Positions 1 to 64,000 of a stretch of DNA of 64,000 nucleotides are shown here, one piece after another (the first letter of the stretch is position 1; each line of letters opens with the position of its first letter). Made by a program: the position numbers and the translations under genes. This stretch comes from Patescibacteria group bacterium. Its GTDB lineage: Bacteria > Patescibacteriota > Minisyncoccia > Minisyncoccales > Staskawiczbacteraceae. The notes below the pieces were generated by a model. That model had not been told where the DNA came from. It did not search any database and saw only the letters and a program-made list of their open reading frames with translations. Where the stretch lies: NCBI GenBank assembly GCA_038065715.1, contig JBBTQL010000004.1, positions 35,693 through 99,692 on the forward strand. Reading direction: 5' to 3'.

Positions 1-1
1 A

Positions 2-364
2 CCTAAAAAATTTAAAACGCAGGTTATACTAAAAAGAGATGAGTTTTTAAACCAAATTAAAACAGCATCTCTATTTTCTGGAAAAATCAACGAAGTAAAA
101 ATTACCATAAATGTTGAAAAAAAAGAAATAGAAATATTTGCTCAAAGCCCGGATCTTGGCGAAAATAAATCTATTATTATAGGAAAAATAGACGGAGAAT
201 CAATAGAAGCTTCTTTTAATCACAGGTTTTTAACAGATGGTCTATTAAATATAAAAAGCTCAGAAGTAATGTTTAATTTAAGCAAAGAAGAGGGGGCGTG
301 CATTTTAAGGCCGGTCGGCGACGCGAGTTATATTTATGTGGTAATGCCAATTAAATCAACATAG
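2..364 (+). CDS. dnaN: DNA polymerase III beta sliding clamp, C-terminal fragment (5' end cut by window edge)
   Basis: Open frame from window start to TAG 362-364; translation ...FNHRFLTDGLLNIKSSEVMFNLSKEEGACILRPVGDASYIYVVMPIKST resembles DnaN domain III C-terminus. Confidence 0.6.
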   Translation, partial: PKKFKTQVILKRDEFLNQIKTASLFSGKINEVKITINVEKKEIEIFAQSPDLGENKSIIIGKIDGESIEASFNHRFLTDGLLNIKSSEVMFNLSKEEGACILRPVGDASYIYVVMPIKST

Positions 365-367
365 GTT

Positions 368-2497
368 TTATCTTCCGGCAGCCAGCCAATTATTAATTCC
401 TTGTTGCCAATAATTATATTGCGCGTCTGTGTTTGGATTTTGTGGAGGAGGGCCCAAAGGATCATCTTTATTTATATAATATAAAATAGTGTTAGTGTCA
501 TTAGAATTTAACTGGCCCAATAAAACAGGGCTTTTATTTATTATATTGTCTGGCGGATTAAAATTTTCAACAGCATGATTTTTAATTATTTTTTCTATAA
601 CTTTTCTCCATATTGGAGCCGCTAATCCAACGCCAACATCTTTTGTTGGAGAATTATCGCTGTTTCCAACCCACACCCCCACAACCGTGAAGGGAGAATA
701 TCCCATTGTCCAGCCGTCTTTTAAATTTGATGTCGTTCCTGTTTTAGCCGCAACCTGATAGTCTGGAAAATAAAGAGCGGAATTTGCGCCGAAAACAGGC
801 GCCCTTAAATTATTGTCTGATAAAATATTATTTATTTGCCTTGCGGTCTGCGTGTCTAAAACCTTAGTAGATTGTTTGTTTTTTTGTTCAATAATATTGC
901 CGCCGCTGTCTTCTATTTTTAATATACTAGACGGAGAGGTCAGTAAACCTTCTGTCGCAAAAACACCATAAGCAGAGGTTAATTCTAATAAATTTACTTC
1001 TCCTCCGCCCAACACCAAGGATAAGCCATAACGATCCGGATTATTTAAAGTTGTCATTCCAAAATCTTGCGCTGTTTTTAAAGCGTCTTTAAGCCCCGAC
1101 AAATATAATAATTTTACCGATGGAAGGTTTAAAGATTGCGCTAAAGATTGCCTTATAGTAACCTTTCCTCTATAAGCGCCGTCATAATTTTGAGGATGAT
1201 AACATTCTAACCCATACATGTCTTTTTGCTGGCCTCCGTTAGGGCTGCAATTAGGGTTAAATTCAGTTTTTGCGTCCCATAACACTGTATCTGGGGTAAA
1301 ACCTTTTTTAAGCGCTGTAGCATAAACAAATGGCTTAAACGATGATCCTGGCTGTCTTTGCCCCATAGTTGCCACATCATATTTTGGATCAAATAAACAA
1401 CTTCCTGCGGGCTTTTCATCACATCCTGAAGGATAGGGTTTTTCAAAATAATTTTTTGATCCAATTAGCGCTAAAATTTCGCCGGTTTTTGGGTCAAGAA
1501 CCACCACGGCTGCATTATTCGCCCCGCGGCTTTTATTTGTTTTTTCTGCGTCTTTTAAAATTTTCTCTGCATATTGCTGAATATCCCAGTCTATCGTTGT
1601 ATAAACCCTTAATCCTTTTTCCTTTAAAAAATCTTCGCCGTATTTTTTATTTAAATATTTTTGTACATACATTACAAAATGCGGAGCTTTTATATTTGTT
1701 CTGTCTTCTGAAAAAACTATTTTTTCTGCCTTTGATTTTTCCATTTGGTCTTTTGTTATATACCCCGCTTTCTGTACTTTTTCTAAAACATAATCTTTTC
1801 TTTTTAAAAGTTCGTTTTTATTAGAACCGTATGGAGAAAGATAACTTGGAGCCGGAAGCAGCGCCGTTAAAGTTGCGGCCTCTGCCACAGAAATATCAGA
1901 CGCCGGCTTATTAAAATATGTTTGGCTGGCAGACTCAACCCCATAAGTATTTTGTCCGAAAGGAACTGCGTTTAAATACCAATTAAAAATTTGGTCTTTT
2001 GAATATTTTCTTTCTAATTCTATGCTTAAAACAATTTCCCTGACTTTTCTTGATATGCTTTTTTGGCCAGTTAAATAAACAGACCTTATTAGTTGCTGGG
2101 TTATTGTAGATCCGCCCTGGCTGGCAGATTGCAGTTTTAAGTCAATTAGTATGGCTCTGAATATTCCTTCAAAATCTATTCCGCCATGCTGGTAAAACCT
2201 TGCATCCTCTGAAGCTAAAACGGCATGTTTTAAATTATCTGAGATTTTATCAAACGCAACAATTTCCCTTTTTTCTTCGCCATAAATATCATATAAAAGA
2301 ACCTTTCCTGTCCTGTCATAAATTTTAGTGGATTGTATAAATGGAGTTTCAGTGAATTTTTCGGGCTGGGGCAGATTATAAGTGTAATAAAAAAACAGCA
2401 ATAAAATAAAACCTAAGAAAGCCAAAAACAAATAAGACAGGTATTCCCCTATCTTAATTACTATTTTTAATCTTTTATCTTTAATATTTTTAAACAT
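368..2497 (-). CDS. class A penicillin-binding protein (glycosyltransferase GT51 + transpeptidase)
   Basis: 709 aa ORF; N-terminal TM helix; GT51 motifs EDARFYQHGGID and QGGSTITQQL; transpeptidase SSFKPF (SxxK) and KTGT. Confidence 0.85.
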   Translation of the reverse strand: MFKNIKDKRLKIVIKIGEYLSYLFLAFLGFILLLFFYYTYNLPQPEKFTETPFIQSTKIYDRTGKVLLYDIYGEEKREIVAFDKISDNLKHAVLASEDARFYQHGGIDFEGIFRAILIDLKLQSASQGGSTITQQLIRSVYLTGQKSISRKVREIVLSIELERKYSKDQIFNWYLNAVPFGQNTYGVESASQTYFNKPASDISVAEAATLTALLPAPSYLSPYGSNKNELLKRKDYVLEKVQKAGYITKDQMEKSKAEKIVFSEDRTNIKAPHFVMYVQKYLNKKYGEDFLKEKGLRVYTTIDWDIQQYAEKILKDAEKTNKSRGANNAAVVVLDPKTGEILALIGSKNYFEKPYPSGCDEKPAGSCLFDPKYDVATMGQRQPGSSFKPFVYATALKKGFTPDTVLWDAKTEFNPNCSPNGGQQKDMYGLECYHPQNYDGAYRGKVTIRQSLAQSLNLPSVKLLYLSGLKDALKTAQDFGMTTLNNPDRYGLSLVLGGGEVNLLELTSAYGVFATEGLLTSPSSILKIEDSGGNIIEQKNKQSTKVLDTQTARQINNILSDNNLRAPVFGANSALYFPDYQVAAKTGTTSNLKDGWTMGYSPFTVVGVWVGNSDNSPTKDVGVGLAAPIWRKVIEKIIKNHAVENFNPPDNIINKSPVLLGQLNSNDTNTILYYINKDDPLGPPPQNPNTDAQYNYWQQGINNWLAAGR

Positions 2498-2556
2498 ATA
2501 TTTTTGAATATAATTTAAGAATATAATACCACAAAACCCCTATTTTTACAAAAAAC

Positions 2557-2590
2557 AAAAACTCCGCTTAAATTCCACGGAGTTTTTGTT
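2557..2590. terminator. bidirectional intrinsic terminator hairpin
   Basis: AAAAACTCCG-loop-CGGAGTTTTT perfect 10-bp stem flanked by A/T runs on both sides, between two minus-strand genes. Confidence 0.6.
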
Positions 2591-2602
2591 TTGTTGTTGT
2601 TA

Positions 2603-2788
2603 TTATTCTTCTTCCTCTACCATTGTATCATCATCGTCGTCAACCACTTCTTCGGCTTTTTCATCGTCGCCGTCATCATCCCAATTATCTTCATCAAAGT
2701 CATCTTCTTGATTTATAAGCCTATTTAAAAATTCTTCTTCCATTTTTTTTATTTTTTTAATTCTATTGTCCTTATTATATTTTTTCAT
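2603..2788 (-). CDS. small acidic protein (D/E-rich tail), function unknown
   Basis: 61 aa ORF followed by the terminator; very acidic C-terminus; no recognisable family. Confidence 0.4.
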   Translation of the reverse strand: MKKYNKDNRIKKIKKMEEEFLNRLINQEDDFDEDNWDDDGDDEKAEEVVDDDDDTMVEEEE

Positions 2789-2833
2789 AAACTATTGTCA
2801 ACCCCGTTAAAAGCCTACTCTGTGGAAAACTTT

Positions 2834-3331
2834 TTAAGTCCAATAATTTTTTAACGAAGCGCAAATAGCCAGCCCCAAAGCATCAAAAGCATCGTCCTTT
2901 TTTCTATTGTTTTTTTTAAAATCAAACCCGTTTAAATCCAATGTTTTTTTTAGCATCTCTTGCATTTGTTTTTTTTCTGCCCTGCCATACCCAGTGATAG
3001 CCATTTTCACTTGCAAAGGAGTAAATTCTACAACTGGCAATTTTTTTTCTTCAGCCGCAAGCAGTATTACTCCCTTTGTTTGGCTTACGGGAATTGCTGT
3101 TTTTAAATTTTTAAAGAAAAATAAATTTTCAACAGCCATTATTTCAGGTTTATGCTTTGCAATCAGTTTTTCTGTTTCTTTGTATATTTTTTTTAATCTT
3201 TCTCCAGTGGTTGCAAACTGCTCTGTTATTATGCATCCAAAATCAATAACCTCAACGCGGCAGTCTTTATGCTTTTTGATAATAGAATAGCCAACCACCA
3301 CAGACCCCGGATCTATGCCTAAGATTATCAT
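2834..3331 (-). CDS. ruvC: crossover junction endodeoxyribonuclease RuvC
   Basis: MIILGIDPGSVVVGYSII N-terminus typical of RuvC; 165 aa. Confidence 0.9.
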   Translation of the reverse strand: MIILGIDPGSVVVGYSIIKKHKDCRVEVIDFGCIITEQFATTGERLKKIYKETEKLIAKHKPEIMAVENLFFFKNLKTAIPVSQTKGVILLAAEEKKLPVVEFTPLQVKMAITGYGRAEKKQMQEMLKKTLDLNGFDFKKNNRKKDDAFDALGLAICASLKNYWT

Positions 3332-4057
3332 TTAGTTTTTTAGGTTAGAGTAAATATCGTTTACTGCATCGTTTTCGTCTAAGGCTTCAAAGAGTTTTTG
3401 CGCTTGTTGTTTTTCTTTTTCTGAAATTTCAACTTCTTCTTTAGCAACATAATCCAAAGACGCAGATTCAATTTTAATCCCCTTTTCTTCTAAGGATTTT
3501 TTTACGCTATCTAAATCTTCTATTTTTGTATAAATTTCAAGTTCGTCTCCGCGCCACTTTACATCATCTGCGCCAGCTTCTATGGCTAAAAGCTCCAGTT
3601 CTTCTTTTGTTTTATTGTTTCCGCTAACAGATATAGCTCCTTTTCTCTCAAACATCCATCTCACAGCTCCTTCGCCTGCCATTTTTCCGTTATTTTGGTT
3701 TAAAATAGATTTTATTTCTCCCAAAGTCCTGTTTGTATTGTCTGTAATGCCGTTAATTATTAAAGCGATTCCTCCTGGCCCAAATCCCTCAAAAGACACC
3801 TCTTCTAAAGTTTCTCCTGCCAATTCTCCGGTACCTTTTTTAATTGCCCGTTCAATATTTTCTTTGGGCATATTCATATTTTTAGCCTGTTCTATCACAG
3901 CCTTAAGTTTGGCGTTTTTAAATGGGTCTCCCGATCCCCCTCCTTCTTTGACGGCTATTGTAATTAACCGGCCATATTTAGAATATATTTTTCCTTTTTT
4001 GGCATCATTGGCCATCTTTGTGGCCATAATTGTTTTTGCATGACTATGTCCCGACAT
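3332..4057 (-). CDS. YebC/PmpR family DNA-binding transcriptional regulator
   Basis: 241 aa; MSGHSHAKTIMATK...KYGRLITIAVKEGGGSGDPFKNAKLKAVIEQAK matches YebC family; abuts ruvC as in many bacteria. Confidence 0.9.
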   Translation of the reverse strand: MSGHSHAKTIMATKMANDAKKGKIYSKYGRLITIAVKEGGGSGDPFKNAKLKAVIEQAKNMNMPKENIERAIKKGTGELAGETLEEVSFEGFGPGGIALIINGITDNTNRTLGEIKSILNQNNGKMAGEGAVRWMFERKGAISVSGNNKTKEELELLAIEAGADDVKWRGDELEIYTKIEDLDSVKKSLEEKGIKIESASLDYVAKEEVEISEKEKQQAQKLFEALDENDAVNDIYSNLKN

Positions 4058-5057
4058 ATTTTTTAAAAAGTTTTAATTTAATTAATAATACAATTGCGGC
4101 TGAAATTATAGTTATAATTAAGGCTGTTAAAAATAAAAACCAAGGATTTGCCCCGCTAAAACTTTCGTTGGCAGTTTGGCTTATTGCGTCATTAATGCTT
4201 GCTGTTTTTAAATTTTCATCAACTTTATTACTATTACCAGATTTTTTAGAATTAGACAATATCTCTAAAACAATAATATTTGCAGTTCCCGGGGTAAGGG
4301 TCTTACTCCATTGCCAGCCTGCCTGCGCGGGCAGGCCATTATTCGTTTTATTGTAAGATTGGCCGAGAGGCGCCTTTGTGAGAGAAACTAAATCAATGGT
4401 TTTGCCATCGGGAGTTAACAAATTTAAGCCGTCCCCATCATTGTTCAGTATTATTTTAGTGTCTTGTCTTTTAAAAACTAAATATCCATTGGCAGATATT
4501 TTTACCTGCCTGCCTTCAGGCAGGTATTTAGAAATTGTAAAAGCCGTAATTGTGCCTGCTGTATCTTTTATTTGCCAGTTTGATAAATCAACTTCAAAGT
4601 TATTTGCGTTATATAATTCAATCCATTCGTTTGTTTCGTCTGCGCCTTCTGGTGAAGGCAAAATCTCATTTATAAAAATTCCGCTCGGATAAATTATCGC
4701 GCGTGTTGCCTCTGTCGTGTTTTGTGTATTTAAATTTTGAGAATTAGGATTTGTTTCGGATTTAGAATTTTGAATTTCGGATTTTTCGCCTACATAGGCG
4801 AGCCCCTGGTCTTTTATTTTTTGTAAAGTTTTTTCTCCTATTCCTTTAACTTTTATCAAATCGTCAACAGATAAAAATGGTCTTGCCTCTATTATTCTTT
4901 GCGCCAATACCGGCCCTATGCCAATTATCTCATCTAATTGCGCCAATGAGGCGGTATTTATTTCCACCTTATCTGCCCGCGCAGACAGGTCTGCCGCCAA
5001 AATAAGAGGCGGGCAAAAAGAAAAAACTAATAAAAAAATAATAAATATATTTTTCAC
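4044..5057 (-). CDS. secreted ComEA-like helix-hairpin-helix DNA-binding protein fused to lamin-tail (LTD) domain
   Basis: Signal/TM N-terminus; HhH segment VEINTASLAQLDEIIGIGPVLAQRIIEARPF; C-terminal INEILPSPEGADETNEWIELYNANNFEVDLSNWQIKD resembles LTD. Confidence 0.55.
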   Translation of the reverse strand: MKNIFIIFLLVFSFCPPLILAADLSARADKVEINTASLAQLDEIIGIGPVLAQRIIEARPFLSVDDLIKVKGIGEKTLQKIKDQGLAYVGEKSEIQNSKSETNPNSQNLNTQNTTEATRAIIYPSGIFINEILPSPEGADETNEWIELYNANNFEVDLSNWQIKDTAGTITAFTISKYLPEGRQVKISANGYLVFKRQDTKIILNNDGDGLNLLTPDGKTIDLVSLTKAPLGQSYNKTNNGLPAQAGWQWSKTLTPGTANIIVLEILSNSKKSGNSNKVDENLKTASINDAISQTANESFSGANPWFLFLTALIITIISAAIVLLIKLKLFKKYVGT

Positions 5058-5070
5058 AATTCAGGCATGC

Positions 5071-6084
5071 TTAAATTAATGGACTTTGATTGTTCTTTGG
5101 TTTAAGCCCAAAATGTTCATAGGCAAGTTTTGAGGCGACTCTGCCCTTTGGAGTTCTTTCAATAAAACCGCATTGCATCAAATAGGGTTCGTAAATATCT
5201 AAAATAGAATCTTCTTCTTCCATGGCAGCAGCCGACAAAGATTGAAGCCCCACTGGACCGCCGTTAAATTTTTCTATCAAAGCTTTTAATATAGATCTGT
5301 CGCTGGAATCTAACCCCATTTTATCCACTTCTAAAGAATTTAGCGCATCATTTGCAATTTCTTTTGTGATAAATCCATCACTTTTAACTTCTGCAAAATC
5401 TCTAACTCTTTTAAAAAGTCGGTTGGCAACCCTTGGAGTAAAACGAGACCTCTTTGCTATAATTTTTACGGCTTCTGGCTCAATCCCCACATTTAAAATT
5501 TTTCCTGACCTTTCAATTATTTTTTCAATATCTTCATTTGAGTAAAAATTTAATTGAAAAGTCGCGCCAAAGCGATTTCTTAAGGGCGAGGACAAAAGCC
5601 CGGGCCTTGTTGTGGCTCCAATCATTGTAAAATGAGGCAACTTTAATTCCATTGTTCTTGCCATAGGTCCTTTGCCTAAAATTAAATTAAGCTTGTACTC
5701 TTCCATGGCAGGATATAAATATTCTTCAACCGTTTTATTTATTCTATGTATTTCATCTAAAAACAAAACATCGCCTTCTGATAAATTAGTTAGAATTGCC
5801 GCCAAATCTCCGGCTCTTTCTACGGCAGGGCCCGAAGTCACCCTAATGGACTTGCCCATTTCATTGGCAACTAAATATGCCAGCGTGGTTTTTCCTAATC
5901 CAGAGTTCCCATAAAATAATAAATGGTCAGGCGACTGGCTTCTTTTTTTTGCCGCTGTTATTATTATCCTGATATTTTCTTTGATTTTTTCCTGGCCCAC
6001 ATACTCTTGCCAGTTTTTTGGTCGCAAAGCAGAATCCAGCGCGTTATCGTCATTGTTTATTTTTTCTGGTAAAACTCTTGACAT
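5071..6084 (-). CDS. ruvB: Holliday junction branch migration helicase RuvB
   Basis: 337 aa; Walker A GNSGLGKTTLA, DEIHRINKTVEE (Walker B), typical RuvB length and C-terminal winged helix. Confidence 0.95.
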   Translation of the reverse strand: MSRVLPEKINNDDNALDSALRPKNWQEYVGQEKIKENIRIIITAAKKRSQSPDHLLFYGNSGLGKTTLAYLVANEMGKSIRVTSGPAVERAGDLAAILTNLSEGDVLFLDEIHRINKTVEEYLYPAMEEYKLNLILGKGPMARTMELKLPHFTMIGATTRPGLLSSPLRNRFGATFQLNFYSNEDIEKIIERSGKILNVGIEPEAVKIIAKRSRFTPRVANRLFKRVRDFAEVKSDGFITKEIANDALNSLEVDKMGLDSSDRSILKALIEKFNGGPVGLQSLSAAAMEEEDSILDIYEPYLMQCGFIERTPKGRVASKLAYEHFGLKPKNNQSPLI

Positions 6085-6169
6085 AAGCTTTATAAGGTGA
6101 TATAATTAAATTTATTGACGCCTACAATTTATTATAACAAATTTGTTCGTATTATTTATAGGTTTTGCT

Positions 6170-6304
6170 AAAACAGCTCTGGAGTTGGAGGTTTTATATG
6201 GGTTTGTCTCAGTTTCCGGGTAATCTTGCTCCGGCTCGATTATTCCTCAGACAAACTTTTACTTATGTCCCAGACATAAAGACACCTCCAACTCCAGAGC
6301 TGTT
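6170..6304. repeat. perfect 23-bp inverted repeat enclosing nested stems (structured element, ncRNA or MITE-like)
   Basis: AAAACAGCTCTGGAGTTGGAGGT at 6170-6192 is exact reverse complement of 6282-6304; inner GTTTGTCT/AGACAAAC stem; local GC above background. Confidence 0.5.
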
Positions 6305-6344
6305 TTCCCCCGTTTCTAGTTCTTTGTTTTTAGGAGAAACGCCA

Positions 6345-6521
6345 TGAGAAAAATATGTATTATCGGGCATTCCATTTCCTGGGTGGCAGTTGTTCTATAT
6401 ATACTTGCTTGCACTTTTGCACCAGAGTTGGCCGGAAAGCACAACTGGGCAGCAATACTGTCTTTCGCCGCTCTTGGGATGTTCTCTTTTCTCCACTTCT
6501 CAGTTGTTGATGCTAAATAAA
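6345..6521 (+). CDS. small hydrophobic protein (58 aa), hypothetical
   Basis: AGGAG RBS 6-8 nt upstream of ATG 6345; two predicted TM segments; below 60 aa ORF-track cutoff; GC ~45%. Confidence 0.3.
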
Positions 6522-6537
6522 CATTCAACAACCTCAC

Positions 6538-6579
6538 AAAAGTCCTAGTAGGCTTCGCCCAACGGACTTTATTTTTTTA
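6538..6579. terminator. intrinsic terminator between convergent genes
   Basis: AAAGTCC...GGACTTT stem followed by ATTTTTTT. Confidence 0.5.
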
Positions 6580-6581
6580 AA

Positions 6582-7913
6582 CTAACCAGCTGGCTGCTCT
6601 TCGTCTTCCTCGACAACCCTCAAAACTTCTTCTAATGTTGTATCTCCTAAAACAACATCAATTAAACCCGACTGGTACATTGTGACCATCCCCTTTTTGA
6701 TGGCTAATTCCCTAATTGATGAAACTGGAGGATTAGTTAAAATAAATTTTTCCATTTGCGAGTCTACTAAAAATACTTCAAATAATCCCTGCCTTCCTTT
6801 ATATCCTGTAAAGTTGCAAGCCTCGCACCCTTTTTCTTTTGTTTTTGCAATTTGTATTTTATTTAAATCAGGAAGGATAATATCGTTGGGCAGATTTTTT
6901 AACCCTTTTTTTATTTCAGATAATTCGCTTGCAGTCGGCTTTGCAAGGGTTGAGCATTTTTTGCATACTTTTCTTACCAATCTTTGGGCTACTGTCATTT
7001 TTAATCCTGATGCGATTGATGACGGTTCTGTGCCTAGGTCCACAAGCCTTGGAATGGTGCCAGCAGCGTCATTAGTATGTAAAGTTGATAATACCAAGTG
7101 GCCAGTTAAAGCCGCTTGCAGGGCTATTTTAGCGGTTTCAAGGTCTCTAATTTCACCAACCAATATAACATCGGGGTCTTGCCTTACTATTGACCTTAGC
7201 CCGTCTGAAAAGTCATATCCTTTTTCTGGAGCCACTTGTGTTTGAGAAACGCCTTTTAAGTGATATTCAATCGGGTCCTCAATTGTGATAATTTTAATTT
7301 CTGGATTTTGAATCTTCATTAAAAAAGCGTAAAGAGTAGTTGTTTTTCCAGAACCCGTAGGACCTGTAACAATTATCATTCCATTGGGCTTTTCAATTTC
7401 TTTTTGAAAAATTTTATATAAATCTTTTCTTAATCCTAAAGAATCTAACCCAATTAAATTTTTTGGATTTAAAATTCTCATTACAATTGATTCGCCATAT
7501 TCAGCCGGCAGGCTGGAAGTTCTTATTTCTATTAATGAGTCCTCAATTTCTATGGTAAACCTTCCGTCTTGCGGCTTATCTGTGATATTTAATTTAAGCC
7601 TAGAGAGAAGCTTTAATCTGGAAATTAAGCTGTGATATATTTTTTCGTCAAAAAAAACAACGTCCTGTAAGACGCCGTCTAACCTTATTCTTAACCTTGA
7701 GTTATTTTCCTGCGGCTCTATATGTATATCAGAAGTATCAAGCGCTATGGCTCCAAACAAAATAACATCTAAAAGATTTGTGGTATTTTGCGTTATGTAT
7801 TCTTCTATCTTTGCTTTAAAATTGGAAATACTTTTAACATCTTTTTTTACTTCAACTATAACATCTTTTGAAATAGCTACGGTTCCTAATAATTTTTTCT
7901 TTGTTTCATTCAT
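6582..7913 (-). CDS. type II secretion/type IV pilus assembly ATPase (GspE/PilB family)
   Basis: 443 aa; Walker A VTGPTGSGKTTTLYA; GspE-type N-terminal region; Cys-rich C-terminal zinc-binding CxxC...CxxC. Confidence 0.8.
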   Translation of the reverse strand: MNETKKKLLGTVAISKDVIVEVKKDVKSISNFKAKIEEYITQNTTNLLDVILFGAIALDTSDIHIEPQENNSRLRIRLDGVLQDVVFFDEKIYHSLISRLKLLSRLKLNITDKPQDGRFTIEIEDSLIEIRTSSLPAEYGESIVMRILNPKNLIGLDSLGLRKDLYKIFQKEIEKPNGMIIVTGPTGSGKTTTLYAFLMKIQNPEIKIITIEDPIEYHLKGVSQTQVAPEKGYDFSDGLRSIVRQDPDVILVGEIRDLETAKIALQAALTGHLVLSTLHTNDAAGTIPRLVDLGTEPSSIASGLKMTVAQRLVRKVCKKCSTLAKPTASELSEIKKGLKNLPNDIILPDLNKIQIAKTKEKGCEACNFTGYKGRQGLFEVFLVDSQMEKFILTNPPVSSIRELAIKKGMVTMYQSGLIDVVLGDTTLEEVLRVVEEDEEQPAG

Positions 7914-8748
7914 TTTTATTAAAAATATTATTTTTTATTTCTTTTAAGTCGGCTCCCGTTTTCATTAAAAGCCCGGCAGTTTCAAAAATTTCCTGCGTTG
8001 TTTTTGAATTTCCAAAATTTTCTGTGTAAATTGCCAGTCCTGCCAAAAAGCAGTTGGCAGCCTGTTTTTTTACCCCGTTAGAAAGCCCATCTTTTGAGGG
8101 TTCCTTATTGGATGGGTCGTATGGCCCCGGTTGCTCAAGCTTTCTATCGGGGTTTACAAGATTTAACGCCATCTCTGACAAAGAATAATCTCTTATTATG
8201 TTTATTCTACCAAAGTTTTGGTTTTTTGTCCCGACTTCGTCGAGGATGCTCGATGGCGAAGCCATCGGCACACTTTCACTATCTATATTTAAAATAAGAG
8301 AATCCAGTAAAAACCCATAAGAGTTAAGCTTGCCAGCCAATTCAGTTTTAAAATCTTTTATTCCTAAAGTTATTGTAAGGTCTGGTTTTGTTTCTGAAAA
8401 ATAAAATAAGAGGTTTTCTTTTTTTATATTTCCCCTGTCAATCATTAAATGAATTTTTAATCCTTCTTCATTTTTTTCGTAGTAAACCTGCGAGATTTCA
8501 GCTGTTTTTTGAGGAATTGAAATCACAAAGTTTTTTGGATATGAAATATGGCCTAAGCTAGGCAATAAAAATCGAAATTTTTCTGGAAATTCTTCTATTA
8601 TTAAGTTTACATTTTTATTTAATTCTTTTAAAGTATAAAAAAGAGCCAAAGCAACTGGAATGCTTTCGCCATTTGGGTTATCATTTGGAATAATGCAGAT
8701 ATTTTTTGCTTCAGAAATTAATTGCTTTGCTTCTTGCGGTATTTCCAT
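7906..8748 (-). CDS. DHH/NrnA-like phosphoesterase homolog with degenerate catalytic motif
   Basis: 280 aa; N-terminus ICIIPNDNPNGESIPVALALFYTLKE parallels NrnA HRNPDGDAIGSxLAL but His/Asp replaced; overlaps upstream ATPase gene by 8 nt; contains GC-rich hairpin insert at 8229-8268. Confidence 0.45.
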   Translation of the reverse strand: MEIPQEAKQLISEAKNICIIPNDNPNGESIPVALALFYTLKELNKNVNLIIEEFPEKFRFLLPSLGHISYPKNFVISIPQKTAEISQVYYEKNEEGLKIHLMIDRGNIKKENLLFYFSETKPDLTITLGIKDFKTELAGKLNSYGFLLDSLILNIDSESVPMASPSSILDEVGTKNQNFGRINIIRDYSLSEMALNLVNPDRKLEQPGPYDPSNKEPSKDGLSNGVKKQAANCFLAGLAIYTENFGNSKTTQEIFETAGLLMKTGADLKEIKNNIFNKNE

Positions 8749-8796
8749 AAAATTTAAGATTTAATATACCCTATTCGATTTTAAAAAATAAGTCAA

Positions 8797-9312
8797 TTGT
8801 GGATTATGAGAAATAAAATTATAACAAAAAGTTTTAAAGAAACTCAAAAAATTGGCGAGAAATTGGCAGATGAAATTTTGAAATTACTGCCGCAAAAAAG
8901 CGCAATAATTTTAGGTTTGAACGGAAACCTTGGGGGAGGCAAAACAACCTTCTTGCAAGGTTTTGCAAAAGGGCTGGGAATTAAAGAAAAAATATTAAGC
9001 CCCACCTTTGTAATTTACAAAAAGTTTATTATTTCACCAATACTTATAAATAAGCGTACGCAGAATTTGGAGTATCGCCAATTTTATCACTTTGATTGCT
9101 ATCGCATAAAAAATTACAAAGACTTTTTGGCGATAGGATTTTCCGCCCAAGGCGGACCAGCCTCGGGCTGGAAAGAAATAATTTCAAACCCAAAAAATAT
9201 TGTGGCAATTGAATGGCCAGAAAAAATTAAAAAGATTTTTCCAAAAACTGCCGTAAAGATAAATTTTAAATTTATCAACGAAAGCGCAAGAGAGTTGACA
9301 ATTAATAAATAA
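8797..9312 (+). CDS. tsaE: tRNA threonylcarbamoyladenosine biosynthesis protein TsaE
   Basis: P-loop LGLNGNLGGGKTTFLQGFAKGLGI typical of TsaE/YjeE; ~170 aa. Confidence 0.75.
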   Translation: MWIMRNKIITKSFKETQKIGEKLADEILKLLPQKSAIILGLNGNLGGGKTTFLQGFAKGLGIKEKILSPTFVIYKKFIISPILINKRTQNLEYRQFYHFDCYRIKNYKDFLAIGFSAQGGPASGWKEIISNPKNIVAIEWPEKIKKIFPKTAVKINFKFINESARELTINK

Positions 9313-9350
9313 TATGATAAACTCTAAATTAGTTCCTGAAAAAACGTTTA

Positions 9351-9530
9351 GTTAGCGGCAAGGCGCCTTTTTTACCAACGGGGAAAGATGGAGCAATACC
9401 CATCTGAAAGCGCGTTGGATTGCTGAGATAATCTTTGTCACCCTGACACAAAGAAACGATTTTTGGCAAAGAGGCGCGCTGGAAAAGAAATGCCAGCCGA
9501 ATCTATTGGAGTCGATTCGGCGCCGCTAAC
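9351..9530 (+). ncRNA. candidate structured small RNA (identity unknown; 6S-like closing stem)
   Basis: 5' GTTAGCGGC..GGCGCC pairs with 3' GGCGCC..GCCGCTAAC; several internal hairpins; GC above background; followed directly by strong intrinsic terminator; no ORF with RBS. Confidence 0.3.
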
Positions 9531-9535
9531 CTTAA

Positions 9536-9578
9536 AGCCCCTTGTTTTGCAACTCGCAGAACAAGGGGCTGATTTTTT
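9536..9578 (+). terminator. rho-independent terminator
   Basis: AGCCCCTTGTT-loop-AACAAGGGGCT followed by GATTTTTT. Confidence 0.6.
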
Positions 9579-9632
9579 GAATAATTTGACATTATTATTA
9601 GTATAATAGTATTATAAATAATAATTAAATAT

Positions 9633-9845
9633 ATGTCTAAAAAAGTAATTTTATTAAAATCAACAGTAAGAAGGGAAAAAGGCGTGGTGGTTTTACCTTT
9701 GGAAAAATGGCAGAAACTGGAAAAAGAAAAATATGAACTTAAAGAGGTGGTAAAAGCGGTTTTAGAGGGAGAATTAGCGCTGAGGTCAGGGAAAACCAGG
9801 TCTTTTAGAGATTTTATAAAAGACAAATATGCCAAAGATTTTTAA
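9633..9845 (+). CDS. type II antitoxin (Phd/RelB-like)
   Basis: 70 aa; overlaps downstream RelE/ParE-like ORF by 17 nt; typical TA layout. Confidence 0.5.
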   Translation: MSKKVILLKSTVRREKGVVVLPLEKWQKLEKEKYELKEVVKAVLEGELALRSGKTRSFRDFIKDKYAKDF

Positions 9846-10101
9846 ATCGCATTCTACCCCTCATTTTGAAAGCAAATTTGATAAACTTCCGGAAGATATT
9901 AAAAAAATCGCGCTTAGAAAAATTTTACTTTTTGAAAGTAATTTTCTTCATCCCAGCTTAAATACGCACAAATTAAAAGGGCCCCTTTCTAACTTTTGGG
10001 CTTTTTATATTACTAAAAACTATAGAGTTCTTTTTCAGTTTTTAAAGAATAAAGAAGTCATCTATTATGATATTGATACCCACGATATTTATAAAAAATA
10101 A
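9829..10101 (+). CDS. RelE/ParE family toxin
   Basis: 90 aa; HKLKGPLSNFWAFYITKNYRVLFQF matches RelE/ParE core; paralog at 42414-42671. Confidence 0.65.
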   Translation: MPKIFKSHSTPHFESKFDKLPEDIKKIALRKILLFESNFLHPSLNTHKLKGPLSNFWAFYITKNYRVLFQFLKNKEVIYYDIDTHDIYKK

Positions 10102-10998
10102 ATGGAAACAAAACGGCTTATAATAATTGATTCTAATGCCCTGTTACATAGGGCATTTCATGCTTTGCCGCCTTTAACCAATAAAAAAGGCGAACCAACT
10201 GGAGCTGTTTACGGGTATCTGCTGATTTTATTTAAGGCAATAAAAGATTTAAAAGCAAATTACGTGGTTGCCTGTTTTGACACAAAGGCAAAAACTTTCC
10301 GCCACGAAGAATTTAAAGAATATAAGGCGCATAGAGTTGCCACGCCAGACGGCATAATCTCGCAAATACCAATAGCAAAAAAAGTCCTTCAGGCTTTCAG
10401 GATTCCTGTTTTTGCAAAAGATGGATTTGAAGCAGACGATTTAATTGCAACCATTGCTACAGAAGTCGCTAAAAAAGATAACTTAGAAGTTTATATTTTA
10501 AGCGGCGACTTAGATAATTTACAGCTTGTTTCAAATAATATAAAGGTTTATACTTTAGGTAAGGGCATAAAAGATACCGTGGTTTATGACAAAAATAAAG
10601 TTGTAGAACGTTTTGGAGTGGAGCCTTTGCAGATGAATGATTTTAAAGCGTTAACAGGAGACGCTTCAGATAATATTCCTGGGGTTCCCGGCATTGGCAA
10701 AACAACAGCGGCAGATTTAATACAAAGATACGGCAATATAAAAAATATTTATGACGAGCTTTCAACAGACACAGCTGTTTTAAAACCAAAAATAAAAGAA
10801 GCTTTGAAAAACAATAAAGAGTCAGCTTTTCTTTCTCTCAAGCTAGTAGAAACAAAAAAAAATGTTGATATAGATTTTAAAATTGATGATTGCGAGTTTG
10901 GCAAATTTGATTTTAAAGAAGTTGAAAATATTTTTAGAGAATTAGATTTTAATACTTTAATTGATCGTTTAAAATCAATAACAAACAGTAATTATTAA
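10102..10998 (+). CDS. 5'-3' exonuclease (Pol I N-terminal domain-like, stand-alone)
   Basis: LIIIDSNALLHRAFHALPPL..GEPTGAVYGY and FEADDLIAT motifs of FEN/5'-3' exonuclease family; HhH region. Confidence 0.8.
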   Translation: METKRLIIIDSNALLHRAFHALPPLTNKKGEPTGAVYGYLLILFKAIKDLKANYVVACFDTKAKTFRHEEFKEYKAHRVATPDGIISQIPIAKKVLQAFRIPVFAKDGFEADDLIATIATEVAKKDNLEVYILSGDLDNLQLVSNNIKVYTLGKGIKDTVVYDKNKVVERFGVEPLQMNDFKALTGDASDNIPGVPGIGKTTAADLIQRYGNIKNIYDELSTDTAVLKPKIKEALKNNKESAFLSLKLVETKKNVDIDFKIDDCEFGKFDFKEVENIFRELDFNTLIDRLKSITNSNY

Positions 10999-11013
10999 TT
11001 ACATAAATAAATT

Positions 11014-11610
11014 ATGATGAAAATTACATCAAGGATAGCTTTGCCAATAATACTTGCAGGATTATTTGCGATTGTCTCTTTGATAGCCATAGAATACGAT
11101 AGATTAGATACTAGTTTTTATATAGTATTTTTATTTCTTGCAATATATTTGTTTTTATTTGGTTTTGCTATAGGAGAAAGGGTTTCTCTTCCCGTAAAAA
11201 AAATATTACAAAGGGCAACTGAATTAAGCAAAGGAGATTTAAAATCAAGAATTTATTTAGGGGATAAAGACGAGCTTGGCGAGCTTGCAAAAGTTTTTAA
11301 TAAAATAGCAGAAGAACTTGAAAATAGCCGCCTTGAAGCTGGAAAAACAGAAAATTCGGTTAATATAAAAGTGAAAGCCAGAACAGAATCTTTAGAAGAA
11401 ACAATAAAAGCGTTAGAACAAAAAGTCGGGAATAGGGCTTTAGAGCTTGATAAAATAATAAATGAATCTAAAAAAATGCAGGAGATAGCGGCTAAAAAAG
11501 AGATGGAGGCTTTAGAATTAAAAAATGAGCTTTTATTTTTAAAAGAAAAAGCAAAAAGATATAAATCTAAGAAATGTCCGGTTCCGGTAAATGAGGATAA
11601 CGGACAATAA
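11014..11610 (+). CDS. membrane protein with HAMP domain and coiled coil
   Basis: Two N-terminal TM helices then HAMP-like LPVKKILQRATELSKGDLKSRIYLGDKDELGELAKVFNKIAEEL, coiled-coil tail. Confidence 0.5.
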   Translation: MMKITSRIALPIILAGLFAIVSLIAIEYDRLDTSFYIVFLFLAIYLFLFGFAIGERVSLPVKKILQRATELSKGDLKSRIYLGDKDELGELAKVFNKIAEELENSRLEAGKTENSVNIKVKARTESLEETIKALEQKVGNRALELDKIINESKKMQEIAAKKEMEALELKNELLFLKEKAKRYKSKKCPVPVNEDNGQ

Positions 11611-11619
11611 TAAAAAAAG

Positions 11620-12513
11620 ATGCCAGAGCTTCCAGAAGTAGAAACAACGGTGCGCGGTTTAAATTCAAAGGTCCTAAAAAGGGCCTTTGTTGATGTGTGG
11701 TCAGATTGGGAAAGAATAATTAAAAAACCAGACAATTTTGAAGTTTTTAAAAAAAATATAAAAGGTAAAAAAATAGAAAAAATATGGCGCCGCGCTAAAA
11801 ATATTATTTTTGATTTATCTGAAGAAAGTTCTCTTTTAATCCACCAAAAAATGACAGGCCATCTTTTGCATGGAACATGGAACATAAAACATGAAACATG
11901 GACGCCGGCTGAAAAAGGTCCATTGAATGACCCGATGAATCGTTTTATTCATTTAATATTTTTTTTAGACAATGGAAAAATGCTCGCTTTGTCTGATGCA
12001 AGAAAATTTGCCAAAGTTGAATTATGGAAAACAGAAGAATTATTAAAAGAATTTGATAATTTAGGGCCAGAACCGCTGGACAAAAATTTTACTTTTGAAA
12101 AGTTTAAAGAAAGATTGTTGCGGCAAAACCCGCCTTCGCCAAGGCTTCGGCGGGGCAAAGTAAAACAGGTTTTAATGAATCCAGAAATAATTGCAGGCAT
12201 TGGAAATATTTATTCTTCAGAGGCATTGTGGCATGCAAAAATACATCCAGAAAAAGAAATCCAAAAATTAAATGGCAAAGAACTAAAAAATATTTATAAT
12301 TCTATTAAAAAAGTTTTAGAGTTGGGGGTGAAATTGGGAGGAGAAAGTTTCTCAGACTACAGAAAACCAGACGGCAGCAAAGGAAATTTTGACACAGAAA
12401 GAAGGGCTTATAAAAGGGAGGGGCAAAAATGCCATAGATGCGGGACAAAAATAAAAAGAATAAAATTTGGCGGCAGAAGCGCATTTTTTTGCCCCCACTG
12501 CCAAAAACTATGA
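11620..12513 (+). CDS. mutM: formamidopyrimidine-DNA glycosylase (Fpg/MutM)
   Basis: MPELPEVETTVRGL N-terminus; C-terminal zinc finger CHRCGTKIKRIKFGGRSAFFCPHCQ; carries GC-rich in-frame insert at 12130-12155. Confidence 0.9.
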   Translation: MPELPEVETTVRGLNSKVLKRAFVDVWSDWERIIKKPDNFEVFKKNIKGKKIEKIWRRAKNIIFDLSEESSLLIHQKMTGHLLHGTWNIKHETWTPAEKGPLNDPMNRFIHLIFFLDNGKMLALSDARKFAKVELWKTEELLKEFDNLGPEPLDKNFTFEKFKERLLRQNPPSPRLRRGKVKQVLMNPEIIAGIGNIYSSEALWHAKIHPEKEIQKLNGKELKNIYNSIKKVLELGVKLGGESFSDYRKPDGSKGNFDTERRAYKREGQKCHRCGTKIKRIKFGGRSAFFCPHCQKL

Positions 12514-12526
12514 TAAAAGCAAAAAA

Positions 12527-13331
12527 TAGAGACCCGATCTCGCACAACTCACACAAAAAAATACTATGCCATATAGAAAAGAACAATTTGTGAACGGAGA
12601 TATTTATCACATTACCAATAGAGCAATTGATGATAACTTAATTTTTAAAGATAAAAACGATTATTATCGCGGTATTTTTTCTATTTATGAATTTAATAAT
12701 GAAAAACCTGTGAATATATCTAATAGAAGACGAGATCGGATTGTCGAAAAAGAAAGAGAAAAACCGTGTGAGACCGGGTCTCATGCGAAGCTTTCTTCGG
12801 ATGAAAGGGAAAAGTTGGTGGATATTTTTGCATTTTGTTTTATGCCAAATCATATTCATCTTTTGGTAAAACAGCTGGAAGATAATGGAATAACTAATTT
12901 TATGAAAAAAGTCGGCATAGGATATGGAGGTTATTTTAATAGAAAATATCAGCGCAAAGGTTATGTTTTCCAAAACAGATTTAAATCAGTTCACATAGAG
13001 AATGACAATCAATTTATGGTGGTTGTGCCGTACATATTTACAAATCCCACCGCATTAATAGAGCCAGGGTGGAAAGGACAGGGGATCAAAAATCACTCCA
13101 CCAAAGAGGTGCTTAAATTTTTAGAAGAATACAAGTGGTCAAGTTATCAAGATTGTATTGGAATTAAGAATTTTGATTCTGTCACACAAAGAGATTTTTT
13201 ATTAGAAATGATGGCAGGCAAACAAGGTTGTAAAGACGCAGTTGAAAATTGGATAAAAAATAAAGTCGAAATTGGACAGCACGCAAATATTTTATTAGAT
13301 TAAAAACCGTGTGAGATCGGGTCTCACACAG
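12527..13331 (+). mobile_element. RAYT/IS200-like HuH transposase unit flanked by REP-like hairpins
   Basis: GAGACCCGATCTC.. at 12529-12554 is inverted copy of ..GTGTGAGATCGGGTCTCACAC at 13306-13330; third near-identical copy inside the ORF at 12761-12788. Confidence 0.5.
12566..13303 (+). CDS. Y1 HuH tyrosine transposase (IS200/IS605 TnpA-like / REP-associated tyrosine transposase)
   Basis: 245 aa; HuH motif FMPNHIHLLV; C-terminal GGYFNRKYQRKGYVFQNRF resembles catalytic-Tyr/GxLWQxRF region of Y1 transposases. Confidence 0.7.
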   Translation: MPYRKEQFVNGDIYHITNRAIDDNLIFKDKNDYYRGIFSIYEFNNEKPVNISNRRRDRIVEKEREKPCETGSHAKLSSDEREKLVDIFAFCFMPNHIHLLVKQLEDNGITNFMKKVGIGYGGYFNRKYQRKGYVFQNRFKSVHIENDNQFMVVVPYIFTNPTALIEPGWKGQGIKNHSTKEVLKFLEEYKWSSYQDCIGIKNFDSVTQRDFLLEMMAGKQGCKDAVENWIKNKVEIGQHANILLD

Positions 13332-13332
13332 C

Positions 13333-14316
13333 TTGCTAAAAATGATTTATTTTATTTACGGGGAAGATTCTTACAGGTCAAAAAAGAAATTAGAAGAGAT
13401 AATTTTAGGTTACAAAAAAGTCCATAAATCAGGATTAAATTTGGTTTATGTTGATGCTGGTAAAACAGACTTTAATGATTTTTACAGCAATTTTAAAATT
13501 ACCTCAATGTTTGCTGAAAAAAAACTGATAGTTTTAAAAAATGTTTTTTCTCGCCCTGAACGCGCCGAAGGGCCAAGTCAAAAGTTTCAGGAGGAGTTTT
13601 TAGAAAATTTTAAAAATTTAGAAAAAATTGAAGATATAATTATTGTTTTTGAATATGATGCGGTTGATGAAAGAAAAAAGCTTTTTAAAATTTTAAAAAA
13701 AGAAACAAAATGCCAGGAGCTCTCTTTTCTTTTTGGGCTAAGCCTAAAAAAATGGGCAAAAGAGGAGTTCGAAAAAAACAAAACAAAAATTAATCCTGAC
13801 GCAGAAGACTTGCTTTTGGCTTTTACGGGAAACGATCTCTGGCAATTAGCAAATGAGATAAATAAATTATCAAATTATAAAAGAGAGGGGTACTCGCTGC
13901 CAGGTCTTATAAAAAAAGAAGATGTTGAGCTTTTAGTAAGGCCTAAGTTAGAAAATGATATTTTTAAAACAATTGAAGCCATGGCTCAAAAAAATAAAAA
14001 AGAAGCTTTTTCTTTATTGCATAAGCATATTGAAAATGGAGACAACGCCCTTTATCTGCTTTCAATGATTGCCTACCAGTTTAAAAATCTTTTAATAATA
14101 AAAGAACTTATTGAAAAACGCCTGCCCTATGCTGTTGTTTCAAAAAACAGCGGGCTTCACCCGTTTGTTGTTAAAAAAACATATTATTTGTGCGGCCAGT
14201 TTTCATTTAACGAACTAAAAAAAATCTACCAAAAAATTTTTCAGGCAGATTTAGATATTAAAACAGGTAAGATTGATCCAGAACTCACCTTAGATTTATT
14301 AGTTTCAGAAGTATAG
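13333..14316 (+). CDS. holA: DNA polymerase III delta subunit
   Basis: N-terminus (M)IYFIYGEDSYRSKKKLEEII and FAEKKLIVLKN typical of HolA; ~325 aa. Confidence 0.65.
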   Translation: MLKMIYFIYGEDSYRSKKKLEEIILGYKKVHKSGLNLVYVDAGKTDFNDFYSNFKITSMFAEKKLIVLKNVFSRPERAEGPSQKFQEEFLENFKNLEKIEDIIIVFEYDAVDERKKLFKILKKETKCQELSFLFGLSLKKWAKEEFEKNKTKINPDAEDLLLAFTGNDLWQLANEINKLSNYKREGYSLPGLIKKEDVELLVRPKLENDIFKTIEAMAQKNKKEAFSLLHKHIENGDNALYLLSMIAYQFKNLLIIKELIEKRLPYAVVSKNSGLHPFVVKKTYYLCGQFSFNELKKIYQKIFQADLDIKTGKIDPELTLDLLVSEV

Positions 14317-14322
14317 TTATTT

Positions 14323-14583
14323 TTATTTTTTTTCTATCAATCTTGTTAATCTGGATTTTTTTCTTGACGCGGCATTCTTTTTTATAACCCCCTTTTTTGC
14401 CGCTTTATCTAAAATAGAATAAACCTCTGATAATAGTTTTTTTACTTCAACAGATTTTTTTTCTAAAACCAAACTGCGGGCCTCTTTAATGAGGCTTTTC
14501 ATTTTGTTTTTATAAACAAGATTTTGCTCTTTTCGCCTTGCGTTTTGGCGAATAGCTTTTTTAGCTGATTTTGTTATAGCCAT
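14323..14583 (-). CDS. rpsT: 30S ribosomal protein S20
   Basis: MAITKSAKKAIRQNARRKEQN...; 86 aa basic protein. Confidence 0.9.
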   Translation of the reverse strand: MAITKSAKKAIRQNARRKEQNLVYKNKMKSLIKEARSLVLEKKSVEVKKLLSEVYSILDKAAKKGVIKKNAASRKKSRLTRLIEKK

Positions 14584-14629
14584 AATTTTTTATTTTATAT
14601 AAAAAAAGCATATCACATAATTATTATTT

Positions 14630-14658
14630 TTGCAATAGTTGAAGCTTTGTGCTATATT
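14630..14658 (+). promoter_or_regulatory. sigma70-like promoter (TTGCAA-17-TATATT)
   Basis: Hexamers with 17-bp spacer ~65 nt upstream of radical SAM gene; followed by leader hairpin and AAGGGAG RBS. Confidence 0.4.
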
Positions 14659-14724
14659 GTAAAAACAGTTTTTTACTTGCCCGTGTGGGCAGGTTTCGCA
14701 CATTGACATTAAGGGAGCTCAGAA

Positions 14725-16302
14725 ATGATTAGCAAACAAAAAAACAACGATTGGCGGTTGATAAGGATTATTGTTCCTGCGTCTAAGAGAGAAACTATAT
14801 ATAGCAGACCATTAAAGATTACTACATCTTTGGCGGCTGTGATTTTAGCAACTATTATCAATAAGATTTGGGGATGGAGGGTTGAGATAATAGATGAAAA
14901 CAATTTTAGGAGCGGTCCTTTAGATAAAAACGGTTTGCCAGACCATGCAGTTTTGCAAAGAGAAAATCCAGCTGTATTGGTTGGATTTTACTGCGGTTTA
15001 AGCAGCCAGATTGACAGAGTTTGGGATTTGGCCAAACTTTATAAAGAACAAGGAGTGGCCACTGTAGCAGGCTCTTGGCATTCTCACTATTTGCCAGAAG
15101 AAACCTTACGCCACGATATTGATTTAGTTGTGCACGGCGATGGAGAACCTGTGATAAAAAGAATTATCTCTAACTTCAGCGACGGAAAGCCTTTGTGGCA
15201 ATCTGTTCCAGGAGTTTCTTTTTTGAGAGATGGTAAAGTTTATCACAACTCTTTAAGCTTGCAAGAAATTCAAGGTATTCCAGATGAAGATGAATTTTTG
15301 AATGGCTTAATGAATAAGGCTTTTGACTTAAGCGACCAGCCCTATCCAGACTTTGGTTTAGTAAAACTTGCAAAAATCAAAATATACCCGATAGGTCGCA
15401 TTAGGGGGTGCAGTTTTAGATGCGAGTTTTGCAGTGTTAGGGGTTCTGCTAGATGGGCAAGCCCAGAATATTTATTTGGAACAGTTAATTGGCTGGTTCA
15501 AACAAGAAAAGCAAAAGAGTTTTTTATTGTTGACGACAGGCTTGAAGAAGATATTGAAGGCACAATAAGGTTTTTTGAAATGATTGCTAAAAAGTACGGC
15601 AACAAACTCAGTTTTATTGTGCAAGTTCGTCTTGGAGCCGCAGAAAATACAAGGCTCTTAGAGGTAATGGAAAAAGCAGGAGTTAGAGTTGTTTGTATTG
15701 GGTATGAATCTCCGATTCAAGAAGAATTGAAGGCAATGCGCAAAGGAGTGGCGGCAGAGAAAATGCTTGAACTAACTAGAATCTGGCGGAAACATTTTAG
15801 GATTCACGGAATGTTTATAGTTGGTTTTCCTCTGCAAGACAACCAACCGTCTCCGCCAGCAAAGAAAATTTACAAAGTCTACAAGGATTTTGTAAGAAAA
15901 GCTGGCATAGACAGCGTTCAGTTTCTTGTGGCAGGGCCGGTGCCGGGGTCTGACCTTAAAAAAAGGTTGAAAAAAGATCAAAGACTGCCCTTTTCTGACC
16001 AAGAAATGTCGTTGGCTGGCGATGGAAATTTTGTTTTGTTCAAACCAATTGGCATAACTGCAACAGAGCTTCAAAATACTACCATGCGGCTAATGAGATG
16101 GTTTTACGGGCCTCTGAACATTCCCAGATTTGTTTTTAGGCTCTTGTCTTTTCCATTTGATTGGCTGATAAGAGGATGGCAAAATTGGTACAAAGACTGG
16201 TGTAGAGACAAAATAAAACTTGGAGGCCATTATTTGTTAAGAAAATGGCAAAGAAGAAAAGAAGTAGCAGAGCTTTTGGAAGAGATTAAAAAGCGATGCT
16301 AA
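14725..16302 (+). CDS. B12-binding domain radical SAM protein
   Basis: 525 aa; Cx3Cx2C motif RIRGCSFRCEFCSV; N-terminal B12-binding-like region. Confidence 0.7.
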   Translation: MISKQKNNDWRLIRIIVPASKRETIYSRPLKITTSLAAVILATIINKIWGWRVEIIDENNFRSGPLDKNGLPDHAVLQRENPAVLVGFYCGLSSQIDRVWDLAKLYKEQGVATVAGSWHSHYLPEETLRHDIDLVVHGDGEPVIKRIISNFSDGKPLWQSVPGVSFLRDGKVYHNSLSLQEIQGIPDEDEFLNGLMNKAFDLSDQPYPDFGLVKLAKIKIYPIGRIRGCSFRCEFCSVRGSARWASPEYLFGTVNWLVQTRKAKEFFIVDDRLEEDIEGTIRFFEMIAKKYGNKLSFIVQVRLGAAENTRLLEVMEKAGVRVVCIGYESPIQEELKAMRKGVAAEKMLELTRIWRKHFRIHGMFIVGFPLQDNQPSPPAKKIYKVYKDFVRKAGIDSVQFLVAGPVPGSDLKKRLKKDQRLPFSDQEMSLAGDGNFVLFKPIGITATELQNTTMRLMRWFYGPLNIPRFVFRLLSFPFDWLIRGWQNWYKDWCRDKIKLGGHYLLRKWQRRKEVAELLEEIKKRC

Positions 16303-16310
16303 TAATTGCA

Positions 16311-16337
16311 GACGAACGAAAGTTCGTCTTTTTTTTG
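16311..16337 (+). terminator. rho-independent terminator
   Basis: GACGAAC-GAAA-GTTCGTC followed by TTTTTTTTT. Confidence 0.6.
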
Positions 16338-16354
16338 AGTGGCTTGTTAGAAGT

Positions 16355-16383
16355 TTGACGTAATATGTGGCAAGTGGTAAAAT
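16355..16383 (+). promoter_or_regulatory. sigma70-like promoter (TTGACG-17-TAAAAT)
   Basis: Consensus-like hexamers with 17-bp spacer, 36 nt upstream of 16420 ORF. Confidence 0.45.
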
Positions 16384-16419
16384 TAAGTAAACTTTTTAAA
16401 AATAAAAAATAAAAAAAAT

Positions 16420-18360
16420 ATGGGAGAAAAACCAAACAGAGGAGAAAATGCCAAAAATATACAAATGGTAAAAAATATGGCCGAACAAGCCAAAGCACTT
16501 GAAGATAGTCAAGCTTCAACTAATCCAGAAATAACTCCACCGCAACTTCCACCAAAACCAGACGGAAGTCCAATACCTCCAGAAATTTTTGCTGGAGGTT
16601 TAAAAGGAGTAAAAGCGCCAGCGGAAGAGCTTGTTGGACAGGGAAAATTAGAAAATGTAATTAAACCCAACGAGTCTTTTATCGAAAGTGAAAAAAAATA
16701 TTTTCAAACAAAAGCATATTTTGAAAGATTGATAGAAGCTACTAATGACAAATTAGAAGAATTAAGTTTTAATTTGAAAGAAGGAAAAGGCGCGAAAGAA
16801 GACACAAAAAATGAAATAGCCGATGTAAAAAAAGATTATAAAAAAGTCTCGGATTTGCTTCACGATTTAGAAAACGGAAAAACCGAACAAGTAAAGGTAT
16901 TTATTGCCGACAGGCTGGAATTGGCAAAAAAACAAATTGAGATAGGAGAAATAAAAGAAGATGACGATAAATATACTCATCTTTTAGAGCTTGCTGAAGA
17001 GCTTGGTATACAGAAGGAGGCAGAAAAAGAAAATAAACCTCAAGTTACAGAAAAATTAATTCAGCCAAATGGAAATATAGAAGATGACAGCACAAAAAAA
17101 GTTTTAGATGCGGCAAAAGAAAAATTAGAAAAACAAAGACAAATTTTAGAGTCAGCTTATGGTTCTGGAGATAACACAATAGATGTTGGTGCAGAAGCGA
17201 AGCTAATTGTCAGCCAATTTGAAACGCCCCTGCTAGAGGAAATACCAGTTCCAAAAACAGAGGTTGAGCCGCTTGTTACAGAATCAAGTTTAGAAGAAGA
17301 AAAAGAACAGGGAGAAGCTGTTGTTAGTCCTGATGGCAAATTTATTTACATTAATGGAGAAAAAGAAAAGCCAGCCGTAGAAGAAAAGGTTAGAGTGGAA
17401 TCTGAAGAAGACAGAGAAAAAAGAGAAAAAGCAGAAGCACAGCTGGCTGAAGAAATGCGCTTGCAAAAAATCAAAGAAGCAAAAGAAGAATTAATAAAAA
17501 CAGCAGAGCAGATAAAAACTGCAGTTGCAGAAAAAAATAAAAGCAGTGAGGCGTTGTTATTAGAATCTGCCAAGGGGCCTTTTGAAACAGCAACTGGAGA
17601 AAATTTAGAAAGAAAGAGCGGTGAAAGAGCAGAATTGGTGGCTAAAGAAACAATGAATTGTAAAAGAGTAACTGTGGCAGAATATCTGCAAGAAAATACA
17701 AAAAAAGAAACAGGCATTGCTGAACAAAAACAGAGATTTAAAGCATTAAAAAAATATTGGGCTAATTTATCTAAGGAAGAACAAATACAATATGTTCATG
17801 ACGGTAAAGTTGATGCAAATAAAGTCGCTGTAGATTTGGATAAAAAAATAAATGATAAAAAAGCGGAGTTAGGTAAAAAAGGAATAGAACTTTCTACAAA
17901 TGCATTTTATGCAATGATTGATAATGGATTAAGGCCAGAAGAAATCAAGATATATAAACCATGGTATTCCTCCGTGTTTAAAATAGAAATTCCGCGTTTG
18001 TCTAAAAGAGATAAAAGCGGACCGGCTAAATATTCAGAAAAAGATTTTGCGGAGGAAATTAAAGAGATAGAGGGTGTTTTTAATAAATCAATTAGAAGCG
18101 ATGCAAGAGCCCAACTCGAAAGAAAAATTATATCAGGCAAGAATATATGGAAACAAATAAAGCAAAAGTGCATGAGAAATATAATTGAAGAAACAGCTGA
18201 TGAATATAAAAAACAACAAGAGAATCTGCAGGAAGAACAGGCCGAAAACGCCACAAATAATGTTGCGCCAGAAGTTAAAGTCAGGCGAAGAAAAAATCGA
18301 TTTACTGCGCCAAAAGCTGAGGGTAGACATAAAATAATAAAGAAAAAAAGTAAAAAATAA
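16420..18360 (+). CDS. large E/K-rich coiled-coil protein, function unknown
   Basis: 646 aa uninterrupted ORF; low-complexity charged repeats; own promoter and terminators. Confidence 0.5.
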   Translation: MGEKPNRGENAKNIQMVKNMAEQAKALEDSQASTNPEITPPQLPPKPDGSPIPPEIFAGGLKGVKAPAEELVGQGKLENVIKPNESFIESEKKYFQTKAYFERLIEATNDKLEELSFNLKEGKGAKEDTKNEIADVKKDYKKVSDLLHDLENGKTEQVKVFIADRLELAKKQIEIGEIKEDDDKYTHLLELAEELGIQKEAEKENKPQVTEKLIQPNGNIEDDSTKKVLDAAKEKLEKQRQILESAYGSGDNTIDVGAEAKLIVSQFETPLLEEIPVPKTEVEPLVTESSLEEEKEQGEAVVSPDGKFIYINGEKEKPAVEEKVRVESEEDREKREKAEAQLAEEMRLQKIKEAKEELIKTAEQIKTAVAEKNKSSEALLLESAKGPFETATGENLERKSGERAELVAKETMNCKRVTVAEYLQENTKKETGIAEQKQRFKALKKYWANLSKEEQIQYVHDGKVDANKVAVDLDKKINDKKAELGKKGIELSTNAFYAMIDNGLRPEEIKIYKPWYSSVFKIEIPRLSKRDKSGPAKYSEKDFAEEIKEIEGVFNKSIRSDARAQLERKIISGKNIWKQIKQKCMRNIIEETADEYKKQQENLQEEQAENATNNVAPEVKVRRRKNRFTAPKAEGRHKIIKKKSKK

Positions 18361-18371
18361 TATAAAAAAAG

Positions 18372-18412
18372 AGAGCTGAGGCCAATAAATTGGCTTCAGC
18401 TCTTTGCGTTTT
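18372..18412. terminator. bidirectional intrinsic terminator
   Basis: AGAGCTGAGGCC...GGCTTCAGCTCT stem then T-rich tract, between convergent genes. Confidence 0.5.
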
Positions 18413-18439
18413 CCCTATTCCCGATGATTCGGAGAACTG

Positions 18440-18904
18440 CTACTTGTTGGTTTTAGCCGGCTCTTTTGGCGCTGGGAAAAGCTCCACAAACTTTTCCTTT
18501 GCCATTACTGGCACTTCTCTGATGCCCAGAGGCTGGGAAACCTTGGCGTAGAAAACTTTGCCCGAGCTGTCTTCAACAAGCAATAAGGTTTTCTTGTCTT
18601 TTGTCTGGCCCTCCCACATCACGTGGTAGATGTCCTCTTCTTTCGGGGTGGCATCAGAGGCAGTTGTTGGCGACTTTGCAGGAGGTGCTAATCCCTTTTG
18701 CACCAACAAAAACCCCGCAAAAGCGAACATGAAACAGAAAACAACAAACACTCCCAACAGCCATGGCCGTATTTCCCATTTGATGCCGTAGCTAAACGAC
18801 ATCAAAACGAAAAACCCAGCCACGATTATTACCGTCAGGCCAAAACAAATCTGAAGCACGTCCATTTTCAGACTCCCTATAGTAGGAACTTTTTGACGCA
18901 ACAT
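18440..18904 (-). CDS. membrane-anchored protein, GC-atypical (~48% GC), function unknown
   Basis: 154 aa; two N-terminal TM helices then soluble domain; strongly elevated GC versus neighbours. Confidence 0.5.
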   Translation of the reverse strand: MLRQKVPTIGSLKMDVLQICFGLTVIIVAGFFVLMSFSYGIKWEIRPWLLGVFVVFCFMFAFAGFLLVQKGLAPPAKSPTTASDATPKEEDIYHVMWEGQTKDKKTLLLVEDSSGKVFYAKVSQPLGIREVPVMAKEKFVELFPAPKEPAKTNK

Positions 18905-19034
18905 AGTGTCGCGTTCTTTATTTATAGTATCATATTATATAATGGTTGTCAACCCTTCACCTTTCCGTCAATACTTGTTCCTAAAAATATTCAAAATTAT
19001 AAGACTTCTATACGGCTTTTAAAAATTTGATTTC

Positions 19035-21083
19035 TTAAGGTGAAGGGTCAATAGCTGGTGGATTATTTATTAAATCTCTAATTTCTGCCGCTCTTTCAAA
19101 GTCTAAATTTTTAACGGCTATTTTCATTTCTTTTTCCAGTAATTTCCTGTCGTGTACTGCCCAAAATTCTTCTGAAACAACTTCTTTTTTTGAAAAACCC
19201 CAATCGCGTATGTCTTTTATTATTGCTTTTGGATTTATTTTATTTTTTTTATTGTAAGCTATTTGTATTTTTCTTCTTCTGTTTATTTCGTCAATGGCTG
19301 ACTGCATAGAAAAAGTAGTTTTGTCTGCATATAAAATAACGCGCCCCTGAAGGTGCCTTGCGGCCCTGCCCATTGTTTGTATTAAGGTTGTTTTATTTCT
19401 TAAAAAACCTTCTTTGTCAGCGTCTAAAATTGCAACCAATGAAACTTCGGGCAGATCAATCCCCTCTCTTAGAAGATTTATTCCAACTAAAACATCGTAT
19501 TTTCCCTCTCTTAAATCTTTTAAAATTTTAGGCCTTTCCATTGTTTTTATTTCAGAATGCAGATATTGGGTTTTGATTCCTCTTTCAATTAAATAATCAG
19601 AAATTTCTTCTGCCAATCTTTTTGTTAAAGTTACAACTAAAACCCTATGTTTTTTAGCAGTTTCTTTTTTAATTTCTTTTATTAAGTCTTTAATTTGATT
19701 CTCGGTTTTTTTGATTTCAATTGATGGTTCTAATAATCCGGTTGGCCTTATAAGCTGTTCAACAATATTTTTGCCTGATTTGTGTTTTTCATAATCGGCT
19801 GGAGTTGCTGAAACATAAATTGTCTGCCCGCCTGCAACGGCTATGCCGTAGGCATTGCGGGCAGGCTTTTGCCTTTTTTCAAATTCTGCAAAAGTTAAAG
19901 GCCTGTTATCAACTGCAGAGGGCAAACGAAATCCAAAATCAATTAAAGTTTCTTTTCTTATTTTATCTTGAACCGACATAGCGCGAATTTGCGGAATTGA
20001 AATATGCGACTCATCAATAAAAATTAACGACCCTTTAGGATTGAAGTAATTAAAATAATCAACCAAAGAAAATGGAGCTTCGCCATGTTTTCTAAATTCC
20101 AAATGCCTTGAATAGTTTTCTATTCCATGGCAAAAGCCAACCTCTTGCATCATCTCTACGTCATAATTTGTTCTTTGCCCTAATCTTTCTGCTTCCAGTA
20201 ATTTTTTTTGTTCATTTAATTTTTTTAGCTGTTCGTGCAATTCTAATTTTATATTTTCTATGGCTATATTTATTTTGTCTTTTGGAGCCACCCAAAAAGT
20301 TGCGGGGAATAGACATAAATTTGAAATTTGAAATTTGAAATTTGAAATTTCGATATTTTTATCGTTAGTTTTTTTTCTGTAAATTTTTTTTATAATATCA
20401 TTGCCAAATTCAATTCTAATAATTTCTTCGCCTGTTACTAAAAATATATCTATAATATCTCCCCTGACACGAAAAGTGGCTGGCTTAAAATCCCAGCCCG
20501 CATTGCTACGCGAAGCGTTGCTGGCGGGAATATCATTTCTTTTATATTGCAAAGCTATAAGATGTGAAATAAATTCTTTGCGTTTTATTTTTTGCCCGGG
20601 GTTTATATCCAAAGAAACATTTTGATAGTTTTCAGGCGAGCCAATATTATAAATGCACGACACAGAAGCCACTACAATTACATCTTTACGCGACAGAACA
20701 TCTTGAACTGCCGAATGCCTTAACCTGTCAATTTCTTCATTTATTTTTGCATCCTTTTCTATATATGTGTCTGATTGCGGGATATAGGCTTCGGGCTGGT
20801 AATAATCATAATAAGAAACAAAGTAATGCACGGCGTTGTTTGGAAAAAATTCTTTAAATTCCTGGTAGAGCTGGGCAGCTAAAGTTTTGTTTGGAGAAAT
20901 AACTAAAGTAGGTTTTTGGATTTTTTGTATAACATTAGCTAATGTGAAAGTTTTGCCCGAGCCAGTAACGCCTAAAAGCACCTGGTCTTTTACGCCATGT
21001 TTGAGATTATTAGTCAGTTCTCTTATTGCTCGTGGCTGATCTCCGGTAGCTGAGAATTTAGATTTTAATTTAAAGTTGGTCAT
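19035..21083 (-). CDS. uvrB: excinuclease ABC subunit B
   Basis: 682 aa; Walker A GVTGSGKTFT, helicase motifs, C-terminal UVR domain; contains (AAATTTG)5 heptamer array at 20317-20351 in frame. Confidence 0.95.
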   Translation of the reverse strand: MTNFKLKSKFSATGDQPRAIRELTNNLKHGVKDQVLLGVTGSGKTFTLANVIQKIQKPTLVISPNKTLAAQLYQEFKEFFPNNAVHYFVSYYDYYQPEAYIPQSDTYIEKDAKINEEIDRLRHSAVQDVLSRKDVIVVASVSCIYNIGSPENYQNVSLDINPGQKIKRKEFISHLIALQYKRNDIPASNASRSNAGWDFKPATFRVRGDIIDIFLVTGEEIIRIEFGNDIIKKIYRKKTNDKNIEISNFKFQISNLCLFPATFWVAPKDKINIAIENIKLELHEQLKKLNEQKKLLEAERLGQRTNYDVEMMQEVGFCHGIENYSRHLEFRKHGEAPFSLVDYFNYFNPKGSLIFIDESHISIPQIRAMSVQDKIRKETLIDFGFRLPSAVDNRPLTFAEFEKRQKPARNAYGIAVAGGQTIYVSATPADYEKHKSGKNIVEQLIRPTGLLEPSIEIKKTENQIKDLIKEIKKETAKKHRVLVVTLTKRLAEEISDYLIERGIKTQYLHSEIKTMERPKILKDLREGKYDVLVGINLLREGIDLPEVSLVAILDADKEGFLRNKTTLIQTMGRAARHLQGRVILYADKTTFSMQSAIDEINRRRKIQIAYNKKNKINPKAIIKDIRDWGFSKKEVVSEEFWAVHDRKLLEKEMKIAVKNLDFERAAEIRDLINNPPAIDPSP

Positions 21084-21181
21084 GTTTTTGGCTGGCCTTG
21101 CCCATCCGAAGCTTTAGCGGAGGAGGGTCGCCTGTTGGTTTAAATTTTGATTTTAATTTGAATTTCATATATTATTATTTA

Positions 21182-21787
21182 ATGATAGCATTTTTATCGG
21201 GTAAAATTTTATTAAAAAAGGACAAGTTTATCATTCTTGAAGCAGCTGGCGTTGGCTACAAAGTTTTTTTAAATCAGCAAACCCTATCCCGACTCGATCG
21301 AGGATCCTCGACGACTTCGTCGTCGGGATTAAAATTATCAGAAATAGGGCAGGATGTAAAGCTATTTTGCTTCCAAAATATAAAAGAAGATGCTTCGGAT
21401 TTATATGGGTTTTTAAGTTATGACGAGCTTGATTTTTTTGAGGTGCTAAACGATATTCATGGCGTAGGGCCAAAAGCTGCTTTGGAAATTTCTGTGTTAG
21501 GCCCCTTAGAAAAAATTAAGGACAGAATTTTAGCGCAGGACGAAAAAATATTTGAAGGAATTCCCGGAATTGGTTCAAAAAGGGCGTCGTCAATTATTTT
21601 AGAATTGACCGGAAAAATAATGGCGAAGTCCGCCTTTGCTAAAGCTTCGCCAGACGAAGCAGAAACCGCTTTAACCCAGCTTGGTTTTTCAAAACAGCAA
21701 GCAAAGGATGCCCTGGCTCGCGTGCCTGTTGCTGTTAAAAATTCTGAAGACAGAATAAAATTAGCGCTTAAAAATTTAGGAAAATAA
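21182..21787 (+). CDS. ruvA: Holliday junction branch migration protein RuvA
   Basis: MIAFLSGKILLKKDKFIILEAAGVGYKVF N-terminus, HhH GVGPKAALEI, C-terminal domain III; true start ATG 21182 (ORF-track start 21098 lies in GC-rich non-coding element); in-frame GC hairpin insert 21286-21329. Confidence 0.85.
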   Translation: MIAFLSGKILLKKDKFIILEAAGVGYKVFLNQQTLSRLDRGSSTTSSSGLKLSEIGQDVKLFCFQNIKEDASDLYGFLSYDELDFFEVLNDIHGVGPKAALEISVLGPLEKIKDRILAQDEKIFEGIPGIGSKRASSIILELTGKIMAKSAFAKASPDEAETALTQLGFSKQQAKDALARVPVAVKNSEDRIKLALKNLGK

Positions 21788-21791
21788 AAAT

Positions 21792-22097
21792 ATGAAAGAA
21801 ATTTATTTGTTATTAATAGGATTATTATTAGGCATAGTTTTAACATGGGTGTTTGAGTTGATTTTAAAAACTAATAAAAAATTGCGGGAGAAATATTATA
21901 GGCGCCATAAGCTTTTTTGGGGTTACCATATACACCACAGCACTTTTGGATTAGTGTTTATTGCGCTTAATGTGGTTTTATTTTTAATGGATAAAAAACC
22001 AACAGATTTAATTTATACAGCAATAGGCGTAGGAATTATTATTATGCACACTATTTCAGACGGCAGGTTTGTTTTTATAGAAAAACAAAGAAATTGA
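21792..22097 (+). CDS. small membrane protein, hypothetical
   Basis: 101 aa; three predicted TM helices. Confidence 0.45.
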   Translation: MKEIYLLLIGLLLGIVLTWVFELILKTNKKLREKYYRRHKLFWGYHIHHSTFGLVFIALNVVLFLMDKKPTDLIYTAIGVGIIIMHTISDGRFVFIEKQRN

Positions 22098-22304
22098 AAT
22101 TTGACTTATTTTTTTGTATTTGCTATATATAAATATATGAACTTCCGAACAGCGGAAAACATAATTATTCTTAGTATTATTAACCTCTCTTAGAGAAGGA
22201 GCATTTTGGGAAATTAAAAAATTAGAAAACCAAGAAATTAAAAATGCCTCTTCTCAAAAAGAGGTTTTTGTTTTTTAGGGCACGGAAAGCTCTAAAATCT
22301 TTTT

Positions 22305-22562
22305 TTGAAGTTCGTTGACAATCTATCGGGAAAGGAAAACACTATGTGTGATTTGAATGAGGCTCACGAAATAGCCAAGGTTGCATGGAAAAATTCTCCT
22401 ATGAAAAGTTCTTTGTCAAGAAAAAAATGCCCAAGATGTTTTGATAATTGGCAAAGAAATGGCTGCAAGGCAGAACAAAAGCCTCCCTATTTTCCTGCCG
22501 ATTATGAGGAAAATTGTCCTGTCTGTAAAAGCGAACTTTCTAGGCCAGGCATTCCTTTCTAA
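22305..22562 (+). CDS. small Cys-rich (zinc-ribbon-like) protein, hypothetical
   Basis: CPRC...CPVC pairs; probable real start ATG 22344 after GGAAAGGAAA RBS; followed by terminator. Confidence 0.4.
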   Translation: MKFVDNLSGKENTMCDLNEAHEIAKVAWKNSPMKSSLSRKKCPRCFDNWQRNGCKAEQKPPYFPADYEENCPVCKSELSRPGIPF

Positions 22563-22568
22563 AATTAA

Positions 22569-22600
22569 GCCCGCCGGCTTGTATATAGCCGGCTTTTTAT
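22569..22600 (+). terminator. rho-independent terminator
   Basis: GC-rich palindrome GCCCGCCGGC...GCCGGC followed by TTTTTATTTT. Confidence 0.55.
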
Positions 22601-22635
22601 TTTGCTTCATTCTTAAAAATAAATAAAAGCAAAAT

Positions 22636-22748
22636 AACCCCTCGCCAATTTTACCAATATAGCTTGAACTGCCATAAAGGCCGGCGTAGCCGATTCGCCT
22701 TTCTGTATAAATATATTTAAGAAAAGTCGTTGAAATTGGCGACGGGGT
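22636..22748. repeat. 16-bp inverted repeat enclosing GC-rich core upstream of Mur ligase
   Basis: AACCCCTCGCCAATTT vs AAATTGGCGACGGGGTT (1 indel) separated by ~80 bp containing GGCCGGCGTAGCCGATTCGCC. Confidence 0.4.
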
Positions 22749-22788
22749 TGCTACCATTATTTAAAACTTTGTGTTAGATTGGGTAAAT

Positions 22789-24039
22789 ATGAGGATAAAA
22801 GAAGCAGTTAAAAAAATATTAGGCAGAAATTTGTTGGGTTTTTATCATTATGGCATGGCTTTTTTGGGAGCTGTGATTTTTGGTTTTCCATCTAAAAATT
22901 TAACTGTTATAGGGGTTACAGGCACCAGCGGTAAATCAACTACTTCTGATTTTATCACAAGAATTTTAGAAGAACCCTTCGACGGGGCCCAGGGCAGGTC
23001 TGGCAATAAGGTGGCTTCAATTTCAACAATAAGATTTAAAATTGCAGAAAAAGAATGGGAAAATAAATATAAAATGACAATGCCCGGCCGTTTTGTTATT
23101 CAAAAGTTTTTAAGGCAGGCAAAAAAAGCAGGATGCAAATTTGTGGTTTTAGAAGTTACTTCGCAAGGCATTGAACAATATCGCCATAAATTTATAAATT
23201 TTGATACAGCTGTTTTTACTAATTTGTCGCCAGAGCATATTGAAAGCCATGGCAGTTTTGAAAATTACAGAAACGCAAAACTAAAACTATTTCGAGCAAC
23301 AAAAAACATCCATATTATAAATACTGATGACGCAAATTCAAAATATTTTTGGAATATTCCGGCAAAACAAAAAATTGGATTTTCAGCCAAAGATGCGCAA
23401 AACGCTAATTTAAAATTAAATTTAATTGGAGACTTTAATATTTTAAACGCCTTAGCGGCAATTTCTGCGGCAAAGGCATATGGCATTGATTTTAGCATTT
23501 GTAAAAGGGCGCTGGAAAAGGCCAAAGGAATTTCTGGCAGAATGGAAGTGATTCAAAAAGAGCCATTCAAAGTTATTGTTGACTATGCTCATACTCCAGA
23601 ACAACTCGAAAGTGTCTATAAGGCACTTTCTCAAAACCCAAAACCTCAAACTCCAAACCCCAAACTTATTTGTGTGCTTGGAAGTTGCGGCGGGGGAAGG
23701 GATAAATGGAAAAGGACTGTTTTAGGAGAAATTGCAAATAAATATTGCGACAAAATATTTATAACCAATGAAGATCCATATGATGAAAACCCCAACCAGA
23801 TTTTATCTGAAATAAAATCTGGAATTATCAATTCTCAATTTCCAATTTCCAATTTATATGAAATTTTAGACCGTAAAGAGGCAATTAAAACTGCAATAAA
23901 ATTAGCAAAATCAGATGATATTGTTATAATCACTGGCAAGGGTTCAGAATCCTGGATGTGCATAGCAAACGGTAAAAAAATCCCCTGGGACGACAGGCAA
24001 ATCGCTAAAGATGCGTTGGGGCTCCAAACCTTGACATAG
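22789..24039 (+). CDS. Mur ligase family protein (MurE/MurF-like UDP-N-acetylmuramoyl peptide ligase)
   Basis: P-loop GVTGTSGKSTT; Mur ligase middle and C-terminal domains; in-frame inserts at 22977-22994 (GC hairpin) and 23828-23855 (heptamer repeat). Confidence 0.75.
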   Translation: MRIKEAVKKILGRNLLGFYHYGMAFLGAVIFGFPSKNLTVIGVTGTSGKSTTSDFITRILEEPFDGAQGRSGNKVASISTIRFKIAEKEWENKYKMTMPGRFVIQKFLRQAKKAGCKFVVLEVTSQGIEQYRHKFINFDTAVFTNLSPEHIESHGSFENYRNAKLKLFRATKNIHIINTDDANSKYFWNIPAKQKIGFSAKDAQNANLKLNLIGDFNILNALAAISAAKAYGIDFSICKRALEKAKGISGRMEVIQKEPFKVIVDYAHTPEQLESVYKALSQNPKPQTPNPKLICVLGSCGGGRDKWKRTVLGEIANKYCDKIFITNEDPYDENPNQILSEIKSGIINSQFPISNLYEILDRKEAIKTAIKLAKSDDIVIITGKGSESWMCIANGKKIPWDDRQIAKDALGLQTLT

Positions 24040-24218
24040 ATGCTTTAATATGATATGATTAATAATATAGCTCTTTTTTATTGTTACTTGCGAAATTGGC
24101 AGTTATAGCCAAAAGCTACTGAATTATATCGGTATCTTCTGGCTATGACTGCTATGTCGGTACGTCAAGCAGAAACCAGCCTGTCATAATTGGCGGGCAA
24201 AACAGAAAGGAGATTGTC

Positions 24219-24878
24219 ATGGCTGTGCAAGTCATTGGCGATCTATATGTGGAGTTGGATGGGAAGTTGGCGGAGATTAAGCGGCAAATGAGGCAGCAGG
24301 GAGGCTATCCGTTTGACCCGGAGAAATTAAACAAGTTTCTCCAACTAGCTGTCGAGGGCAGGTTCAACGACAACCGGTGCTGGTGCGAGAAGGAAGGAGT
24401 GATCTACTTTGAGGTCACCTCTGACGGCACGACTGGACCCCAATGGATTGAGCGTCTGGAGAAGAAGGGTATCCAGCTCTCCAAGTGGGCCAAGGACGTC
24501 CTGCTGTCTCCGGACTTCAAGCCGACCAACGGCGTGACCACCGAGATCGCTGTCCTCAAGGGCGCGCTTTTTATGGACAATGATCGCATCACGTCTAAGA
24601 TCCGCGCTGAGGCCGACAAGCGCAAGCTCGTCAAGCCCGAAGCCGAACTCGGTTGCCTTATCCGCGACACGTTCACGGACGAGGAAATCGAAGCCATGGG
24701 TCTTGTGTGGATCGTGGCGTTCCACGAGCCCATCAAGGACTCTGACGGCGATCCGACGTTGCTCGGTGCGCGTCGCCTTGGCGATGGCCGTTGGCTGCGC
24801 GCGTGCTGCGGCCTGCCCGACCGCAGGTGGCTTCGCGACCGTGGCTTTGCCTTCGCCGTCTCGCAAGTATCTTCGTAA
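24219..24878 (+). CDS. DGR target protein (variable C-terminus, probable C-type lectin-like fold)
   Basis: 219 aa; ~60% GC in 33% GC genome; AAAGGAG RBS; C-terminal ...GARRLGDGRWLRACCGLPDRRWLRDRGFAFAVSQVSS encoded by VR. Confidence 0.7.
   Translation: MAVQVIGDLYVELDGKLAEIKRQMRQQGGYPFDPEKLNKFLQLAVEGRFNDNRCWCEKEGVIYFEVTSDGTTGPQWIERLEKKGIQLSKWAKDVLLSPDFKPTNGVTTEIAVLKGALFMDNDRITSKIRAEADKRKLVKPEAELGCLIRDTFTDEEIEAMGLVWIVAFHEPIKDSDGDPTLLGARRLGDGRWLRACCGLPDRRWLRDRGFAFAVSQVSS
24741..24866 (+). other. DGR variable region VR1
   Basis: 126 nt aligning 1:1 with TR1 25208-25333; 22 of 23 mismatches fall at TR adenines. Confidence 0.8.
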
Positions 24879-25207
24879 GTCCTTTGGGCTTGAGCCTTTG
24901 CTCTAGCCCTTGGATCCTCTGCCCTTTGCATTTCCTCACGGACTTGCACTGGGCAGATTTTTTTTGCTAAAATATAAATGGTAATAGGTGAATCTTGCGG
25001 GAGATCAAGGTTTCCCGCGGCCGAATCCAGTATTCGTATGCTGAGAGCGTTTGCGATTAAGGTTGCAAACGGAGGGCATACGAATTACTTTCAAAAAAGA
25101 AGATACTTGGCGTGGGAAACTAGGGCATTACGATGCCGAATTCGATACAGCCCTGTGATCGTAAAACTACTTCAAGGGGCAGTGGCATAGATGGTTTCTT
25201 GCGTATT

Positions 25208-25333
25208 TCTGACGGCGATCCGAACTTGCTCAGTGCGAATCGCAATGACGATGGCCATTGGCTGAACGCGTACTACGACAAGCCCGACAACAGGTGGAAT
25301 CGCGACAATGGCTTTGCCTTCGCCGTCTCGCAA
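25208..25333 (+). other. DGR template repeat TR1 (non-coding)
   Basis: Adenine-rich (AAC-rich) near-copy of VR1; followed by diverged IMH-like end; preceded by conserved CAAGGGGCAGTGGCATAGATGG element shared with DGR-2. Confidence 0.8.
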
Positions 25334-25339
25334 CTCTCT

Positions 25340-25699
25340 TCATTTCTCTCCTTGCTTAGGAGAGTTTTGTTTAATAATTTGTCCCGACCAACCACCGAGC
25401 ATTTTGCCAATTTCATCTAGTTTCAATGATAGAGCAATATATTTTTTGTTATCCAATGATTTTGTTTCCCAAAGAATCATTAAAAATATTTTTAACGTAT
25501 CGACCTTTCTAATTGCTAAACGTACATAGGACAATTTTTCTGATTGCCCAAGAAAACTTGCAGTCACTATTGCCTCTATTGCTTCAACAAAAAGTTTATC
25601 AATTTTTTCACCAAGAGAATATTTATGTATTTTTGGTATAATTAAATAGTGTTGGTACCAAAAAAGATAAGCTTCTTTCAACTTTTGCAAAACAGGCAA
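25340..25699 (-). CDS. Avd-like accessory variability determinant (four-helix-bundle family)
   Basis: ~120 aa from TTG 25699; paralog of 63274-63642; C-terminal ...KLDEIGKMLGGW motif; antisense to TR and RT. Confidence 0.55.
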   Translation of the reverse strand: MPVLQKLKEAYLFWYQHYLIIPKIHKYSLGEKIDKLFVEAIEAIVTASFLGQSEKLSYVRLAIRKVDTLKIFLMILWETKSLDNKKYIALSLKLDEIGKMLGGWSGQIIKQNSPKQGEK

Positions 25700-25739
25700 C
25701 AGTCTGGGGGGGGGGATTAAAAGCTGAGTTATTTTGATT

Positions 25740-26726
25740 ATGAAAATTACTTTGCAACATAAATACGAAGACATCATAAGCGTTGAGAATATTTTGGAAG
25801 CATGGCAAGAGTTTCTTCTCGGCAAAAGAAACAAGCCCGATGTTCAAGAATTTTCTCTCTGTCTGATGAATAATGTTTTTAATTTGCACAACGACTTATC
25901 CAATCATACCTACAAACACGGAGGCTATCAACAATTTAAAATTAACGACCCAAAGCCAAGAACAATCCACAAAGCCAGCGTAAAAGACAGATTATTGCAC
26001 CACGCAGTATATCGTATATTATACCCGTTTTTTGATAAAAAGTTTATTGCAGACTCTTTCTCTTGCAGAAACAACAAAGGCACTCATAAAGCATTAAACA
26101 AATTCAGGGAGTTCAGCTATATTGTTTCCAAAAACAACACAAACACCTGCTGGATTTTAAAATGCGACATAAAAAAGTTTTTTGCCAGCGTTGATCAGCA
26201 GATACTAATTAAAATTTTAGAAAAATATATTTCAGAAAAAGATATTATCAACTTTCTAAAAGAAATAATTTTTGGTTTTAAACCCAATGGTTTGCCTCTC
26301 GGTAATTTGACTTCCCAGTTGTTCGCAAATGTTTATCTGAATGAATTTGACCAGTTTGTAAAACACAAATTGAAAGTAAAATACTATATTAGGTATGCCG
26401 ATGACTTCGTAATTTTATCAGAGAACAAAAATTATTTAAAAAACATAATTCCAGAGCTAAAATATTATTTAAAAAACAATTTAAAACTGGAAATTCATCC
26501 AAATAAAATTTTTATTAAAACATTGAATTCTGGCGTTGATTTTTTAGGCTGGATTAATTTTACAGATCATAGAGTTTTAAGGACAAAAACTAAAAACAGA
26601 ATATTAAAGAGAATAAAAAATAATTCAAGTATTGAAACATTAAATTCTTATTCGGGTTTGTTAAAACATGGAAATATGAACAAAATGATTAAGAAATTAT
26701 TTAAGGAAACGGAGATTGCTTTTTAA
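25740..26726 (+). CDS. DGR reverse transcriptase
   Basis: RT motifs incl. YADD and DGR-diagnostic LGNLTSQLFANVYL (IGxxxSQ); ~328 aa. Confidence 0.85.
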   Translation: MKITLQHKYEDIISVENILEAWQEFLLGKRNKPDVQEFSLCLMNNVFNLHNDLSNHTYKHGGYQQFKINDPKPRTIHKASVKDRLLHHAVYRILYPFFDKKFIADSFSCRNNKGTHKALNKFREFSYIVSKNNTNTCWILKCDIKKFFASVDQQILIKILEKYISEKDIINFLKEIIFGFKPNGLPLGNLTSQLFANVYLNEFDQFVKHKLKVKYYIRYADDFVILSENKNYLKNIIPELKYYLKNNLKLEIHPNKIFIKTLNSGVDFLGWINFTDHRVLRTKTKNRILKRIKNNSSIETLNSYSGLLKHGNMNKMIKKLFKETEIAF

Positions 26727-26752
26727 TCTATTTTGTGTTAGAATTAAAAATC

Positions 26753-27031
26753 ATGAAAAATTCAAAATCTGTTAAGAAATTTATTAGGACGCAAAAGGCG
26801 CAGATTAGGCGCCAGTTTTTTGATGTGAAAAAACAAGAAGCTGAAATAGCAGAGTTATATAAAAAAGTGGCAGGAACTGTGGTGGCGAAATCCTTCGACG
26901 CGGCTCAGGACGATGCTTCTACATTGAAAGCAGAAGTTAAAAAACCTGCCCGCAATGCTTCGCATAGCGATGCAGGCGGGGAGAAATCGAGAAAAGAAAT
27001 AAAGAAACAAAAGCTAAAAGTTAAATCTTAA
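26753..27031 (+). CDS. small basic protein, hypothetical
   Basis: K/R-rich; contains in-frame CCTTCGACGCGGCTCAGG hairpin element at 26891-26912. Confidence 0.35.
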   Translation: MKNSKSVKKFIRTQKAQIRRQFFDVKKQEAEIAELYKKVAGTVVAKSFDAAQDDASTLKAEVKKPARNASHSDAGGEKSRKEIKKQKLKVKS

Positions 27032-27038
27032 AAATAAG

Positions 27039-27983
27039 ATGAAAGTTATTGATATTCAAAATTTATTTATTAAGCTTGGAATGGAAGCCGATTTTCGCGG
27101 CAAAGACGGAGTGCAGAGTTTTTTGGATAACAAAAAGAAAAAGTTTGAAAAATTATCTTTACAGGAAAAAGAAGAATTTGATAAAGACGCTTTAGAAAAT
27201 CCTTATTTGGATTCAGGCATTTATAATATTTCAGACGATAAAGAAATAAAAAAAGTTTTAGTTGGGATTGATATTTCGCCCGCAGAAATTTTAATAGCAA
27301 AAGAGCTTGGCGGCATTGATTTAATTATCGCCCACCATCCAATAGGCAAGGGTTTGGCGCAGTTGGCAGATGTTATGAGCCTGCAGTGCGATGTTTTAAG
27401 TTATTACGGAGTTCCAATAAATATATCAGAAGGCTTAATGAAAGAAAGAATTTCAGAAGTGGCGCGAGGAGTTAATGCTTCAAACCACCAAAGAACAGTT
27501 GACGCGGCGAAACTTATGAATGTTAATTTAATGAATTCCCATACTCCAGCCGATAATTCTGCGGCAAAATTTTTAAGGGGTTTAATTGAAAACAAAAAAA
27601 TAGACAGGGTTTCAGACCTGATAAATATATTAAAAGAAATACCAGAATATAAAGAAGCTATGAAAATTGGAGTTGGCCCTAAAATTTTTGTGGGCACGCC
27701 CGAAAATCATTGCGGAAAAATTGCTTTATCTGAAATAACAGGAGGCACTGAAGGCTCTCCAAAGCTTTATGAAAAAATGGCCCAGGCTGGCATTGGAACT
27801 GTTGTTGGAATGCATATTTCAGAAGAGCATAAGAAAGAAGCAGAAAACGCCCACATTAATATTGTGATAGCTGGCCACATTTCTTCAGATTCGCTTGGCA
27901 TGAATTTATTAATGGACGAGCTGGAAAAACAGGGAATTGAAATTGTGCCTTGCTCTGGGTTCGCAAGATTTTCAAGAGTTTAA
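27039..27983 (+). CDS. Nif3-like dinuclear metal center protein
   Basis: IDLIIAHHPIGKG motif and length consistent with NIF3/YqfO family. Confidence 0.6.
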   Translation: MKVIDIQNLFIKLGMEADFRGKDGVQSFLDNKKKKFEKLSLQEKEEFDKDALENPYLDSGIYNISDDKEIKKVLVGIDISPAEILIAKELGGIDLIIAHHPIGKGLAQLADVMSLQCDVLSYYGVPINISEGLMKERISEVARGVNASNHQRTVDAAKLMNVNLMNSHTPADNSAAKFLRGLIENKKIDRVSDLINILKEIPEYKEAMKIGVGPKIFVGTPENHCGKIALSEITGGTEGSPKLYEKMAQAGIGTVVGMHISEEHKKEAENAHINIVIAGHISSDSLGMNLLMDELEKQGIEIVPCSGFARFSRV

Positions 27984-27990
27984 AAATTAC

Positions 27991-28018
27991 TTGACATTTG
28001 TTTTTTTGGGATTAAAAT
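27991..28018 (+). promoter_or_regulatory. sigma70-like promoter (TTGACA-16-TAAAAT)
   Basis: Perfect -35, good -10, immediately after Nif3 stop, drives 28025-28199 transcript. Confidence 0.45.
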
Positions 28019-28024
28019 GCAAAG

Positions 28025-28199
28025 TGAGGGGGTGAGAGATTTATTCTCAAGGACAGAATAGTTCTTAATGAAGGAGGTTTATGCATATGCCTAGCTTCAC
28101 ATTGTCCGAATCTAGTTTAAACAACAGGCCAAGAGCGTTGAGAATTATATACCCCCTCATCAAAAAAACCATCCTTCGATAAACTCAGGATGGTTTTTT
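28025..28199 (+). ncRNA. candidate small RNA / sORF-bearing transcript (33-aa ORF 28081-28182)
   Basis: Promoter and terminator ~175 nt apart; 5' GAGGGGGT pairs with 3' ACCCCCTC; internal strong SD AAGGAGGT then ATG; stop lies inside terminator stem. Confidence 0.35.
28169..28199 (+). terminator. rho-independent terminator (CCTTCGATAA-loop hairpin family)
   Basis: CCATCCT-TCGATAAACTC-AGGATGG then TTTTTT; near-identical hairpin at 36926-36955. Confidence 0.6.
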
Positions 28200-28282
28200 C
28201 GATTGATAAGGCGCATCTTTTTTGTTAATATACAAATAAAGGTCGTAACTTATTTTAGCTTTAAATTATTCAAATTTATTTT

Positions 28283-28561
28283 ATGCCAAAAGAAGAAAAA
28301 GCCCTGCCTGCCGTCAGGCAGGCAATTGGCAAAATTACTCACTATTTTTCTAATATAGGCGTGGCGGTTATTGATATTTCTGGTGTTTTAAAAGAAGGCG
28401 ATAGCATTAGAATTACAGGCGGAGAGAATACAGACTTTGAGCAAGAAGTTGATTCTATGCAGGTTGACCACAAGGAAGTAAAAACTGCCAAAAAAGGAGA
28501 TTCTGTGGGATTAAAAGTAAAAGAAAAAGTCAGAGAGGGATATAGCGTTTATAAAATTTAA
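28283..28561 (+). CDS. small beta-rich protein, hypothetical
   Basis: 92 aa ORF with A/T-rich upstream; no confident family assignment. Confidence 0.45.
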   Translation: MPKEEKALPAVRQAIGKITHYFSNIGVAVIDISGVLKEGDSIRITGGENTDFEQEVDSMQVDHKEVKTAKKGDSVGLKVKEKVREGYSVYKI

Positions 28562-28653
28562 AATTAAATTTTATAAACGAATTTTTAATTTTTAATTTAT
28601 AATTTTTAATTATAGTATCGCATAAATCGCGATAATGTTTATTTTATTTTAAA

Positions 28654-29085
28654 ATGGCAGAAAATATACAAGAAAAGATAGAAAATAAAATTATTGATTT
28701 AATAGCATTGGGAGCAGGAGGAAGGCTTATAGTTTTTAAGCCCCAAAATTCCTTCGGGCGTAGCTCGCAGCCGTTAGCTTACGAGCGAGGCCCAACGGGC
28801 GAGCCAACGGGCGAGGCGGATAAAGATTTGGTTGTAGAAAAAAAGGGCGATTATAAAAAAAAGCCGATTTTTTTAAAAATTTACGATAAAAAACTTTTTG
28901 ATAAAGTTTTAGCAGATAAGGATAAGGATAAAAACTTTTATTTAATTTTTGCGCGTTTTGACATCGTAAAGCAAGATATTGAAGACGAAATTTTTATTGT
29001 TTCATCCGTTGATTCAAAAAAGATTATAATGAGTAAAAAAGATTTTGTCAGATTTCTATTAGAAAAATTTGAAAAAAGAGAATAA
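28654..29085 (+). CDS. hypothetical protein with in-frame GC-rich tandem insert
   Basis: 143 aa; 28751-28815 GC-rich segment with CCAACGGGCGAG x2 tandem encoding PTGEPTGE. Confidence 0.45.
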   Translation: MAENIQEKIENKIIDLIALGAGGRLIVFKPQNSFGRSSQPLAYERGPTGEPTGEADKDLVVEKKGDYKKKPIFLKIYDKKLFDKVLADKDKDKNFYLIFARFDIVKQDIEDEIFIVSSVDSKKIIMSKKDFVRFLLEKFEKRE

Positions 29086-29087
29086 TT

Positions 29088-30386
29088 ATGAAGTTTGCAG
29101 CTGATTTTCATATACACTCAAAATATTCAAGAGCCACTTCCCCTTCAATGGACTTGGAAAATTTAGATAAATGGGCAAAAATTAAAGGCATTAAGGTTTT
29201 AGGAACAGGAGATTTTACTCATCCTGGTTGGCTTAAGAATTTAAAAGAAAAATTGAGCCCCGCTGAGCGGGGTCTTTTTTGCGCCCAAGGCGCATCCGCC
29301 TTGGGCGCAAAGCTTAATGATAATTTTGCTACTAGGTTTTTACTTACAGCTGAGATTAGCTGTATATATTCTAAGGCTGGTAAAGTTAGAAAAATCCATA
29401 TTATAATTTTTGCCCCCTCATTTGAGGCAGTAGAAAAAATTAATTTAAAACTGGGCCAAATTGGAAATTTAAAAGCAGATGGCAGGCCTATTTTAGGCCT
29501 TGATGCAAAAGAATTGGCTAAAATTATTTTTGACGCAGATGAAAATTGCATGGTTGCGCCGGCTCATATGTGGACGCCATGGTTTTCTGTTTTCGGTTCA
29601 AAATCAGGCTTTAATTCAATGGAAGAGTGTTTTGAAGAATATTCAAAATATATTTACGCTGGCGAAACTGGTTTGTCTTCTGACCCGGCAATGAACTGGC
29701 GGCTTTCACAATTAGATAAAATTACCTTGATTTCTAATAGCGACGCCCATTCCCCCAGTAAAATCGGTAGAGAAGCGAATTTTTTTGATACAGAAATGAG
29801 TTATATTGGGATAATAGACATAATAAAAAACCCCATTAGAAAGCCTTCGGCTTCTAACGGGGCAAGGTTTTTGTATACAATAGAATTTTTTCCAGAAGAA
29901 GGAAAGTATCATTATGACGGCCATAGGTCGTGCGACATAAGATTATCTCCGCAAGAATCAAAAAGATATAACAATATTTGCCCAAAATGCCAAAAACCTC
30001 TTGTTATTGGAGTTTTAAACAGAGTTGAGGAGCTGGCTGATAGGCCTGAAGGATTCCAGCCAGAAAATGCTGTACCTTTTAAAAGCTTAATTCCATTAGA
30101 AGAAATAATCGCTGAATCTATCGGCGTTACGACTGCGTCAAAACAAGTCGCTAAATTTTATAATAATTTAATAAAAAATATAGGCAGCGAGTTTAAAATT
30201 TTGTTAGAAGCAGATAAAGAAGAAATTAAAAAAATAAGTTTGCCTGCCATTGCAGAAGGTATTATAAAAGTTAGGGAAGGGAAAATTTATATTGAGCCGG
30301 GTTACGATGGAGTCTATGGAAAAATAAAAATTTTTGCAAAACCAGAGGAAAAAAAATTTTTATTTTCACAAAAAACATTATTTTAA
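29088..30386 (+). CDS. PHP (polymerase and histidinol phosphatase) domain protein
   Basis: DFHIHSKYSRATS N-terminal His motif of PHP family; 432 aa; terminator-like hairpin pair inserted in frame at 29257-29308. Confidence 0.75.
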   Translation: MKFAADFHIHSKYSRATSPSMDLENLDKWAKIKGIKVLGTGDFTHPGWLKNLKEKLSPAERGLFCAQGASALGAKLNDNFATRFLLTAEISCIYSKAGKVRKIHIIIFAPSFEAVEKINLKLGQIGNLKADGRPILGLDAKELAKIIFDADENCMVAPAHMWTPWFSVFGSKSGFNSMEECFEEYSKYIYAGETGLSSDPAMNWRLSQLDKITLISNSDAHSPSKIGREANFFDTEMSYIGIIDIIKNPIRKPSASNGARFLYTIEFFPEEGKYHYDGHRSCDIRLSPQESKRYNNICPKCQKPLVIGVLNRVEELADRPEGFQPENAVPFKSLIPLEEIIAESIGVTTASKQVAKFYNNLIKNIGSEFKILLEADKEEIKKISLPAIAEGIIKVREGKIYIEPGYDGVYGKIKIFAKPEEKKFLFSQKTLF

Positions 30387-30486
30387 TAAAGTTATTAACC
30401 CTTGCGCTATTATGTTTGCTATTATAAAATTATTCAACGGTGTTTTTTTAGTTCATTGAAAATCAGTAGAACAAGGAGGTTTTAAT

Positions 30487-30708
30487 ATGTCTGCCTGTGC
30501 GAAAACAGAACATAAAAAAGAATTGAAGAAGAAGCTAATTTATAGCGTAATATTTGAAAACGATGGAGAAGAATCATCAAACATGACAGAAATATTTGCA
30601 TTAATAGAAGAAAAAATAAACACCGCTGAAAGGCAGGGCAAGAGAGTTAAATTGTGTATATGTTTTGTTGATGATGTAATATTAAAAATATATCCTTTTT
30701 GTGTTTAA
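30487..30708 (+). CDS. small hypothetical protein
   Basis: 73 aa; strong RBS ACAAGGAGGT upstream. Confidence 0.4.
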   Translation: MSACAKTEHKKELKKKLIYSVIFENDGEESSNMTEIFALIEEKINTAERQGKRVKLCICFVDDVILKIYPFCV

Positions 30709-30845
30709 TATAAATATGGGTTATCATTGCGATAGCCTTTTTTTATTATAAAAACAGCTCCGAAAATTGAGGGGTTGACATTTTTAAGAAAATAAATAAG
30801 ATTAAAGAACCCTAAGGGAAAGAAAATTAAGTTTGAAGAGAAATC

Positions 30846-31322
30846 ATGGACGAAAAGAAATTTTATTTAACTAAACAAAAATTAGCAGAATTGGAAAAAG
30901 AGCATAAAAAAATGCTTGCTTTTGAAAAAAATAAGGCAACAGGAGAAGAAGCGCCCAAAATTTTTGAATCCGAGGATATAAATCCAGAATTTATCAGTTT
31001 TCAAGAGGACATGATTTTTTTGAGGTCCAGAATTAAAGAATTAGAAAATATTTTAGCCAACTATGAATTGATTAAAAATCCTACGAAAGAAAATAAAAAC
31101 ATCGTTAATTTAGGGGCTAAAGTTTTGCTGGAAATAGACGGACAAAAAGACCAATTTATAATCACTGGCACCCTTGAGGCTAATCCGTCTTTAGGGAAAA
31201 TAAGCAACGAATCTCCTGTAGGAAAGGCGCTTATGGGGCATAAAATTGGAGACGAGGTCGTTGTTTCTTCCCCTATTAAGACAACATATAAAATAAAAAA
31301 CATAAAATACGAAATTAGCTAA
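30846..31322 (+). CDS. greA: transcription elongation factor GreA
   Basis: N-terminal coiled coil; C-terminal FKBP-like ...GKALMGHKIGDEVVVSSP... Confidence 0.85.
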   Translation: MDEKKFYLTKQKLAELEKEHKKMLAFEKNKATGEEAPKIFESEDINPEFISFQEDMIFLRSRIKELENILANYELIKNPTKENKNIVNLGAKVLLEIDGQKDQFIITGTLEANPSLGKISNESPVGKALMGHKIGDEVVVSSPIKTTYKIKNIKYEIS

Positions 31323-31326
31323 GCAT

Positions 31327-31962
31327 ATGAAAGATTTGGTTAATTTTTTTCATCAAGTCGGCAAGCTAAAAGATATGCCGAGGCGCGGCTGGGTGATAAA
31401 TGATATTAAAAATCCAGAAAGCATTGCTGAGCATATTTTTCGAGCCTCTTTAATGGTTTGGATTTTGGGCAGTAAAAAGAAGCTTAATATAGAAAGAGTT
31501 TTAAAGATGGCTTTGATCCATGATTTGTGTGAGATATATGCTGGCGACACAACTCCCTATGATTCTATTTTGCCAAAAAATCACAAAAAAAGAAAAGAGT
31601 TTATGAAGACCTGGCCAAGGTTTTCAGATAAAGAAAAAAAGAGGTTAAGCGAAAAAAAGCATAAAAAAGAAAAAATTGCTTTAGAAAAACTTCTTAAAAA
31701 TTTACCAAGAGAATTAAGCAGTGAAATTAAACATTTGTGGTATGATTATGAAAAAGGTTTGACCAAAGAGGGAAGATTTTTTAAACAAACAGATCGTCTC
31801 GAAAATTTTTTACAGGCAATGGAATATTGGAAAAAGTATAAAAAGCCGCCGCAAGGGCCTTGGTGGGAATGGGCAAGAGAATTTTTTGACGACCCCGTCT
31901 CACTTGAGTTTGTTGAAGAAATGGCTAAAAAGTTTCACCATAAAATTAAACCAAGAGCCTAA
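31327..31962 (+). CDS. HD domain hydrolase (YfbR-like)
   Basis: IAEHIFRASLMVWIL ... ALIHDLCEIYAGDTTPYD HD motif. Confidence 0.7.
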   Translation: MKDLVNFFHQVGKLKDMPRRGWVINDIKNPESIAEHIFRASLMVWILGSKKKLNIERVLKMALIHDLCEIYAGDTTPYDSILPKNHKKRKEFMKTWPRFSDKEKKRLSEKKHKKEKIALEKLLKNLPRELSSEIKHLWYDYEKGLTKEGRFFKQTDRLENFLQAMEYWKKYKKPPQGPWWEWAREFFDDPVSLEFVEEMAKKFHHKIKPRA

Positions 31963-32048
31963 AAAAAACAAAACTCCAAAATGGGGTTTTTTGTTTTTAG
32001 TTTAATAACAGGATATAATAAATATATAATTAAAAATATTCTATTAAA

Positions 32049-32690
32049 ATGCCAAAACTTATAAACAAGATTATTAAAGTATTAATAACAAGCGATTTCT
32101 TTTTGAATTTAGGCTGGGGTCTTTTGTCGCCTATTTTTGCCTTATTTATTTTAGAAAAAATAACAATTGGAAACCCAGCGAAGGCTGCGGAGGTGGCTGG
32201 ATTTGCTGCATTATTTTATTGGATATCAAAATCATCTATAGAAATACCCATAGGCAGATTTTTAGATAAAAATAAAGGGGAAAAAGATGATTTTTGGTTT
32301 ATGGTCAGCGGACTTTTTATAGTGGGATTAGTGCCTATTGGATATTTATTTTCCACATCTCCTTGGCAAATTTATTTTTTTCAGATAATTCATGCTGTTG
32401 GCATGGCAATGACTTTGCCTTCTTGGCTGGCAATTTTTACCCGCCATATAGATAAAGGCAAGGAAGCATTTGAATGGAGTATGGAAACCACATCTATGGG
32501 AGCTGGAGCCGGAATAGCTGGAGGATTGGGGGGTATTATAGCCTCGGTTTTTGGCTTTAAAATACTTTTTATTTTTGTAAGCTCTCTTACAATATTTTCT
32601 GCATTTTTGTTATTGTTTGTAAAAAACGATATTTCTGCAAAACCAGCTGGCGTTAAAATATATGCAGAAAAACCAGTAGTAGAACCATAG
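32049..32690 (+). CDS. membrane protein (MFS-like, six TM)
   Basis: 213 aa; multiple TM helices; G-rich TM motifs. Confidence 0.5.
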   Translation: MPKLINKIIKVLITSDFFLNLGWGLLSPIFALFILEKITIGNPAKAAEVAGFAALFYWISKSSIEIPIGRFLDKNKGEKDDFWFMVSGLFIVGLVPIGYLFSTSPWQIYFFQIIHAVGMAMTLPSWLAIFTRHIDKGKEAFEWSMETTSMGAGAGIAGGLGGIIASVFGFKILFIFVSSLTIFSAFLLLFVKNDISAKPAGVKIYAEKPVVEP

Positions 32691-32697
32691 TATAGTT

Positions 32698-34527
32698 ATG
32701 AAGAACAAGGAAATTGCTAAAATATTTTATGAAATAGCGAAATTTTTAGAAATAGAAAGAGTGGCTTTTAAGCCCTATGCTTATGAAAGGGCTGGTAATT
32801 CCTTAGAAGCATTGAAAGAAGATGTGGGCGATATTTATAGAAAAGGCGGGGCAAAGGCTTTGCAGGAAATTTCAGGAGTCGGCAAAAATATTGCAGGGCA
32901 TATTGAAGAGTATTTAAAAAATGGAAAGGTAAAAATCTACGAACAGCTTAAAAAGAAATTGCCCCTTAAAATAGATGAGTTGATTAAAGTAGAAGGTTTG
33001 GGCCCAAGAAAAATAAAAATTCTTTATCAAAAATTAGGCGTTAAAAATTTGAAAGATTTGGAAAAGATGGCTAAGGCGCATAAAATAGCCCCGCTTTTCG
33101 GTTTTGGAGAAAAAACAGAAAATAATATTTTAGAAGGCATTGAATTTTTAAAAAGAAGCAAAGGCCGGTCTCGTTTGGGAGACATAATGCCAATAGTAGA
33201 AGAAATTTTTGAAAATTTAAAAAATTTAAAAGAGGTTGAAAAAATCAGTTTAGCTGGCTCTTTAAGAAGAAGAAAAGAAACTATTGGAGATGTTGATATT
33301 TTAGTGGTTTCCCGCCCAGCAGGGCGAGGCTCGCCTGGTGAGGCGGCTAATAAAGTAATGGATTTTTTTGTTTCTCAAGAGGGCGTAGAAAAAGTATGGG
33401 GCAAAGGAGGAACAAAAGCATCGGTTCATATGAAATATGGATTTGATATGGATTTAAGAATTGTTCCCGAAAAAAGTTATGGCTCTGCTTTGCAATACTT
33501 TACCGGGTCAAAAGACCACAATATTGTTACAAGAAAAATTGCCATAGAAAAAGGCCTAAAATTAAGCGAGTACGGAGTTTTTAAAGGAAAAAAACAGATT
33601 GCCGGTAAAACAGAAGAAGATGTTTATAAAGCAATTGGTTTGCCATTTATAGAACCAGAATTAAGAGAAAACGAAGGCGAAATTGAGGCGGCTCTTCGAC
33701 AAGCTCAGGGTAAACTTCCGGGATTGCCAAAAATAGTTGAGTTAAAAGATATAAGGGGGGACTTACATTGCCATTCAAAACCCGATGGAGTCGCCCATTT
33801 GAATGTCGGAGAAAAATCGATTGAAGAAATGGCTAAAGTGGCAATGGCTATGGGTTACGAATATATTGGAATTTCTGATCATACAAAATTTTTAAAAATT
33901 GATGATGGTTTAGACGAGAAACAATTATTAAAACAAAATGAAGCAATAAAAAAAATAAATACCCGCCTCCGCCAACCTGCGCTTCGCCAAAGGCTTCGGC
34001 AAGGCGAGGGCTTCGGCGGGCAAGAAAAATTTCGCATACTTCACGGATGCGAGGCAAATATTCTACCGGACGGTTCAATAGATATTAAAGACGAAGTTTT
34101 GGCTCAATTAGATTATGTTATAGCTGGCGTTCACAATGCTTTAAAACAAGAAAAACTAAAAATGACAGAAAGGTTAATAAGAGCAATGAAAAATCCGAAT
34201 GTTGATATTATTTCGCATCCAACGGGCAGATTAATAGGCAGCAGAGACGAATATCAAATTGATTTTGATAAAATTTTAGAAATAGCAAAAGAAACCGGAA
34301 CAATTTTGGAAATTAATTCGTCTCCTTACAGATTAGATTTAAAAGACTTATATGTCAGAAGAGCAAAAAATGAAGGCGTGAAAATGATTATAAATACCGA
34401 CAGCCACCAAAAAGAGCAATTAAATCTTATGGAATATGGAGTTTCGCAAGCCAGAAGAGGTTGGGCGGAGAGAGAGGATATTATAAACACAAATTCATTA
34501 GACGGATTATTAAAATATTTTAAATGA
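32698..34527 (+). CDS. polX: DNA polymerase X family protein with C-terminal PHP domain
   Basis: HhH GVGKNIAGHIEEYL; Pol beta nucleotidyltransferase GSLRRRKETIGDVDILV; PHP DLHCHSKPDG; in-frame GC insert 33964-34023. Confidence 0.85.
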   Translation: MKNKEIAKIFYEIAKFLEIERVAFKPYAYERAGNSLEALKEDVGDIYRKGGAKALQEISGVGKNIAGHIEEYLKNGKVKIYEQLKKKLPLKIDELIKVEGLGPRKIKILYQKLGVKNLKDLEKMAKAHKIAPLFGFGEKTENNILEGIEFLKRSKGRSRLGDIMPIVEEIFENLKNLKEVEKISLAGSLRRRKETIGDVDILVVSRPAGRGSPGEAANKVMDFFVSQEGVEKVWGKGGTKASVHMKYGFDMDLRIVPEKSYGSALQYFTGSKDHNIVTRKIAIEKGLKLSEYGVFKGKKQIAGKTEEDVYKAIGLPFIEPELRENEGEIEAALRQAQGKLPGLPKIVELKDIRGDLHCHSKPDGVAHLNVGEKSIEEMAKVAMAMGYEYIGISDHTKFLKIDDGLDEKQLLKQNEAIKKINTRLRQPALRQRLRQGEGFGGQEKFRILHGCEANILPDGSIDIKDEVLAQLDYVIAGVHNALKQEKLKMTERLIRAMKNPNVDIISHPTGRLIGSRDEYQIDFDKILEIAKETGTILEINSSPYRLDLKDLYVRRAKNEGVKMIINTDSHQKEQLNLMEYGVSQARRGWAEREDIINTNSLDGLLKYFK

Positions 34528-34664
34528 AATTTAAAAATTTGACACAGAGTTGAGGGGGGGGTATTATAAGATAATATCAAAAATATCAAATTTTTAGTTT
34601 TTAATTTCTAATTTTTTAAATAATTTTTCAATTTTAGAATTTTAAAATTAAAATTTAATAGCAT

Positions 34665-36359
34665 ATGAGAATAAAATATTTTTTAATAACAGCTGTTTTA
34701 GCAACATCAATTTTAGGTTCTGGCGGTTTTGTGAAAGCGCAAACCACAGACAATTCAGCGTTAATTGCCCAACTTCAAGCGCAAATTCAGGCAATTCTGC
34801 AACAAATAGCGCAACTGCAAGCTCAGCAAGATACAAACGCGGTCCAAAACTCTGCGTCAGAAAATGCTAATTCAGACAGTTCAAAAGCAAACTGGTGCTA
34901 TAATTTCAAACAAAACTTGTGGATTGGTAAAAATGGCAGGCCTGTTGAGGCTTTACAGATTGCTTTGTCTAAAGAAGGTTTGTTTGACGCCAGTTTAATT
35001 AAGAATCCATGGAGATTTGGCCCCTCTACCTTATTGGCAGTAATCAAGTTTCAGAATAAATATAGCATAAAACCAACAGGATATGTGGGCTTCGCCACAA
35101 ACAAAAAACTAAACGAACTCTACGGCTGCAAAACCACCGAGTCATCAGTTACAGTTACTTCGCCCAACGGCGGAGAGGAGTGGGTGCGAGGGTCAACTCA
35201 TAATGTTACGTGGACGTCTCAAAATGTGGAAAGAGATGTTTATCTTACAATTAAAAACTTTGACACAAACGTCATAAAGAGCATTTCTTTAGCGCCTGTT
35301 TCGCCGGTCAGCGATTCTGCTTCTTTTAATATTCCGTCTGATTTGGCCGTGGGAAACAAATATAAGGTTAGAGTGGGAAATAGCGATGTTTCAGATTACA
35401 GCGACAATTATTTTAGCATTCTTGATACAACAACTTCTTCAAATGCGTCTATTACCGTCACTTCGCCCAACGGCGGAGAAACATGGCAAGTCGGCGGAAC
35501 GCATAATATCACATGGTTCAGTCAGGGTGCAAATGCTATAAATTATAATGTTCAAATCGGAATTATTGATAATCGCTATAGTACGGAATCAGGAGATAGA
35601 TCCGAAAAAATTATAGTAAATTCTATTCCTAATACTGGCAGTTATTCTTGGACGGTGCCTCAATCTATTGGAACAATGAATCTGAATGATACTATCCAAC
35701 CGGTTTATAAAATTGTTGTACATTCTCGAAGTGATGCGGTTACAGGAGTGGCTCTTGGAGACTCGAGCGATAATCCTTTCAGTATTGTGGCGCCGACGGT
35801 TGCCTGTACGTCATTTACCTATTCAGCTTGGGGGGCTTGCCAGTCAAACAATACCCAAACAAGAACAGTTGTATCATCCTCGCCAACTGGATGCGCAGGA
35901 GGCAGCCCAATATTATCGCAATCTTGCGGAGTAGTAAAGACTGTATTCAGCAATAGCCAAATTTATCTTGACGCCAATAGCAAAGTAGCGCCCTTGTCTT
36001 GCACTAATTATAAGTGTAACGGCTCTTTTGGCTATTGCTCTGCTTCTTGCGGAGGAGGATATTATCCAGATAATTTAACAGCCCAGAAATTGTGCCAGAA
36101 AAAAGGTTACGATGCAGCTTCAAGTTTCACCATAAAAAATGGTTTTTATGCATCTTGCAGCGATAACTATATGTGGAAATGGAATGGGGTTAGCGCTGAA
36201 TATGTTTGGTCTTGCGTTAAAAATAGCGGTATAGACACTGTCACTTGCTCAAAAACTGTTGGGACTACGGCAAGCATTGATTCTCAAGATCAATTAGCGT
36301 CTATTTCTAGCGCAATACAAAGAATAGCTCAACAAATTCAAGCATTATTTGAAAGGTAA
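34665..36359 (+). CDS. secreted protein: Q-rich coiled coil, peptidoglycan-binding-like domain, Ser/Thr-rich SPNGGE-W repeats, Cys-rich C-terminus
   Basis: Signal peptide; PG_binding-like ...ALQIALSKEGLF...GPSTLLAVIKFQ; two TVTSPNGGE(E/T)W..G..HN.TW repeats. Confidence 0.55.
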   Translation: MRIKYFLITAVLATSILGSGGFVKAQTTDNSALIAQLQAQIQAILQQIAQLQAQQDTNAVQNSASENANSDSSKANWCYNFKQNLWIGKNGRPVEALQIALSKEGLFDASLIKNPWRFGPSTLLAVIKFQNKYSIKPTGYVGFATNKKLNELYGCKTTESSVTVTSPNGGEEWVRGSTHNVTWTSQNVERDVYLTIKNFDTNVIKSISLAPVSPVSDSASFNIPSDLAVGNKYKVRVGNSDVSDYSDNYFSILDTTTSSNASITVTSPNGGETWQVGGTHNITWFSQGANAINYNVQIGIIDNRYSTESGDRSEKIIVNSIPNTGSYSWTVPQSIGTMNLNDTIQPVYKIVVHSRSDAVTGVALGDSSDNPFSIVAPTVACTSFTYSAWGACQSNNTQTRTVVSSSPTGCAGGSPILSQSCGVVKTVFSNSQIYLDANSKVAPLSCTNYKCNGSFGYCSASCGGGYYPDNLTAQKLCQKKGYDAASSFTIKNGFYASCSDNYMWKWNGVSAEYVWSCVKNSGIDTVTCSKTVGTTASIDSQDQLASISSAIQRIAQQIQALFER

Positions 36360-36424
36360 TCAATTAGAGAATGAAACCAGCCCAATGGGCTGGTTTTGTT
36401 TTTAATAGTTGATATAATAATCCA

Positions 36425-36916
36425 ATGCCAAAAGAAAAGTCAGCTGGAGTTATAATTTTTAGACGGGAACCCTTCGACCCGGCTCAGGGTAAAAAATCTG
36501 ATATTTTTTACCTGCTTTTGCATTATGCTCCGTCTGAGCCGGGAAAACATGGACACTGGGGGTTTGCAAAAGGGCATATTGAAAAAGGCGAAACAGACGA
36601 AGAAACAGCTAAAAGAGAAGTCGCTGAAGAAACTGGCATTAAAGACCTAAAAATAATTTCTGGATTTAAAGAATTAGAAAAATATTTTTTTAGGCAGGTT
36701 TACGGGCTAAAGGGCGAAGCAAGAAAAAAAGCGCCGTGGGTTTTCAAATCAGTTGTATTTTTTTTAGCTGAAACAAAAATTAAAGATGTTAAAATTTCAG
36801 AAGAACACGCTGGTTTTTTGTGGCTGGCTTACGGAGATGCTGTTAGAAAAATAAGTTTTAAAAACTCAAAAGAGCTATTAAAAAAAGCAAATGAATTTTT
36901 AGAAGAAAACAAGTAA
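36425..36916 (+). CDS. NUDIX hydrolase
   Basis: Nudix box GHWGFAKGHIEKGETDEETAKREVAEETGI; in-frame CCTTCGACCCGGCTCAGG insert 36471-36490. Confidence 0.85.
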   Translation: MPKEKSAGVIIFRREPFDPAQGKKSDIFYLLLHYAPSEPGKHGHWGFAKGHIEKGETDEETAKREVAEETGIKDLKIISGFKELEKYFFRQVYGLKGEARKKAPWVFKSVVFFLAETKIKDVKISEEHAGFLWLAYGDAVRKISFKNSKELLKKANEFLEENK

Positions 36917-36925
36917 AATAAAAAA

Positions 36926-36955
36926 CCGTCCTTCGATAATCTTGGGACGGTTTTT
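36926..36955 (+). terminator. rho-independent terminator (same hairpin family as 28169-28199)
   Basis: CCGTCC-TTCGATAATCTTG-GGACGG then TTTTTCGTTTTT. Confidence 0.6.
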
Positions 36956-36968
36956 CGTTTTTAAATAA

Positions 36969-37319
36969 TTATTTTGATTTGACTTTTTCTATTATTTTCA
37001 CAAAAATTTCAGGATGCTTTTTTGCCAATTCAGACAAAATTTTTCTATCAAGCTCAATTTTATTTTCTTTTAATCCGTGAATGAGCCTGCTGTAATTTAT
37101 GCCGTTTTCTCTAGCTAAAGCATTAATTTGCAATTGCCAAAGCTGCCTGAAGTCTCTTTTTTTAATTTTTCTGTCGCGATACGAATAAGTCCACGCATGC
37201 CTTAAAGCATCTTTTGCCAGCTTATATTTTGATTTTCTGCCCCACTTAAAACCTTTCGCATGTTTTAATGTGTTTTTTCTATGTTTTCTGGCTGATACTG
37301 CTCTTTTTACTCTTGCCAT
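36969..37319 (-). CDS. rplT: 50S ribosomal protein L20
   Basis: MARVKRAVSARKHRKNTLKHAKGF...; 116 aa. Confidence 0.95.
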   Translation of the reverse strand: MARVKRAVSARKHRKNTLKHAKGFKWGRKSKYKLAKDALRHAWTYSYRDRKIKKRDFRQLWQLQINALARENGINYSRLIHGLKENKIELDRKILSELAKKHPEIFVKIIEKVKSK

Positions 37320-37331
37320 ATTTTTGGATTT

Positions 37332-37523
37332 TTATATATGTAAAAATCTTTTAATTTTTTTAGTTTCGGATTTGGAAACTTGAATCCATTTACGGCCTTT
37401 TCTTTTCCTTGCGCCTGATTTTTTAGCTTGAAGATGGTTTTGCCCGGAAAGCCTTCTTAAAATTTTTCCGGTTTTTGTTATTTTAAACCTTTTTACTAAT
37501 GCTTTTTTTGTTTTATTCATATT
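37332..37523 (-). CDS. rpmI: 50S ribosomal protein L35
   Basis: MNKTKKALVKRFKITKTGKILRR...; between infC and rplT. Confidence 0.85.
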   Translation of the reverse strand, partial: NMNKTKKALVKRFKITKTGKILRRLSGQNHLQAKKSGARKRKGRKWIQVSKSETKKIKRFLHI

Positions 37524-37530
37524 TTTATTT

Positions 37531-38037
37531 TTATTCTTTTGAAACAATTACTGTGAATCCCTTTGGCTCTCTTTTCAATTCTCTTTCAACCTTTATTGGC
37601 ATTAATTTATCTATATTTTCTAAAAACATCAGCACTTTTTTCTTTGCAAAATCTCCCAATGCCTTTTCTCTTCCTCTTAATACCATAGACAATTTAACTT
37701 TGTCTCCGCCTTTTAAAAATTTTTCTGCCTGTTTTGCCCTAATATCCATATCATGCGGCGAAATATTAAAGGTAAGCCTTATTTCTTTTAATTCTCCGCC
37801 CTTAGGATGCGCTACTTTTTTTTCTTTCTTTTGCAAAGAGTAAAGATATTTTCCATAGTCTCCAATTCTGCAAACCGGCGGTTCAACTTTTTCTGTAACC
37901 TGGATTAAATCCAAACTCTTAGATTTTGCCAAATCAATAGCCTCAAATATACCCATTACCCCGAGCTGGTTTCCAGCCTCGTCTATAATTCTTACCTCTT
38001 TTGCCCTTATATAATTGTTTATTAAAACTTTATTCAA
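37531..38037 (-). CDS. infC: translation initiation factor IF-3
   Basis: N- and C-domain IF3 signatures; infC-rpmI-rplT order. Confidence 0.9.
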   Translation of the reverse strand: MNKVLINNYIRAKEVRIIDEAGNQLGVMGIFEAIDLAKSKSLDLIQVTEKVEPPVCRIGDYGKYLYSLQKKEKKVAHPKGGELKEIRLTFNISPHDMDIRAKQAEKFLKGGDKVKLSMVLRGREKALGDFAKKKVLMFLENIDKLMPIKVERELKREPKGFTVIVSKE

Positions 38038-38045
38038 TTGTATTT

Positions 38046-38403
38046 ATTATTTTAGTGGAAGCGCCGGGGTCGAACCCGGGTCCAGAAATTTTTTAAAAAT
38101 AAATCTACAAATTTATCTTGCTTTGTTGTTTGGATATTAAATAAGAAGCAAGAAAAATGTTTAATATCCTAATTCTCGTAAATCTCGACAGTTCCCCGAG
38201 AAATAAAACTGCCTATCCTGAAAATATAACACCCTCGGTCCATTTATCAGGAGTCAATGGCGAGGATGCAGCATTAAGCTAAAGCTAGTGCTGGTTGCCT
38301 ATTAAATAAATTAGCAATTATGTTTTTTCTATAAGTTTAACCAGGTTATAGAAAACTGGATTTGCATATTTTTAATGAAACATCTGTCAAAACTTACGCT
38401 CCC
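38046..38403 (-). ncRNA. ssrA: tmRNA (SsrA)
   Basis: Minus-strand 5' GGGAGCG pairs with 3' CGCUUCC-A; tRNA-like T arm GGTTCGACCCC; internal tag frame GCT AAT TTA TTT AAT AGG CAA CCA GCA CTA GCT TTA GCT TAA (ANLFNRQPALALA*); starts 2 nt after smpB stop. Confidence 0.75.
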
Positions 38404-38404
38404 A

Positions 38405-38848
38405 TTATCCTCTTAATTCGCGATTAACCTCGCGCTCTGTGTCTCTTTTCTTTATTTCCTCTTTTTTGTTGTATTTTTTCTTTCCCTTAGCCAATCCGAA
38501 TTCAAGTTTTATCCTACCATTTTTCTCGTAAACTTTCAAGGGTATCAGCGAAAAACCCTTCATATTTGACTTTCCTGCAAGAAAATTTATCTCTTTTTTG
38601 TTCAAAAGCAGTTTTCTTTGCCTTTCTGGATTATATCCCTCTGGCGCGTTTTTTGGCTGATAAGCTGGAATTTTAGCTCCTATTAAAAATACCTCTTCAT
38701 TTCTTAAAACAACATAAGAAGCAGTTAGAGTAATATGCCCGCCCCGAATTGATTTTACTTCTGTGCCAATCAAAACAAGCCCCGCTTCAAACTTGTCGAG
38801 TATTTCATAATCATAGTAGGCCTTTTTGTTTTCACTGAAAATTTTCAT
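38405..38848 (-). CDS. smpB: SsrA-binding protein SmpB
   Basis: MKIFSENKKAYYDYEILDKFEAGLVLIGTEVKSIR... SmpB family; natural start at Met21 of listed ORF. Confidence 0.9.
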   Translation of the reverse strand: MKIFSENKKAYYDYEILDKFEAGLVLIGTEVKSIRGGHITLTASYVVLRNEEVFLIGAKIPAYQPKNAPEGYNPERQRKLLLNKKEINFLAGKSNMKGFSLIPLKVYEKNGRIKLEFGLAKGKKKYNKKEEIKKRDTEREVNRELRG

Positions 38849-38892
38849 ATTTTTCTTTAAGCTTAGCAGTTGTTTTATATTACCACAACTAT

Positions 38893-38921
38893 TGACAAAT
38901 GTAAACAATGGGTGTATAATT
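38893..38921 (+). promoter_or_regulatory. consensus sigma70 promoter TTGACA-17-TATAAT
   Basis: Perfect hexamers and spacing; points into hairpin cluster and the 39153 gene. Confidence 0.4.
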
Positions 38922-38949
38922 AATATAATATGATCTGTTGATTTATTTC

Positions 38950-39085
38950 TCTGCCGTCCCCGGTCAGATTCGTCTGATCGAGGGCTTTTTTATTGTTTTT
39001 TTGTCCGTGTGCGGCTTTTTCACTCGAGTGAAAAAGCCGCACCTTTTGAAAATTAGAAACCCGCTTCGCCCGCGAAGCGAGGCGA
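38950..39085. repeat. cluster of GC-rich hairpins incl. perfect 34-nt palindrome
   Basis: TCAGA-TTCG-TCTGA then GAGGGCTTTTTT; GTGCGGCTTTTTCACTC|GAGTGAAAAAGCCGCAC (39009-39042); CGCTTCGCCCGCGAAGCG (39062-39079). Confidence 0.55.
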
Positions 39086-39152
39086 GTTGAAAATTGAAAA
39101 TTAGCCCATGAGCCCTTTAAATTTTAGCTAAAATAAGGTAGACTAAGAAATA

Positions 39153-39830
39153 ATGAATAAGGAAACTATAATAATTTCACTGGGTGGGTCGCTTGTAGCG
39201 CCGGGGGAAATTGATATTGGATTTTTGAAGAATTTTAAGCACGCTTTGTTAAAATACTTAAAGTTAAAGCGTTTTTTTATTATTGTAGGCGGAGGCAAAA
39301 TTTGCAGAAATTACCAAAAAACATTATCAGAATTTGGCGCAAAAGATGTTGATAAGGACTGGATAGGAATAAATGTTTCAAAATTAAACGCAGAAGTTGT
39401 AAAACAGGTTTTTTCTAAGTTTTCTTTTTCTGAAATTATTACAAACCCTACAAAAGAAATAACAACTAAAAAAGATATTGTTGTAGCGTCTGGCTGGAAA
39501 CCTGGCCGCTCTACTGATTACTGCTCCGTTGTGATGGCAAAAAAAGCCGGTATTAAGACGATTATAAACTTAACAAATATTGATTATGTTTACGATAAAG
39601 ACCCAAAACAGTTTCCTGGAGCTAAAGCCATAAAAGAAATAAGCTGGAAAGATTTTAGAAAAATTATTGGTGATAAATGGAGCCCTGGATTGTCAGCTCC
39701 CTTTGACCCTGAGGCTTCAAAAATTGCAGAAAAATTAAAATTAAAGGTGGCAATGATTAACGGCAAAAATTTAGAACGCCTTGAAGATTTTTTAAACAGT
39801 AAGCCATTTATTGGAACTATTATTCAATGA
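39153..39830 (+). CDS. amino-acid kinase family protein, putative UMP kinase
   Basis: IIISLGGSLVAPGE ... VGGGKICR signatures of the AAK fold; 225 aa. Confidence 0.55.
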   Translation: MNKETIIISLGGSLVAPGEIDIGFLKNFKHALLKYLKLKRFFIIVGGGKICRNYQKTLSEFGAKDVDKDWIGINVSKLNAEVVKQVFSKFSFSEIITNPTKEITTKKDIVVASGWKPGRSTDYCSVVMAKKAGIKTIINLTNIDYVYDKDPKQFPGAKAIKEISWKDFRKIIGDKWSPGLSAPFDPEASKIAEKLKLKVAMINGKNLERLEDFLNSKPFIGTIIQ

Positions 39831-41482
39831 TAAAAGAAGAAATAAAAAAAATAGTGGAAAACTCAATTAAAAACCTGCAAAAACAGGGCGCATTTTTAAA
39901 ATTAAAAATGCCAGAAATTTTAATTGAGCGGCCTAAAGAAAAAATACGCGGTGACTATTCAACCAACATTGCCTTTGTAATTGGAAAAGATGTTTTGAAA
40001 AATCCATTTGAAACGGCATTGCTTTTGAAAACAGAAATTGTCTCGCTTTGCGAGATCTCGCGCAGCGAGAAAAAACAAAAATCTGTAATAGAAAAAGTTG
40101 AGGTAGTGGGAGGGTTTATTAATTTTTTTGTTGCTGACGATTATTTTAAAAATCAGCTGCAAATTATTTTAAAACAAAAAAACAAATTTGGAGATTTAAA
40201 ACTTGGTAAAAGTCAAAAAGTAAACATAGAATTTATTTCTGCAAATCCAACAGGGCCGTTAACTTTAGGAAACGGCAGAGGAGGATTTTGTGGCGATGTT
40301 TTGGCTAATGTTTTAGAAAAAGCAGGATATAAAGTTGAAAGAGAATATTATATTAACAATACCGGAGCTCAAATTAAAAAACTTGGGCATTCTGTAATTG
40401 GAGATGCAGAAGCTGTTTACAAAGGAAAATATATTATTGATTTAAGAAACAAAGTTAAGGGAGATGACCCCGAGAAAGTTGGAGAAAAATCGGCAAAAAT
40501 TATTTTAGAAAAAATGATAAAGCCGTCTGTAAAAAAAATGGGAATTAAATTTGACACATGGTTTTCAGAAAAAACTCTCTATAAAAATAAAGAAGTAGAT
40601 AAAACAATACAAGAATTGGCTAAAAAAGGGTTCACCTATGAAAGCGAAGACGCTGTGTGGTTTAAATCTAAAGAATTGGGCGATGACAAAGACAGGGTTT
40701 TGGTGAGAGCCGACGGAATTAAAACATATTTTGCTTCAGATATTGCTTATTTTAAAAATAAATTTAAAAGAGGGTTTGGTAAACTTATTATGTTTTTGGG
40801 AGCCGACCACTATGGATATGTTCCGAGGCTAAAAGCTGCCTCGCTTGCTTTTGGTTTTAAAAAAGACAGTATTGATGCTATTGTTATGCAGTTGGTGCGG
40901 CTTTATGAAAAAGGCAAAGAAGTAAGAATGGCAAAAAGGACTGGTATTTATGTAACAATAGATGAGTTAATTGGCGAGGTTAGTTTGGATGTTGCCAGAT
41001 TTTTCTTTTTAATGATAAGCCCTAATACCCACATGAATTTTAATTTGGATTTAGCAAAAGAAAAATCAGAGAAAAATCCGGTTTTTAAAGTGCAATATGC
41101 GCATGCCCGAATTTGCTCAATTTTCCGAAAATTTGGAAATTTCAAATTTTCCCGATTTCATCGAGGATCCTCAATGGCAAAGCCATCGGGACAAATTTCA
41201 AATTTAAAATTATTAAATGAGCCGAGCGAGTTAGGGTTAATTAGAGAATTAATTAAACTTCCAGAAATTATTGAAGAGATAGCTAAAGATTATCAAGTTC
41301 AAAGACTACCGCAATACGCAATGGATTTAACTGATGCATTCCATAGATTTTATGAAAACTGTAAAGTCCTGAGCGAAGTCGAAGGATTGCGTGATGCCCG
41401 CTTGTCTCTTGTTATGGCAACAAAAATTGTTTTAAAAAATACATTAGACTTAATGGGAATATCTGCTCCTGAAAAAATGTGA
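39827..41482 (+). CDS. argS: arginine--tRNA ligase
   Basis: SANPTGPLTLGNGRGG class I motif; C-terminal DALK-type anticodon-binding domain; in-frame AAATTT-type repeat plus GC hairpin insert 41108-41190. Confidence 0.9.
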   Translation: MIKEEIKKIVENSIKNLQKQGAFLKLKMPEILIERPKEKIRGDYSTNIAFVIGKDVLKNPFETALLLKTEIVSLCEISRSEKKQKSVIEKVEVVGGFINFFVADDYFKNQLQIILKQKNKFGDLKLGKSQKVNIEFISANPTGPLTLGNGRGGFCGDVLANVLEKAGYKVEREYYINNTGAQIKKLGHSVIGDAEAVYKGKYIIDLRNKVKGDDPEKVGEKSAKIILEKMIKPSVKKMGIKFDTWFSEKTLYKNKEVDKTIQELAKKGFTYESEDAVWFKSKELGDDKDRVLVRADGIKTYFASDIAYFKNKFKRGFGKLIMFLGADHYGYVPRLKAASLAFGFKKDSIDAIVMQLVRLYEKGKEVRMAKRTGIYVTIDELIGEVSLDVARFFFLMISPNTHMNFNLDLAKEKSEKNPVFKVQYAHARICSIFRKFGNFKFSRFHRGSSMAKPSGQISNLKLLNEPSELGLIRELIKLPEIIEEIAKDYQVQRLPQYAMDLTDAFHRFYENCKVLSEVEGLRDARLSLVMATKIVLKNTLDLMGISAPEKM

Positions 41483-41536
41483 AATTTAGCTATGCTGAAT
41501 TTCATCCTGAGCTATTGCGAAGGATAAATTATTACT

Positions 41537-42106
41537 ATGAAACTAAATAATAAATACTATGTTTTACGCCATGGGGAGGCTTTGTCTAATGTTAAAAATA
41601 TTGTTTCTTGCTGGCCTGAAAAATTTGAAAATTCATTAACAAAAAATGGAATATCGCAGATTAAAATAGTTGCGCAAGAGTTAAGGAATAAAAATATAAA
41701 TTTAGTATTAGCTTCAGATTTATTAAGAACTAAACAAACAGCAGAAATCAGCGGCAATATTTTGGGAATAAAGCCGGAATATGATAAAAGGCTAAGAGAA
41801 ATTGATTTTGGGATCCTTAACGGGGGTTTGGCATCAGATTTCGAAAAATATTTTAAAAATTATTTAGAAAGAATAGACAAGGCCACGCCAGAGGGAGAAA
41901 ACTATAAAGATGTTTTTAAAAGAGTTGCTGATTTTTTTAAAGAAATAAATAATAAATATAAAGATAAAAATATCTTGATAATTAGCCACCAGGCCCCGCT
42001 TTTTCTACTGGAAGGATATATGAGGGGTTTTTCGATTGAACAAACTATCGAAAATTTTCCAGAAGAAAAAATGCTTCGCAACGGAGAATTAAGAGGATTA
42101 AATTAG
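41537..42106 (+). CDS. histidine phosphatase family protein (phosphoglycerate mutase-like)
   Basis: YYVLRHGEALSN RHG motif; second His region near C-terminus. Confidence 0.7.
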   Translation: MKLNNKYYVLRHGEALSNVKNIVSCWPEKFENSLTKNGISQIKIVAQELRNKNINLVLASDLLRTKQTAEISGNILGIKPEYDKRLREIDFGILNGGLASDFEKYFKNYLERIDKATPEGENYKDVFKRVADFFKEINNKYKDKNILIISHQAPLFLLEGYMRGFSIEQTIENFPEEKMLRNGELRGLN

Positions 42107-42187
42107 AAGTATTGACAGATTTTTTAAAAAAGATAAAATGAATATGTAATACAAATTATTACATATTATAATTAATATTTTAATTTT

Positions 42188-42406
42188 ATGCGCTCAATTG
42201 TTAATATATCATTATCAAAAGAACTTGTTTCTGATTTGAATAAGGCGGTAAAAAAGGGAAAATATTCAAGCAAAAGCGAATTTTTGAGAGAACTTATAAG
42301 AGAAAGAATTGAACAGGAAGATTTGTTGAGGAGGGTAAGGATAAGTCAAAAAGAAATAAAACAAGGTAAAGGAAAAATTCTTAAGTCATTAAAAGATTTA
42401 AGGTAA
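42188..42406 (+). CDS. type II antitoxin (ribbon-helix-helix-like)
   Basis: 72 aa upstream of and 7 nt from RelE/ParE toxin ORF. Confidence 0.5.
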   Translation: MRSIVNISLSKELVSDLNKAVKKGKYSSKSEFLRELIRERIEQEDLLRRVRISQKEIKQGKGKILKSLKDLR

Positions 42407-42413
42407 TTTTATC

Positions 42414-42671
42414 ATGCAGATTATTTATTCTCCGCAATTTGTAAAAGATTACAAAAAAATAAACGAGCAGACAAAGAGAAAAGCGGAGGCGAAAGAAAAT
42501 ATTCTTCGCAATAATCCTTTCGACAGCCGTTTAAAAACCCATAAATTAAGCGGTAAGTTTTATGATTTTTGGTCGTTTTCCGTTGATTATAATTGCAGAA
42601 TAATTTTTGAGTTTAAAAATGAAAAAATTGTTATATTCCATGCAATTGGTAGCCATTCTATTTATAAATGA
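42414..42671 (+). CDS. RelE/ParE family toxin
   Basis: THKLSGKFYDFWSFSVDYNCRIIFEF; paralog of 9829-10101. Confidence 0.65.
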   Translation: MQIIYSPQFVKDYKKINEQTKRKAEAKENILRNNPFDSRLKTHKLSGKFYDFWSFSVDYNCRIIFEFKNEKIVIFHAIGSHSIYK

Positions 42672-42728
42672 TGTAAAAAAAGAATTCACAAAGCAGAAAG
42701 AAGAGAATCAAATTAAATTTTAATAAAT

Positions 42729-43355
42729 ATGCTAAAAGAAAATATTTCAGAAATTGTAGAAGGACTTTTAAAACTTCAAAAAAAATATTCTTCTACTCCC
42801 AGATCTATAGTGACCTACGATAGGAATAAAAATATTATTGAATCGGGTTTATTAAAAGAATATAATTATGACTCTGAAATAATTCGCGAGCCGCTAATTG
42901 AACATGTTGGGCATCTGCCGATTATTGCATCTTATTTGCACCAATTTATTGAACATAAAAATAAAGTTGATTTAGGAAAGTCATTAATTATTTTATCAGT
43001 GCATGATATTGGGGAAACAGAAGTCGGAGACATGATAACTTATTCAAAAACAAAATCGCACGAAAAAGCAGAAGAGAAAGCCGCTTTTAAAATCCTGCCT
43101 GATTATTTGTATAAATATTTTATAGAATATGATGAGGCAAAAACCATAGATGCCAAGTTTGCCAAGTCGGTTGATTCTTTGGCGCCATTATTACACGAAT
43201 TAACATTGCCAAAAATTACAGCCGAAAGATTTAAATATCATAATTTCAGCGTTGATAAAATTGTTGTAAAGAAAAAAGTATATTTTAAATGGGATAATGT
43301 TTTATCTAAAATATTTGATTATGTGACAGACGAATTAAGAAAAATAGAAAAATAA
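42729..43355 (+). CDS. HD domain protein
   Basis: LIEHVGHLP...ILSVHDIGETEVGD HD motif. Confidence 0.6.
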   Translation: MLKENISEIVEGLLKLQKKYSSTPRSIVTYDRNKNIIESGLLKEYNYDSEIIREPLIEHVGHLPIIASYLHQFIEHKNKVDLGKSLIILSVHDIGETEVGDMITYSKTKSHEKAEEKAAFKILPDYLYKYFIEYDEAKTIDAKFAKSVDSLAPLLHELTLPKITAERFKYHNFSVDKIVVKKKVYFKWDNVLSKIFDYVTDELRKIEK

Positions 43356-43364
43356 TTTTTAAAT

Positions 43365-46313
43365 ATGTATAATTTTCCAGAAGCAGAAAATAAAATCTTA
43401 AAGTTTTGGCAGGATAACAAAATTTTTGAAAAGTTAAGACAAAAAAATAAAAAGGGAAAACCATGGTCTTTTTTAGACGGGCCTATAACTGCAAACAATC
43501 CGATGGGCGCGCATCATGCATGGGGCAGAAGTTATAAAGATATTTTTCAGAGATATAAGGCGATGCAAGGTTATGACCAGCGATATCAAAATGGTTTTGA
43601 TTGCCAGGGATTGTGGGTTGAAGTTGAAGTTGAAAAAGAGCTGGGCTTTAAAAATAAAAAAGATATTGAAAAATATGGAATTGATAAATTTGTTGAAAAA
43701 TGCAAAGAAAGAGTTGAAAAATATTCAACCATACAGACGCAGCAGTCAATAAGATTGGGCCAATGGATGGATTGGGAAAATTCTTATTACACAATGTCTG
43801 ATGAAAACAATTATGCTATTTGGCATTTTTTAAAAAAATGTTGGCAAGAGGGCTATTTATATAAAGGCAGGGATTCGGTTCCTTGGTGTCCAAGATGCGG
43901 AACTGCAATTTCTCAGCATGAAATTTTAACAGAAGAATATAAAGAAATAACGCACAAAGCCATATATTTTAAGTTACCCGTGATAGAGGGCAAACTAAAA
44001 GGCAAAAAGTTTTTGGTTTGGACGACTACTCCATGGACAATTCCAGCTAACGTTGCTTTGGTCGTAAACCCAGATTTTGATTACGGAATTTATAAAAAAG
44101 ATAACGAAGAATTAATTTTATTGAAATCTTTAGCCGAAAAAGTTTTACATGCCCGCGAAGGCGGGGGTAAAGATTATATTTTAGAAAAGAAAATTAAAGG
44201 CAAAGATTTAAAGGGCATAAAATATGAAGGGCCGTTTGACAGCCTACCTAGAGTTAAAAAAATAAAAGAAGAAAAAATAGACACATTTCATACGGTTGTT
44301 TTAGATAAAGATTTAGTGACAGAAACAGAGGGAACGGGAATTGTGCACTGTGCGCCGGGCGCCGGCGAAGAAGATTTTAAAATAAGCCAAAGAGAGGGCT
44401 TAGCGGTAATTGATGTGATTGATGAAGCAGCAGTGTATTTGCCGGAAATGGAAGAATTTTCTGGAAAAAATGCAAAAAAAATTCCAGATATTATTTTTGA
44501 TTATTTAAAATCCAGTGAAAATGGAAAATTCTTTTTTAAGATAGAAGATTATACGCACCGCTATCCTACTTGCTGGAGATGTAAAACAGAATTAGTTTGG
44601 AGGGTTGTTGACGAGTGGTATATTTCTATGGATAAGTTAAGAAAAAATTTAGAAAAAATTACAAAAAAAATAAATTGGATTCCATCTTTTGGCAAAGAGC
44701 GTGAGCTTGACTGGTTAAAAAATATGCATGACTGGCTGATTTCTAAAAAAAGGTATTGGGGTTTGGCTTTGCCTATTTTTGAATGCGAATGCGGAAATTT
44801 TGAGGTTATTGGCTCAAAAGAAGAGCTAAAAAAGAGAGCGATAGAAGGTTGGGATAAATTTGAAAATAATTCTCCTCATAGGCCGTGGATAGACAATGTA
44901 AAAATAAAATGCAAAAAATGCAAAAAAATAGTTTCAAGAATTAAAGATGTGGGCAGCCCTTGGTTAGATGCTGGAATTGTTTCTTTTTCCACAATGAAAT
45001 ATTTTTCAGATAAGTCATATTGGAAAAAATGGTTTCCTATAGAATTAGTTTGTGAATCATTTCCCGGGCAATTTAAAAATTGGTTTTATAGTTTGTTAGT
45101 GATGTCAGTTGTTTTAGAAGATACAAATCCAATAAAAACAATTTTTGGTTATGCCTTAGTCCGCGATGAAAAAGGAGAGGAAATGCACAAATCAAAAGGT
45201 AATGCCATTTGGTTTGACGAGGCCGTAGAAAAAATTGGGGCTGATCCAATGCGCTGGATGTATTCAAAACAAAATCCAGCAGAAAATCTTAATTTTGGTT
45301 ATAATACAGCCGATGAAGTAAAAAGAAGACTGTTAACACTTTATAATGTTTATGCTTTTTTCAATACCTATGTTAAAAAAGAAGAATTTGAAAATATAGA
45401 TTTGAATCCAAAGCCGAAAAGTGTTTTAGATAAATGGATTTTGTCAAAAATAGACCATTTAATTGGCGCTTGTGAATTTAATCTTGAAAAATACGATGTT
45501 GCTAAAGTAGTTTTAGCCATAGAAGATTTTTTCATAAATGATTTGTCTTTATGGTATATAAGAAGGTCAAGGAAAAGATTTCATCCTTCGGCGGACTCGG
45601 GGCAAGTCAATGATAGCCAAGATAGGTCAGAGGCGATGTCAGCTCTTTATTATGCGCTTTTGAATATTACAAAGCTAATAAGTCCGATAATGCCATTTTT
45701 TGCAGAAGAAATGTATCAAAATTTAAAAACAAACAATATGCTAGAATCGGTTCATTTGTGTAGTTGGCCTCAATTAAAAAAAGAAGGTTATGTTGATTTA
45801 GAACTTGAAGGCAAAATGGACGAAGCCCGCAATATTGTTAATTTGGCCTTAGCAGAAAGGGCCGAAAAAGTAATCAAAGTAAGACAGCCAATTGCTTTGA
45901 TTAAAATAAAAAATAAGAAATTAAAAATTGAGGGCGATAAAGAAATATTAGAATTGATAAAAGACGAGGTTAATACAAAAAAAATTGTTTTTGATGTCAA
46001 AATTAAAAATGAGATAGAGCTTGATACAAAAATTACGCAAGAGTTAAAAGAAGAAGGAATGGTCAGGGAAATAATTAGGTATATTCAAAATATGAGGAAA
46101 GAGGCGGGCTTAATACCAGAAAACAAAATTTTGGTTTTCTTTTTTGGCGGACTCGGAATAAACAAGGTTTTGGAGAAAAATAAAGAGTTTTTATTGAAAG
46201 AAATTAATGCAAAAGATTTTTATTTAGATAAAAAATCAGGCCCAGCTTGCGATATGGAAAAAGAATTTTTAATTGATAACCAAAAAATATTATTAAAAAT
46301 AAAAAAAATATAA
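43365..46313 (+). CDS. ileS: isoleucine--tRNA ligase
   Basis: 982 aa class I aaRS; HIGH-like AHHAWG; KMSKS-like MHKSKGN; WTTTPWTIPAN editing domain; zinc-binding Cys pairs; GC insert 45584-45650. Confidence 0.85.
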   Translation: MYNFPEAENKILKFWQDNKIFEKLRQKNKKGKPWSFLDGPITANNPMGAHHAWGRSYKDIFQRYKAMQGYDQRYQNGFDCQGLWVEVEVEKELGFKNKKDIEKYGIDKFVEKCKERVEKYSTIQTQQSIRLGQWMDWENSYYTMSDENNYAIWHFLKKCWQEGYLYKGRDSVPWCPRCGTAISQHEILTEEYKEITHKAIYFKLPVIEGKLKGKKFLVWTTTPWTIPANVALVVNPDFDYGIYKKDNEELILLKSLAEKVLHAREGGGKDYILEKKIKGKDLKGIKYEGPFDSLPRVKKIKEEKIDTFHTVVLDKDLVTETEGTGIVHCAPGAGEEDFKISQREGLAVIDVIDEAAVYLPEMEEFSGKNAKKIPDIIFDYLKSSENGKFFFKIEDYTHRYPTCWRCKTELVWRVVDEWYISMDKLRKNLEKITKKINWIPSFGKERELDWLKNMHDWLISKKRYWGLALPIFECECGNFEVIGSKEELKKRAIEGWDKFENNSPHRPWIDNVKIKCKKCKKIVSRIKDVGSPWLDAGIVSFSTMKYFSDKSYWKKWFPIELVCESFPGQFKNWFYSLLVMSVVLEDTNPIKTIFGYALVRDEKGEEMHKSKGNAIWFDEAVEKIGADPMRWMYSKQNPAENLNFGYNTADEVKRRLLTLYNVYAFFNTYVKKEEFENIDLNPKPKSVLDKWILSKIDHLIGACEFNLEKYDVAKVVLAIEDFFINDLSLWYIRRSRKRFHPSADSGQVNDSQDRSEAMSALYYALLNITKLISPIMPFFAEEMYQNLKTNNMLESVHLCSWPQLKKEGYVDLELEGKMDEARNIVNLALAERAEKVIKVRQPIALIKIKNKKLKIEGDKEILELIKDEVNTKKIVFDVKIKNEIELDTKITQELKEEGMVREIIRYIQNMRKEAGLIPENKILVFFFGGLGINKVLEKNKEFLLKEINAKDFYLDKKSGPACDMEKEFLIDNQKILLKIKKI

Positions 46314-46314
46314 A

Positions 46315-46614
46315 ATGTCATTATTTGATAAAAAAGGGCAATTACCGAGAAAAGAATTTAGGGATATACTTAAAAGAAGCGATATAAAAACAGGACCAAC
46401 AAAGGGGCTGAATATTAAAGAAAGACTTAAAATAGAAGAAGATGTTTTTCCTAAAAAACACGGTGAAATAATATCAAAAAGTATCTTTGACAGGGGGCTT
46501 AATAATCTTAAAAAGAAAGGCGCATGGGAAGTTGATCTTATAAAGAAATCGAAAATACATAAAAAAATAAAATACTTAAAAAAATTAGAAGAAACAGGAG
46601 GCACAGATAAATAA
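46315..46614 (+). CDS. small basic hypothetical protein
   Basis: 99 aa K-rich ORF tightly packed between ileS and recO. Confidence 0.4.
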   Translation: MSLFDKKGQLPRKEFRDILKRSDIKTGPTKGLNIKERLKIEEDVFPKKHGEIISKSIFDRGLNNLKKKGAWEVDLIKKSKIHKKIKYLKKLEETGGTDK

Positions 46615-46615
46615 T

Positions 46616-47371
46616 ATGGCAGTTCATTATAGAACCAAAGGTTTAATCTTTAAAGAAAATAACTGGGCTGAGGCAGATAAAGTTTTTTCTATTTTTACTT
46701 GTGATTTTGGAAGGCTTGAAGTTTTTGCTAAGGCCATAAGAAAAATTACTTCAAAATTAAGAGGAGGAATTGAAATTTTTTCTTTATCTGAAATCGAGTT
46801 TATACAAGGCAAAAACCGCAAAACCTTAACCGACGCAGTTTTTATAAACAATTTTAACAATATAGCGCATGATTTGGAAAAATTAAGAATTGCCAGCAAA
46901 GTTATCCAAGCTTTAGACAACTTTGTTAAAGGCCAAGAGAAAGATGAAAAAATTTGGAATTTGATAATTGATATTTTTGAAAAAATAAATAGCCCATTAT
47001 TATCTCAAGAAAAATATCAATTAACTTATTATTATTTTATTTGGAATTTTTTTTCTATATTGGGATATAAGCCCGAAGTTTCAAAGTGCGCTATATGCCA
47101 GAAAAAGTTAAATCCCTATAATTTATATTTTTGCAATCAAGAAGGAGGAATTATTTGCAAAAATTGTTTTTCAAAAAAAAGAGATGTTAAAAAAATAAAC
47201 TCCAGTATTGTTAAAGTTTTAAGGCTGTTTTTTAAAAAAGACTGGCAAACTATACAAAAATTAAAAATTGAGTTTTCTTTAATAAATCTTTTGAAAGAAG
47301 TTTCTGAAGATTATTATCTTTATCTTTTATCATCGCATTCTTTTAAAGACAGCATAAATGATGTAATATAA
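46616..47371 (+). CDS. recO: DNA repair protein RecO
   Basis: N-terminal OB fold KGLIFKENNWAEADKVFSIFT..GRLEVFAKA; zinc finger CAICQKK...CKNC. Confidence 0.8.
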   Translation: MAVHYRTKGLIFKENNWAEADKVFSIFTCDFGRLEVFAKAIRKITSKLRGGIEIFSLSEIEFIQGKNRKTLTDAVFINNFNNIAHDLEKLRIASKVIQALDNFVKGQEKDEKIWNLIIDIFEKINSPLLSQEKYQLTYYYFIWNFFSILGYKPEVSKCAICQKKLNPYNLYFCNQEGGIICKNCFSKKRDVKKINSSIVKVLRLFFKKDWQTIQKLKIEFSLINLLKEVSEDYYLYLLSSHSFKDSINDVI

Positions 47372-47376
47372 AAAAT

Positions 47377-49041
47377 ATGAACAAAAAAGCAACTTTTATA
47401 TTGTTATTTATCGTTATTATGTTAGGTTTTTTAGGATTTTGGTATTACAGAAATACGATTTTTTCAAAAGAAATTTTAAAATTAGAAATCCTTGGACTTG
47501 ATTCTGCTAAAATGGGAGATGAAATTAAGTACACTGTAAAATATAAAAATAACGGCAATTTTGTTTTAGAGCAGCCAAAGCTGATTTTTGAGCTTCCTGA
47601 TAATTCTTTAACCGAGGACGGAAAAACAAGATTTGAAAAGGACCTAAAAGATATTTATCCTGGAGTTGAAGAAATTGTGCAATTTAACGGCAGGCTTCTC
47701 GGAAAAGAGGGCGACTTAAAAGTAGCCAAAGCCTCTCTTTCTTATATTCCAAAAAACATAACAGCCCGCTATGAATCAAGCACTACATTTACCACAAAAA
47801 TTGATGCTGTTGCCATAACTTTAGATTTTGATTTGCCTTCAAAAATAGAAAAAGGCAAGGAAATTTCTTATTCTCTTAATTATTTTTCTAACATAGATTA
47901 TCCTTTAGAAAATCTAAGCATGAAAATTGATTCTGTAAACGGTTTTAACTTTGAGTCGGCAACTCCCTCTTCATTAGATAATTCTGAATGGAAATTACAA
48001 ACATTAAACAAGGCCCAAGGTGGCAGGATAAATGTTAAGGGAGCAATTACGGCCTCTGCTAATAGCCGCATAATATTTGGCGCAACGCTTGGCGTATGGC
48101 AAAACGGAGCATTTATCGCAATAAAACAAACCAACGCAGATATTGAGGTTATTGATCCTTTATTATTTATATCGCAGCAAATAAACGGATCTTCTAATCA
48201 CATTGCTTCTCCCGGTGAAAAGCTGCATTATAAAATATTTTTTAGAAATATCGGCTCCAGTTCTTTTGATAATTTATTTATGATAGTAAGGTTAGACGGT
48301 TTAGCTTTTGATTTGTCTACGCTTCAGTCACAGCAAGGGCAAGCAAGGCCAAATGACAATTTAATTGTTTTTGATTCAAAACAAGTTTCAGAATTAACTC
48401 ATTTAAACCCCCAACAAGAAAACAAAGTTGAATTTGATGTTAAGTTAAAAGACAGCTGGCCTCCTGTTCCAGCTGAAAAAAACAATACAGTTATAAAAAG
48501 CAAGGTTAATATTTCTGATATCAGCCAGGAATTTGATACTAAAGTTAATTCAAGATTAGAAGTTTCTCAAAAAGCATATTACTCAAATCAAGGGAATGTA
48601 GAAAATTCAGGGCCTGTCCCTCCAGAGGTTGGCAAAGCTACCACATATACTATAGTTTGGCAGATTAAAAATTATTTTAACGATGTTAAGAATGTAAAGG
48701 TAAGAGCTGTTTTGCCCCAAGGCGTTGTTTTAACCGGGAAAATACTGCCAGACAATCAAATAGCCAATTTTTCTATGGATAATGGCAGCAGGGAAATTGT
48801 TTGGTCTGCTGGAGATATTTCAGCTGGCGCAGGAATTTCAAGTTCTGGGCCGTCATTATTTTTTCAGGTTTCTTCAACTCCAAGTTCTTTCCAAAAAGGA
48901 GGGACAGCGAGCCTTATTGGCCAGGCAACAATTTTTGGCGAAGACCAATTTACTAATTCCACTGCTCAAAGCAATGCGCCAGCGGCAGATACTAATTTGC
49001 CAGATGACCAAAATAATTCTGGCGGCGGAATCGTGCAGTAA
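47377..49041 (+). CDS. membrane-anchored surface protein with DUF11-like repeat domains
   Basis: N-terminal TM; repeated beta-rich modules; G-rich C-terminus. Confidence 0.5.
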   Translation: MNKKATFILLFIVIMLGFLGFWYYRNTIFSKEILKLEILGLDSAKMGDEIKYTVKYKNNGNFVLEQPKLIFELPDNSLTEDGKTRFEKDLKDIYPGVEEIVQFNGRLLGKEGDLKVAKASLSYIPKNITARYESSTTFTTKIDAVAITLDFDLPSKIEKGKEISYSLNYFSNIDYPLENLSMKIDSVNGFNFESATPSSLDNSEWKLQTLNKAQGGRINVKGAITASANSRIIFGATLGVWQNGAFIAIKQTNADIEVIDPLLFISQQINGSSNHIASPGEKLHYKIFFRNIGSSSFDNLFMIVRLDGLAFDLSTLQSQQGQARPNDNLIVFDSKQVSELTHLNPQQENKVEFDVKLKDSWPPVPAEKNNTVIKSKVNISDISQEFDTKVNSRLEVSQKAYYSNQGNVENSGPVPPEVGKATTYTIVWQIKNYFNDVKNVKVRAVLPQGVVLTGKILPDNQIANFSMDNGSREIVWSAGDISAGAGISSSGPSLFFQVSSTPSSFQKGGTASLIGQATIFGEDQFTNSTAQSNAPAADTNLPDDQNNSGGGIVQ

Positions 49042-49058
49042 TTAAAAAAGAAAAAATT

Positions 49059-50369
49059 ATGAAAAAAGAAGAAAATAATTTAATGGAAAAAATAGTGTCT
49101 TTATGTAAAAGAAGAGGGTTTGTATTTCCTGGTTCTGAAATTTATGGAGGCATGGCAAACAGTTATGATTACGGCCCTTTGGGCGCCGAAGTTTTTAATA
49201 ATATACGTAATTTATGGTGGAAAAAATTTGTGCATGAAAGAGACGACATGGTGGGTGTAAGGGGACCCATTATAATGAATTCAAAAGTTTGGGAAGCTTC
49301 CGGACATATTAAAAATTTTACAGACCCCTTGGTTGAATGCAAAATTTGCCATACAAGATTACGTTCAGATAAGACAATGGAAATTAAAGAACATGAAAAA
49401 TCGCATAAAGAAAAAGTTGAGTGGGCAGATCCTAAAAATTTTAATTTGCTATTTAAAACGTTTATAGGGGCAACAGAAGATAAAACATCCGAAGTTTATT
49501 TACGCGGAGAAACTGCGCAAACCATGTTTACAGATTTTAAGCTTGTTATGGATTCTATGAGGCGCAAACTTCCCTTTGGAATTGCGCAAATAGGCAGGTC
49601 GTTTAGAAATGAAATTACCACTGGAAATTTCATTTTCAGAATGAAAGAGTTTACCATTGCCGAATTTGAATATTTCGTAAAACCAGAAAGTGATGATAAA
49701 TCTTTTTCTGAACTTTTAGATTATCAGCAAGATTTTTTTATAAATAGTTTAGGCATTAAAAAGGAAAACATAAAAACTGTTGAGTTGTCAAAAGACGAAT
49801 TAGCTCATTATTCAAAACGAACAGTTGATACGTATTTTAATTTTCCTTTTGGATGGGACGAGGTTGCTGGAATAGCAAATCGCGTAGATTACGATTTAAA
49901 AAATCATATTGCGTTATCTGGCGAAAATCTTTCATATAAAGATGAAGAAACAAAAGAGGAATTCGTTCCCTATGTGATAGAGCCGACTTTTGGTTTAGAC
50001 AGATTATTGCTAGCCGTATTAACTGATGCATATAAAGAAGAAGCAAACAGGGTTGTTTTGAAATTAAAGCCGAGTTTGGCGCCATATAAGGCTGCTGTGT
50101 TTCCGCTTTTAAAAAACAAGCCAGAGTTAGTTAAAAAAGCAAAAGAAATTTACAACGTATTAAGAAAGGAATTTAATATTGCTTTTGACGACAGGGGAAA
50201 TATAGGCAAGCGTTATTATAGCCAAGACGAAATTGGCACGCCCTATTGCATTACTATTGATTTTGACACATTAAAAGATGATACAGTAACCGTCCGCGAC
50301 CGCGACACAATGAAACAAGAAAGAGTAAAAATTCCCGATTTAATAAAAAAAATATCAGAATTTTTATAA
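49059..50369 (+). CDS. glyQS: glycine--tRNA ligase (dimeric type)
   Basis: RRGFVFPGSEIYGGMANSYDYGPLG N-terminus; class II motifs; C-terminal anticodon-binding domain. Confidence 0.9.
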   Translation: MKKEENNLMEKIVSLCKRRGFVFPGSEIYGGMANSYDYGPLGAEVFNNIRNLWWKKFVHERDDMVGVRGPIIMNSKVWEASGHIKNFTDPLVECKICHTRLRSDKTMEIKEHEKSHKEKVEWADPKNFNLLFKTFIGATEDKTSEVYLRGETAQTMFTDFKLVMDSMRRKLPFGIAQIGRSFRNEITTGNFIFRMKEFTIAEFEYFVKPESDDKSFSELLDYQQDFFINSLGIKKENIKTVELSKDELAHYSKRTVDTYFNFPFGWDEVAGIANRVDYDLKNHIALSGENLSYKDEETKEEFVPYVIEPTFGLDRLLLAVLTDAYKEEANRVVLKLKPSLAPYKAAVFPLLKNKPELVKKAKEIYNVLRKEFNIAFDDRGNIGKRYYSQDEIGTPYCITIDFDTLKDDTVTVRDRDTMKQERVKIPDLIKKISEFL

Positions 50370-50374
50370 AAATA

Positions 50375-51361
50375 ATGGAAGGAGAAAAAAGAGAATCAGA
50401 AAAAATACCAGAACAAAAAATTAATATTCCTCAAAATGAGGGTAAAATTTTAGGAATTAACTCAGAAACCACAAAAGAAAGGGAGGCTGAAGAACAAGTG
50501 GAAATTAAAGAATTAAAAAAAGAAATTGAGAAATCATTTACTGACGAAAATCCTAATACAACAGAAAAATCGGTCAATTCTCCAGAAAAAGAATTTGAAG
50601 AAAAATCAGCGCAAGGAAAGAATGAAAGTATTGCTAAAAAATTTGGCGTCTTCATTGGGAAATCATTGAGCTGGATGTTCGGTTCATTAGAAAGCAGAGT
50701 TAAAAATTTTGATGTTGAACTTTCAGGGTCTGAAAATTTAAGAGAGTTAGAGGGTAGACCGTATATATTAGCGGCTAACCATATTAAACCAAAAAACATT
50801 CTAATGCAGGCAATAGGGTTGTCTCCCGATTCTTTTGTAATTAGAAGAGTCGTTCAGGAAGAAACCCAGCGGATGCCCCATGTCATTGCAAATGTATCAA
50901 GCAAGATAAGAAAAATTCCGATTTTTGGGCAAATAGATAAGATATGGTCTCCATTTCGAGAGGGAATAATGCAGGGAGCAGGTTTTATCCCTGTAAAAAT
51001 GAGGAGAGGAGGAGAATCGACAGGATTTAATCGTAATTTCATCGAAAGGTTTCGAGAGGTAGTAGACAAAAAAGAACCGGTTATTATTTTTCCTCAAGGC
51101 CATTGGGATAAAGATTTTAATCCCGAGAGAGAATTTGAAACTGGGACAGCTACGCTTGCTAGGAACTATGGCTTGCCGATAGCACCGGTTTACATTCAAG
51201 GATGTCAATCATGGTCACCAAAGGGAAGAGCGTCGGTTAGTATTGGTCAAATTATTGATCCTGCTGAAAAAAATAAAGAAGAGATAACGGATGAAATTAA
51301 AAAAAGCATAATCTGCATGAAAGAAGTTAAAGCAGGCAGTAATGACACAACAAAAAAATGA
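50375..51361 (+). CDS. acyltransferase family protein (PlsC-like), putative
   Basis: E/K-rich N-terminus; LAANHIKPKN and FPQGHW segments reminiscent of lysophospholipid acyltransferases. Confidence 0.45.
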   Translation: MEGEKRESEKIPEQKINIPQNEGKILGINSETTKEREAEEQVEIKELKKEIEKSFTDENPNTTEKSVNSPEKEFEEKSAQGKNESIAKKFGVFIGKSLSWMFGSLESRVKNFDVELSGSENLRELEGRPYILAANHIKPKNILMQAIGLSPDSFVIRRVVQEETQRMPHVIANVSSKIRKIPIFGQIDKIWSPFREGIMQGAGFIPVKMRRGGESTGFNRNFIERFREVVDKKEPVIIFPQGHWDKDFNPEREFETGTATLARNYGLPIAPVYIQGCQSWSPKGRASVSIGQIIDPAEKNKEEITDEIKKSIICMKEVKAGSNDTTKK

Positions 51362-51921
51362 GCAGGTTTTTTAGAAACATAATACACAAAATAAAAAATA
51401 AAGGAGCAAAAGATAGGATTAAAAAGATTAGGCCATATTTAAACAAAAAAGATAAAATTTTAGATATTGGGGCCGGTTCTTGCATTGTTTGCGAAGCACT
51501 GCGAGAAGAAGGTTATCATATTACGCCGATCGATATTAAAAACTCGAGTTTTGCTAAGGATATCAAGCCGATTATATATGGCGGTGTAAAAATACCGTTT
51601 AAGAGAGATGAATTTAATACAGCTTTAATTTTAACGGTTTTGCATCATACGCCTTCTCCCAGAAAAATTTTAGAAGAAGCTAAAAGAATATCAAGGGTAA
51701 TTATTATTATAGAAGATATTTATACAAATATATTTAATAAGTATATGACCTATTTTATTGACAACCTGCTTAATTTAGAATTTATTGGTTGTTATCATAC
51801 AAATAAAAATGACAGAGAATGGAAAAAAATATTCGATAAAATGAATTTGAAATTGCTTGACACTAAATACTATAAATCCTTTTTCAGAGTTAAGCGTGCG
51901 GTATATTATCTTAAAAAATAA
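51358..51921 (+). CDS. class I SAM-dependent methyltransferase
   Basis: Motif I ILDIGAGSCIV; ~187 aa. Confidence 0.65.
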   Translation: MSRFFRNIIHKIKNKGAKDRIKKIRPYLNKKDKILDIGAGSCIVCEALREEGYHITPIDIKNSSFAKDIKPIIYGGVKIPFKRDEFNTALILTVLHHTPSPRKILEEAKRISRVIIIIEDIYTNIFNKYMTYFIDNLLNLEFIGCYHTNKNDREWKKIFDKMNLKLLDTKYYKSFFRVKRAVYYLKK

Positions 51922-51951
51922 TCTTTTACAGGAAAATAACGACATCGGCTA

Positions 51952-52821
51952 ATGAAATTTTTGATAAATCTTTTCAAGCTTACAAGACCACTAAGCAATG
52001 TAAAAAACATTGCAATAGTTGTCCTAGCTTTTTATTTTTCAAAAAAGGGATTTGATTTATGGCTGTTTTCAGGTTCTCTGATTTCTTTATCGTTGGTCTG
52101 CTCGGCTTTTTATGCCTATAACACTTTATCTGACTTTGATTTAGATAAAGATAATAAAAATAAAAAGCATTATCTGGAGGCGGTTAATTATTTTGGAAAA
52201 AATAAAAGTTTTATTATTTTTATAACTCTTTTAATTGCGGGGCTGTTCATCGGATATTTTATAAATTTATACTTTTTTATATTTTTATTGCTTTTAGCTT
52301 TAACCGATTTTTCATACTCTTTTAAGTATACTCGGTTTAAAGAAAAATTTATTTTAGATATATTGTTTGGCGCTTCTTTTACTTTTTTATTCAGATTTCT
52401 TGCTTTTTGGTTTGTTTTTTCGTCTGCCTTTCCGCCATTGTTGGTTGTGGCAGGATTGGTTTTTGCCAAAAGCGGAGGATATTTTTTGTATAAATCATTG
52501 GATTATCAGTATTTACTAAAAGAAAACATAAAAAATTCAATAACAATTTTAAATCAAAAAACAAAAATTATTGTTTCTATTTTATTTTGGGTTATTGCCC
52601 TCATTTCTTTTATATTTTTGTGCTTTAATTCTTATTTTAAAATCGGATTGATTGGAGAGCTTCCTTTTAAGTTTTTGTTTTTAGGGCTACTTGCAGTTCC
52701 TCCACTTGCTGTAATTTATCTTTCAGTTTTCGGAAAGATTAAAATAAAAATTAAAAATTTAAGAACTGCAGGATACATTTATTGGGCGGCAGTTTTGGCC
52801 ACTACCTTAACTTTTATATGA
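51952..52821 (+). CDS. UbiA family prenyltransferase
   Basis: N-terminal LTRPLSNVKN; Asp-rich NTLSDFDLDKDNK; multi-TM. Confidence 0.55.
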   Translation: MKFLINLFKLTRPLSNVKNIAIVVLAFYFSKKGFDLWLFSGSLISLSLVCSAFYAYNTLSDFDLDKDNKNKKHYLEAVNYFGKNKSFIIFITLLIAGLFIGYFINLYFFIFLLLLALTDFSYSFKYTRFKEKFILDILFGASFTFLFRFLAFWFVFSSAFPPLLVVAGLVFAKSGGYFLYKSLDYQYLLKENIKNSITILNQKTKIIVSILFWVIALISFIFLCFNSYFKIGLIGELPFKFLFLGLLAVPPLAVIYLSVFGKIKIKIKNLRTAGYIYWAAVLATTLTFI

Positions 52822-53330
52822 AAAAAGGATTTATTAGAAATTTATTGCCTGACCATAGGTTTGAAAAAATTATAGATATTATGTCGGATTTTTTTTCAGG
52901 CAGTCAGCTTGTTATTTTTGATTTGGATAATACGCTGGTTTTTTCTGAAAAAACAGAATCGACAAAAGAAATTATTAATTGGATAGCTTCTATTAAAAAC
53001 AGATACAAGTGCGTATGTATATCCAACAGCAGAACTGCCAAAGATAGAGCTCAGAAAATTTCAAAAGCGCTTGACATTGATATTTTTTTAAGCAAAGAAA
53101 AAAAGCCATCAAAAAAGTTATTTGAGGAAATCAAAAAAAAATATAATTTAGGAAATGGCAAAATATTTGTTGTTGGCGACAGAGTTTTTACAGATATTTT
53201 GTTTGGCAATTTAAATGGGGCGGCAACTGTCTTAATAAAACCTTTAAGCAGGAAAGAAAATATTTTAATTAAAATTATAAGGAAAATTGAAAACGCAATT
53301 CTTTTTTTAGTCAATTTAATATATACTTAA
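52818..53330 (+). CDS. HAD family phosphatase (YqeG-like)
   Basis: LVIFDLDNTLV motif I and VVGDRVFTDIL motif III. Confidence 0.7.
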   Translation: MKKGFIRNLLPDHRFEKIIDIMSDFFSGSQLVIFDLDNTLVFSEKTESTKEIINWIASIKNRYKCVCISNSRTAKDRAQKISKALDIDIFLSKEKKPSKKLFEEIKKKYNLGNGKIFVVGDRVFTDILFGNLNGAATVLIKPLSRKENILIKIIRKIENAILFLVNLIYT

Positions 53331-53335
53331 AATAT

Positions 53336-54607
53336 ATGTATAAAAAAACAACATTAAAAAACGGATTAAGGGTGATAACAATTCCAATGGAAAACGCCAA
53401 TAGTGTTACTGTTTTAATCTTGGTTGGCACAGGTTCAAAATATGAAACAAAAGACATAAACGGCATTTCTCATTTTTTAGAACATATGTTTTTTAAAGGC
53501 ACTGAAAAAAGGCCAACCACTTTAAAAATTGCCGAAACCTTAGATATGGTTGGCGGCGAATATAATGCTTTCACATCAAAAGAAATTACTGGATTTTGGG
53601 CTAAAGTAGATAAAAAACACACAGATGTTGCTTTAGACTGGATATCTGATATGTTTTTAAATTCTAAATTTGACGAAAAAGAAATAGAAAGAGAAAAAGG
53701 AGTAATAATAGAAGAGGTAAATATGTATTTAGACACCCCAATGGCCTATGTTGGAGAATTATGGGAAGATTTGCTTTACAAAGACCAGCCGGCCGGCTGG
53801 CGGGTTATAGGCGAAAAAGAAAACATACTGAACTTTAACAGAAAAAAAATTATAAATTATTATAAAAATCATTATTCGCCAAAAAATACAATAATTTGCG
53901 TGTCGGGAGGCATTGAGCAAGATAAAATTGCATCAAAAATACAGAGTTATTTTTCCCCCTTCGGGGGATCCGCCGTAGGCGGAAAAGTTAAAGTAAAAGA
54001 ATACCAAAAAGAGCCTGAAATATTGTTTCACCATAAAAAAACAGACCAGACCCATTTTTGTTTAGGGGTAAGGGCATACGATATGTTTCATCAGCAAAAA
54101 TATGCTTTGGTTTTACTGGCTATTATTTTGGGGGGAAACATGAGCTCGCGTCTTTTTATTAAAGTAAGGGAAAGAAGCGGTTTGGCTTATTCTATTCACA
54201 CATCTGTTGACGCTTCTACTGACACCGGATATTTGGTCACGCAAGCTGGAATTGACCATAAAAATTTAGAAAAATCAGTAAAGCTTATTTTACAGGAATA
54301 TAAAAACATTAAAGATACAAAAATTACAGAAAGAGAATTGCAAAAGGCAAAAGATTATTTAAAGGGAACTATGTCTTTGTCTTTAGATTCGTCAGACAGC
54401 CAAGCTTCTTTTTATGCCGTGCAAGAATTGCTTGAAAAGGAAGTTTTATCTCCTGAAGAAAAGTTTAAAAAAATTGACACAGTTTCTGTAAATGATATAA
54501 AAAAGGTAGCAGAGGATATATTTTTACCAGAAAAGTTGAATTTGGCAGTTATCGGCCCGTTTGAAGAAAATAAAAAAGAAGAGTTTAAAAAAATACTAAA
54601 AATATGA
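53336..54607 (+). CDS. M16 family zinc peptidase
   Basis: HFLEHMFFKGT (HxxEH) zinc-binding motif; 423 aa; in-frame double UUCG-type hairpin insert 53955-53982. Confidence 0.85.
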   Translation: MYKKTTLKNGLRVITIPMENANSVTVLILVGTGSKYETKDINGISHFLEHMFFKGTEKRPTTLKIAETLDMVGGEYNAFTSKEITGFWAKVDKKHTDVALDWISDMFLNSKFDEKEIEREKGVIIEEVNMYLDTPMAYVGELWEDLLYKDQPAGWRVIGEKENILNFNRKKIINYYKNHYSPKNTIICVSGGIEQDKIASKIQSYFSPFGGSAVGGKVKVKEYQKEPEILFHHKKTDQTHFCLGVRAYDMFHQQKYALVLLAIILGGNMSSRLFIKVRERSGLAYSIHTSVDASTDTGYLVTQAGIDHKNLEKSVKLILQEYKNIKDTKITERELQKAKDYLKGTMSLSLDSSDSQASFYAVQELLEKEVLSPEEKFKKIDTVSVNDIKKVAEDIFLPEKLNLAVIGPFEENKKEEFKKILKI

Positions 54608-55635
54608 GCCAAAGCCAAACATTGGACATTTCTTGGGAAGCTATAATAAAAATATTTATAGCAATTTTTGTTTTATATATGATTTATTTGGCGCGGAATA
54701 TCGTCCTTTGGTTTTTCTTTGGGCTGGCAATATCTGTTTTATTGGATCCTGCAATTAATTTTTTAAGAAAGCTATGGATACCTAAAATGCTGGCAATAGT
54801 TGTGATTTATTTTTCTATTTTTGGATTATTAGGAATTTTAATTTATTTAATGGCGCCTCTTTTTATAAGCGAGTTAAAGCAATTTTCCAGTTATTTGCCT
54901 GATTATTTTAATCAAATAAATCCGGTTTTGCAAAAATTCGGGATAGATGCCGCCCAAAGCTTTAACGAATTTATCGGTTCGCTGGTAGGCGGGTTAGAGC
55001 AAAGTTCAAGGGGAGTGATGGACGCATTATTCACATTCTTTGGAGGGTTATCTTCAACTGTTATTATTTTAACAATAGCCTTTTTTCTATCGCTGGAAGA
55101 CAGGGGCCCAGAAAAGTTTTTGGCGCTGGTTTCGCCTAAAAAATACCAGGATAAAATTGTTTTATTTTTTGAAAAAGCCCAGACTAAGGTTGCAGGATGG
55201 TTTGGCGCAAGGATAATTGCCTGTCTTTTTGTGGGAGCAGCATCTTTTATAGTATTTTATATTTTTAACATAAAATACGCCTTTTTATTGGCATTAATTG
55301 CCGGTATTTTTAATTTTGTTCCATATATAGGACCGTTAATAACCGCTATTTTGCTGATTGTATTTGTTTTTGTTTCTGCCGGATCTTGGCTTATTACAAT
55401 GTATATTTTGCTGGCTATTTGGGTTGTTCAGATAATAGAAAATAATATTTTAACTCCTTTTTTAATGAAAAAAATGATAGACATTCCGCCAGTTTTAGTT
55501 TTAATATCTTTGCTGTTTGGAGCCAAAGTTTTTGGTTTTTTGGGGACTATATTTGTAGTGCCAGTTTTTGGAATTATATATGAATTTACAAAAGAGATGC
55601 TGGAAAAGAGAAAAGAAGAAACGTTTTCTGATTAA
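54604..55635 (+). CDS. AI-2E family transporter (PerM/YhhT-like permease)
   Basis: 343 aa, eight TM helices, family-typical topology. Confidence 0.7.
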   Translation: MSQSQTLDISWEAIIKIFIAIFVLYMIYLARNIVLWFFFGLAISVLLDPAINFLRKLWIPKMLAIVVIYFSIFGLLGILIYLMAPLFISELKQFSSYLPDYFNQINPVLQKFGIDAAQSFNEFIGSLVGGLEQSSRGVMDALFTFFGGLSSTVIILTIAFFLSLEDRGPEKFLALVSPKKYQDKIVLFFEKAQTKVAGWFGARIIACLFVGAASFIVFYIFNIKYAFLLALIAGIFNFVPYIGPLITAILLIVFVFVSAGSWLITMYILLAIWVVQIIENNILTPFLMKKMIDIPPVLVLISLLFGAKVFGFLGTIFVVPVFGIIYEFTKEMLEKRKEETFSD

Positions 55636-56078
55636 AATTTTAATAAAATAACAGAAATAATAATTATTATAATCTGGCTTGAAATTCTCCATAAGTTGGA
55701 GATTTTTTTGTGTTTTAGAAAATGGTTTTTTTCGTGAAAATTACTATGAATTTGCAATAATCTGTTTCTAAAAATCATATTTAAAATATTAAGTATGTCG
55801 GGCAGGACGGCAAAAAAAGCCACTATAAAAATTATTGGCTGGCTGTTTGAAAATATTAAAATAAGAAGTATTCCAAGAGAAAAATCCAGGAATACTCTTA
55901 AAAAATCCGGGAAAGCTTTAAGCCATTGCCTATTTTTAATATTTTCAATAGGATATTCAATATGGGGAATAGCATCTAAAATATAATGGCTTAAAAAGCT
56001 TAAAGTTATTGATAGTGGAATATATTTTATTTTAGAAGCAATAACAGCCCCTAAAAGCAGGTGCGCAATTAAAATCAT
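55632..56078 (-). CDS. membrane protein, hypothetical (boundaries uncertain)
   Basis: 148 aa hydrophobic ORF; 3' part reads through AT-rich region containing a hairpin, so C-terminus doubtful. Confidence 0.3.
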   Translation of the reverse strand: MILIAHLLLGAVIASKIKYIPLSITLSFLSHYILDAIPHIEYPIENIKNRQWLKAFPDFLRVFLDFSLGILLILIFSNSQPIIFIVAFFAVLPDILNILNMIFRNRLLQIHSNFHEKNHFLKHKKISNLWRISSQIIIIIISVILLKF

Positions 56079-56135
56079 ATGAAATTTAATAAAAAAATGA
56101 TAAAATCAACTTAAACCAATTAGACCTATTATACT

Positions 56136-57569
56136 ATGTTTGGCAAAAAGAAAAAGTTTTATATAACGACAACTTTGCCCTATGTTAATGCCGACCCGCA
56201 TCTCGGCCATATTTTAGAATTTGCGCAAGCAGATGTGGCTGCGCGATATCATAAGTTATTAGGCTATGATGTATTTTTTAATACAGGCGTTGACGAGCAC
56301 GGATTAAAAATTTATCAAAAAGCGCAGGAAAGAAAATTAGATCCGCAGGAATATTGCGATATTTATGCTAAAAAATTTGATAATTTAAAAAGCGCGTTTA
56401 ATCTAAGCTATAATAGTTTTATTAGAACCACAGACGAACATCACATTAAAGCCGCGCAAGAATTTTGGCGACGATGCCAAAAGAACGGGGATATTTATAA
56501 AAAAATATATAAAATAAAATATTGCATCGGCTGCGAATTAGGAAAAACTGAATCAGAAATAGTTGGCGGCAAATGCCCCATACACCCAAATTTAGAAATA
56601 GAAATTATTGAAGAAGAAAATTATTTTTTTAAGTATTCAAAATATCAAAAATCACTTTTAAATTTTTATAAAAAAAATGCAGATTTTGTTGTTCCAGAAT
56701 CAAGATTTAACGAAATAAAAGAATTTACTAAAAGAGGTTTGGAAGATTTTAGCATATCCAGACTAAAAGAAAAAATGCCATGGGGCGTTCCAGTTCCCGA
56801 TGATAACAATCATATTATGTATGTTTGGTTTGATGCCCTTGTAAATTATATTTCTGCTTTAGGCTGGCCTGAAAATTCAAAACAATTTAAAGATTTCTGG
56901 CCAGGACTCCAAATAGCAGGAAAAGACAATCTTCGCCAGCAGTCTTCAATGTGGCAAGCTATGCTTATGTCTGCTGGACTGCCAAATTCAAAACAGATTT
57001 TTATTCATGGATTCATTACGGTAAATGGGCAAAAAATGTCAAAGAGCTTGGGAAATGTAATTGACCCGTTTGAGTTAGTAAAAAAATATGGAACAGATGC
57101 CGCGCGTTATTATTTATTGAGAGAGATTTCTCCAACAGAAGACGGCGATTTTACTTATGAAAAATTTGAGCGAAGATATAATTCAGATTTAGCTGGAGGA
57201 ATAGGAAATTTAGTTGCAAGAACAATGGCTCTGTTTTTAAAACTGAATATAAAGACAAAAAAACCAAGCTTGTTTATAAAAAAGGCAGTAGAAAAGGCCA
57301 ATAAAGATTGTTTTGGCTTTTTAGAAAATTACAAATTCAGCGATTCATTAAAATCAATTTGGGAGCTTATTTCTTTTTGCGACAAATATATAAATAATGA
57401 AAAGCCGTGGGAAAACAATGGCAGTTCTTTGCAAGTTATTTCAGATGTAATTTTTGCTTTGGAAAATATTGTAGAATTATTGAGTCCATTTTTGCCAGAA
57501 ACATCAGAGAAGATTAAAAAAATAATTAAAGCCGGAAAAAATTCAGAAATTCTATTTCTAAGGATTTAA
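56136..57569 (+). CDS. metG: methionine--tRNA ligase
   Basis: HIGH motif PYVNADPHLGH; KMSKS as KMSKSLGN; zinc knuckle CIGC...CPIH. Confidence 0.9.
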   Translation: MFGKKKKFYITTTLPYVNADPHLGHILEFAQADVAARYHKLLGYDVFFNTGVDEHGLKIYQKAQERKLDPQEYCDIYAKKFDNLKSAFNLSYNSFIRTTDEHHIKAAQEFWRRCQKNGDIYKKIYKIKYCIGCELGKTESEIVGGKCPIHPNLEIEIIEEENYFFKYSKYQKSLLNFYKKNADFVVPESRFNEIKEFTKRGLEDFSISRLKEKMPWGVPVPDDNNHIMYVWFDALVNYISALGWPENSKQFKDFWPGLQIAGKDNLRQQSSMWQAMLMSAGLPNSKQIFIHGFITVNGQKMSKSLGNVIDPFELVKKYGTDAARYYLLREISPTEDGDFTYEKFERRYNSDLAGGIGNLVARTMALFLKLNIKTKKPSLFIKKAVEKANKDCFGFLENYKFSDSLKSIWELISFCDKYINNEKPWENNGSSLQVISDVIFALENIVELLSPFLPETSEKIKKIIKAGKNSEILFLRI

Positions 57570-57600
57570 AGGTGTTTTTTAGTTGTACTTGTTGACGCTA

Positions 57601-57629
57601 TTGACTTTATTTTAGCATTATGATATCAT
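57601..57629 (+). promoter_or_regulatory. sigma70-like promoter (TTGACT-17-TATCAT) with leader hairpin
   Basis: Good hexamers, 17-bp spacer; 5' UTR hairpin AACTCTTT...AAAGAGTT; RBS AAAGGAGAG before csrA. Confidence 0.45.
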
Positions 57630-57698
57630 AAAAGTAACTCTTTATTTCAGTCAAGATGACCGAAAAGAGTTAGACCCCCCCAGAAAGGAGAGTGCAAG

Positions 57699-57953
57699 AT
57701 GCTGGTTTTGTCCCGCAAGAAGAACGAGAGCATTGTCATCAACGACGATATCACGATTGTCGTGATAGAAATCCGCGGCGACAAGGTTCGCCTCGGCATT
57801 GATGCGCCAAAAGAGGTGCCTGTCCACCGGCGCGAAGTGTTTGACGCGATACGTCGCGATGATGCTTCAGCAGCTAGTACGGGGATTAAAACCTCCGAGA
57901 CCCCCGATAATCTGGAGGATCCCGCCGAGGAAAGCCCTCAAGACCCAGGTTAA
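57699..57953 (+). CDS. csrA: carbon storage regulator CsrA (GC-atypical, extended acidic tail)
   Basis: MLVLSRKKNESIVINDDITIVVIEIRGDKVRLGIDAPKEVPVHRREVF matches CsrA; ~55% GC; 30-aa Pro/Asp/Glu tail. Confidence 0.8.
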   Translation: MLVLSRKKNESIVINDDITIVVIEIRGDKVRLGIDAPKEVPVHRREVFDAIRRDDASAASTGIKTSETPDNLEDPAEESPQDPG

Positions 57954-57990
57954 TTCTTGGGAACACAGCACAAGGCGCGAAAGCGCATAA

Positions 57991-58018
57991 CGGATAACCG
58001 CTGGTTATCCGTTTTTTT
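57991..58018 (+). terminator. rho-independent terminator
   Basis: CGGATAACC-GCT-GGTTATCCG then TTTTTTT. Confidence 0.6.
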
Positions 58019-58036
58019 ATTTGTTATTATAAAAAC

Positions 58037-58945
58037 ATGATTATTGATACACATTCTCATTTAAGTTTTAAGGCATATGATAGCGATAGAGATGAGGTTA
58101 TAAAACGCACTCAAAAAGAGGGTGTTGTTTGTATTGATGTTGGCACAAAATATGAAACAAGCAAAAGGGCAGTTGAATTAGCAGAAAAATATGAAAATAT
58201 ATATGCAGCCGTTGGAATGCATCCAATTCATATAAAAACAGATTTATTAAAATTAAAATTAGACAAAGAAGAGGGCGCATTTGCTCCGCTTGGCGAAGAG
58301 TTTGATAAAGCGAAATACAGAGAACTTGTTATAAATAGTGAAAAAAAAGCCGAAGGTCCTAACTCGAGAAGGACCGAAGGCTCTGAGGAGCTAAAGCGAC
58401 GAAGAGTGGTAGCGGTTGGTGAAATTGGATTAGACTATTATTATAAGCCAAAAGGAACAGCTAAAAAAGAACAATTTAAAGAAAAACAAAAACAAGTTTT
58501 TTTACAGCAATTAGAATTGGCAGAAGAATTAAATTTACCGGTAATTGTTCATTGCAGAATGGCGCATCAGGATGTTATAGAAATTTTGAAAAATAAAAAT
58601 GTTGAAGGAGTTATTCATTGTTTCACAGGAAATTGGGAAGAAGCGCAAAAATATATAGATTTAGGATTTTATATTGGCTTAAACGGAATTATTTTTTCTG
58701 CCCTAGGCAGACCCGCCTCGGGCGGGAAATTACCGCTAGATGATGTTGTTACGCAGTGTCCCCTAGATAAAATTTTAACAGAAACAGATTGCCCATATTT
58801 AACACCCTTGCAGGAAAACGGAAAAAGAAACGAACCGATTTTTGTAAAACACGTTATTCAAAAAATCGCTGACTTAAAAAGTGTTAGTTTCGCCGAAGTT
58901 GCCGACAAAACTACCCAAAACGCCAAAAAATTATTTAATATTTAA
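58037..58945 (+). CDS. tatD: TatD family deoxyribonuclease/hydrolase
   Basis: MIIDTHSHLSF; metal-binding His/Glu/Asp pattern; in-frame GC hairpin insert ~58348-58400. Confidence 0.85.
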   Translation: MIIDTHSHLSFKAYDSDRDEVIKRTQKEGVVCIDVGTKYETSKRAVELAEKYENIYAAVGMHPIHIKTDLLKLKLDKEEGAFAPLGEEFDKAKYRELVINSEKKAEGPNSRRTEGSEELKRRRVVAVGEIGLDYYYKPKGTAKKEQFKEKQKQVFLQQLELAEELNLPVIVHCRMAHQDVIEILKNKNVEGVIHCFTGNWEEAQKYIDLGFYIGLNGIIFSALGRPASGGKLPLDDVVTQCPLDKILTETDCPYLTPLQENGKRNEPIFVKHVIQKIADLKSVSFAEVADKTTQNAKKLFNI

Positions 58946-58956
58946 AACAAAAAAAG

Positions 58957-58989
58957 ACCGCCCTTAGACTTTGCTCAAGGCGGTTTTTG
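58957..58989. terminator. bidirectional terminator
   Basis: ACCGCC...GGCGGT stem then TTTTT; between convergent tatD and 58999 gene. Confidence 0.5.
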
Positions 58990-58998
58990 ATTCGGAGA

Positions 58999-59337
58999 TC
59001 AACGGTCCACAATGCGCGTAACACACCATTCTTTCAAAACATCTTCTGACACACTATAAACAATGGTGTATACCGTTTTTCCGTGTTCATCTTTTGATGT
59101 TAGCACGGCCATGTTTTTTTTGAAGTCGGCGAAGTATAAGTTGTATGTTACACCTGCTTTGATCATCTCGCCTTCGGAAACAGGATTTTGAGATTTGACC
59201 ATTTCCATGATTGTCAAAGAAAGTTGGTCAATTTGACGCTGTTGGTCAATAAATTGTCCCATAAGAGTGACATAAACAATCGTCACAGTTACAAGAAAAA
59301 CACCAAAATGTGTTGGGGCAGTAAGAATTCTTTTCAT
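58999..59337 (-). CDS. membrane-anchored hypothetical protein
   Basis: 112 aa; N-terminal TM; GGAGG RBS on minus strand; moderately elevated GC. Confidence 0.45.
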   Translation of the reverse strand: MKRILTAPTHFGVFLVTVTIVYVTLMGQFIDQQRQIDQLSLTIMEMVKSQNPVSEGEMIKAGVTYNLYFADFKKNMAVLTSKDEHGKTVYTIVYSVSEDVLKEWCVTRIVDR

Positions 59338-59467
59338 TTCACACCTCCGATGGTTGAAAACCTTGTTTAAAGAGGCGAAATGCCTCTTTGTTTGTGCTGG
59401 TTGAAGATTATCATATTATTATATTAATGTCAAGATTTACCAGATCAAATAATTCTGTTATTATTAT

Positions 59468-62014
59468 ATGAATATGGCAAAATATAATCCTCAAAAAATT
59501 GAGAAGAAATGGCAAGAGGCTTGGTATAAATCAAGCATTTTTAAAGCTAAAAACGGGTCTAAAAATAAGAAATTTTACCTTTTAGTGGAGTTTCCTTATC
59601 CTTCGGGAGACGGGCTTCATGTCGGCCATTGCCGAAGCTATACTGCCTTAGATATTATTGCCAGAAAAAAAAGAATGCAGGGATTTAATGTTTTATTCCC
59701 AATGGGCTGGGACGCTTTTGGATTGCCAACTGAAAATTATGCCATAAAAAAGGGAGTACACCCGTCTGTTGTGACAAAAAAGAATACAGATAACTTTAGG
59801 CGGCAGATGAAAAGTTTGGGGCTTTCTTTTGACTGGAGCCGAGAAATAAATACCACAGACCCAAAATATTATAAATGGACGCAGTGGATTTTTTTGCAGT
59901 TATTTAAAAATAACTTGGCTTATAAAGATAAAATTGCAATCAACTGGTGCCCTAAAGATAAAATTGGATTGGCAAATGAAGAAGTGATAAATGGCAAATG
60001 CGAAAGATGCGGCGCAAAAGTTGAAAAAAGAGATAAAGAGCAATGGATGATAAAAATTACAAAATATGCCGACAGATTAATTGAAGATTTAAATTTAGTT
60101 GATTATTTAGAAAAAATAAAAATACAGCAGAAAGATTGGATAGGCGAGTCACATGGAGCGTTGATAAAATTTTCGTTAGAAGGAAGCGAAGAATTCATAG
60201 AAGTTTTTACAACCAGAATAGACACAATATTTTCTGGCACGTTTTTAATTTTATCTCCAGGACACAATTTTATAGATAAATATAAAAATAAAATTGAAAA
60301 CATTGATGAAGTTTTAAAATATAGAGAAACCGCAAAAAATACTTCTGATATAGATAGAACTAATCAAGATAAAGATATTACAGGAGTGGAATTAAAAGGA
60401 ATTACAGTAAAAAATCCTGCCACAAATGAAGAAATGCCAGTTTGGACAGCTGATTTTGTTTTAGAGCAATACGGAACAGGAGTCGTTTTTGCTGATGCCC
60501 ATGATAAAAGAGATTTTAAAATGGCAAAAAAATATGGGATACCTTTGCGAACTTCAATAAAACCAGAAAATGAACTATCGGCGCAAAAAGCAAAAAATTT
60601 GGAAGAATGTTTTGAGGGCGAAGGCGCTCTTTATAATTCTATGCATTTTGACGGCTTAACTTCTTCTGAAGCCCGACCTAAAATAATTTCTTGGTTAAGG
60701 GAAAAAGGATATGCGGAAAACAAAATAAGCTATAAGCTTCGAGATTGGGTTTTTTCGCGCCAGCATTATTGGGGCGAGCCAATACCAATGATTTTTTGCG
60801 TAAAATGCGGTTGGCAGGCTGTTTTAGAAAAAAATCTGCCCGTTGAATTGCCTAAGGTAAAAAAATATCAGCCAACAGATACAGGCGAATCTCCTCTTTC
60901 TGCTATTGAAAAATGGGTAAATGTAAAATGTCCAAAATGCAAAGGACCGGCAAAAAGAGAAACAGACACAATGCCTAATTGGGCAGGTTCAAACTGGTAT
61001 TACTTGGCATATACTATGCCAAAAATTTCAAATTTCAAATTTCAAATTTCAAATTCTGCGAAAGAATTTTCGCAGTGGATGCCAGTTGACTGGTATAATG
61101 GCGGAATGGAGCACACAACTTTGCATTTATTGTATTCAAGATTTATTTTTAAATTTTTATGGGATATTGGAGCTGTTCCAAAAATAATTGGGGCAGAACC
61201 ATATAAAAAAAGAACTTCGCATGGAATGATTTTAGGCGAAGGGGGAATTAAAATGTCAAAGTCAAAGGGAAATGTAATAAATCCAGATTCAGTTGTGAAA
61301 CAATATGGAGCCGACACCTTAAGAGTTTACGAAATGTTTATCGGGCCTTTTGAGCAAATGATTCCTTGGGATATAAAGGGGGTTGTTGGTTCGCGCAGGT
61401 TTTTAGAAAAAATTTACAACTTAGTTTTGAAGAAGGCAATTCCGGCAAAAATCCCGACGGTCTCGCCGTCGAGGACCCGCGACGAAGTCGGGGCAGAAGA
61501 AAATTTTAAAAAACTTTTGCATAAAACAATAAAAAAGGTTGGTGACGATATTGAGGCAATGAAATTTAACACAGCAGTGAGCTCTTTAATGGAATTTGTA
61601 AATGCATGGAGCATTGCTGAAAATAGTTTAGATAAACCAGCCTCCGATAAAGGCTACGGCTTGGCGAAGAAAGATTTGCAAGAATTTTTAAAGATTTTGT
61701 CGCCTTTTGCCCCGCATTTGTCAGAAGAGCTTTGGCAAAGAGCTGGATTTAAAGGTTTGTGCTGCGCTCAAAAATGGCCTAAGTATGACGAAAAATTAAT
61801 TGAAGAAAAAAACATATTGCTTATTGTGCAAATTAACGGTAAAGTTAGAGATAAAATAGAAGTTAACGCAGGCATTACTCAAAAACAAGCTGAAGAAATA
61901 GTTTTAAAATTAGAAAAAATTAAAAACCGTATAACTAATATTAAAGAAGTGGAAAAAGTTGTTTTTGTGCCAGGTAAGTTAATAAATTTTGTGACTATTG
62001 ACAAGGATAAGTAA
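59468..62014 (+). CDS. leuS: leucine--tRNA ligase
   Basis: HVGHCRSY (HIGH), KMSKSKGN; 848 aa; in-frame (AAATTTC)4 array 61023-61057 and GC hairpin insert 61453-61494. Confidence 0.9.
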   Translation: MNMAKYNPQKIEKKWQEAWYKSSIFKAKNGSKNKKFYLLVEFPYPSGDGLHVGHCRSYTALDIIARKKRMQGFNVLFPMGWDAFGLPTENYAIKKGVHPSVVTKKNTDNFRRQMKSLGLSFDWSREINTTDPKYYKWTQWIFLQLFKNNLAYKDKIAINWCPKDKIGLANEEVINGKCERCGAKVEKRDKEQWMIKITKYADRLIEDLNLVDYLEKIKIQQKDWIGESHGALIKFSLEGSEEFIEVFTTRIDTIFSGTFLILSPGHNFIDKYKNKIENIDEVLKYRETAKNTSDIDRTNQDKDITGVELKGITVKNPATNEEMPVWTADFVLEQYGTGVVFADAHDKRDFKMAKKYGIPLRTSIKPENELSAQKAKNLEECFEGEGALYNSMHFDGLTSSEARPKIISWLREKGYAENKISYKLRDWVFSRQHYWGEPIPMIFCVKCGWQAVLEKNLPVELPKVKKYQPTDTGESPLSAIEKWVNVKCPKCKGPAKRETDTMPNWAGSNWYYLAYTMPKISNFKFQISNSAKEFSQWMPVDWYNGGMEHTTLHLLYSRFIFKFLWDIGAVPKIIGAEPYKKRTSHGMILGEGGIKMSKSKGNVINPDSVVKQYGADTLRVYEMFIGPFEQMIPWDIKGVVGSRRFLEKIYNLVLKKAIPAKIPTVSPSRTRDEVGAEENFKKLLHKTIKKVGDDIEAMKFNTAVSSLMEFVNAWSIAENSLDKPASDKGYGLAKKDLQEFLKILSPFAPHLSEELWQRAGFKGLCCAQKWPKYDEKLIEEKNILLIVQINGKVRDKIEVNAGITQKQAEEIVLKLEKIKNRITNIKEVEKVVFVPGKLINFVTIDKDK

Positions 62015-62201
62015 ATATGCTATGATTAATAATACAGCTCTTTTTAAGTGAAAATACTTGCAAAAACAGCGGTTATAGCCAAAAGCGACCGAAGGTCGTC
62101 CTGAGCAGAGCCGAAGGACAACAAATCGGTATTTTCTGGCTATGACTGCTATGGTAGTAGTCAAGCGAAATGGTGAAACCCTAAAGAAAGGAAAAAGCAC
62201 C

Positions 62202-62822
62202 ATGTCGTACGACAAGCAGACAGCCGAGTTCATCGCCACTGTGGTGCAGAACATCCCCAAAATGTCAGGCGATGTTATGCAGGGTTGGATTGGGAATCCA
62301 AAAGCGCTACAGAAGCTCCTCTTGGGTCTATGCCCTTCTGTCAATGAGCCCAAGGAAGTCTCGTTGCTCCGCAAGCTCGCCAGCGTTCAGGTGGAGGGCG
62401 TTGCAAGATTCGTCGTTGACGACGATACCCTGCAGGCGGCCAACATCGGCTGGACTGGCGACAACTTCAAAAAGTTTTTCGCCAAGAAGGTTGAGGAGGA
62501 TGTTCCCGCCTGCGCTATCGCTGTTCACCGGCTGGAACGCGCGTCTTCGGATGCGCCCATTCTCACCGAACTCGGTGACCGCGCCGAAATCAGCCTCGCG
62601 CACCTGTTCGAGCTGATCAAAAAGCAGTCCAAGGGCGAAACTGGCCAGTTGTTGGTTAATGGTTATGCGAATGTCGCATATGTCCGTGGAACCGATGGCA
62701 ACCTCTGGGCTGTGCTTGCGGCCTGGCGCTCTTACTGCGGTTGCTGGGGTGTCGAGGCTGACTCGGTTGAGGATCCGGACGGGTGGCGCGGTAGCCGCCG
62801 GATTCTCTCCCGCGATTCTTGA
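62202..62822 (+). CDS. DGR target protein 2 (variable C-terminus)
   Basis: ~206 aa from ATG 62202 after AAAGGAAAAAG RBS (the 62142 start lies in conserved leader); ~58% GC; C-terminal ...LWAVLAAWRSYCGCWGVEADSVEDPDGWRGSRRILSRDS in VR. Confidence 0.7.
   Translation: MSYDKQTAEFIATVVQNIPKMSGDVMQGWIGNPKALQKLLLGLCPSVNEPKEVSLLRKLASVQVEGVARFVVDDDTLQAANIGWTGDNFKKFFAKKVEEDVPACAIAVHRLERASSDAPILTELGDRAEISLAHLFELIKKQSKGETGQLLVNGYANVAYVRGTDGNLWAVLAAWRSYCGCWGVEADSVEDPDGWRGSRRILSRDS
62704..62813 (+). other. DGR variable region VR2
   Basis: 110 nt aligning with TR2; 21 mismatches, all at TR adenines. Confidence 0.8.
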
Positions 62823-63164
62823 AACTTAATCCTTTTGGGATTTTGGATCTTGAATCCTTTGAATCTATGGCTCTCTGAAACTTTGAAAAAAGTAGTAAGA
62901 GAGCCTTTTTGTTTTGTGAAAAAGTAATGTAGAATAAATCTAAGGAATGCTAAGTATGAAGGCTACGGCTTTCATAAAGCGCTCCGAAAATGTATATTGC
63001 AGAATTATTGCGGATACGTCTTCAATAAGAGTTGATATACATATTTCAAAAAAAGAAAAGAATCGGTGTGGCGTGCTGGCGGACTTTGAGGTCCCAAATA
63101 AGATACAGCCCCTAGAGTATTCAAAGGGCAGTGGCATTGATGGCGCGTTGCATATTAATTAGGG

Positions 63165-63274
63165 TCTGGGCTGTGAATGCGAACTGGAACTCTAACTACG
63201 GTTACTGGAATGTCGAGGCTAACTCGGTTGAGAATCCGAACAGGTGGAACGATAGCAACCAGATTCTCTCCCGC
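63165..63274 (+). other. DGR template repeat TR2 (non-coding)
   Basis: A-rich near-copy of VR2; upstream CAAAGGGCAGTGGCATTGATGG element conserved with DGR-1. Confidence 0.8.
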
Positions 63275-63642
63275 TACTGTTTTCTTTCTTCCGCTTTTAT
63301 CGCGGAAGTTTTGCTTATTATTCCTTTTTTCCAGCCACCGATTATCTTACCAATGCCTTCTATCTCAGCGCCAAGCGAGATATATTGTTTATTAGAAACG
63401 AGTTTTGTTTCCCATAAAAGCTGAAAGAAAAAACGCAACGAATCAATTTTGTCCGATGTCGCTTCAAGCAAAACAAGTTTTTTATTTATTGGCGTATACG
63501 TAGCTTTTCTTAATAACTCAAGAAGATCTAAAAATAAAATATCTACTTTAGTCCCGATTCCGAACCGCGCGATTCGTTCAATATTGCGATGCACTTCCAT
63601 CCACTGTTTATATATCAATTTGGATTTTTGCAAAACTGGCAA
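63274..63642 (-). CDS. Avd-like accessory variability determinant
   Basis: 122 aa; TTG start; paralog of 25340-25699; ...EIEGIGKIIGGW motif. Confidence 0.6.
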   Translation of the reverse strand: MPVLQKSKLIYKQWMEVHRNIERIARFGIGTKVDILFLDLLELLRKATYTPINKKLVLLEATSDKIDSLRFFFQLLWETKLVSNKQYISLGAEIEGIGKIIGGWKKGIISKTSAIKAEERKQ

Positions 63643-63685
63643 CAGTCTGGGGGGGATTAGAAGAATAACTATTTATATTTTGATT

Positions 63686-64000
63686 ATGAAAATTGTTTTG
63701 AAACATAAATATGAATATTTAATTAGCGTTAATAATTTATTGGAAGCGTGGACAGAATTTATCAAGGGGAAGCGCAACAAAAGCGATGTTCAGATTTTTT
63801 CATTTCATTTAATGGATAATATTTTACAACTTCATTGTGATTTAAAAAATGGCACATATAAGCATGGAGGCTATCAACAATTTAAAATCAACGACCCAAA
63901 ACCAAGGATAATTCACAAAGCCAGCGTAAAAGACAGATTATTGCACCACGCAGTATATCGTATATTATACCCGTTTTTTGATAAAAAGTTCATTGCAGAC
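63686..64000 (+). CDS. DGR reverse transcriptase, N-terminal part (3' end beyond window)
   Basis: MKIVLKHKYEYLISVNNLLEAW...KINDPKPRIIHKASVKDRLLHHAVYRILYPFFDKKFIAD nearly identical to RT at 25740. Confidence 0.8.
   Translation, partial: MKIVLKHKYEYLISVNNLLEAWTEFIKGKRNKSDVQIFSFHLMDNILQLHCDLKNGTYKHGGYQQFKINDPKPRIIHKASVKDRLLHHAVYRILYPFFDKKFIAD

Follow-up and report, generated by a model that had tools for sequence, protein, structure and literature searches.

Evidence for a complete CPR-type diversity-generating retroelement in a Patescibacteria genome, with a putative structured RNA domain 5′ of its template repeat

Introduction

A 126-nt segment at the 3′ end of a GC-rich gene in a Patescibacteria genome recurs, nearly unchanged, ahead of a reverse transcriptase gene, raising the question of whether these parts form a complete diversity-generating retroelement (DGR) and how its template would be copied. 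The first survey of CPR DGRs is reportedly that of Paul et al. 2017. We examined the locus, called DGR-1, computationally; all coordinates are positions in the window, the whole 64,000-nt stretch of DNA that was analysed. We conclude that DGR-1 is very probably a genuine, complete chromosomal DGR of the CPR type, with the order target-VR, TR, antisense avd and RT, and every test that we ran upheld this part set (target, variable repeat, template repeat, antisense Avd, RT), which a preliminary description of the DNA had proposed.

Results

The variable and template repeats differ at template adenines

The near-repeat of the preliminary description was found where it had been placed, with the two copies offset by 467 nt:

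24219–24878, plus strand: target gene, 219 aa, with VR1 at its 3′ end
24741–24866, plus strand: variable repeat VR1, coding for the final ~42 residues of the target
25208–25333, plus strand: template repeat TR1, 126 nt with 30 adenines
24843–24866 (VR) and 25310–25333 (TR), plus strand: identical 24-nt block GGCTTTGCCTTCGCCGTCTCGCAA, with divergence directly 3′ of both copies

Direct alignment of the repeats gave 22 mismatches, of which 21 are at TR adenines. The adenine-specific pattern of the preliminary description therefore stands and its counts (23 and 22) do not. Tabulated by template base, the mismatches are strongly enriched at adenines (binomial P for at least 21/22 on A, 1.4e-12 at 24% A). 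The sole exception is a C→G change at 24758 that adjoins an A→C change at 24757, which is the AC→CG dinucleotide already singled out. Substitution affects 21 of the 30 TR1 adenines, and VR1 contains only 9 A in its 126 nt. Read in the target ORF (24219–24878), whose translation agrees with the VR peptide given previously, every A-site change falls in codon position 1 or 2. The TR1 adenines are distributed 10/19/1 over the three codon positions, and the 42 TR1 codons include seven AAY and a single stop-capable one; this codon design, with stop codons avoided, is typical of DGRs. The shared 24-mer occurs at these two sites only (chance expectation 0) and is a putative IMH/IMH*-like 3′ boundary.

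A related lineage displays the same pattern. The metagenome contig L081 carries a TR identical to TR1 at 126/126 positions between flanks that have diverged by 10–12%, and its VR differs from VR1 at 21 positions, 20 of them TR-A sites and one other.

The target is predicted to have a C-type-lectin fold

The target protein matched nothing in sequence searches of Pfam, NCBIfam and the PDB sequences; only fold comparison was informative. The AF2 model (pLDDT 89.8) consists of an N-terminal helical hairpin and a C-type-lectin fold, bearing out the proposed C-type-lectin-like variable protein; the VR would lie in the C-terminal part of this predicted fold. By inspection, the N-terminus has no hydrophobic segment. 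The gene is flanked by candidate expression signals:

24031–24059, plus strand: sigma-70 promoter by consensus match, near-consensus TTGACA-17-TATGAT, TG-extended, upstream of the target gene
24102–24149, plus strand: hairpin in the 5′ leader of the target mRNA, GTTATAGCCAAAAG ... CTTCTGGCTATGAC, kept in DGR-2 and several related loci
24879–24935, plus strand: short CTTnG / CCTTGG units recurring every 7–8 nt, directly 3′ of the target stop codon
24919–24967, plus strand: stem CTGCCC...GGGCAG followed by a T-run, the apparent terminator of the target mRNA

The 53 nt around the promoter are 81% identical to their counterpart (61998–62050) in DGR-2, a second DGR at the end of the window. Compensatory changes in the leader hairpin were identified by eye only, the alignment having too many gaps for covariation to be counted formally. 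The CTTnG-type run occupies the same position across the clade, with CCCTT and CCTTT enriched 50-fold there, and is a candidate target-site element or set of 3′-UTR mini-hairpins. A GC stem with a T-run is present at the position of the target terminator in most aligned loci.

The reverse transcriptase and Avd belong to DGR families

Two further genes complete the set:

25340–25699, minus strand: accessory gene avd, initiating at TTG and coding for 119 aa, its likely true extent
25740–26726, plus strand: DGR reverse transcriptase, 328 aa, with an alternative TTG start at 25734
25903–25931, minus strand: promoter-like site TTGATA-17-TATGAT in the RT 5′ coding region, directed towards avd, a consensus match only

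The profile search with the RT matched RVT_1 (E 1e-24), and the closest solved relative is bRT of Bordetella phage BPP-1 (8ub7, E 7.6e-41), with group II intron RTs at 2e-17. YADD and the DGR-diagnostic motif LGNLTSQLFANVY, both reported previously, are present in the ORF 25734/25740–26726. When the RT is aligned with bRT, the SQLFANVY and YxDD motifs coincide, PLGNLTSQLFANVY falling on PIGSLTSQLFANVY and RYADD on RYMDD. The Avd-like protein claimed to be encoded antisense between TR and RT was recovered with PF22296 bAvd (E 2e-11, 44.7 bits against a cut-off of 40) and NF033474 DivGenRetAVD (E 7e-17, 61.6 bits, under the curated cut-off of 80). From the TR terminator to the RT start, a pattern scan of the plus strand detected no clear promoter from which the RT could be expressed.

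A conserved RNA domain precedes the template repeat

The interval between the target terminator and TR1, together with the TR1 3′ flank, contains the following putative RNA elements:

24965–24973, plus strand: extended −10 element TGCTAAAAT, the putative TR RNA promoter (clade consensus TGnTAnAAT)
24985–25207, plus strand: structured RNA domain directly 5′ of TR, ~225 nt with five helices
24997–25005/25010–25018, plus strand: helix H1 of this conserved domain
25048–25058/25061–25071, plus strand: helix H2
25110–25121/25193–25204, plus strand: helix H3
25125–25128/25133–25136, plus strand: helix H4
25150–25158/25172–25180, plus strand: helix H5
25093–25106, plus strand: A-rich segment AAAAAAGAAGATAC, long-range partner of the TR 3′ flank 25334–25346
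25334–25346, plus strand: TR 3′ flank CTCTCTTCATTTC, IMH*-like region and long-range partner of 25093–25106
25346–25372, plus strand: hairpin and T-run CTCTCCttgctTAGGAGAG TTTTGTTT, the apparent intrinsic terminator of the TR RNA

In the domain, 95–96% of cells are paired, as against 31–55% in slid controls, and 37 of 41 base pairs show compensatory changes; the covariation values were reached by 0 of 500 shuffles. The covariance model R1 built on the domain matched each locus once, on the TR strand, with 71 matches over 613 kb; the window itself has exactly two. The aligned sequences indicate that the helices are intact in DGR-1 and under clear purifying selection clade-wide. Covariation also supports H1 and H3 as separate predicted helices. 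When the TR RNA of DGR-1 is folded as a single sequence, the MFE structure pairs the H1 and H3 strands in an alternative way.

Rfam had no match to the domain, and none at the gathering score in the window; at E ≤ 10, the interval 24000–25800 returned only three unrelated families with sub-threshold scores, and the RT-1 to RT-19 motifs, including RT-10 (the BPP-1 spacer), were unmatched in the window.

The A-rich segment and the TR 3′ flank are potential pairing partners. Cognate duplexes have a mean energy of −6.56 kcal/mol compared with −4.67 for non-cognate ones, and the cognate mean was reached in 0 of 10,000 permutations; the helix is short (5–12 bp) and weak in DGR-1, at −5.5 kcal/mol with one mismatch. 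The 3′-terminal part of the antisense avd ORF contains the TR terminator, the hairpin of which was found by inspection and pattern scan in nearly all loci, with differing stem sequences. RNAalifold returned no structure for the TR 3′ flank because the hairpin loops were misaligned. From these elements we infer the putative transcript ends and priming site.

A repeat tract between avd and RT, and the activity of the element

The short interval between the two divergent genes contains a simple-sequence tract:

25706–25715, no strand assigned: homopolymeric G10 tract separating the starts of avd and RT

In Neisseria meningitidis, porA has a phase-variable promoter with 9–11 G between −35 and −10. 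The DGR-1-type tract is like porA-type promoters in that a run of 8–14 G immediately precedes a −10-like hexamer, between divergent genes a short distance apart, with 9/10/11 variants in one population. It differs in having no clear −35 partner, and it is known here from sequence, with lengths that may be sequencing artefacts.

An exact-match look-up of the target protein returned contigs from at least five assemblies, which have the same VR by construction, and the 90%-identity protein cluster of the target has a single member. Since no other VR1 variant is on record, we go no further than to infer that DGR-1 is active at present and diversifying. A real DGR that is currently silent in the source population, either switched off through the length of the avd-RT poly-G tract, for example, or with its VR fixed by selection, would account for these data as well, and we consider this a possible though not the favoured explanation. 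Besides the uniform VR1, it is in keeping with a G tract of 9, 10 or 11 in otherwise identical assemblies of the same population, the sole polymorphism over 5 kb. Among 76 related loci, 71 have poly-G or (GA)n at this place, and (GA)n replaces poly-G in three, suggesting that the repeat nature of the tract matters; elsewhere in the window, a further G8 tract lies within the spacer of a consensus promoter. On the other hand, VR1 variation was judged from assembly consensus, in which minority haplotypes stay hidden, so that a fixed consensus is compatible with activity. Differences of ±1 in a 10-G run may be sequencing or PCR artefacts, no convincing −35/−10 pair was found around the DGR-1 tract, and the 7-G tract of DGR-2 is invariant.

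A coding role of the tract was considered and rejected. Read as poly-C behind an upstream ATG, it could provide frameshift-type phase variation of Avd; an in-frame upstream ATG exists in only 13 of 68 loci, and the tract lengths span all three frames.

The uniform VR1 would also be expected of a decaying remnant, in which function has been lost and the TR/VR differences are fossils of past activity, and the one non-adenine mismatch could be taken the same way. We regard this as unlikely, because all ORFs are intact with their catalytic motifs, TR has been perfectly kept between lineages despite the flank divergence described above, the RNA helices appear to be maintained by selection, and both DGRs of the genome retain the full part set.

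Composition and architecture are shared across the clade

The preliminary description regarded an avd antisense between TR and RT as unusual. This does not hold. Wu et al. 2018 (PMC5758913) class the arrangement, TR-(avd)-RT with avd encoded on the other strand, as architecture B3 and assign 90% of CPR DGRs to it. We found it in every locus that yielded a TR/VR pair, 57 of 57, and both DGRs of the window are among these. Pooling 56 of these 57 loci gave 1025 A-site changes and 78 non-A mismatches. Relatives of the RT occur in more than 551 species genomes; the 80 that were fetched are almost all from Patescibacteria or MAGs, and placement of the RT in DGR clade 2, an RT clade restricted to Patescibacteria (Roux et al. 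2021, PMC8144416), is consistent with these results.

The composition, too, turned out to be a property of the clade. The target and TR are indeed far more GC-rich than the genome, as noted earlier (0.58 and 0.56, respectively, against ~0.33–0.35 in the surroundings), and the RT has a GC content of 0.29. Target GC exceeds RT GC in every related locus, with clade values of 0.56 and 0.38 and a mean excess of 0.18, so the GC-rich target is neither peculiar to DGR-1, as had been supposed, nor a sign of recent import. The GC3 of the DGR-1 target is 0.74–0.77, compared with ~0.30 in neighbouring genes, and target genes of the clade have a GC3 of ~0.68 in AT-rich genomes.

Three explanations of the high target GC were tried and discarded. 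Local conversion spreading from VR is at odds with a GC that is flat, at 0.52–0.56, over the whole gene; amino-acid composition is at odds with a GC2 at the host value and an excess at GC3; and a relic of recent transfer is at odds with four-fold sites that are near saturation between species and still C-rich.

Relative to L081, the target-TR module of DGR-1 is ~93% identical and the RT only 57–77%, and the modules can therefore have separate histories. This gap and the sharp compositional step between target and RT might suggest that the GC-rich target-TR block arrived recently from a foreign source, or arose by chimeric assembly, and came by chance to lie beside a resident RT of another type, such as that of a retron or group II intron. 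We consider this extremely improbable. Identical junctions in independent assemblies refute a chimera; the step recurs in every related locus with synonymous sites near saturation between species, and thus the GC state is maintained rather than recent; the GC is flat over the target gene; and bRT is by far a closer match to the RT than group II intron or retron RTs are.

Discussion

A proposed working of DGR-1

The reading that we prefer, a complete DGR, suggests the following course of events. The strong promoter would drive a small, signal-peptide-free protein of C-type-lectin fold, the last ~42 residues of which come from VR1. A separate downstream TR transcript, with a predicted length of ~390 nt, would start at the extended −10 box, pass through the five-helix domain and then TR1, and stop at the hairpin terminator contained in the 3′-terminal part of antisense avd. 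Pairing of the 5′ domain segment with the TR 3′ flank might draw the point at which cDNA synthesis starts into the structured domain. RT and Avd would then copy TR into cDNA, misincorporating opposite adenines, and the cDNA would take the place of VR1 as far as the 24-nt block that both repeats share. A role of the 5′ RNA domain in priming and the homing step are deductions from the arrangement of these parts.

More tentatively, in a reading that is more likely wrong than right, this may be extended to the clade. CPR-type DGRs might use a dedicated TR RNA of ~390 nt with a protein-binding and priming domain 5′ of the template, a permutation of the template-then-spacer order of BPP-1, and a co-varying long-range helix to the TR 3′ end; expression of RT and Avd might be gated by the hypermutable poly-G/(GA)n tract, a stochastic on/off switch on a targeted mutator; and the C-rich, A-poor synonymous composition kept by the target-TR but not the RT-avd module might imply a module-specific selective or conversion force. 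In the CPR DGR literature covered, with Paul et al. 2017 outside it, there is no mention of the 5′ RNA domain, the poly-G tract or the target GC3 excess, and a prior description is possible.

As a DGR, DGR-1 is one more beside the thousands catalogued in Patescibacteria. It is useful in being complete, in sharing its genome with another DGR whose target has no detectable similarity to its own (no BLASTP similarity between targets 1 and 2), and in having a related lineage with the same TR and a different VR. The locus raises the questions of how cDNA is primed with a structured RNA 5′ of the template and a terminator directly after TR, whether hypermutation is itself subject to phase variation through a simple-sequence tract, and what causes a GC3 of that height in AT-rich genomes; these three points are suggested by sequence analysis.

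Comparison with known systems

DGR-1 shares gene order, orientation and host group with the CPR/Patescibacteria DGRs (B3, PMC5758913; clade 2, PMC8144416), whose targets are likewise small and without a recognisable domain, transmembrane segment or signal peptide. We found no structural difference from these elements, and DGR-1 is a typical member.

Compared with Treponema denticola TvpA and other DGR variable proteins of C-type-lectin fold, the DGR-1 target has no detectable sequence similarity, and it is much smaller than TvpA and without a lipoprotein or other export signal.

With the BPP-1 DGR, it has in common a homologous RT with shared motifs, an Avd partner, adenine-specific transfer from TR to VR, a variable protein of (here predicted) C-type-lectin fold, an IMH/IMH*-like shared 3′ block and, judging here by sequence, a non-coding RNA domain pairing with the TR 3′ region. 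The two differ in layout. The avd of DGR-1 occupies the space between TR and RT in antisense orientation, and the structured RNA is 5′ of TR, whereas that of BPP-1 is 3′ (the spacer, Rfam RT-10); by analogy, the DGR-1 domain may resemble the BPP-1 spacer RNA in role, on the opposite side of TR. In DGR-1, unlike BPP-1, a predicted terminator directly follows TR, and short CTTnG repeats take the place of the long GC-rich cruciform after VR. Finally, DGR-1 is chromosomal and cellular, whereas the BPP-1 DGR is phage-borne.

Identification of DGR-1 as a complete retroelement

The 2.7-kb cassette DGR-1, a diversity-generating retroelement (DGR), is flanked by a Mur-ligase gene (22771-24039) on one side and a NIF3-family gene (27039-27983) on the other in the AT-rich window (GC ~0.33) of this Patescibacteria MAG, and its features are as follows.

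24031-24059, near-consensus promoter of the target gene
24102-24149, long 5'-leader hairpin of the target mRNA
24741-24866, variable repeat (VR1)
24879-24935, CTTnG array of 4-7 short units nnnCTTnG with a period of 7-8 nt
24985-25207, conserved structured RNA of ~225 nt that runs into the template repeat
25208-25333, template repeat (TR1)
25340-25699 (likely extent), minus strand, avd (accessory variability determinant), TTG start
25706-25715, G10 tract separating the starts of the divergent avd and RT genes
25740-26726, reverse transcriptase (RT)

VR1 and TR1, offset by 467 nt, form a gap-free alignment with 22 differences, 21 of which fall on TR adenines (P = 1.4e-12 for at least 21 of 22, given a TR with 24% A). 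The sole exception is a C-to-G change at 24758 that adjoins an A-to-C change. The adenine-specific repeat pair proposed in the preliminary description is thus confirmed by the mismatches tabulated by template base (21 A, 1 C), while its counts of 23 mismatches and 22 at adenines were each one too high. The 24-mer common to the 3' ends of VR1 and TR1 has no further copy in the window. The TR1 adenines are distributed over codon positions 1, 2 and 3 as 10, 19 and 1; seven codons are AAY and one is stop-capable, and this codon make-up permits ~1e17 protein variants.

The proteins encoded around the repeats agree with this assignment. The RT matches RVT_1 (E 1e-24), and its closest solved relative is the DGR RT of the Bordetella phage BPP-1 (8ub7, E 7.6e-41), with group II intron and retron RTs far behind (~1e-17); the SQLFANVY and YxDD motifs line up between DGR-1 RT and 8ub7. 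The minus-strand ORF between TR and RT is an Avd, which matches PF22296 above its cut-off and NF033474 below that model's cut-off (E 7e-17). The 219-aa target protein, identical to NCBI entry AAB352_00715, gave no match in Pfam, NCBIfam and PDB sequence searches and has more than 1600 homologues, every one annotated as hypothetical. Its AlphaFold model, with 74 homologues as input, is confident (pLDDT 89.8). When the homologues are aligned, the VR-region columns that lack conservation coincide with the TR-adenine codons. DGR-1 is a genuine DGR with a full set of parts and a typical CPR-type member; the core of the preliminary interpretation holds, while its claim of an unusual architecture does not. 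The RNA domain, the G tract and the synonymous GC bias described below are the associated parts that deserve specialist attention.

A second DGR in the window

The segment 61998-64000 contains DGR-2, which is of the same type as DGR-1.

61998-62050, copy of the promoter
62074-62150, leader hairpin of the target mRNA
62202-62822, target gene
62704-62820, VR2
63031-63170, conserved structured RNA
63165-63281, TR2
63274-63642, minus strand, avd2
63649-63655, G7 tract
~63687 (start), RT, cut by the window end

VR2 and TR2 differ at 24 positions, 21 of them on A. The RT is complete in contig L089 (326 aa). Over its first 300 nt, the repeat that spans the RT starts of DGR-1 and DGR-2 is 78% identical, and BLASTP shows no similarity between the two targets.

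Conservation of the layout across Patescibacteria

An avd antisense to TR and RT had been regarded as unusual. The TR-(avd)-RT architecture, B3, makes up 90% of CPR DGRs (Wu et al. 2018, PMC5758913), and a Patescibacteria-restricted DGR clade has targets without recognisable domains (Roux et al. 2021, PMC8144416). A scan of species-representative genomes gave more than 551 relatives of the DGR-1 RT; among 80 of these loci, nearly all from Patescibacteria or MAGs, 55 yielded a TR/VR pair, mostly those having enough upstream DNA. The DGR-1 layout is common to all 55 and to the window's two DGRs, so the architecture is the ordinary one, and the spacings are nearly equal (VR start to TR start 370-560 nt; TR end to RT start ~400 nt).

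Adenine-site variation in related loci

Summed over 56 related loci, 1025 changes fall on adenine sites vs 78 other mismatches. Of the changed TR adenines, 56% have become G in the VR, 24% T and 20% C, a G-biased spectrum as observed after selection. The VR keeps 41% of TR adenines unchanged.

We scanned JGI metagenome contigs with TR1, in which all adenines and the one non-adenine mismatch position were set to N, and obtained one contig, L081 (Ga0182027_10153815). Its TR is identical to TR1 (126/126), and between its VR and VR1 there are 21 differences, 20 of them on TR adenines; the adjacent target sequence diverges by 12% and the VR-TR spacer by 10%. Judged from these sequences, the template is constant and the copy varies at adenine sites, as expected of a DGR. 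The relationship of L081 to window 24030-26310 is mosaic: from the 3' two-thirds of the target through the VR and spacer to the TR the two are 88-100% identical (~93% overall; TR 100%), avd is 68-88% and RT 57-77% identical, and the first ~60 codons of the target (the N-terminus) are unrelated. Exchange or conservation of the target-TR module appears to be independent of the RT-avd module.

For the source population, no variation of VR1 was found in assembled records. An exact-protein look-up gave contigs from at least five assemblies, which have the same VR by construction of the search, and the informative point is that the 90%-identity cluster of the target protein has a single member; present activity is therefore no more than possible.

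A structured RNA upstream of the template repeat

The domain that runs into TR1 lies directly 5' of the TR in every related locus (L001-L081). Five helices are backed by RNAalifold and explicit pair counts, with 95-96% of cells paired vs 31-55% when the partners are slid, compensatory changes in 37 of 41 pairs, and none of 500 shuffles attaining the observed values. A covariance model of its 3' half, R1, gave 71 matches in 613 kb, one per locus and all on the TR strand, exactly two of them in the window; many matched loci were absent from the model-building set. No match was obtained in Rfam 15, which covers the RT-associated motifs of Weinberg et al. 2017.

Within this domain, an A-rich segment (25093-25106) is complementary to the 3' flank of the TR (25334-25346). 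Across loci, cognate duplexes average -6.56 kcal/mol and the less stable non-cognate ones -4.67 kcal/mol; the cognate mean was not attained in any of 10,000 permutations. By analogy, this co-varying complementarity is a possible counterpart of the BPP-1 spacer-TR pairing. A hairpin and T-run follow the TR directly in nearly all loci, inside the 3' coding end of avd. On the other side, a stem and T-run 3' of the CTTnG array are followed by an extended -10 box. Because of this -10 box, the structured RNA, the long-range pairing and the post-TR hairpin and T-run, we infer a discrete TR RNA with a structured domain 5' of the template that would take the role of the BPP-1 spacer, which lies 3' of it.

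The CTTnG array sits between the target stop codon and the terminator, in the same position in ~45 loci. Many units form mini-hairpins (e.g. GTCC-TTT-GGAC), CCCTT and CCTTT are 50-fold enriched in the region, and the array may stand in for BPP-1's GC-rich cruciform, an aid to target recognition. Several related loci also have the leader hairpin of the target mRNAs (GTTATAGCCAAAAG...CTTCTGGCTATGAC), with apparent compensatory changes by eye.

Synonymous GC excess of the target genes

The GC-rich target, also thought unusual, proved to be general: mean GC across related loci is 0.56 for the target and 0.53 for the TR, whereas the RT averages 0.38 and the flanks 0.43. The target exceeds the RT in every locus. 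The excess sits at third codon positions (GC3 0.68 vs 0.41 in the adjacent RT; higher in the target in 48/49 loci, including window 24219-24740), is flat along the gene, and is kept despite near-saturated four-fold sites between species. Four-fold composition is C.44, G.25, T.20 and A.11, and targets of the 49 loci are C-rich and A-poor at synonymous sites regardless of host GC. RT GC follows flank GC (r 0.90), and for the target the correlation is much weaker (r 0.60). Candidate causes are selection against adenines, selection for stable, highly expressed mRNA, and GC-biased conversion in a frequently recombining module.

A G tract of possibly variable length between avd and RT

A tract lies within 150 nt upstream of the RT in 71 of 76 loci, as poly-G of 6-14 (mode 10) in 68 and as (GA)n in three. 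A frame check ruled out that it belongs to the avd reading frame. In DGR-1 it has 10 G in the window and 9 and 11 in independent assemblies from the same aquifer; one assembly pair, aligned over 5061 bases, differs in this length alone, and a single sample yielded two overlapping contigs, one with 9 G and one with 11 G. Such differences may be a homopolymer sequencing artefact; the DGR-2 tract is constant at 7 G. A slipped-strand, phase-variable switch on RT and Avd expression is a reasonable hypothesis. In the literature searched, no paper ties DGRs to homopolymer G or (GA)n tracts.

Elsewhere, a TTGACA-17-TATTAT promoter (34540-34568) whose 17-nt spacer is occupied by a G8 tract appears to be a second candidate for a contingency promoter in the genome. 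It precedes an ORF (34665-36359) with PG_binding_1 and Ig-like domains, whose product is probably a cell-surface protein.

Other features of the window

A GC-rich, partly palindromic element of ~42-75 nt (TCCCGA.TTCGTCGAGGAT.CTCGA...CATCGGGA) occurs in three copies in AT-rich intergenic DNA (8226-8300, 21287-21328 and 41147-41221) and is reminiscent of REP-like repeats or terminators. The 64 kb yielded no tRNA genes. A tmRNA gene lies on the minus strand at 38053-38403 (Rfam, 112 bits), with the tag peptide ANLFNRQPALALA.

Follow-up and report, generated by a model that had tools for sequence, protein, structure and literature searches.

A covarying leader hairpin upstream of DGR target genes in Patescibacteria is a candidate control element

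The two DGR target genes present in the window (the whole stretch of DNA that was analysed, 64,000 nucleotides in length) are preceded by a shared segment that contains a long hairpin, hairpin A. This hairpin recurs with compensatory changes before DGR targets of many related bacteria and, judged from sequence, is a real candidate control element. It is also a real, previously undescribed leader RNA motif within the known class of structured 5'-UTR elements, with a function that we infer. Our main reading, to which we give a probability of roughly 0.4, is that the shared segment comprises the promoter of the DGR target mRNAs and their structured 5' untranslated leader, the hairpin being a putative site of double-stranded RNA processing or stability of the RNase III type.

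To our knowledge, almost nothing is known about the expression of DGR target genes; gene regulation in the Patescibacteria (CPR), organisms that do not grow in culture on their own, is entirely unexplored. A covarying leader hairpin common to non-homologous diversified genes, both within a genome and across lineages, provides a concrete, testable cis element for the co-regulation of hypervariable proteins. It is also useful as an annotation marker for DGR-type targets, including orphan and remote ones. If it were an RNase III or stability element only, hairpin A would be a solid but ordinary new RNA motif.

DGR cassettes and target genes

The window comes from a low-GC (about 33%) genome of the Patescibacteria (CPR) and contains two DGR cassettes, with the following genes and repeats:

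24219–24878, plus strand: DGR-1 target ORF (219 aa, 58% GC), with its VR at 24741–24874.
25208–25341, plus strand: TR-1.
Within 25340–25834, minus strand: Avd-like gene of cassette 1.
25734–26726, plus strand: RT-1.
62202–62822, plus strand: DGR-2 target ORF (206 aa, 57% GC), with its VR at 62704–62820.
63165–63281: TR-2.
From about 63680: RT of cassette 2, which runs off the window.

In the first VR/TR pair, 21 of the 24 mismatches are located at TR adenines; in the second pair, all 21 are. For the DGR-1 target, 1647 homologues were retrieved, and a protein of a Patescibacteria MAG matches it at 100% identity. The proteins encoded by target 1 and target 2 give a BLASTP E-value of 5 when compared to each other, so the initial annotation was right to describe the downstream coding sequences as unrelated. 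The target proteins are mosaic: the amino-terminal 43 residues of window target 2 are common to the target of locus L106, and its carboxy-terminal 155 residues to the target of locus L030 (52% identical). The target ORFs of the window and the downstream ORFs of loci L001–L030 have a GC content of 49–61%, versus 33–47% for the genomes or loci that contain them. The RT gene, unlike the GC-rich target ORFs, shares the AT-rich composition of the genome. Directly after each TR, a terminator-like hairpin with a U-tract is found on the plus strand (25346–25364 and 63288–63308), and immediately upstream of the RT start a conserved block contains a run of about nine G near 25707 in cassette 1 and of seven G near 63647 in cassette 2. 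Because the Avd-like gene lies between TR and RT on the opposite strand, an RNA extending from TR to RT would be antisense to avd.

Promoter and leader

The segments 24031–24218 and 61998–62201 are about 80% identical, with a sliding identity of 75–83% across the leader that falls to 25–50% within the coding regions. The sequence common to both extends from the -35 hexamer (24031 and 61998) to about 24170 and 62167, respectively. A shared leader is thus present, as had been annotated, but its true start is 10 nt earlier than claimed, at the -35 hexamer. Reading the sequence directly, all four of the conserved blocks quoted previously are found in both copies. The elements of the shared segment are:

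24031–24059, plus strand: predicted DGR-1 promoter, with -35 TTGACA at 24031–24036, a 17-nt spacer and TG-extended -10 TATGAT at 24054–24059 (promoter score 11/12).
61998–62026, plus strand: predicted DGR-2 promoter, TTGACA-17-TATGAT, TG-extended (11/12 in the promoter scan).
24054–24078 and 62021–62045: block TATGATTAATAATAYAGCTCTTTTT.
24067–24079, plus strand: 5' box AUAGCUCUUUUUU of copy 1, CU-rich and anti-Shine-Dalgarno-like, at the predicted 5' end of the transcript.
62034–62045, plus strand: 5' box ACAGCUCUUUUU of copy 2, aligned to that of copy 1.
24098–24153, plus strand: hairpin A, copy 1, with about 24 bp, a single A.C mismatch and a loop of 6 nt.
62068–62150, plus strand: hairpin A, copy 2, with the same basal and middle helix and an apical GC-rich hairpin inserted at about 62093–62122.
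24103–24115 and 62073–62085: block TTATAGCCAAAAG.
24129–24156 and 62126–62153: block TCGGTATYTTCTGGCTATGACTGCTATG.
24154–24170, plus strand: 3' tail of the hairpin, consensus CUAUGGUGGCAGUCAAGC, which includes GTCAAGC and is at least 70% conserved in alignment A3.
24164–24170 and 62161–62167: block GTCAAGC.
24179–24212, plus strand: target-1-family leader module, with a small hairpin GCCUGUCAUAAUUGGCGGGC (24179–24198) and the Shine-Dalgarno (SD) sequence AGAAAGGAG (24204–24212).
62185–62193, plus strand: SD sequence AGAAAGGAA of copy 2.

Both copies carry a predicted promoter of the sigma-70 type, as defined by a -35 TTGACA, a -10 TATAAT and a spacer of 16–18 nt. Each begins right behind the stop codon of an upstream housekeeping gene, which encodes a Mur ligase in one cassette and LeuRS in the other. 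The same promoter architecture, scoring at least 9/12 and mostly 10–12/12, is found in 28 of 30 homologous leaders, for which 5' UTRs of 116–209 nt are predicted. The first of the quoted blocks corresponds to the TG-extended -10 element together with the beginning of the predicted transcript, which agrees with the earlier suggestion of a promoter module. Transcription is predicted to start about 7 nt past the promoter, so that the transcript would open with a CU-rich box, AUAGCUCUUUUU, conserved among the leaders as AG-Y-N-C-N-UUU.

The 5' box of copy 1 is predicted to pair with the SD sequence AGAAAGGAG, both in the minimum free energy structure and in the ensemble (pairing mass 0.69). Such pairing is predicted in 11 of 28 leaders (copy 1 and ten others, pairing mass 0.5–0.96), and neither for copy 2 nor for leaders bearing the AGCACAUUUACA variant of the box; it is weakened as evidence by the fact that any CU-rich tract pairs with an SD sequence in silico. 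In the window, the box pattern ATAGYTCTTTT is not over-represented, with 15 matches where 9.8 are expected.

Hairpin A starts 33–36 nt past the predicted transcription start in the window copies. Across the leaders, the hairpin is preceded by 22–78 nt that are predicted to be single-stranded. A variable, gene-family-specific segment with the SD sequence comes 37–92 nt past the hairpin, and the distance from the hairpin to the start codon is 65 nt in copy 1 and 51 nt in copy 2. No supported pairing partner was found for the 3' tail. The target-1-family leader module, which folds at -13.4 kcal/mol, is near-identical in L001 and L003, two loci with target-1 homologues. An upstream ORF or leader peptide was considered and rejected: the 3' arm contains AUGACUGCUAUG without an SD sequence and the peptide diverges after four residues. 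The ATG of the 3' arm opens an ORF that is 14 residues long in copy 1 and fused in frame in copy 2 and L001; in other members AUG is replaced by GUG or ACG, hence there is no conserved start codon.

Structure and covariation of hairpin A

The stem ATAGCCA/TGGCTAT that was initially annotated exists, but as the core of a longer helix, with about 24 bp rather than 7 bp; the additional GC-rich hairpin described in the loop of the second copy is present. Copy 1 folds at -31.9 kcal/mol (z = -8.9) and copy 2 at -38.2 kcal/mol (z = -5.8), with covariance-model scores of 82.9 and 81.8 bits, respectively.

In a MAFFT alignment of 18 sequences, 95.8% of the cells are paired and seven pairs show double changes, a result that chiefly tests the distal half of the helix, the search pattern having fixed the 3' arm. 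A larger MAFFT alignment, of 31 hairpins and made without fitting to the structure, has 91.9% of its cells paired, while partners slid by one to three columns are paired in only 34–48%. Eighteen of the 24 pairs have changed on both sides (111 cells), and the covariation score is 0.517, versus 0.219 in shuffles. When RNAalifold is applied to longer leaders, hairpin A is the sole structure predicted, with 22 pairs of which 12 are compensatory. The recurrence of the motif in unrelated contigs, with covariation, excludes chance.

The 31 sequences also discriminate between the strands. In the sense orientation 91.9% of the cells are paired versus 84.1% in the antisense orientation, G.U outnumbers A.C by 92 to 34, and 26 of the 31 sequences fold better on the sense strand. 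Folds of the sense strand are also the more stable. This asymmetry points to an RNA transcribed in the coding orientation and not to a DNA cruciform or an antisense RNA. The proposal of a structured RNA element is thus upheld: covariance analysis of homologous loci reveals a sense-strand element with strong covariation, and the blocks and the stem are conserved in other DGR-bearing relatives.

The apical loop contains insertions of 30–130 nt in copy 2 and in loci L001, L011/L030, L020 and L069. Since the loop accepts insertions, selection appears to act on a helix of at least 20 bp and not on the loop. The basal helix is more conserved in sequence than a purely structural role would demand, with invariant C-G and G-C pairs and a conserved G.U. 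Among the 31 hairpins, C25-G87 is present in 31, G18-C94 in 30, the G.U of columns 31-81 in 25 and the A.C in 20. The conserved A.C mismatch belongs to subfamily A1, while subfamily A2 is defined by UUUGCCAUAGCAGAAAG ... CUUUCUGCUAUGGCAAA and the L048 type has its basal stem fully exchanged. The leader of L001 contains the compensatory change GUCACAGCC/GGCUGUGAC.

Two further pairings were discarded. An outer helix ACUUGC/GUCAAGC around the hairpin is plausible by eye and is not predicted by RNAalifold. An alternative hairpin, formed by UGACUGC of the 3' arm and a downstream GCAGUCA, pairs in 76.6% of the cells and its covariation is not above that of shuffles, its 5' partner being nearly invariant.

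Occurrence in other genomes

An exact-pattern DNA scan with 19 nt of the 3' arm against JGI metagenome contigs yielded 21 loci, made up of 17 true leaders and four chance matches. The true leaders all have the same layout, with a promoter, a 5' box (AGUUCUUU or AGCACAUUUACA), hairpin A and then diverse GC-rich ORFs. Several of these ORFs are verified DGR targets for which the TR was found. Several others are homologues of verified targets: the ORF at L022 is 65% identical to the target at L035, and L030, with a homologue of window target 2, likewise carries hairpin A. Homologues of target 1 in other metagenomes have the same leader, even without a nearby RT, and loci L001, L003, L016, L022, L026 and L029 carry the hairpin without a TR or RT downstream. 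The ORF downstream at L010 and L029 is an unconfirmed target: 14.6 kb of sequence contain no TR, and BLASTP shows no resemblance to target 1. At L012 and L018, a 77-residue membrane ORF follows hairpin A, and at L017 no ORF does.

An RT-anchored scan of GTDB species genomes, with RT-1 as the query, gave 80 loci, nearly all labelled with Patescibacteria-type lineages, among them Staskawicz-, Yanofsky-, Niyogi-, Azam-, Morani- and Kaiserbacteria. With a covariance model derived from the 18-sequence alignment, more divergent members were found among these loci, all of them 1.5–1.8 kb upstream of the RT and just 5' of the target ORF. Counting the 50 loci in which the VR/TR pair was located and enough upstream sequence was available, 15 Patescibacteria DGR targets (30%) have hairpin A. 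The hairpin is about 90% conserved in nucleotide sequence between loci whose RT proteins are 57–74% identical.

A second covariance model, R2, was searched against about 890 kb, made up of the window together with the full sets of metagenome and RT-anchored loci. It matches leaders only, including a new member at L069 and exactly two copies in the window, and nothing elsewhere in the 890 kb, the chance pattern matches included. All its matches are directly 5' of an ORF of the DGR-target type, save for three contigs with a small or absent ORF. In viral contigs, three pattern matches were found, none of which was confirmed by the covariance model.

The earlier description of the module as specific to DGR targets is therefore too strong. 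Hairpin A precedes a minority of the RT-anchored targets, other DGR targets bear different structured leaders, many carriers have no RT nearby and two contigs have the hairpin before the membrane ORF mentioned above.

The two window copies share the private variants GTTATAGCCAAAAGC and AGCTCTTTTT. In L003 (6.7 kb), two tandem leaders at 1640–3000 precede two different target-type ORFs of 290 and 219 residues; the leaders are 100% identical over more than 150 nt, a stretch that reaches beyond the promoter on its 5' side. The sole RT similarity in this locus is a partial match of 94 residues at 6–287 (50% identity, E = 2e-26).

Other leader classes and similar loci

Unrelated long hairpins take the position of hairpin A at L005, L080 and L101. 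The remaining targets that lack hairpin A have class B or class C modules or no obvious structure. The class B leader, GGCAAGCCUGGGG-[hairpin]-GUGAGGGGnnAGCC, is about 50 nt long and ends 10–25 nt before the target start codon. It is found at L033, L038, L043, L045, L059, L079, L084, L086, L088 and L105; RNAalifold predicts 14 pairs for it, eight of them with compensatory changes, and there is no Rfam match. The class C module, GCCCCAUAACCUCGGGnAGAGG, is present at L037, L049 and L097 and also 3' of hairpin A at L022, L025, L026 and L035. Modules are combined at L088 too, where hairpin A precedes class B. Carriage by 30% of the targets, together with modules that can be replaced and combined, indicates that hairpin A is optional and portable and not required for DGR function. 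The median helix length, as a count of base pairs in the minimum free energy structure, is 21 bp for DGR-target leaders and 19 bp for other intergenic regions of the same loci, which this measure does not tell apart: AU-rich spacers form long weak stems, and several leaders were clipped by the ORF-based definition of spacers.

Several further elements were observed in the window. The region 6078–6520 (plus strand) is a third locus of the same design, with a non-DGR gene. It consists, in this order, of a TTGACA-17-TATAAT promoter, a perfect 23-bp helix (6170–6192 with 6285–6307) with a branched insert of about 92 nt (-79 kcal/mol, z = -6.9), a UAGUUCUUU box, an SD sequence and a hydrophobic ORF of 57 residues (6346–6519), comparable to those at L012 and L018. 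At 38892–39110 (plus strand), a strong promoter of the same type precedes two terminator-like hairpins and no ORF; this region adjoins the tmRNA gene (38053–38403, minus strand) and may encode a small RNA. Small GC-rich palindromes, which look like REP/MITE-type elements, are dispersed in the AT-rich genome (8229–8270, 21287–21328 and 41150–41191), and similar ones (for example GTCATTCCCGCGAAAGCGGGAAT) are present in apical loops of hairpin A, at 62093–62122 and in L001, L011/L030, L069 and L082.

Proposed function and alternatives

Transcription of the leader, cleavage or binding of its helix, pairing of the 5' box with the SD sequence and an effect on expression are what we infer, as follows. 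The leader would be transcribed from the near-consensus sigma-70 promoter, the predicted RNA starting with the CU-rich 5' box. The hairpin would work in cis on the target mRNA, most likely as a double-stranded RNA element of the RNase III type that determines processing or stability. A cut in the helix would detach the message from the anti-SD-like 5' box, or make a new 5' end, and its outcome would set the half-life and the translation of the mRNA. Bacterial RNase III recognises a near-perfect helix of at least 20 bp, about two turns, of which the apex is dispensable. Hairpin A has the length of such a substrate (at least 20 bp of near-continuous double-stranded RNA), with 24 pairs and 92–96% of cells paired among 18–31 homologues.

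The main rival to this RNase III-type model, rather unlikely in our judgement, is that the hairpin is an operator for a sequence-specific factor acting in trans, such as an RNA-binding protein or a small RNA, that co-regulates all DGR-diversified genes of a genome as a regulon. Its recognition features would be the conserved base pairs, a G.U and an A.C. The sequence conservation of the basal helix could reflect a sequence-specific binding factor instead of pure structure, and several lineages of the Patescibacteria show high sequence conservation of the basal and middle helix. The discrete subfamilies A1, A2 and L048 resemble co-evolving specificity variants, and the same element is found on non-homologous genes within a genome, as in the two window copies and the tandem pair of L003. 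However, no candidate factor has been identified, hairpin A can be replaced by the unrelated hairpins of L005, L080 and L101, and the conservation may mean that the promoter-leader module has recently spread or undergone gene conversion, as the shared private variants and the identical copies of L003 would allow. A broader and speculative proposal, which we hold to be improbable, is that hairpin A and the other structured leader classes form a dedicated control layer for diversified proteins: an RNA tag, read by a DGR-associated or regulon-specific factor, that would couple the expression of all targets, remote ones among them, to the retroelement or to a signal from a host or partner, or that might even label transcribed targets for the homing of cDNA.

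That the hairpin is a functionless passenger, a palindrome of the MITE or REP kind in a portable promoter-leader cassette kept alike by duplication, gene conversion or horizontal transfer, also seems improbable to us. Copies within a genome are indeed more alike than orthologous copies, as evident from GTTATAGCCAAAAGC, AGCTCTTTTT and the L003 tandem; the target genes are mosaics in which amino-terminal and carboxy-terminal modules recombine, and small GC-rich palindromes do enter the loop. Neutral decay, however, would not yield covariation in 18 of 24 pairs, with wobble-preserving changes that favour one strand. Conservation of the hairpin at about 90%, though the RT proteins are only 57–74% identical, also argues against a passenger, as does its distribution: with two copies in the window and none off-context in about 890 kb, it is not dispersed like the Correia, ERIC and REP palindromes, and its context 5' of a target-type ORF is uniform.

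Two further explanations are very unlikely. Hairpin A could be a processive antitermination RNA like the put RNAs of phage HK022, allowing RNA polymerase to read through the structures behind VR and TR into the downstream DGR genes, since it is located immediately past a strong promoter and terminator-like hairpins are found on the same strand behind the TR in both cassettes. Many carriers, however, have no TR or RT downstream, and put RNAs are two-stem structures with specific bulges, while hairpin A is a single long helix. The other is an element acting at the level of DNA, a cruciform or single-stranded hairpin for recombination in the manner of attC, or a mark on genes for homing of DGR cDNA. 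The palindrome is tied to genes of the DGR-target type, including remote targets without a nearby RT, and it recurs in consecutive intergenic regions of L003. Against this, the G.U/A.C asymmetry points to a sense-strand RNA, the hairpin is absent from 70% of related DGR targets, and it is located at least 500 nt 5' of the VR, while the known determinants of homing are 3' of the VR (PMC5758913). An integron attC site was rejected specifically: the stem base GCAGUCA ... UGACUGC lacks the R''/R' core sites (RYYYAAC ... GTTRRRY), and the strand test favours folding of the top (sense) strand, not of the bottom strand. An array of promoterless cassettes beside an integrase does not fit either, each copy having its own promoter and the neighbours that were checked being housekeeping or DGR genes.

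A riboswitch, or another ligand- or temperature-sensing element, is suggested by the conserved structured 5' UTR beside the SD sequence and its possible anti-SD, and is hardly credible for a consensus fold that is a single, almost fully paired hairpin, with its conserved columns paired, no junction or conserved unpaired pocket, no Rfam riboswitch match and, for a thermometer, too high a stability at -32 to -38 kcal/mol.

Comparison with known elements

When the whole window was compared to Rfam 15 at the gathering threshold, only the tmRNA was found; the region 23900–25800 gave nothing on the leader at E-values up to 10, and twelve related loci gave tRNAs only. The literature that was searched contains no description of hairpin A. 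An intrinsic terminator or attenuator was rejected, as neither leader contains a plus-strand terminator and the stem is followed by UAUGKNGG, without a U-tract.

The RT-1 to RT-19 motifs (Weinberg et al. 2017, PMC5737381) are, like hairpin A, structured RNA candidates from comparative genomics at retroelement loci. They adjoin RT genes, RT-10 of the Bordetella phage DGR being located between TR and RT (PMC5737381), whereas hairpin A is 5' of the target gene, is also found without a nearby RT and matches no Rfam model. The IMH and its GC-rich inverted repeat are found 3' of the VR and act at the DNA level in cDNA homing; the same large DGR survey makes no mention of a promoter, UTR or hairpin upstream of targets (PMC5758913). 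Hairpin A, too, is an inverted repeat that forms part of a DGR target gene; it is placed at the other end of the gene and, to judge from the evidence above, is a sense-strand RNA in the 5' UTR. It is therefore distinct from the known DGR cis elements, being neither 3' of the VR nor between TR and RT, and being also present at loci without TR or RT.

The stem-loops that stabilise the ompA, ermC and aprE leaders are located a few nucleotides from the 5' end. Hairpin A resembles them as a stable leader hairpin that could protect the message; however, it is preceded by the 22–78 nt of predicted single strand and thus lies too far from the very 5' end to count as a classical 5'-terminal stabiliser. 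The Correia (CREE) and ERIC palindromes, of which hundreds of copies are dispersed in many contexts, are transcribed as part of 5' UTRs, in which RNase III cleaves them. They share with hairpin A a long modular hairpin in mRNA leaders, placed like an insertion between conserved leader parts, and can change mRNA stability. Hairpin A differs from them in its two copies in 64 kb, the lack of off-context copies in the 890 kb searched and the selection for pairing on one strand.

Hairpins in 5' UTRs that are processed by RNase III are known from the phage lambda N leader, the T7 R sites and the adhE, rnc and pnp leaders of E. coli. Hairpin A is unrelated to these in sequence, its tie to DGR targets of the Patescibacteria is new, and its cleavage is a prediction. 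It has in common with them a near-continuous helix of at least 20 bp in the 5' UTR, just past a strong promoter, with occasional mismatches or wobbles and a dispensable apex, and its processing could free the ribosome-binding site or alter access to it. By analogy, such RNase III-processed leader hairpins and co-transcribed palindromes such as the Correia repeats appear to be its closest functional counterparts.

Follow-up and report, generated by a model that had tools for sequence, protein, structure and literature searches.

A length-variable G tract between the divergent avd and RT genes of Patescibacteria DGRs, a candidate slippage switch of diversification

The DGR cassettes of Patescibacteria were found to carry a simple-sequence repeat in the short gap between the antisense avd gene and the RT gene, present as G10 and G7 in the two cassettes (DGR-1 and DGR-2) of the window, i.e. 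the whole 64,000-nt stretch of DNA analysed here, and present at the same position in 139 of 149 related cassettes (93%). An initial annotation of the window had described the two tracts of differing length, and this observation was confirmed and generalises strongly across relatives. The feature is absent from the literature searched, in which no link between DGRs and a homopolymer or other simple repeat was found; an earlier mention is possible, and Paul et al. 2017, reportedly the main paper on Patescibacteria DGRs, lay outside the search.

Two DGR cassettes and their G tracts

Both cassettes are genuine DGRs, because their TR/VR mismatches are adenine-biased, their avd products match bAvd and the RT matches RVT_1 (E 1.1e-24). 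The TR/VR mismatches all fall at TR adenines in DGR-2, and all except one (at a C) do so in DGR-1. The DGR-2 Avd matched PF22296 bAvd with an E of 2.9e-09 and 37.8 bits, slightly below the curated cut-off of 40, and the RTs of DGR-1 and DGR-2 share 80% identity. The order in the cassettes is promoter, target gene with VR, TR, terminator-like hairpin, antisense avd, tract and RT, with the following features.

DGR-1
24031-24059, plus strand: near-consensus promoter TTGACA-17-TATGAT upstream of the target gene
24741-24874, plus strand: VR, at the 3′ end of target ORF 24219-24878
25208-25341, plus strand: TR, its 3′ end overlapping the avd stop codon
25346-25364, plus strand: hairpin then T run, terminator-like, directly after TR and overlapping the 3′ end of antisense avd
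25340-25699, minus strand: avd, 119 aa, TTG start, N-terminus MPVLQK, PF22296 bAvd E 1.4e-11
25706-25715, plus strand: G10 simple-sequence repeat, equal to a C10 run on the avd-sense strand
25740-26726, plus strand: RT, 328 aa

DGR-2
61998-62026: counterpart of the target-gene promoter TTGACA-17-TATGAT
62704-62820, plus strand: VR, at the 3′ end of target ORF 62142-62822
63165-63281, plus strand: TR
63288-63308: counterpart of the hairpin then T run, directly after TR and overlapping the 3′ end of antisense avd
63274-63642, minus strand: avd, 122 aa, TTG start, N-terminus MPVLQK
63649-63655, plus strand: G7 repeat
63686-64000, plus strand: 5′ part of RT, which continues past the window (full protein P0005, 326 aa)

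Both tracts thus lie where the initial annotation had placed them, between the antisense avd TTG start and the RT start. The TTG (25699 in DGR-1, 63642 in DGR-2) is 6 nt from the tract in each cassette, and the spacing from the tract to the RT ATG is 24 nt in DGR-1 (ATG 25740) and 30 nt in DGR-2 (ATG 63686). The embedding in conserved sequence that had been reported was found as well, in the form of a 30-nt block, TTTTGCAAAACnGGCAACAGTCTGGGGGGG, which spans the first avd codons and the tract and differs at one position between the two cassettes, although the Avd proteins of DGR-1 and DGR-2 are only 36% identical.

The G+C content of the window is 34.5%, only four G or C runs of at least 7 nt occur in it, and the expectation of a G10 is about 0.001 per 64 kb (an estimate from base composition), so the G10 and G7 tracts are not due to chance. 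All four runs are located in 5′ regulatory regions, namely the two DGR tracts, a G8 at 34554 and a C7 at 57675. The G8 (34554-34561) ends the 17-nt spacer of a promoter at 34541-34567, TTGACA (34541)-17-TATTAT (34562), and abuts its -10 element, about 100 nt upstream of a 564-aa protein (34665-36359) with PG_binding_1 and Kre9/KNH Ig-like domains; this is a porA-like geometry, unlike that of the DGR tracts, and the G8 was unchanged in all 5 assemblies fetched. The C7 (57675-57681) lies in the leader of an 84-aa ORF (57699-57953, beginning MLVLSRKKNESIV), which we take from its sequence to be a putative csrA, directly upstream of the ribosome-binding site AGAAAGGAGAG, and this leader shares a 'C run then AGA' arrangement with the avd upstream region.

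Two further features of the window were recorded. A G+C-rich, part-palindromic element of about 45 nt, TCCCGAC..CGAGGAT.CTCGA..GTCGGGA, occurs in four copies in both orientations within A+T-rich surroundings (8224-8300, 21287-21330, 41147-41221 and 61450-61498), and the Rfam scan of the window returned only a tmRNA gene (38053-38403, minus strand, RF00023, 112 bits), with no family at the tract.

With respect to the known architecture, the prototype is the DGR of Bordetella phage BPP-1 (PMC6182149, PMC5758913). The window cassettes resemble it in having RT, Avd, an adenine-specific TR/VR pair and a VR at the 3′ end of the target gene, but BPP-1 has avd, TR and brt in one direction and no simple repeat, whereas the window order is target, TR, antisense avd, repeat and RT. 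The hairpin after TR could act as terminator of the TR transcript, and it might also correspond to the structured RNA that follows TR in the Bordetella phage DGR. A survey of DGR architectures (PMC5758913) makes no mention of a homopolymer.

Distribution of the repeat in related and viral DGRs

RT homologues at 70-80% identity number in the thousands in Patescibacteria, and the family is very large. Related loci were fetched from species-representative genomes (80) and from metagenomes (80), and 149 of them with at least 60 nt of flank, whose RTs are 54-80% identical, were scored as cassettes. The avd gene was antisense and directly upstream of RT in all 147 loci with an Avd match, of the 149 with enough flank. 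The comparison with homologous DGRs bore out the tract as a conserved feature: the 139 cassettes with a simple repeat at the tract position comprise 136 automatic scores of a repeat between avd and RT and three assigned by eye (L012, L146 and L155).

Among these repeats, 125 were G runs, of 6 nt in 3 loci, 7 nt in 4, 8 nt in 18, 9 nt in 38, 10 nt in 34, 11 nt in 22, 12 nt in 3, 13 nt in 1 and 14 nt in 2, i.e. most tracts were G8-G11 with a family mode of 9-10. About 12 were dinucleotide tracts of 11-32 nt (5-16 units), (GT)n in seven loci and (GA)n in four to six, and these were spread over about 7 separate RT clusters with nearest neighbours that carry G runs; the replacement by (GT)n or (GA)n at the same place points to repetitiveness, not to a specific sequence or length, as the conserved property. 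Without exception, the G-rich strand of the 125 G runs and of the (GT)n and (GA)n tracts coincided with the RT-sense strand. Five of the remaining loci had only G3-G4 remnants, and one of these, L145 (G4), also has a stop codon inside RT.

The repeat follows avd more closely than RT. The tract was 3-23 nt (mode 6-9) away from the codon that aligns with Avd residue 1, and its distance to the inferred RT start ranged from -6 (overlap) to 108 nt in the spacing survey; in L026 and L146 the repeat lies beside avd though RT is 133 and about 230 nt off. The near-constant avd spacing against the variable RT spacing ties the repeat to the avd 5′ end, not to RT, and avd rather than RT is the more likely target of a switch. 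A role of the G run as a Shine-Dalgarno sequence on the RT mRNA was rejected, because its spacing from the RT start varies too widely.

An outgroup was obtained by a scan of viral contigs, which yielded 52 DGR loci, 51 of which were examined (one lacked upstream flank). Within 400 nt upstream of RT, a G or C run of at least 6 nt or a dinucleotide repeat was found in none of the 51 (0/51). Seven of these loci have the same divergent avd/RT layout and no tract, with RTs 44-58% identical; in the closest of them avd and RT begin at start codons that adjoin or are separated by a few nucleotides, and the Avd proteins of the seven begin with an ATG and 5-16 residues ahead of the conserved Avd N-terminal motif (a hydrophobic residue, P, I/V, F/L, Q/K, K). 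The lack of a tract in viral DGRs indicates that the repeat is not part of the core DGR mechanism. It is an addition specific to the DGR clade of cellular Patescibacteria, which fits a regulatory add-on.

In some comparisons the avd side and the RT side of a cassette differed in history, with the break at or near the tract (L197/L191, L008/L009 and DGR-1/DGR-2). For L197 versus L191, the RT side of one locus (96-100% over 700 nt) is joined to an avd side resembling another, and for L008/L009 the RT sides are identical while the avd sides are about 90% identical over 300 nt and diverge about 100 nt past the tract. Such mismatches represent either real module exchange or assembly chimeras.

Length polymorphism between assemblies

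Independent assemblies of one locus were gathered by identical-protein look-ups of the RT, which gave nine sets with the following tract lengths.

P0029: 11, 12, 11, 10, 10, 10, 11 and 10, plus an N gap in one case and a contig end within the tract in another
P0017: 9, 9, 9, 9, 10, 11, 12, 10 and 10 (9 assemblies)
P0020: 9 and 11
P0068: 9, 10, 8, 9, 9, 8 and 8 (7 assemblies)
P0226: 11 in four assemblies and 12 in one
P0182: 10 in six assemblies, including the closed genome CP066687
P0181: 8 in three assemblies
Window DGR-1: G10 in the NCBI assembly and G9 in an independent single-sample assembly from that organism, with 0 mismatches over 1640 nt of flank
Window DGR-2: G7 in the window and in three independent assemblies

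Tract length was polymorphic in 6 of the 9 identical-RT sets; the sets with runs of at least 9 varied in 6 of 7 cases, and none of the sets with only G7 or G8 varied. In the four polymorphic sets that were aligned (P0029 with 7 assemblies, P0017, P0068 and DGR-1), the tract was the sole indel, and 13 A or T runs of 7-8 nt in the same alignments were invariant. Among the related loci, the pairs L008/L103 and L137/L138 differ by one G within identical flanks of 550-600 nt. The (GT)n tracts of L036 and L140 measure 21 and 15 nt (three units) at a flank identity of 95%; this pair was the sole comparison of dinucleotide tracts, with the (GT)n protein P0121 found on one contig only.

Assemblies often break at the tract, with contigs ending there and one scaffold N gap, and the one-nucleotide differences seen between assemblies at G9-G12 could reflect Illumina or assembler error. 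The assembly of the tract is not pure noise, because G10 was identical in the six assemblies of P0182 and the G7, the G8 and the G8 at 34554 were constant. At the level of assemblies, replication slippage appears to alter tract length by single nucleotides. In the 7 assemblies of P0029, with tracts of 10-12, no position upstream of the tract differed, the target-gene 3′ part contained in these loci included, and diversification therefore shows no visible association with tract length in that set.

Candidate mechanisms and meaning of the repeat

Poly-G and poly-C promoter switches are known from porA and opc of Neisseria meningitidis and from the subfamily II tpr genes of Treponema pallidum, where the tract lies in the -35/-10 spacer or beside the transcription start and its length sets promoter strength. 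The DGR tract is similar in being a G/C homopolymer of about 7-14 nt at a gene 5′ end, polymorphic among close relatives, with slippage as the presumed mutational mechanism, but it differs in having no spanning -35/-10 pair and in lying 3-23 nt from a start codon. In Haemophilus influenzae hifA/hifB, a TA repeat sets the distance between the -10 and -35 elements in each of two overlapping divergent promoters; the DGR repeat likewise lies between divergent genes and could affect both, but unlike the TA repeat it tracks avd alone where RT is distant (L026 and L146). The Helicobacter pylori tlpB leader carries a variable G repeat that is targeted by the small RNA RepG and tunes expression post-transcriptionally, and the DGR tract resembles it as a variable homopolymer near a translation start; however, the run on the avd mRNA is C, not G, and the RepG mechanism needs a C/U-rich partner RNA.

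The initial annotation had proposed a slipped-strand phase-variation switch in divergent promoters, and this held in part. The hallmarks of a contingency locus are there, i.e. conservation in 139/149 cassettes, replacement by (GT)n or (GA)n at the same spot and length differences within identical flanks, but the picture of a tract inside a promoter was not upheld, since sigma-70-like -35/-10 pairs of at least 8/12 over the tract were found in just 6% of 119 loci. Consensus promoters are used elsewhere in the organism, such as the TTGACA-17-TATGAT before both target genes. A promoter-spacer switch was also rejected by scoring all tract-spanning -35/-10 pairs at natural and altered tract lengths, where the natural length was not the optimum.

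A positional promoter scan on both strands gave a single peak, a minus-strand TTGATA-17-TATGAT inside RT (25903-25931 in DGR-1), with an equivalent in 46 of 121 loci at 150-190 nt from the tract. This could be an avd promoter, whose transcript would carry a long leader antisense to the start of RT, and could equally be a by-product of conserved Tyr-Gln codons. Shine-Dalgarno-like sequences precede only 5 of 38 long ORFs in the window, and in many ORFs the ATG is immediately preceded by A/T-rich or -10-like sequence, a pattern suggestive of initiation on leaderless transcripts or independently of Shine-Dalgarno pairing in this organism.

Three other accounts of the tract were weighed. One places a frame switch inside avd, with a start upstream of the tract, antisense to the first RT codons, so that the tract encodes a proline run and Avd is made only if the tract length brings the upstream start in frame; it has in its favour that 42 of 106 loci (about 40%) lack any ATG, GTG or TTG at most 3 codons away from the conserved Avd N-terminus, codon 1 then being an ordinary leucine codon (TTA, CTT, CTA, CTG or CTC, as in L019, L024, L026, L027 and L255), that the tract-less relatives have an ATG and 5-16 extra N-terminal residues before the same motif, and that at every homopolymer locus tested one or more frames are open from a start further upstream. 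In CP066687, codon 1 is TTA and the called avd passes in frame through C10 from an upstream start, read as TTG from the sequence, and the tract is constant in the 6 assemblies. A coding tract was nevertheless not supported for the family as a whole, with every measure at chance level: an upstream start was in frame in 15 of the 42 loci without a nearby start and in 23 of 64 with one, the other two frames being no lower, tract length modulo 3 was uniform, and an open upstream frame was equally common at antisense-RT control positions (86-99%). Several loci also have stop codons directly upstream of the tract in the avd frame, and TTG accounts for 56% of the leucine codons found at Avd codon 1 versus 18% in the Avd body (p = 7e-15), marking codon 1 as the start in most loci, both window copies included. 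We therefore regard the frame switch as quite improbable as a general account, while a frameshift-type switch in part of the family is possible, given the roughly 40% of start-less loci and the CP066687 avd reading through its tract.

Somewhat better placed, though still unlikely, is a composition-dependent element, in which the tract would provide a G-free, C-rich avd leader, a non-B DNA structure or a protein site, and length variation would be a by-product. It is favoured by an avd-sense strand that is always C, CA or CU without G, by the fixed position relative to the avd start, by the tight distribution of lengths (8-11), by the C7 directly upstream of the putative csrA ribosome-binding site in the same genome and by the 5 of 38 long ORFs with Shine-Dalgarno-like sequences, in view of which leaders may act by composition. 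It would, however, have to assign one shared role to three repeat types, 9-11 versus 11-32 nt long; RNA structure around the tract was not significant (fold z-scores -0.7 to +0.4), the tract is dispensable in relatives that share the gene layout, and the strand bias could be inherited, if the dinucleotide repeats arose from a G run. That the tract is functionless, a neutral mutational or recombinational scar whose length differences are sequencing or assembly artefacts, seems very improbable: the many contigs that end at it, the scaffold N gap and the switch of partner sequence at or just past it in L197 and L008/L009 agree with such a scar, but a run of 9-11 G at about 35% G+C should decay and yet persists in 93% of cassettes, it reappears in the form of other repeat types, its G10 is identical in 6 assemblies of one locus, and it is the only indel-polymorphic site in the four aligned sets.

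The best available explanation, which on the sequence evidence we hold at about even confidence, is a slippage switch on the diversification machinery. The G tract would be a hypermutable simple-sequence repeat in the short divergent gap between avd and RT of cellular Patescibacteria DGRs, read on the avd-sense strand as a C run located 3-23 nt, mostly 6-9 nt, ahead of the codon at which the conserved Avd N-terminus begins, and length changes by slippage would make it a contingency switch, on/off or graded, of Avd production and possibly of RT too. DGR-1, with G10 or, in another sample, G9, would be in the mutable range, and DGR-2, with its constant G7, would be short and more stable. The step from tract length to expression is inferred; as the classic geometries were not found, we favour a route through the leader and translation-initiation region of avd, or one through divergent promoters that would be tightly packed and off the sigma-70 consensus. 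Counted against the slippage switch are the lack of a tract-spanning promoter, the lack of covariation with spacers (no compensation between tract length and adjacent spacers was seen across related loci), the chance-level frame and the strand-fixed G, a constant RT-sense G even in dinucleotide tracts being not predicted by a pure mutability model. In the Bordetella phage system, cDNA synthesis depends on Avd (PMC6182149), and switching of Avd would control the adenine-directed mutagenesis of the target gene. The fuller claim, that a conserved slippage-prone repeat serves as a heritable stochastic on/off switch for targeted hypermutation, via Avd, in more than 90% of the clade, is put forward more tentatively, at somewhat less than even confidence.

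The tract accounts for the frequent assembly breaks in these cassettes. Uncultivated Patescibacteria carry many DGRs. A conserved hypermutable repeat beside avd is a concrete candidate regulator that can be checked in existing data: tract and VR are less than 1 kb apart, at about 830-970 nt, so long reads or read pairs can link tract length to target variants. If that link holds, the cassettes would combine two levels of bet-hedging, a random switch and then a targeted mutator. A mutable switch would thereby control a mutator, and this, if true, would account for alternating diversification and stasis in natural populations.

Follow-up and report, generated by a model that had tools for sequence, protein, structure and literature searches.

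At the locus analysed here, the forward strand of a 64-kb window (the whole stretch of DNA that was analysed) carries a short transcription unit, which is followed on the same strand by a gene for a small beta-barrel protein with a promoter of its own. The features are:

27991–28018, plus strand: sigma-70-type promoter of the RNA (-35 TTGACA at 27991–27996, -10 TAAAAT at 28013–28018, spacer of 16 nt)
28025–28159, plus strand: structured RNA core of about 135–137 nt closed by helix P1, defined by CM R1, an alignment of 100 homologs and covariation
28081–28182, plus strand: 33-codon ORF (MHMPSF...), not conserved and regarded as fortuitous
28162–28199, plus strand: intrinsic terminator (A-tract, 7-bp stem CCATCCT/AGGATGG formed by 28169–28175 and 28187–28193, loop of 11 nt, U6 at 28194–28199)
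28203–28231, plus strand: separate promoter of the downstream gene (-35 TTGATA directly after the U-tract, extended -10 TGTTAATAT)
28238–28245, plus strand: conserved AAAGGUCG box, located approximately at +1 of the downstream mRNA
28283–28561, plus strand: gene for a 92-aa stand-alone beta-barrel protein (Pfam PF03144; fold of EF-Tu domain 2 and of the U32 C-terminal domain)

The promoter of the RNA agrees with the consensus at 11 of 12 positions, and 89 of 98 distinct homologs have TTGAC[AT]-16-TAnAAT (n = A/G/C), with a -10 element that ends 8–10 nt ahead of helix P1. A terminator-type hairpin with a T-run is kept in 89 of 97 evaluable homologs at a median distance of 26 nt from P1, with stems that vary in sequence from homolog to homolog; the terminator of the window was overlooked by the terminator scan because its loop comprises 11 nt. 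The original prediction had named the TTGACA-16-TAAAAT promoter, the CCATCCT...AGGATGG-TTTTTT terminator and a complementarity of GAGGGGGT (28026–28033) to ACCCCCTC (28151–28158), and all three are indeed present. Its picture of a short promoter-to-terminator unit closed by pairing of the 5' and 3' ends was right, as both signals are conserved and P1 covaries. Folding of the 175-nt strand gives a z score of -4.7 relative to dinucleotide shuffles. With the transcript ends placed by the promoter and terminator motifs, the RNA would be about 165–175 nt long, starting 1–3 nt 5' of helix P1 and ending at the U-tract of the terminator. The RNA has a near-consensus promoter of its own and a constitutive-looking intrinsic terminator, the promoter and the Rho-independent terminator are conserved as a unit, as is characteristic of stand-alone, intrinsically terminated sRNA genes, and it is very probably an independent transcription unit.

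How far is this RNA distributed? From other genomes and metagenomes 101 distinct core sequences were gathered, a number that is a lower bound; blastn and CM searches gave matches at 31 of the 80 genome loci chosen by synteny, at 89 of the 101 metagenome loci obtained with a motif and at 8 of the 9 loci to which the protein led. The alignment (A2) comprises 100 homologs, the majority of which were retrieved via a motif that fixes the GGACA and UGUCC bases, and 28 of which were retrieved without motif constraint. CM R1 scores the element of the window with 142.6 bits on the plus strand and 26 bits on the minus strand. A possible second copy within the window (47854–47978, minus strand, CM score 23.8 bits) lacks AAGGAC and TTGTCCGAA and was treated as a chance match; judged by eye, this stretch resembles coding sequence. 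Spurious ORF calls are also found over the RNA itself, for example a 139-aa gene on the opposite strand in locus L185. The family appears to be specific to a Candidatus Staskawiczbacteria-like clade of Patescibacteria, ultra-small groundwater bacteria, and is absent beside the same genes in Nealsonbacteria-like loci. No Rfam 15 family fits the element: in the 64-kb window only a tmRNA located elsewhere passes the gathering threshold, at E ≤10 the element yields terminator-only matches far below gathering and one 13-bit match over the whole unit (BTnc231), and at E ≤5 there are zero matches over the element in 20 homologous loci. A search of the literature on CPR/Patescibacteria for an RNA of this kind found nothing relevant.

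The alignment shows that the RNA folds into helices P1, an optional P2, P3, P4 and P5, giving an architecture of a three-way junction, a proposed pseudoknot and a multiloop with two palindromes:

28026–28033, plus strand: 5' strand of P1 (GAGGGGGU), pairs with 28151–28158
28036–28048, plus strand: P2, an optional small hairpin GAGA-UUUAU-UCUC
28051–28055, plus strand: invariant single strand GGACA, complementary to the P5 loop, 5' strand of the proposed pseudoknot
28063–28070, plus strand: 5' strand of P3, pairs with 28136–28143
28076–28078, plus strand: 5' strand of P4 (GGU), pairs with 28128–28130 and overlaps the Shine-Dalgarno (SD) sequence of the original prediction
28083–28090, plus strand: palindrome A (GCAUAUGC), junction strand directly 5' of P5, proposed intermolecular duplex
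28091–28115, plus strand: P5 hairpin, stem 28091–28098 with 28108–28115, loop ACAUUGUCC at 28099–28107
28103–28107, plus strand: UGUCC in the P5 loop, complementary to GGACA, 3' strand of the proposed pseudoknot
28115–28122, plus strand: palindrome B (GUUUAAAC, core UUUAAA at 28116–28121), junction strand directly 3' of P5, proposed intermolecular duplex
28128–28130, plus strand: 3' strand of P4 (GCC), pairs with 28076–28078
28136–28143, plus strand: 3' strand of P3, pairs with 28063–28070
28151–28158, plus strand: 3' strand of P1 (ACCCCCUC), pairs with 28026–28033

Across the five conserved helices of the whole structure, 95.7% of the cells are paired and 30 of 40 pairs show compensatory change, values that are reached by 0 of 500 shuffles, while slid controls give 31–52%. 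Compensatory changes occur at 5 of 5 modelled pairs of P1 (98.8% of cells paired), at 7 of 8 pairs of P3 and at 5 of 8 pairs of the P5 stem. P2 has the covariants GAAG/CUUC, GGAG/CUCC, GAGG/CCUC and GAUG/CAUC; it is missing in some homologs (L023, L033, L054) and contains insertions in others. In P4 all three pairs covary (GC/AU; UA/UG/CG), resulting in the strand types GGU/GCC, GAC/GUC and GAU/AUC, and a local hairpin AGGU...ACCU in place of P4 is broken by homologs with GAC/GUC, GAU/AUC and GAC/GUU, which support P4. UUGUCC and the closing GAA of P5 are invariant or nearly so, the motif-independent homolog L186 having CGUGUCC. Moreover, the complementarity of the P5 loop (about 7–9 nt) to the strand between P2 and P3 suggests that UGUCC may pair with GGACA to form a pseudoknot. 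GGACA is invariant in 100 of 100 sequences of the alignment, among them the 28 that were retrieved without motif constraint, and since neither strand ever varies this pairing is inferred rather than shown. The element as a whole is almost certainly a non-coding structured RNA.

The two junction strands that flank P5 are complementary to themselves. Counted independently of any alignment, palindrome A is an 8-nt self-complementary stretch in 78 of 100 homologs as compared to 10% of shuffles, and palindrome B a stretch of at least 6 nt in 98 of 100 as compared to 22%. Palindrome A occurs, among other types, as GCAUAUGC, GUAUAUAC, GCGUACGC, GUGUACAC, AUGUGCAU and GCGCGC; palindrome B has at least 12 types, among them UUUAAA, CUCGAG, CCUAGG, CCCGGG, CUUAAG, CUGCAG, UCGCGA, UUCGAA and GCGCGC. 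In palindrome A the top MI partner of every column is its mirror column and all 4 mirror pairs have undergone compensatory changes, the mirror columns of palindrome B are among the top MI pairs of the entire RNA, and all 7 mirror pairs of the two palindromes, adjacent columns (UA/UG/CG) included, have changed in a compensatory manner. The signal is also seen when the 28 sequences obtained by synteny are aligned with MAFFT without regard to structure (89.3% vs 72.7%, 0/500), and the motif-independent L186 is palindromic at both sites (GUUGCGUAAC, GCUUGAGC). Palindrome A is weak in some homologs (L095, L162, L192). Could these strands form hairpins? This was rejected, as the inner pairs, adjacent nucleotides included, covary and would leave loops of only 0–2 nt, and since hairpins are not feasible the strands are best explained by pairing of one RNA molecule with another. 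A self-complementary segment that is kept by compensatory change and unable to pair intramolecularly is the sequence hallmark of homodimeric RNAs. RNAcofold favours dimers by 6–12 kcal/mol (ddG -6 to -12), energies that cannot include both duplexes simultaneously. Each of the P5-flanking strands in the P4 multiloop would pair with its own counterpart in a second RNA molecule, and 8-bp and 6-bp intermolecular duplexes would hold together a two-fold symmetric homodimer. From these patterns in the homolog sequences, the RNA is probably a homodimer.

The protein encoded downstream was modelled by AF2 with a pLDDT of 83, and a fold search finds 4he5 as best PDB match (TM 0.82–0.91), followed by EF-Tu D2 and IF2; a sequence search against the PDB gives only weak matches to eIF5B/NusG-type barrels. 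We take the fold to be that of the aminoacyl-tRNA 3'-end-binding barrel of EF-Tu and IF2, which is also the C-terminal domain of U32 enzymes. The protein family is widespread (1474 homologs), and many members have Lys-rich N-terminal tails. In 92 of 97 RNA copies the beta-barrel gene is the next gene downstream, on the same strand and 80–660 nt away; in L192/193 two other genes lie in between. The RNA exists without the gene in L142 (greA next) and L118 (convergent tRNA next), and the gene without an upstream RNA at 8 loci at least. The promoter of the gene is conserved across homologs as TTGAnn ... TGnTAnnAT and is present in the RNA-less locus L037 as well. It is this gene linkage that hints at a possible, still tentative partnership between the RNA and the 92-aa protein, in which the RNA would bind the adjacent beta-barrel protein with its lysine tail, or form an RNP with it, and would not be the leader of its mRNA. 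RNAduplex comparison of the sRNA with the downstream mRNA leader and its AAAGGUC box (AAAGGUCG) at 79 loci revealed no consistent complementary site. A tRNA-like acceptor, consisting of a 7-bp P1 and an NCCA tail for the EF-Tu-D2-like protein, was rejected, since only about 22 of 96 copies have NCCA after P1 and the window has AUCA. A link to the neighbouring reverse transcriptase was likewise dismissed, as only 3 of about 100 contexts have a reverse transcriptase upstream, and this enzyme is part of a separate DGR.

Does the unit encode a peptide? The original prediction had considered a dual-function sRNA, a leader peptide or a missed small protein gene, and all of these depend on the 33-codon ORF. 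The SD-like sequence AAGGAGGT (28071–28078) and the ATG-initiated ORF do exist in the window, and a second ATG at 28087 has a good spacing of 8 nt, which together with retention of the ORF in some close relatives would allow translation at least in the sub-clade of the window. However, the ORF is found at the aligned position in only about 7 of 101 distinct homologs (L004, L027, L157, L182, L105; truncated in L008 and L165), whereas in the remaining 94 or so the ATG is lost, the reading frame is disrupted by indels of 1–2 nt or stop codons come early, and the RNA structure is kept. The ORF was said to be strongly ribosome-bound, which was an inference and not an observation and finds no support. 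L027, L182 and L157, which keep the ORF, have AAAAAGGT or ATAAAAGGT where the window has AAGGAGGT. The stop codon, placed in the terminator stem by the prediction, is a TAA (28180–28182) in the loop of the terminator hairpin. In addition, 1) pN/pS among the close relatives that keep the ORF is about 0.2–1.6 on roughly 17 synonymous sites; 2) the C-terminus crosses the variable linker and the terminator and is different in every relative; 3) the start codons sit in the linker and in palindrome A, and the SD-like bases make up the P3/P4 internal loop together with one strand (5') of the covarying helix P4; 4) Pfam finds nothing for the peptide and no gene is called at this position on any source contig. 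The unit resembles known dual-function sRNAs (SgrS/SgrT, RNAIII/hld, SR1/SR1P) in being a promoter-to-terminator sRNA with an SD-like sequence and a short ORF, a likeness confined to the window, but the small ORFs of those sRNAs are conserved. A conserved ORF, a conserved ribosome binding site and purifying selection on the peptide, all expected of small-protein genes, were not found. The comparison of peptide with RNA structure that the prediction had proposed comes out in favour of a pure sRNA, since the structure is conserved and the peptide is not, and a coding function, whether as dual-function sRNA, small protein or leader peptide, seems from the sequences to be very improbable. A leader-peptide attenuator was also rejected, as the ORF is not conserved, no alternative terminator pairing was seen in the homolog sequences inspected by eye and the downstream gene has its own promoter, and so was a type I toxin-antitoxin system, the peptide being hydrophilic and basic on reading and not conserved and the minus strand scoring only 26 bits. 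The result removes a false small-protein candidate.

If the unit is a structured sRNA, it may nevertheless be monomeric, with palindromes that are by-products of AU-rich composition or shared ancestry or sites for a dimeric factor, an explanation that we consider possible but clearly less likely than the homodimer. AU-rich palindromes such as UAUAUA arise easily and the homolog sequences are phylogenetically related. The dominance of the commonest types (GUAUAUAC, n=39; CUCGAG, n=45) could reflect phylogeny, some homologs lack a good palindrome A, and a slide control of ±2 scores as high as 58–64%, which is due to the alternating AU sequence. Against a monomer, the symmetry is perfect in GC-rich variants (GCGUACGC, GCGCGCGC, CCCGGG, CCUAGG, CUGCAG, UCGCGA), the MI of the mirror columns equals that of true helices, the observed score for palindrome pairing and covariation is reached by 0 of 500 shuffles, and a protein site would be expected to conserve its sequence and not to covary. 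Self-complementary strands would also be unexpected in a simple aptamer, which bears on the proposal that the RNA is a cis-acting leader, that is, a riboswitch aptamer or protein-binding attenuator whose terminator controls read-through into the beta-barrel gene. The tight same-strand association with one gene family fits such a leader, the arrangement of a conserved pseudoknotted domain with an intrinsic terminator directly behind it recalls transcriptional riboswitches, and the 92-aa protein could autoregulate by binding RNA. Yet a complete conserved promoter lies between terminator and gene and is retained in the absence of the RNA, the start codon follows at a long and variable distance and IS elements or whole genes can intervene, the RNA is found without the gene, and inspection of the homolog sequences by eye revealed no conserved antiterminator pairing, the terminator sequences being different. 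A covarying structured domain is there, as in riboswitches, but the sequences do not point to a 5' UTR on the same transcript with mutually exclusive structures, and a leader is unlikely. As to a divergent universal housekeeping RNA (6S, SRP 4.5S or similar) that is missed by Rfam models in fast-evolving genomes, a strong constitutive promoter, stand-alone organization, pairing of the 5' and 3' ends and a length of about 170 nt are typical of housekeeping sRNAs, and of these only tmRNA was detected in the 64-kb window. The absence of Rfam family matches in the window element and in the 20 homologous loci speaks against this origin; moreover, the three-way junction, pseudoknot and palindromic multiloop are unlike the 6S rod with its central bubble, the motifs of SRP domain IV (GNRA tetraloop, symmetric and asymmetric loops) are absent on sequence inspection, and the family appears confined to one clade. 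A housekeeping RNA in disguise is therefore hardly to be expected.

A homodimeric bacterial RNA would not be without precedent. Self-assembling bacterial non-coding RNAs include ARRPOF, with an intermolecular self-complementary P10 of 12 bp, the group IIC ribozyme HYER1, with palindromic D3 pairing, and the OLE dimer (PMC12990946, PMC12286853). As in these, a self-complementary segment of a structured bacterial RNA would form an intermolecular duplex in a symmetric homodimer, here deduced from covariation only; those RNAs, too, were recognised by comparative genomics, and what they do is at best partly understood. In contrast to these RNAs of 255–640 nt, the core found here has about 137 nt and an unrelated sequence and secondary structure, and the putative contacts would both be made by junction strands on the two sides of one hairpin and not by kissing loops. 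In its association with a gene the RNA is reminiscent of orphan motifs (structured sRNAs or riboswitch candidates) that accompany a single gene whose function is unknown, such as the yjdF motif (PMC4793209). It shares with them a conserved pseudoknotted domain almost exclusively upstream of one small gene family, but it is separated from the gene by a promoter, has a strong terminator without visible antiterminator and outlives loss of the gene, for which reasons it looks like a gene of its own and not a 5' UTR. The dimerisation initiation site of HIV-1 is a 6-nt palindrome that covaries between subtypes (GCGCGC, GUGCAC). Palindrome B similarly shifts its sequence between lineages and keeps its self-complementarity (CUCGAG, CCUAGG, CCCGGG, CUUAAG); the viral site differs from the palindromes in the multiloop of a bacterial sRNA by lying in a hairpin loop of the viral genome and serving genome packaging.

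Taken as a whole, the reading we favour, with a probability of roughly 0.6, is that the unit is the gene for an autonomous, highly structured non-coding sRNA that is probably dimeric and possibly a partner of the 92-aa protein. More speculatively, it may represent a new class of small bacterial RNA (core of about 137 nt), a two-fold symmetric homodimer that would form an RNP together with the adjacent stand-alone EF-Tu-domain-2/U32-C-type barrel in Candidate Phyla Radiation bacteria. In such a particle two intermolecular duplexes would lie on either side of one hairpin in a double-crossover-like arrangement, and each protomer would carry the invariant pseudoknot. To our knowledge, natural RNA homo-oligomers have so far mostly been seen among large 'ornate' RNAs, and a 137-nt RNA with dimer contacts readable from covariation would, if true, offer a compact model for work on RNA quaternary structure and also provide a handle on the function of a widespread family of stand-alone translation-factor-like beta-barrels. 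Patescibacteria (CPR) have tiny genomes, and we know of almost no characterised regulatory RNAs in them; an sRNA that is strongly promoted, conserved and pseudoknotted likely has an important role in a genome of this kind.

The element occupies a 300-nt intergenic gap flanked on both sides by plus-strand genes. Hainich groundwater metagenomes are the source of the contig, on which the gap carries no gene call, and the nearest genomes are MAGs of Candidatus Staskawiczbacteria (Parcubacteria/Patescibacteria). The locus comprises the following features:

27039-27983, +, NIF3-like gene, upstream neighbour
27991-28018, +, promoter TTGACA-16-TAAAAT, 11/12 consensus matches
28081-28182, +, 33-codon ORF, with the SD-like AAGGAGGT
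28169-75 with 28187-93, +, terminator, a 7-bp G+C-rich hairpin followed by U6
28203-31, second complete promoter (-35 TTGAnn, extended -10 TGnTAnnAT)
28238-45, conserved AAAGGUC(G) box
28283-28561, +, 92-aa gene with EF-Tu domain 2 fold (barrel gene), downstream neighbour

Promoter, terminator, the complementarity of GAGGGGGU (28026-33) to ACCCCCUC (28151-58) and the SD-like stretch with its ORF are all present in the sequence as the original prediction described them; the stop codon, which it had placed in the terminator stem, falls in the terminator loop. An automatic terminator scan missed this hairpin only because its loop measures 11 nt. The 175-nt strand folds with -54.9 kcal/mol (z = -4.7 versus dinucleotide shuffles).

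Among 80 genome loci gathered via the NIF3-like protein, blastn detected the element in about 33, at 70-94% identity. In the alignment of homologs the -35 and -10 boxes, the G-rich 5' end and the C-rich 3' end are conserved, AAGGAC and AUUGUCCGAA are invariant, and a terminator of differing sequence follows in every member of this initial, blastn-found set. RNAalifold predicted five helices, P1 to P5, with compensatory changes in 20 of 28 pairs. A covariance model of the RNA (R1) has a single match in the window, 142.6 bits (+) versus 26 bits (-), and matches in 31 of the 80 NIF3-linked loci, in 89 of 101 metagenome stretches fetched by the motif AAGGACANANTANNT-N30-44-TTGTCCGAA, and, by an independent route via homologs of the 92-aa protein, in 8 of 9 loci, giving 101 distinct core sequences from all sources. 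In an alignment of 100 of these (A2), standard pairs fill 95.7% of the cells, with compensatory changes in 30 of 40 pairs; none of 500 shuffles equals any measure, a comparison that overstates significance as the homologs share ancestry, and slid partners pair in only 31-52%. Nealsonbacteria-like loci lack the RNA at the corresponding site, and the family appears to be limited to a Staskawiczbacteria-like clade. The core is built as follows:

28026-33 with 28151-58, P1, closing helix
28036-39 with 28045-48, P2, optional hairpin, absent or enlarged in some homologs
28051-55, GGACA of the invariant single strand AAGGACA
28063-70 with 28136-43, P3
28076-78 with 28128-30, P4, closing the multiloop
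28083-90, palindrome A, GCAUAUGC
28091-98 with 28108-15, P5, loop ACAUUGUCC (28099-107)
28115-22, palindrome B, GUUUAAAC

The UGUCC of the P5 loop (28103-07) is exactly complementary to GGACA (28051-55), and the two likely form a 5-bp pseudoknot, for which covariation can offer no proof since both strands are invariant. Most homologs were retrieved by a motif that fixes these bases; the invariance also holds in 28 sequences retrieved without this constraint, and the P5 loop of one motif-independent locus (L186), CGUGUCC, differs only at flanking loop bases. Furthermore, the base preceding P2 (about 28035, A2 column 15) shows strong non-Watson-Crick covariation (APC-MI 0.44) with one in the AUUAUA stretch that joins P3 to P1 (about 28149, A2 column 207): the window's group has A at both positions, most other homologs C and U, respectively. 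The three-way junction may contain a tertiary contact here, or the signal may be an artefact of phylogeny.

Does the element encode a peptide? The ORF is kept at the aligned position in only about 7 of the 101 distinct homologs, all nearest relatives of the window, while the RNA structure is conserved; elsewhere the ATG is missing (e.g. TTAAAGTATATACC), or the frame is displaced by 1-2-nt indels or interrupted by stops. Among the ORF-keeping relatives pN/pS is about 0.2-1.6 at very few sites. One of the two ATGs lies in a linker and the other in palindrome A, and the C-terminal part extends into the variable linker and the terminator. The proposed ribosome-binding function of the SD is not supported either, as the ORF-keeping loci L027, L182 and L157 carry AAAAAGGT or ATAAAAGGT in place of AAGGAGGT, and the bases concerned belong to the P3/P4 internal loop and the 5' strand of P4, which covaries with its partner (GGU/GCC, GAC/GUC, GAU/AUC, GAC/GUU). 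The original prediction had named conservation of the structure without the peptide as the mark of a pure sRNA, and this is the pattern found. Judged from these sequence comparisons the element is a non-coding, pure sRNA, and translation of the small ORF is highly improbable. In the homologous locus L185 a 139-aa gene call without Pfam match (971-1390, -) spans the sRNA (model match at 1065-1202, 110 bits) on the opposite strand; the unannotated RNA has probably given rise to a false ORF call here.

In nearly all homologs each of the two strands that adjoin P5, on its 5' and on its 3' side, is self-complementary, with sequences that differ between homologs. Palindrome A occurs as GUAUAUAC, GCAUAUGC, GCGUACGC, GUAUGUAC, GUGUACAC, AUGUGCAU, GCGCGC and others, palindrome B as CUCGAG, UUUAAA, CCUAGG, CCCGGG, CUUAAG, CCUGGG, CUGCAG, UCGCGA, UUCGAA, GCGCGC and others. 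Counted without an alignment, region A contains an 8-nt self-complementary stretch in 78 of 100 homologs (10% of shuffles) and region B one of at least 6 nt in 98 of 100 (22% of shuffles). Scored as "helices", the palindromes show compensatory change in 7 of 7 mirror pairs, including two central adjacent columns (UA/UG/CG). Moreover, in APC-corrected mutual information the best partner of each palindrome column is its mirror column, and these pairs rank with the strongest of the molecule, equal to true helices. In a structure-agnostic MAFFT alignment of 28 synteny-derived sequences palindrome pairing reaches 89.3%, versus 72.7% in shuffles, none of 500 of which equals the observed pairing or covariation score. 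Hairpins are impossible, as the pairs would enclose 0-2 nucleotides within one strand, and a protein-binding site would keep its sequence and not covary; the most economical explanation for the palindromes would thus be that each strand forms a duplex with the identical strand of another copy of the RNA. Since both duplexes flank one hairpin, a symmetric dimer joined by an 8-bp and a 6-bp helix is suggested, possibly in a double-crossover-like arrangement. RNAcofold favours dimers by 6-12 kcal/mol, counting only one of the two duplexes at once. A monomer with incidental palindromes is a possible but less probable alternative to the dimer, against which the number of distinct GC-containing types is a more robust argument than the shuffles. 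Natural RNA homodimers, HYER1 and ARRPOF (P10) among them, are known to use palindromes for pairing between molecules (PMC12990946); for the sRNA the same kind of pairing is proposed, here read from covariation.

The transcription unit is conserved as well. The promoter TTGAC[AT]-16-TA[A/G/C]AAT precedes 89 of 98 distinct copies, and its -10 ends 8-10 nt upstream of P1, so that the RNA would start essentially at P1. In 89 of 97 copies P1 is followed by a hairpin with T-run, at a median distance of 26 nt; the stems vary in sequence and have a median energy of -10.7 kcal/mol. The barrel gene is the next same-strand downstream gene in 92 of 97 copies with enough flank, 80-660 nt away, despite varying upstream genes, which might suggest a cis-acting attenuator or riboswitch controlling it. 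This is rather unlikely, as the spacing is variable, some loci have the RNA without the barrel gene, inspection of the homolog sequences revealed no conserved pairing that could compete with the terminator hairpin, and a promoter intervenes: the conserved second promoter lies directly after the U-tract and serves the barrel gene, with the AAAGGUC(G) box at about +1 of the downstream mRNA. Promoter and box are also kept in L037, a locus without the RNA. The box lies 30-45 nt before the barrel start codon, with no obvious SD, and is separated from the -10 by an inserted hairpin in L027, L028 and L114. It resembles the AAGGAC of the sRNA and is complementary to no part of it. Exceptions to the linkage are the metagenome homologs L124 and L139, with large minus-strand ORFs between the sRNA and its usual neighbour that look transposase-like by eye (262 aa, starting about 60 nt past the core, where a terminator was not detected, and 435 aa, starting inside the sRNA terminator), L120 (a degenerate Lys-rich ORF), L142 (greA as next gene) and L118 (a feature that, judged by eye, resembles a convergent tRNA); L192/193 have two unrelated genes lying between RNA and barrel gene. 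Because the exceptions lack an adjoining barrel gene and the barrel gene occurs in at least 8 loci without the RNA upstream, the RNA is an autonomous gene, usually but not obligatorily beside the barrel gene. Three loci without this sRNA (L053, at about 1140-1340, L021 and L036) carry a different promoter-to-terminator unit upstream of the barrel gene; that of L053 begins TTGACA...TAAAAT, contains a long C-rich tract (CCCCAACCAACACCCCAACCCC...) that seems unstructured, ends in a terminator, and may represent a further sRNA with seed-like C-rich motifs.

Homologs of the 92-aa protein number 1474 and derive essentially all from metagenomes of Patescibacteria; they are annotated as 'EF-Tu/IF-2/RF-3 family', 'putative protease' or hypothetical, and many have Lys-rich N-terminal extensions. 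Its AF2 model is an all-beta barrel (pLDDT 83), for which Foldseek ranks highest the C-terminal domain of a Geobacillus U32 'peptidase' (4he5/4he6; TM 0.82-0.91, rmsd 1.1-1.4 Å), followed by EF-Tu domain 2 and IF2 structures. In EF-Tu and IF2, barrels of this type bind the aminoacyl-tRNA 3' end, and U32 enzymes work on RNA. The protein could plausibly bind RNA, and synteny suggests that its targets may include the sRNA. Commonly syntenic with the barrel gene is a gene at 29088-30386. Its 432-aa product has a PHP-like N-terminal part (HIHSKYS) and a zinc-finger-like CPKC motif, matches TIGR00375 and the MJ0043_C family, and resembles endonuclease Q-type repair enzymes.

Upstream, the window contains a complete diversity-generating retroelement (24741-26726):

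24741-24874, variable repeat
25208-25341, template repeat, 134 nt, 82% identical to the variable repeat
25340-25834, -, bAvd-like four-helix-bundle gene
25734-26726, reverse transcriptase

Nearly all repeat mismatches fall at template adenines. A link to the sRNA was rejected, the reverse transcriptase lying upstream in just 3 of about 100 contexts.

A divergent housekeeping RNA has a very small probability: Rfam 15 yielded no family for the element, either in the window or in 20 homologous loci. The sole family above its gathering threshold within the 64 kb is tmRNA (38053-38403, -; 112 bits versus RF00023). In the most likely reading the element is a strongly promoted, constitutively terminated non-coding sRNA, as its conservation shows; its covarying helices, with a predicted pseudoknot, form a three-way junction and multiloop, and it may dimerise via its two palindromic junction strands, as covariation suggests. 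Speculatively, its role could be that of a protein-binding RNA or of an RNA partner in an RNP, for which the barrel protein is the most plausible candidate. We found no literature description of this RNA, and the element appears to be an undescribed RNA class. Orphan structured sRNAs whose dimer contacts are self-complementary are already known from bacteria; new is the architecture, in which two palindromic junction strands flank a single hairpin predicted to form a pseudoknot, all within no more than about 137 nt.
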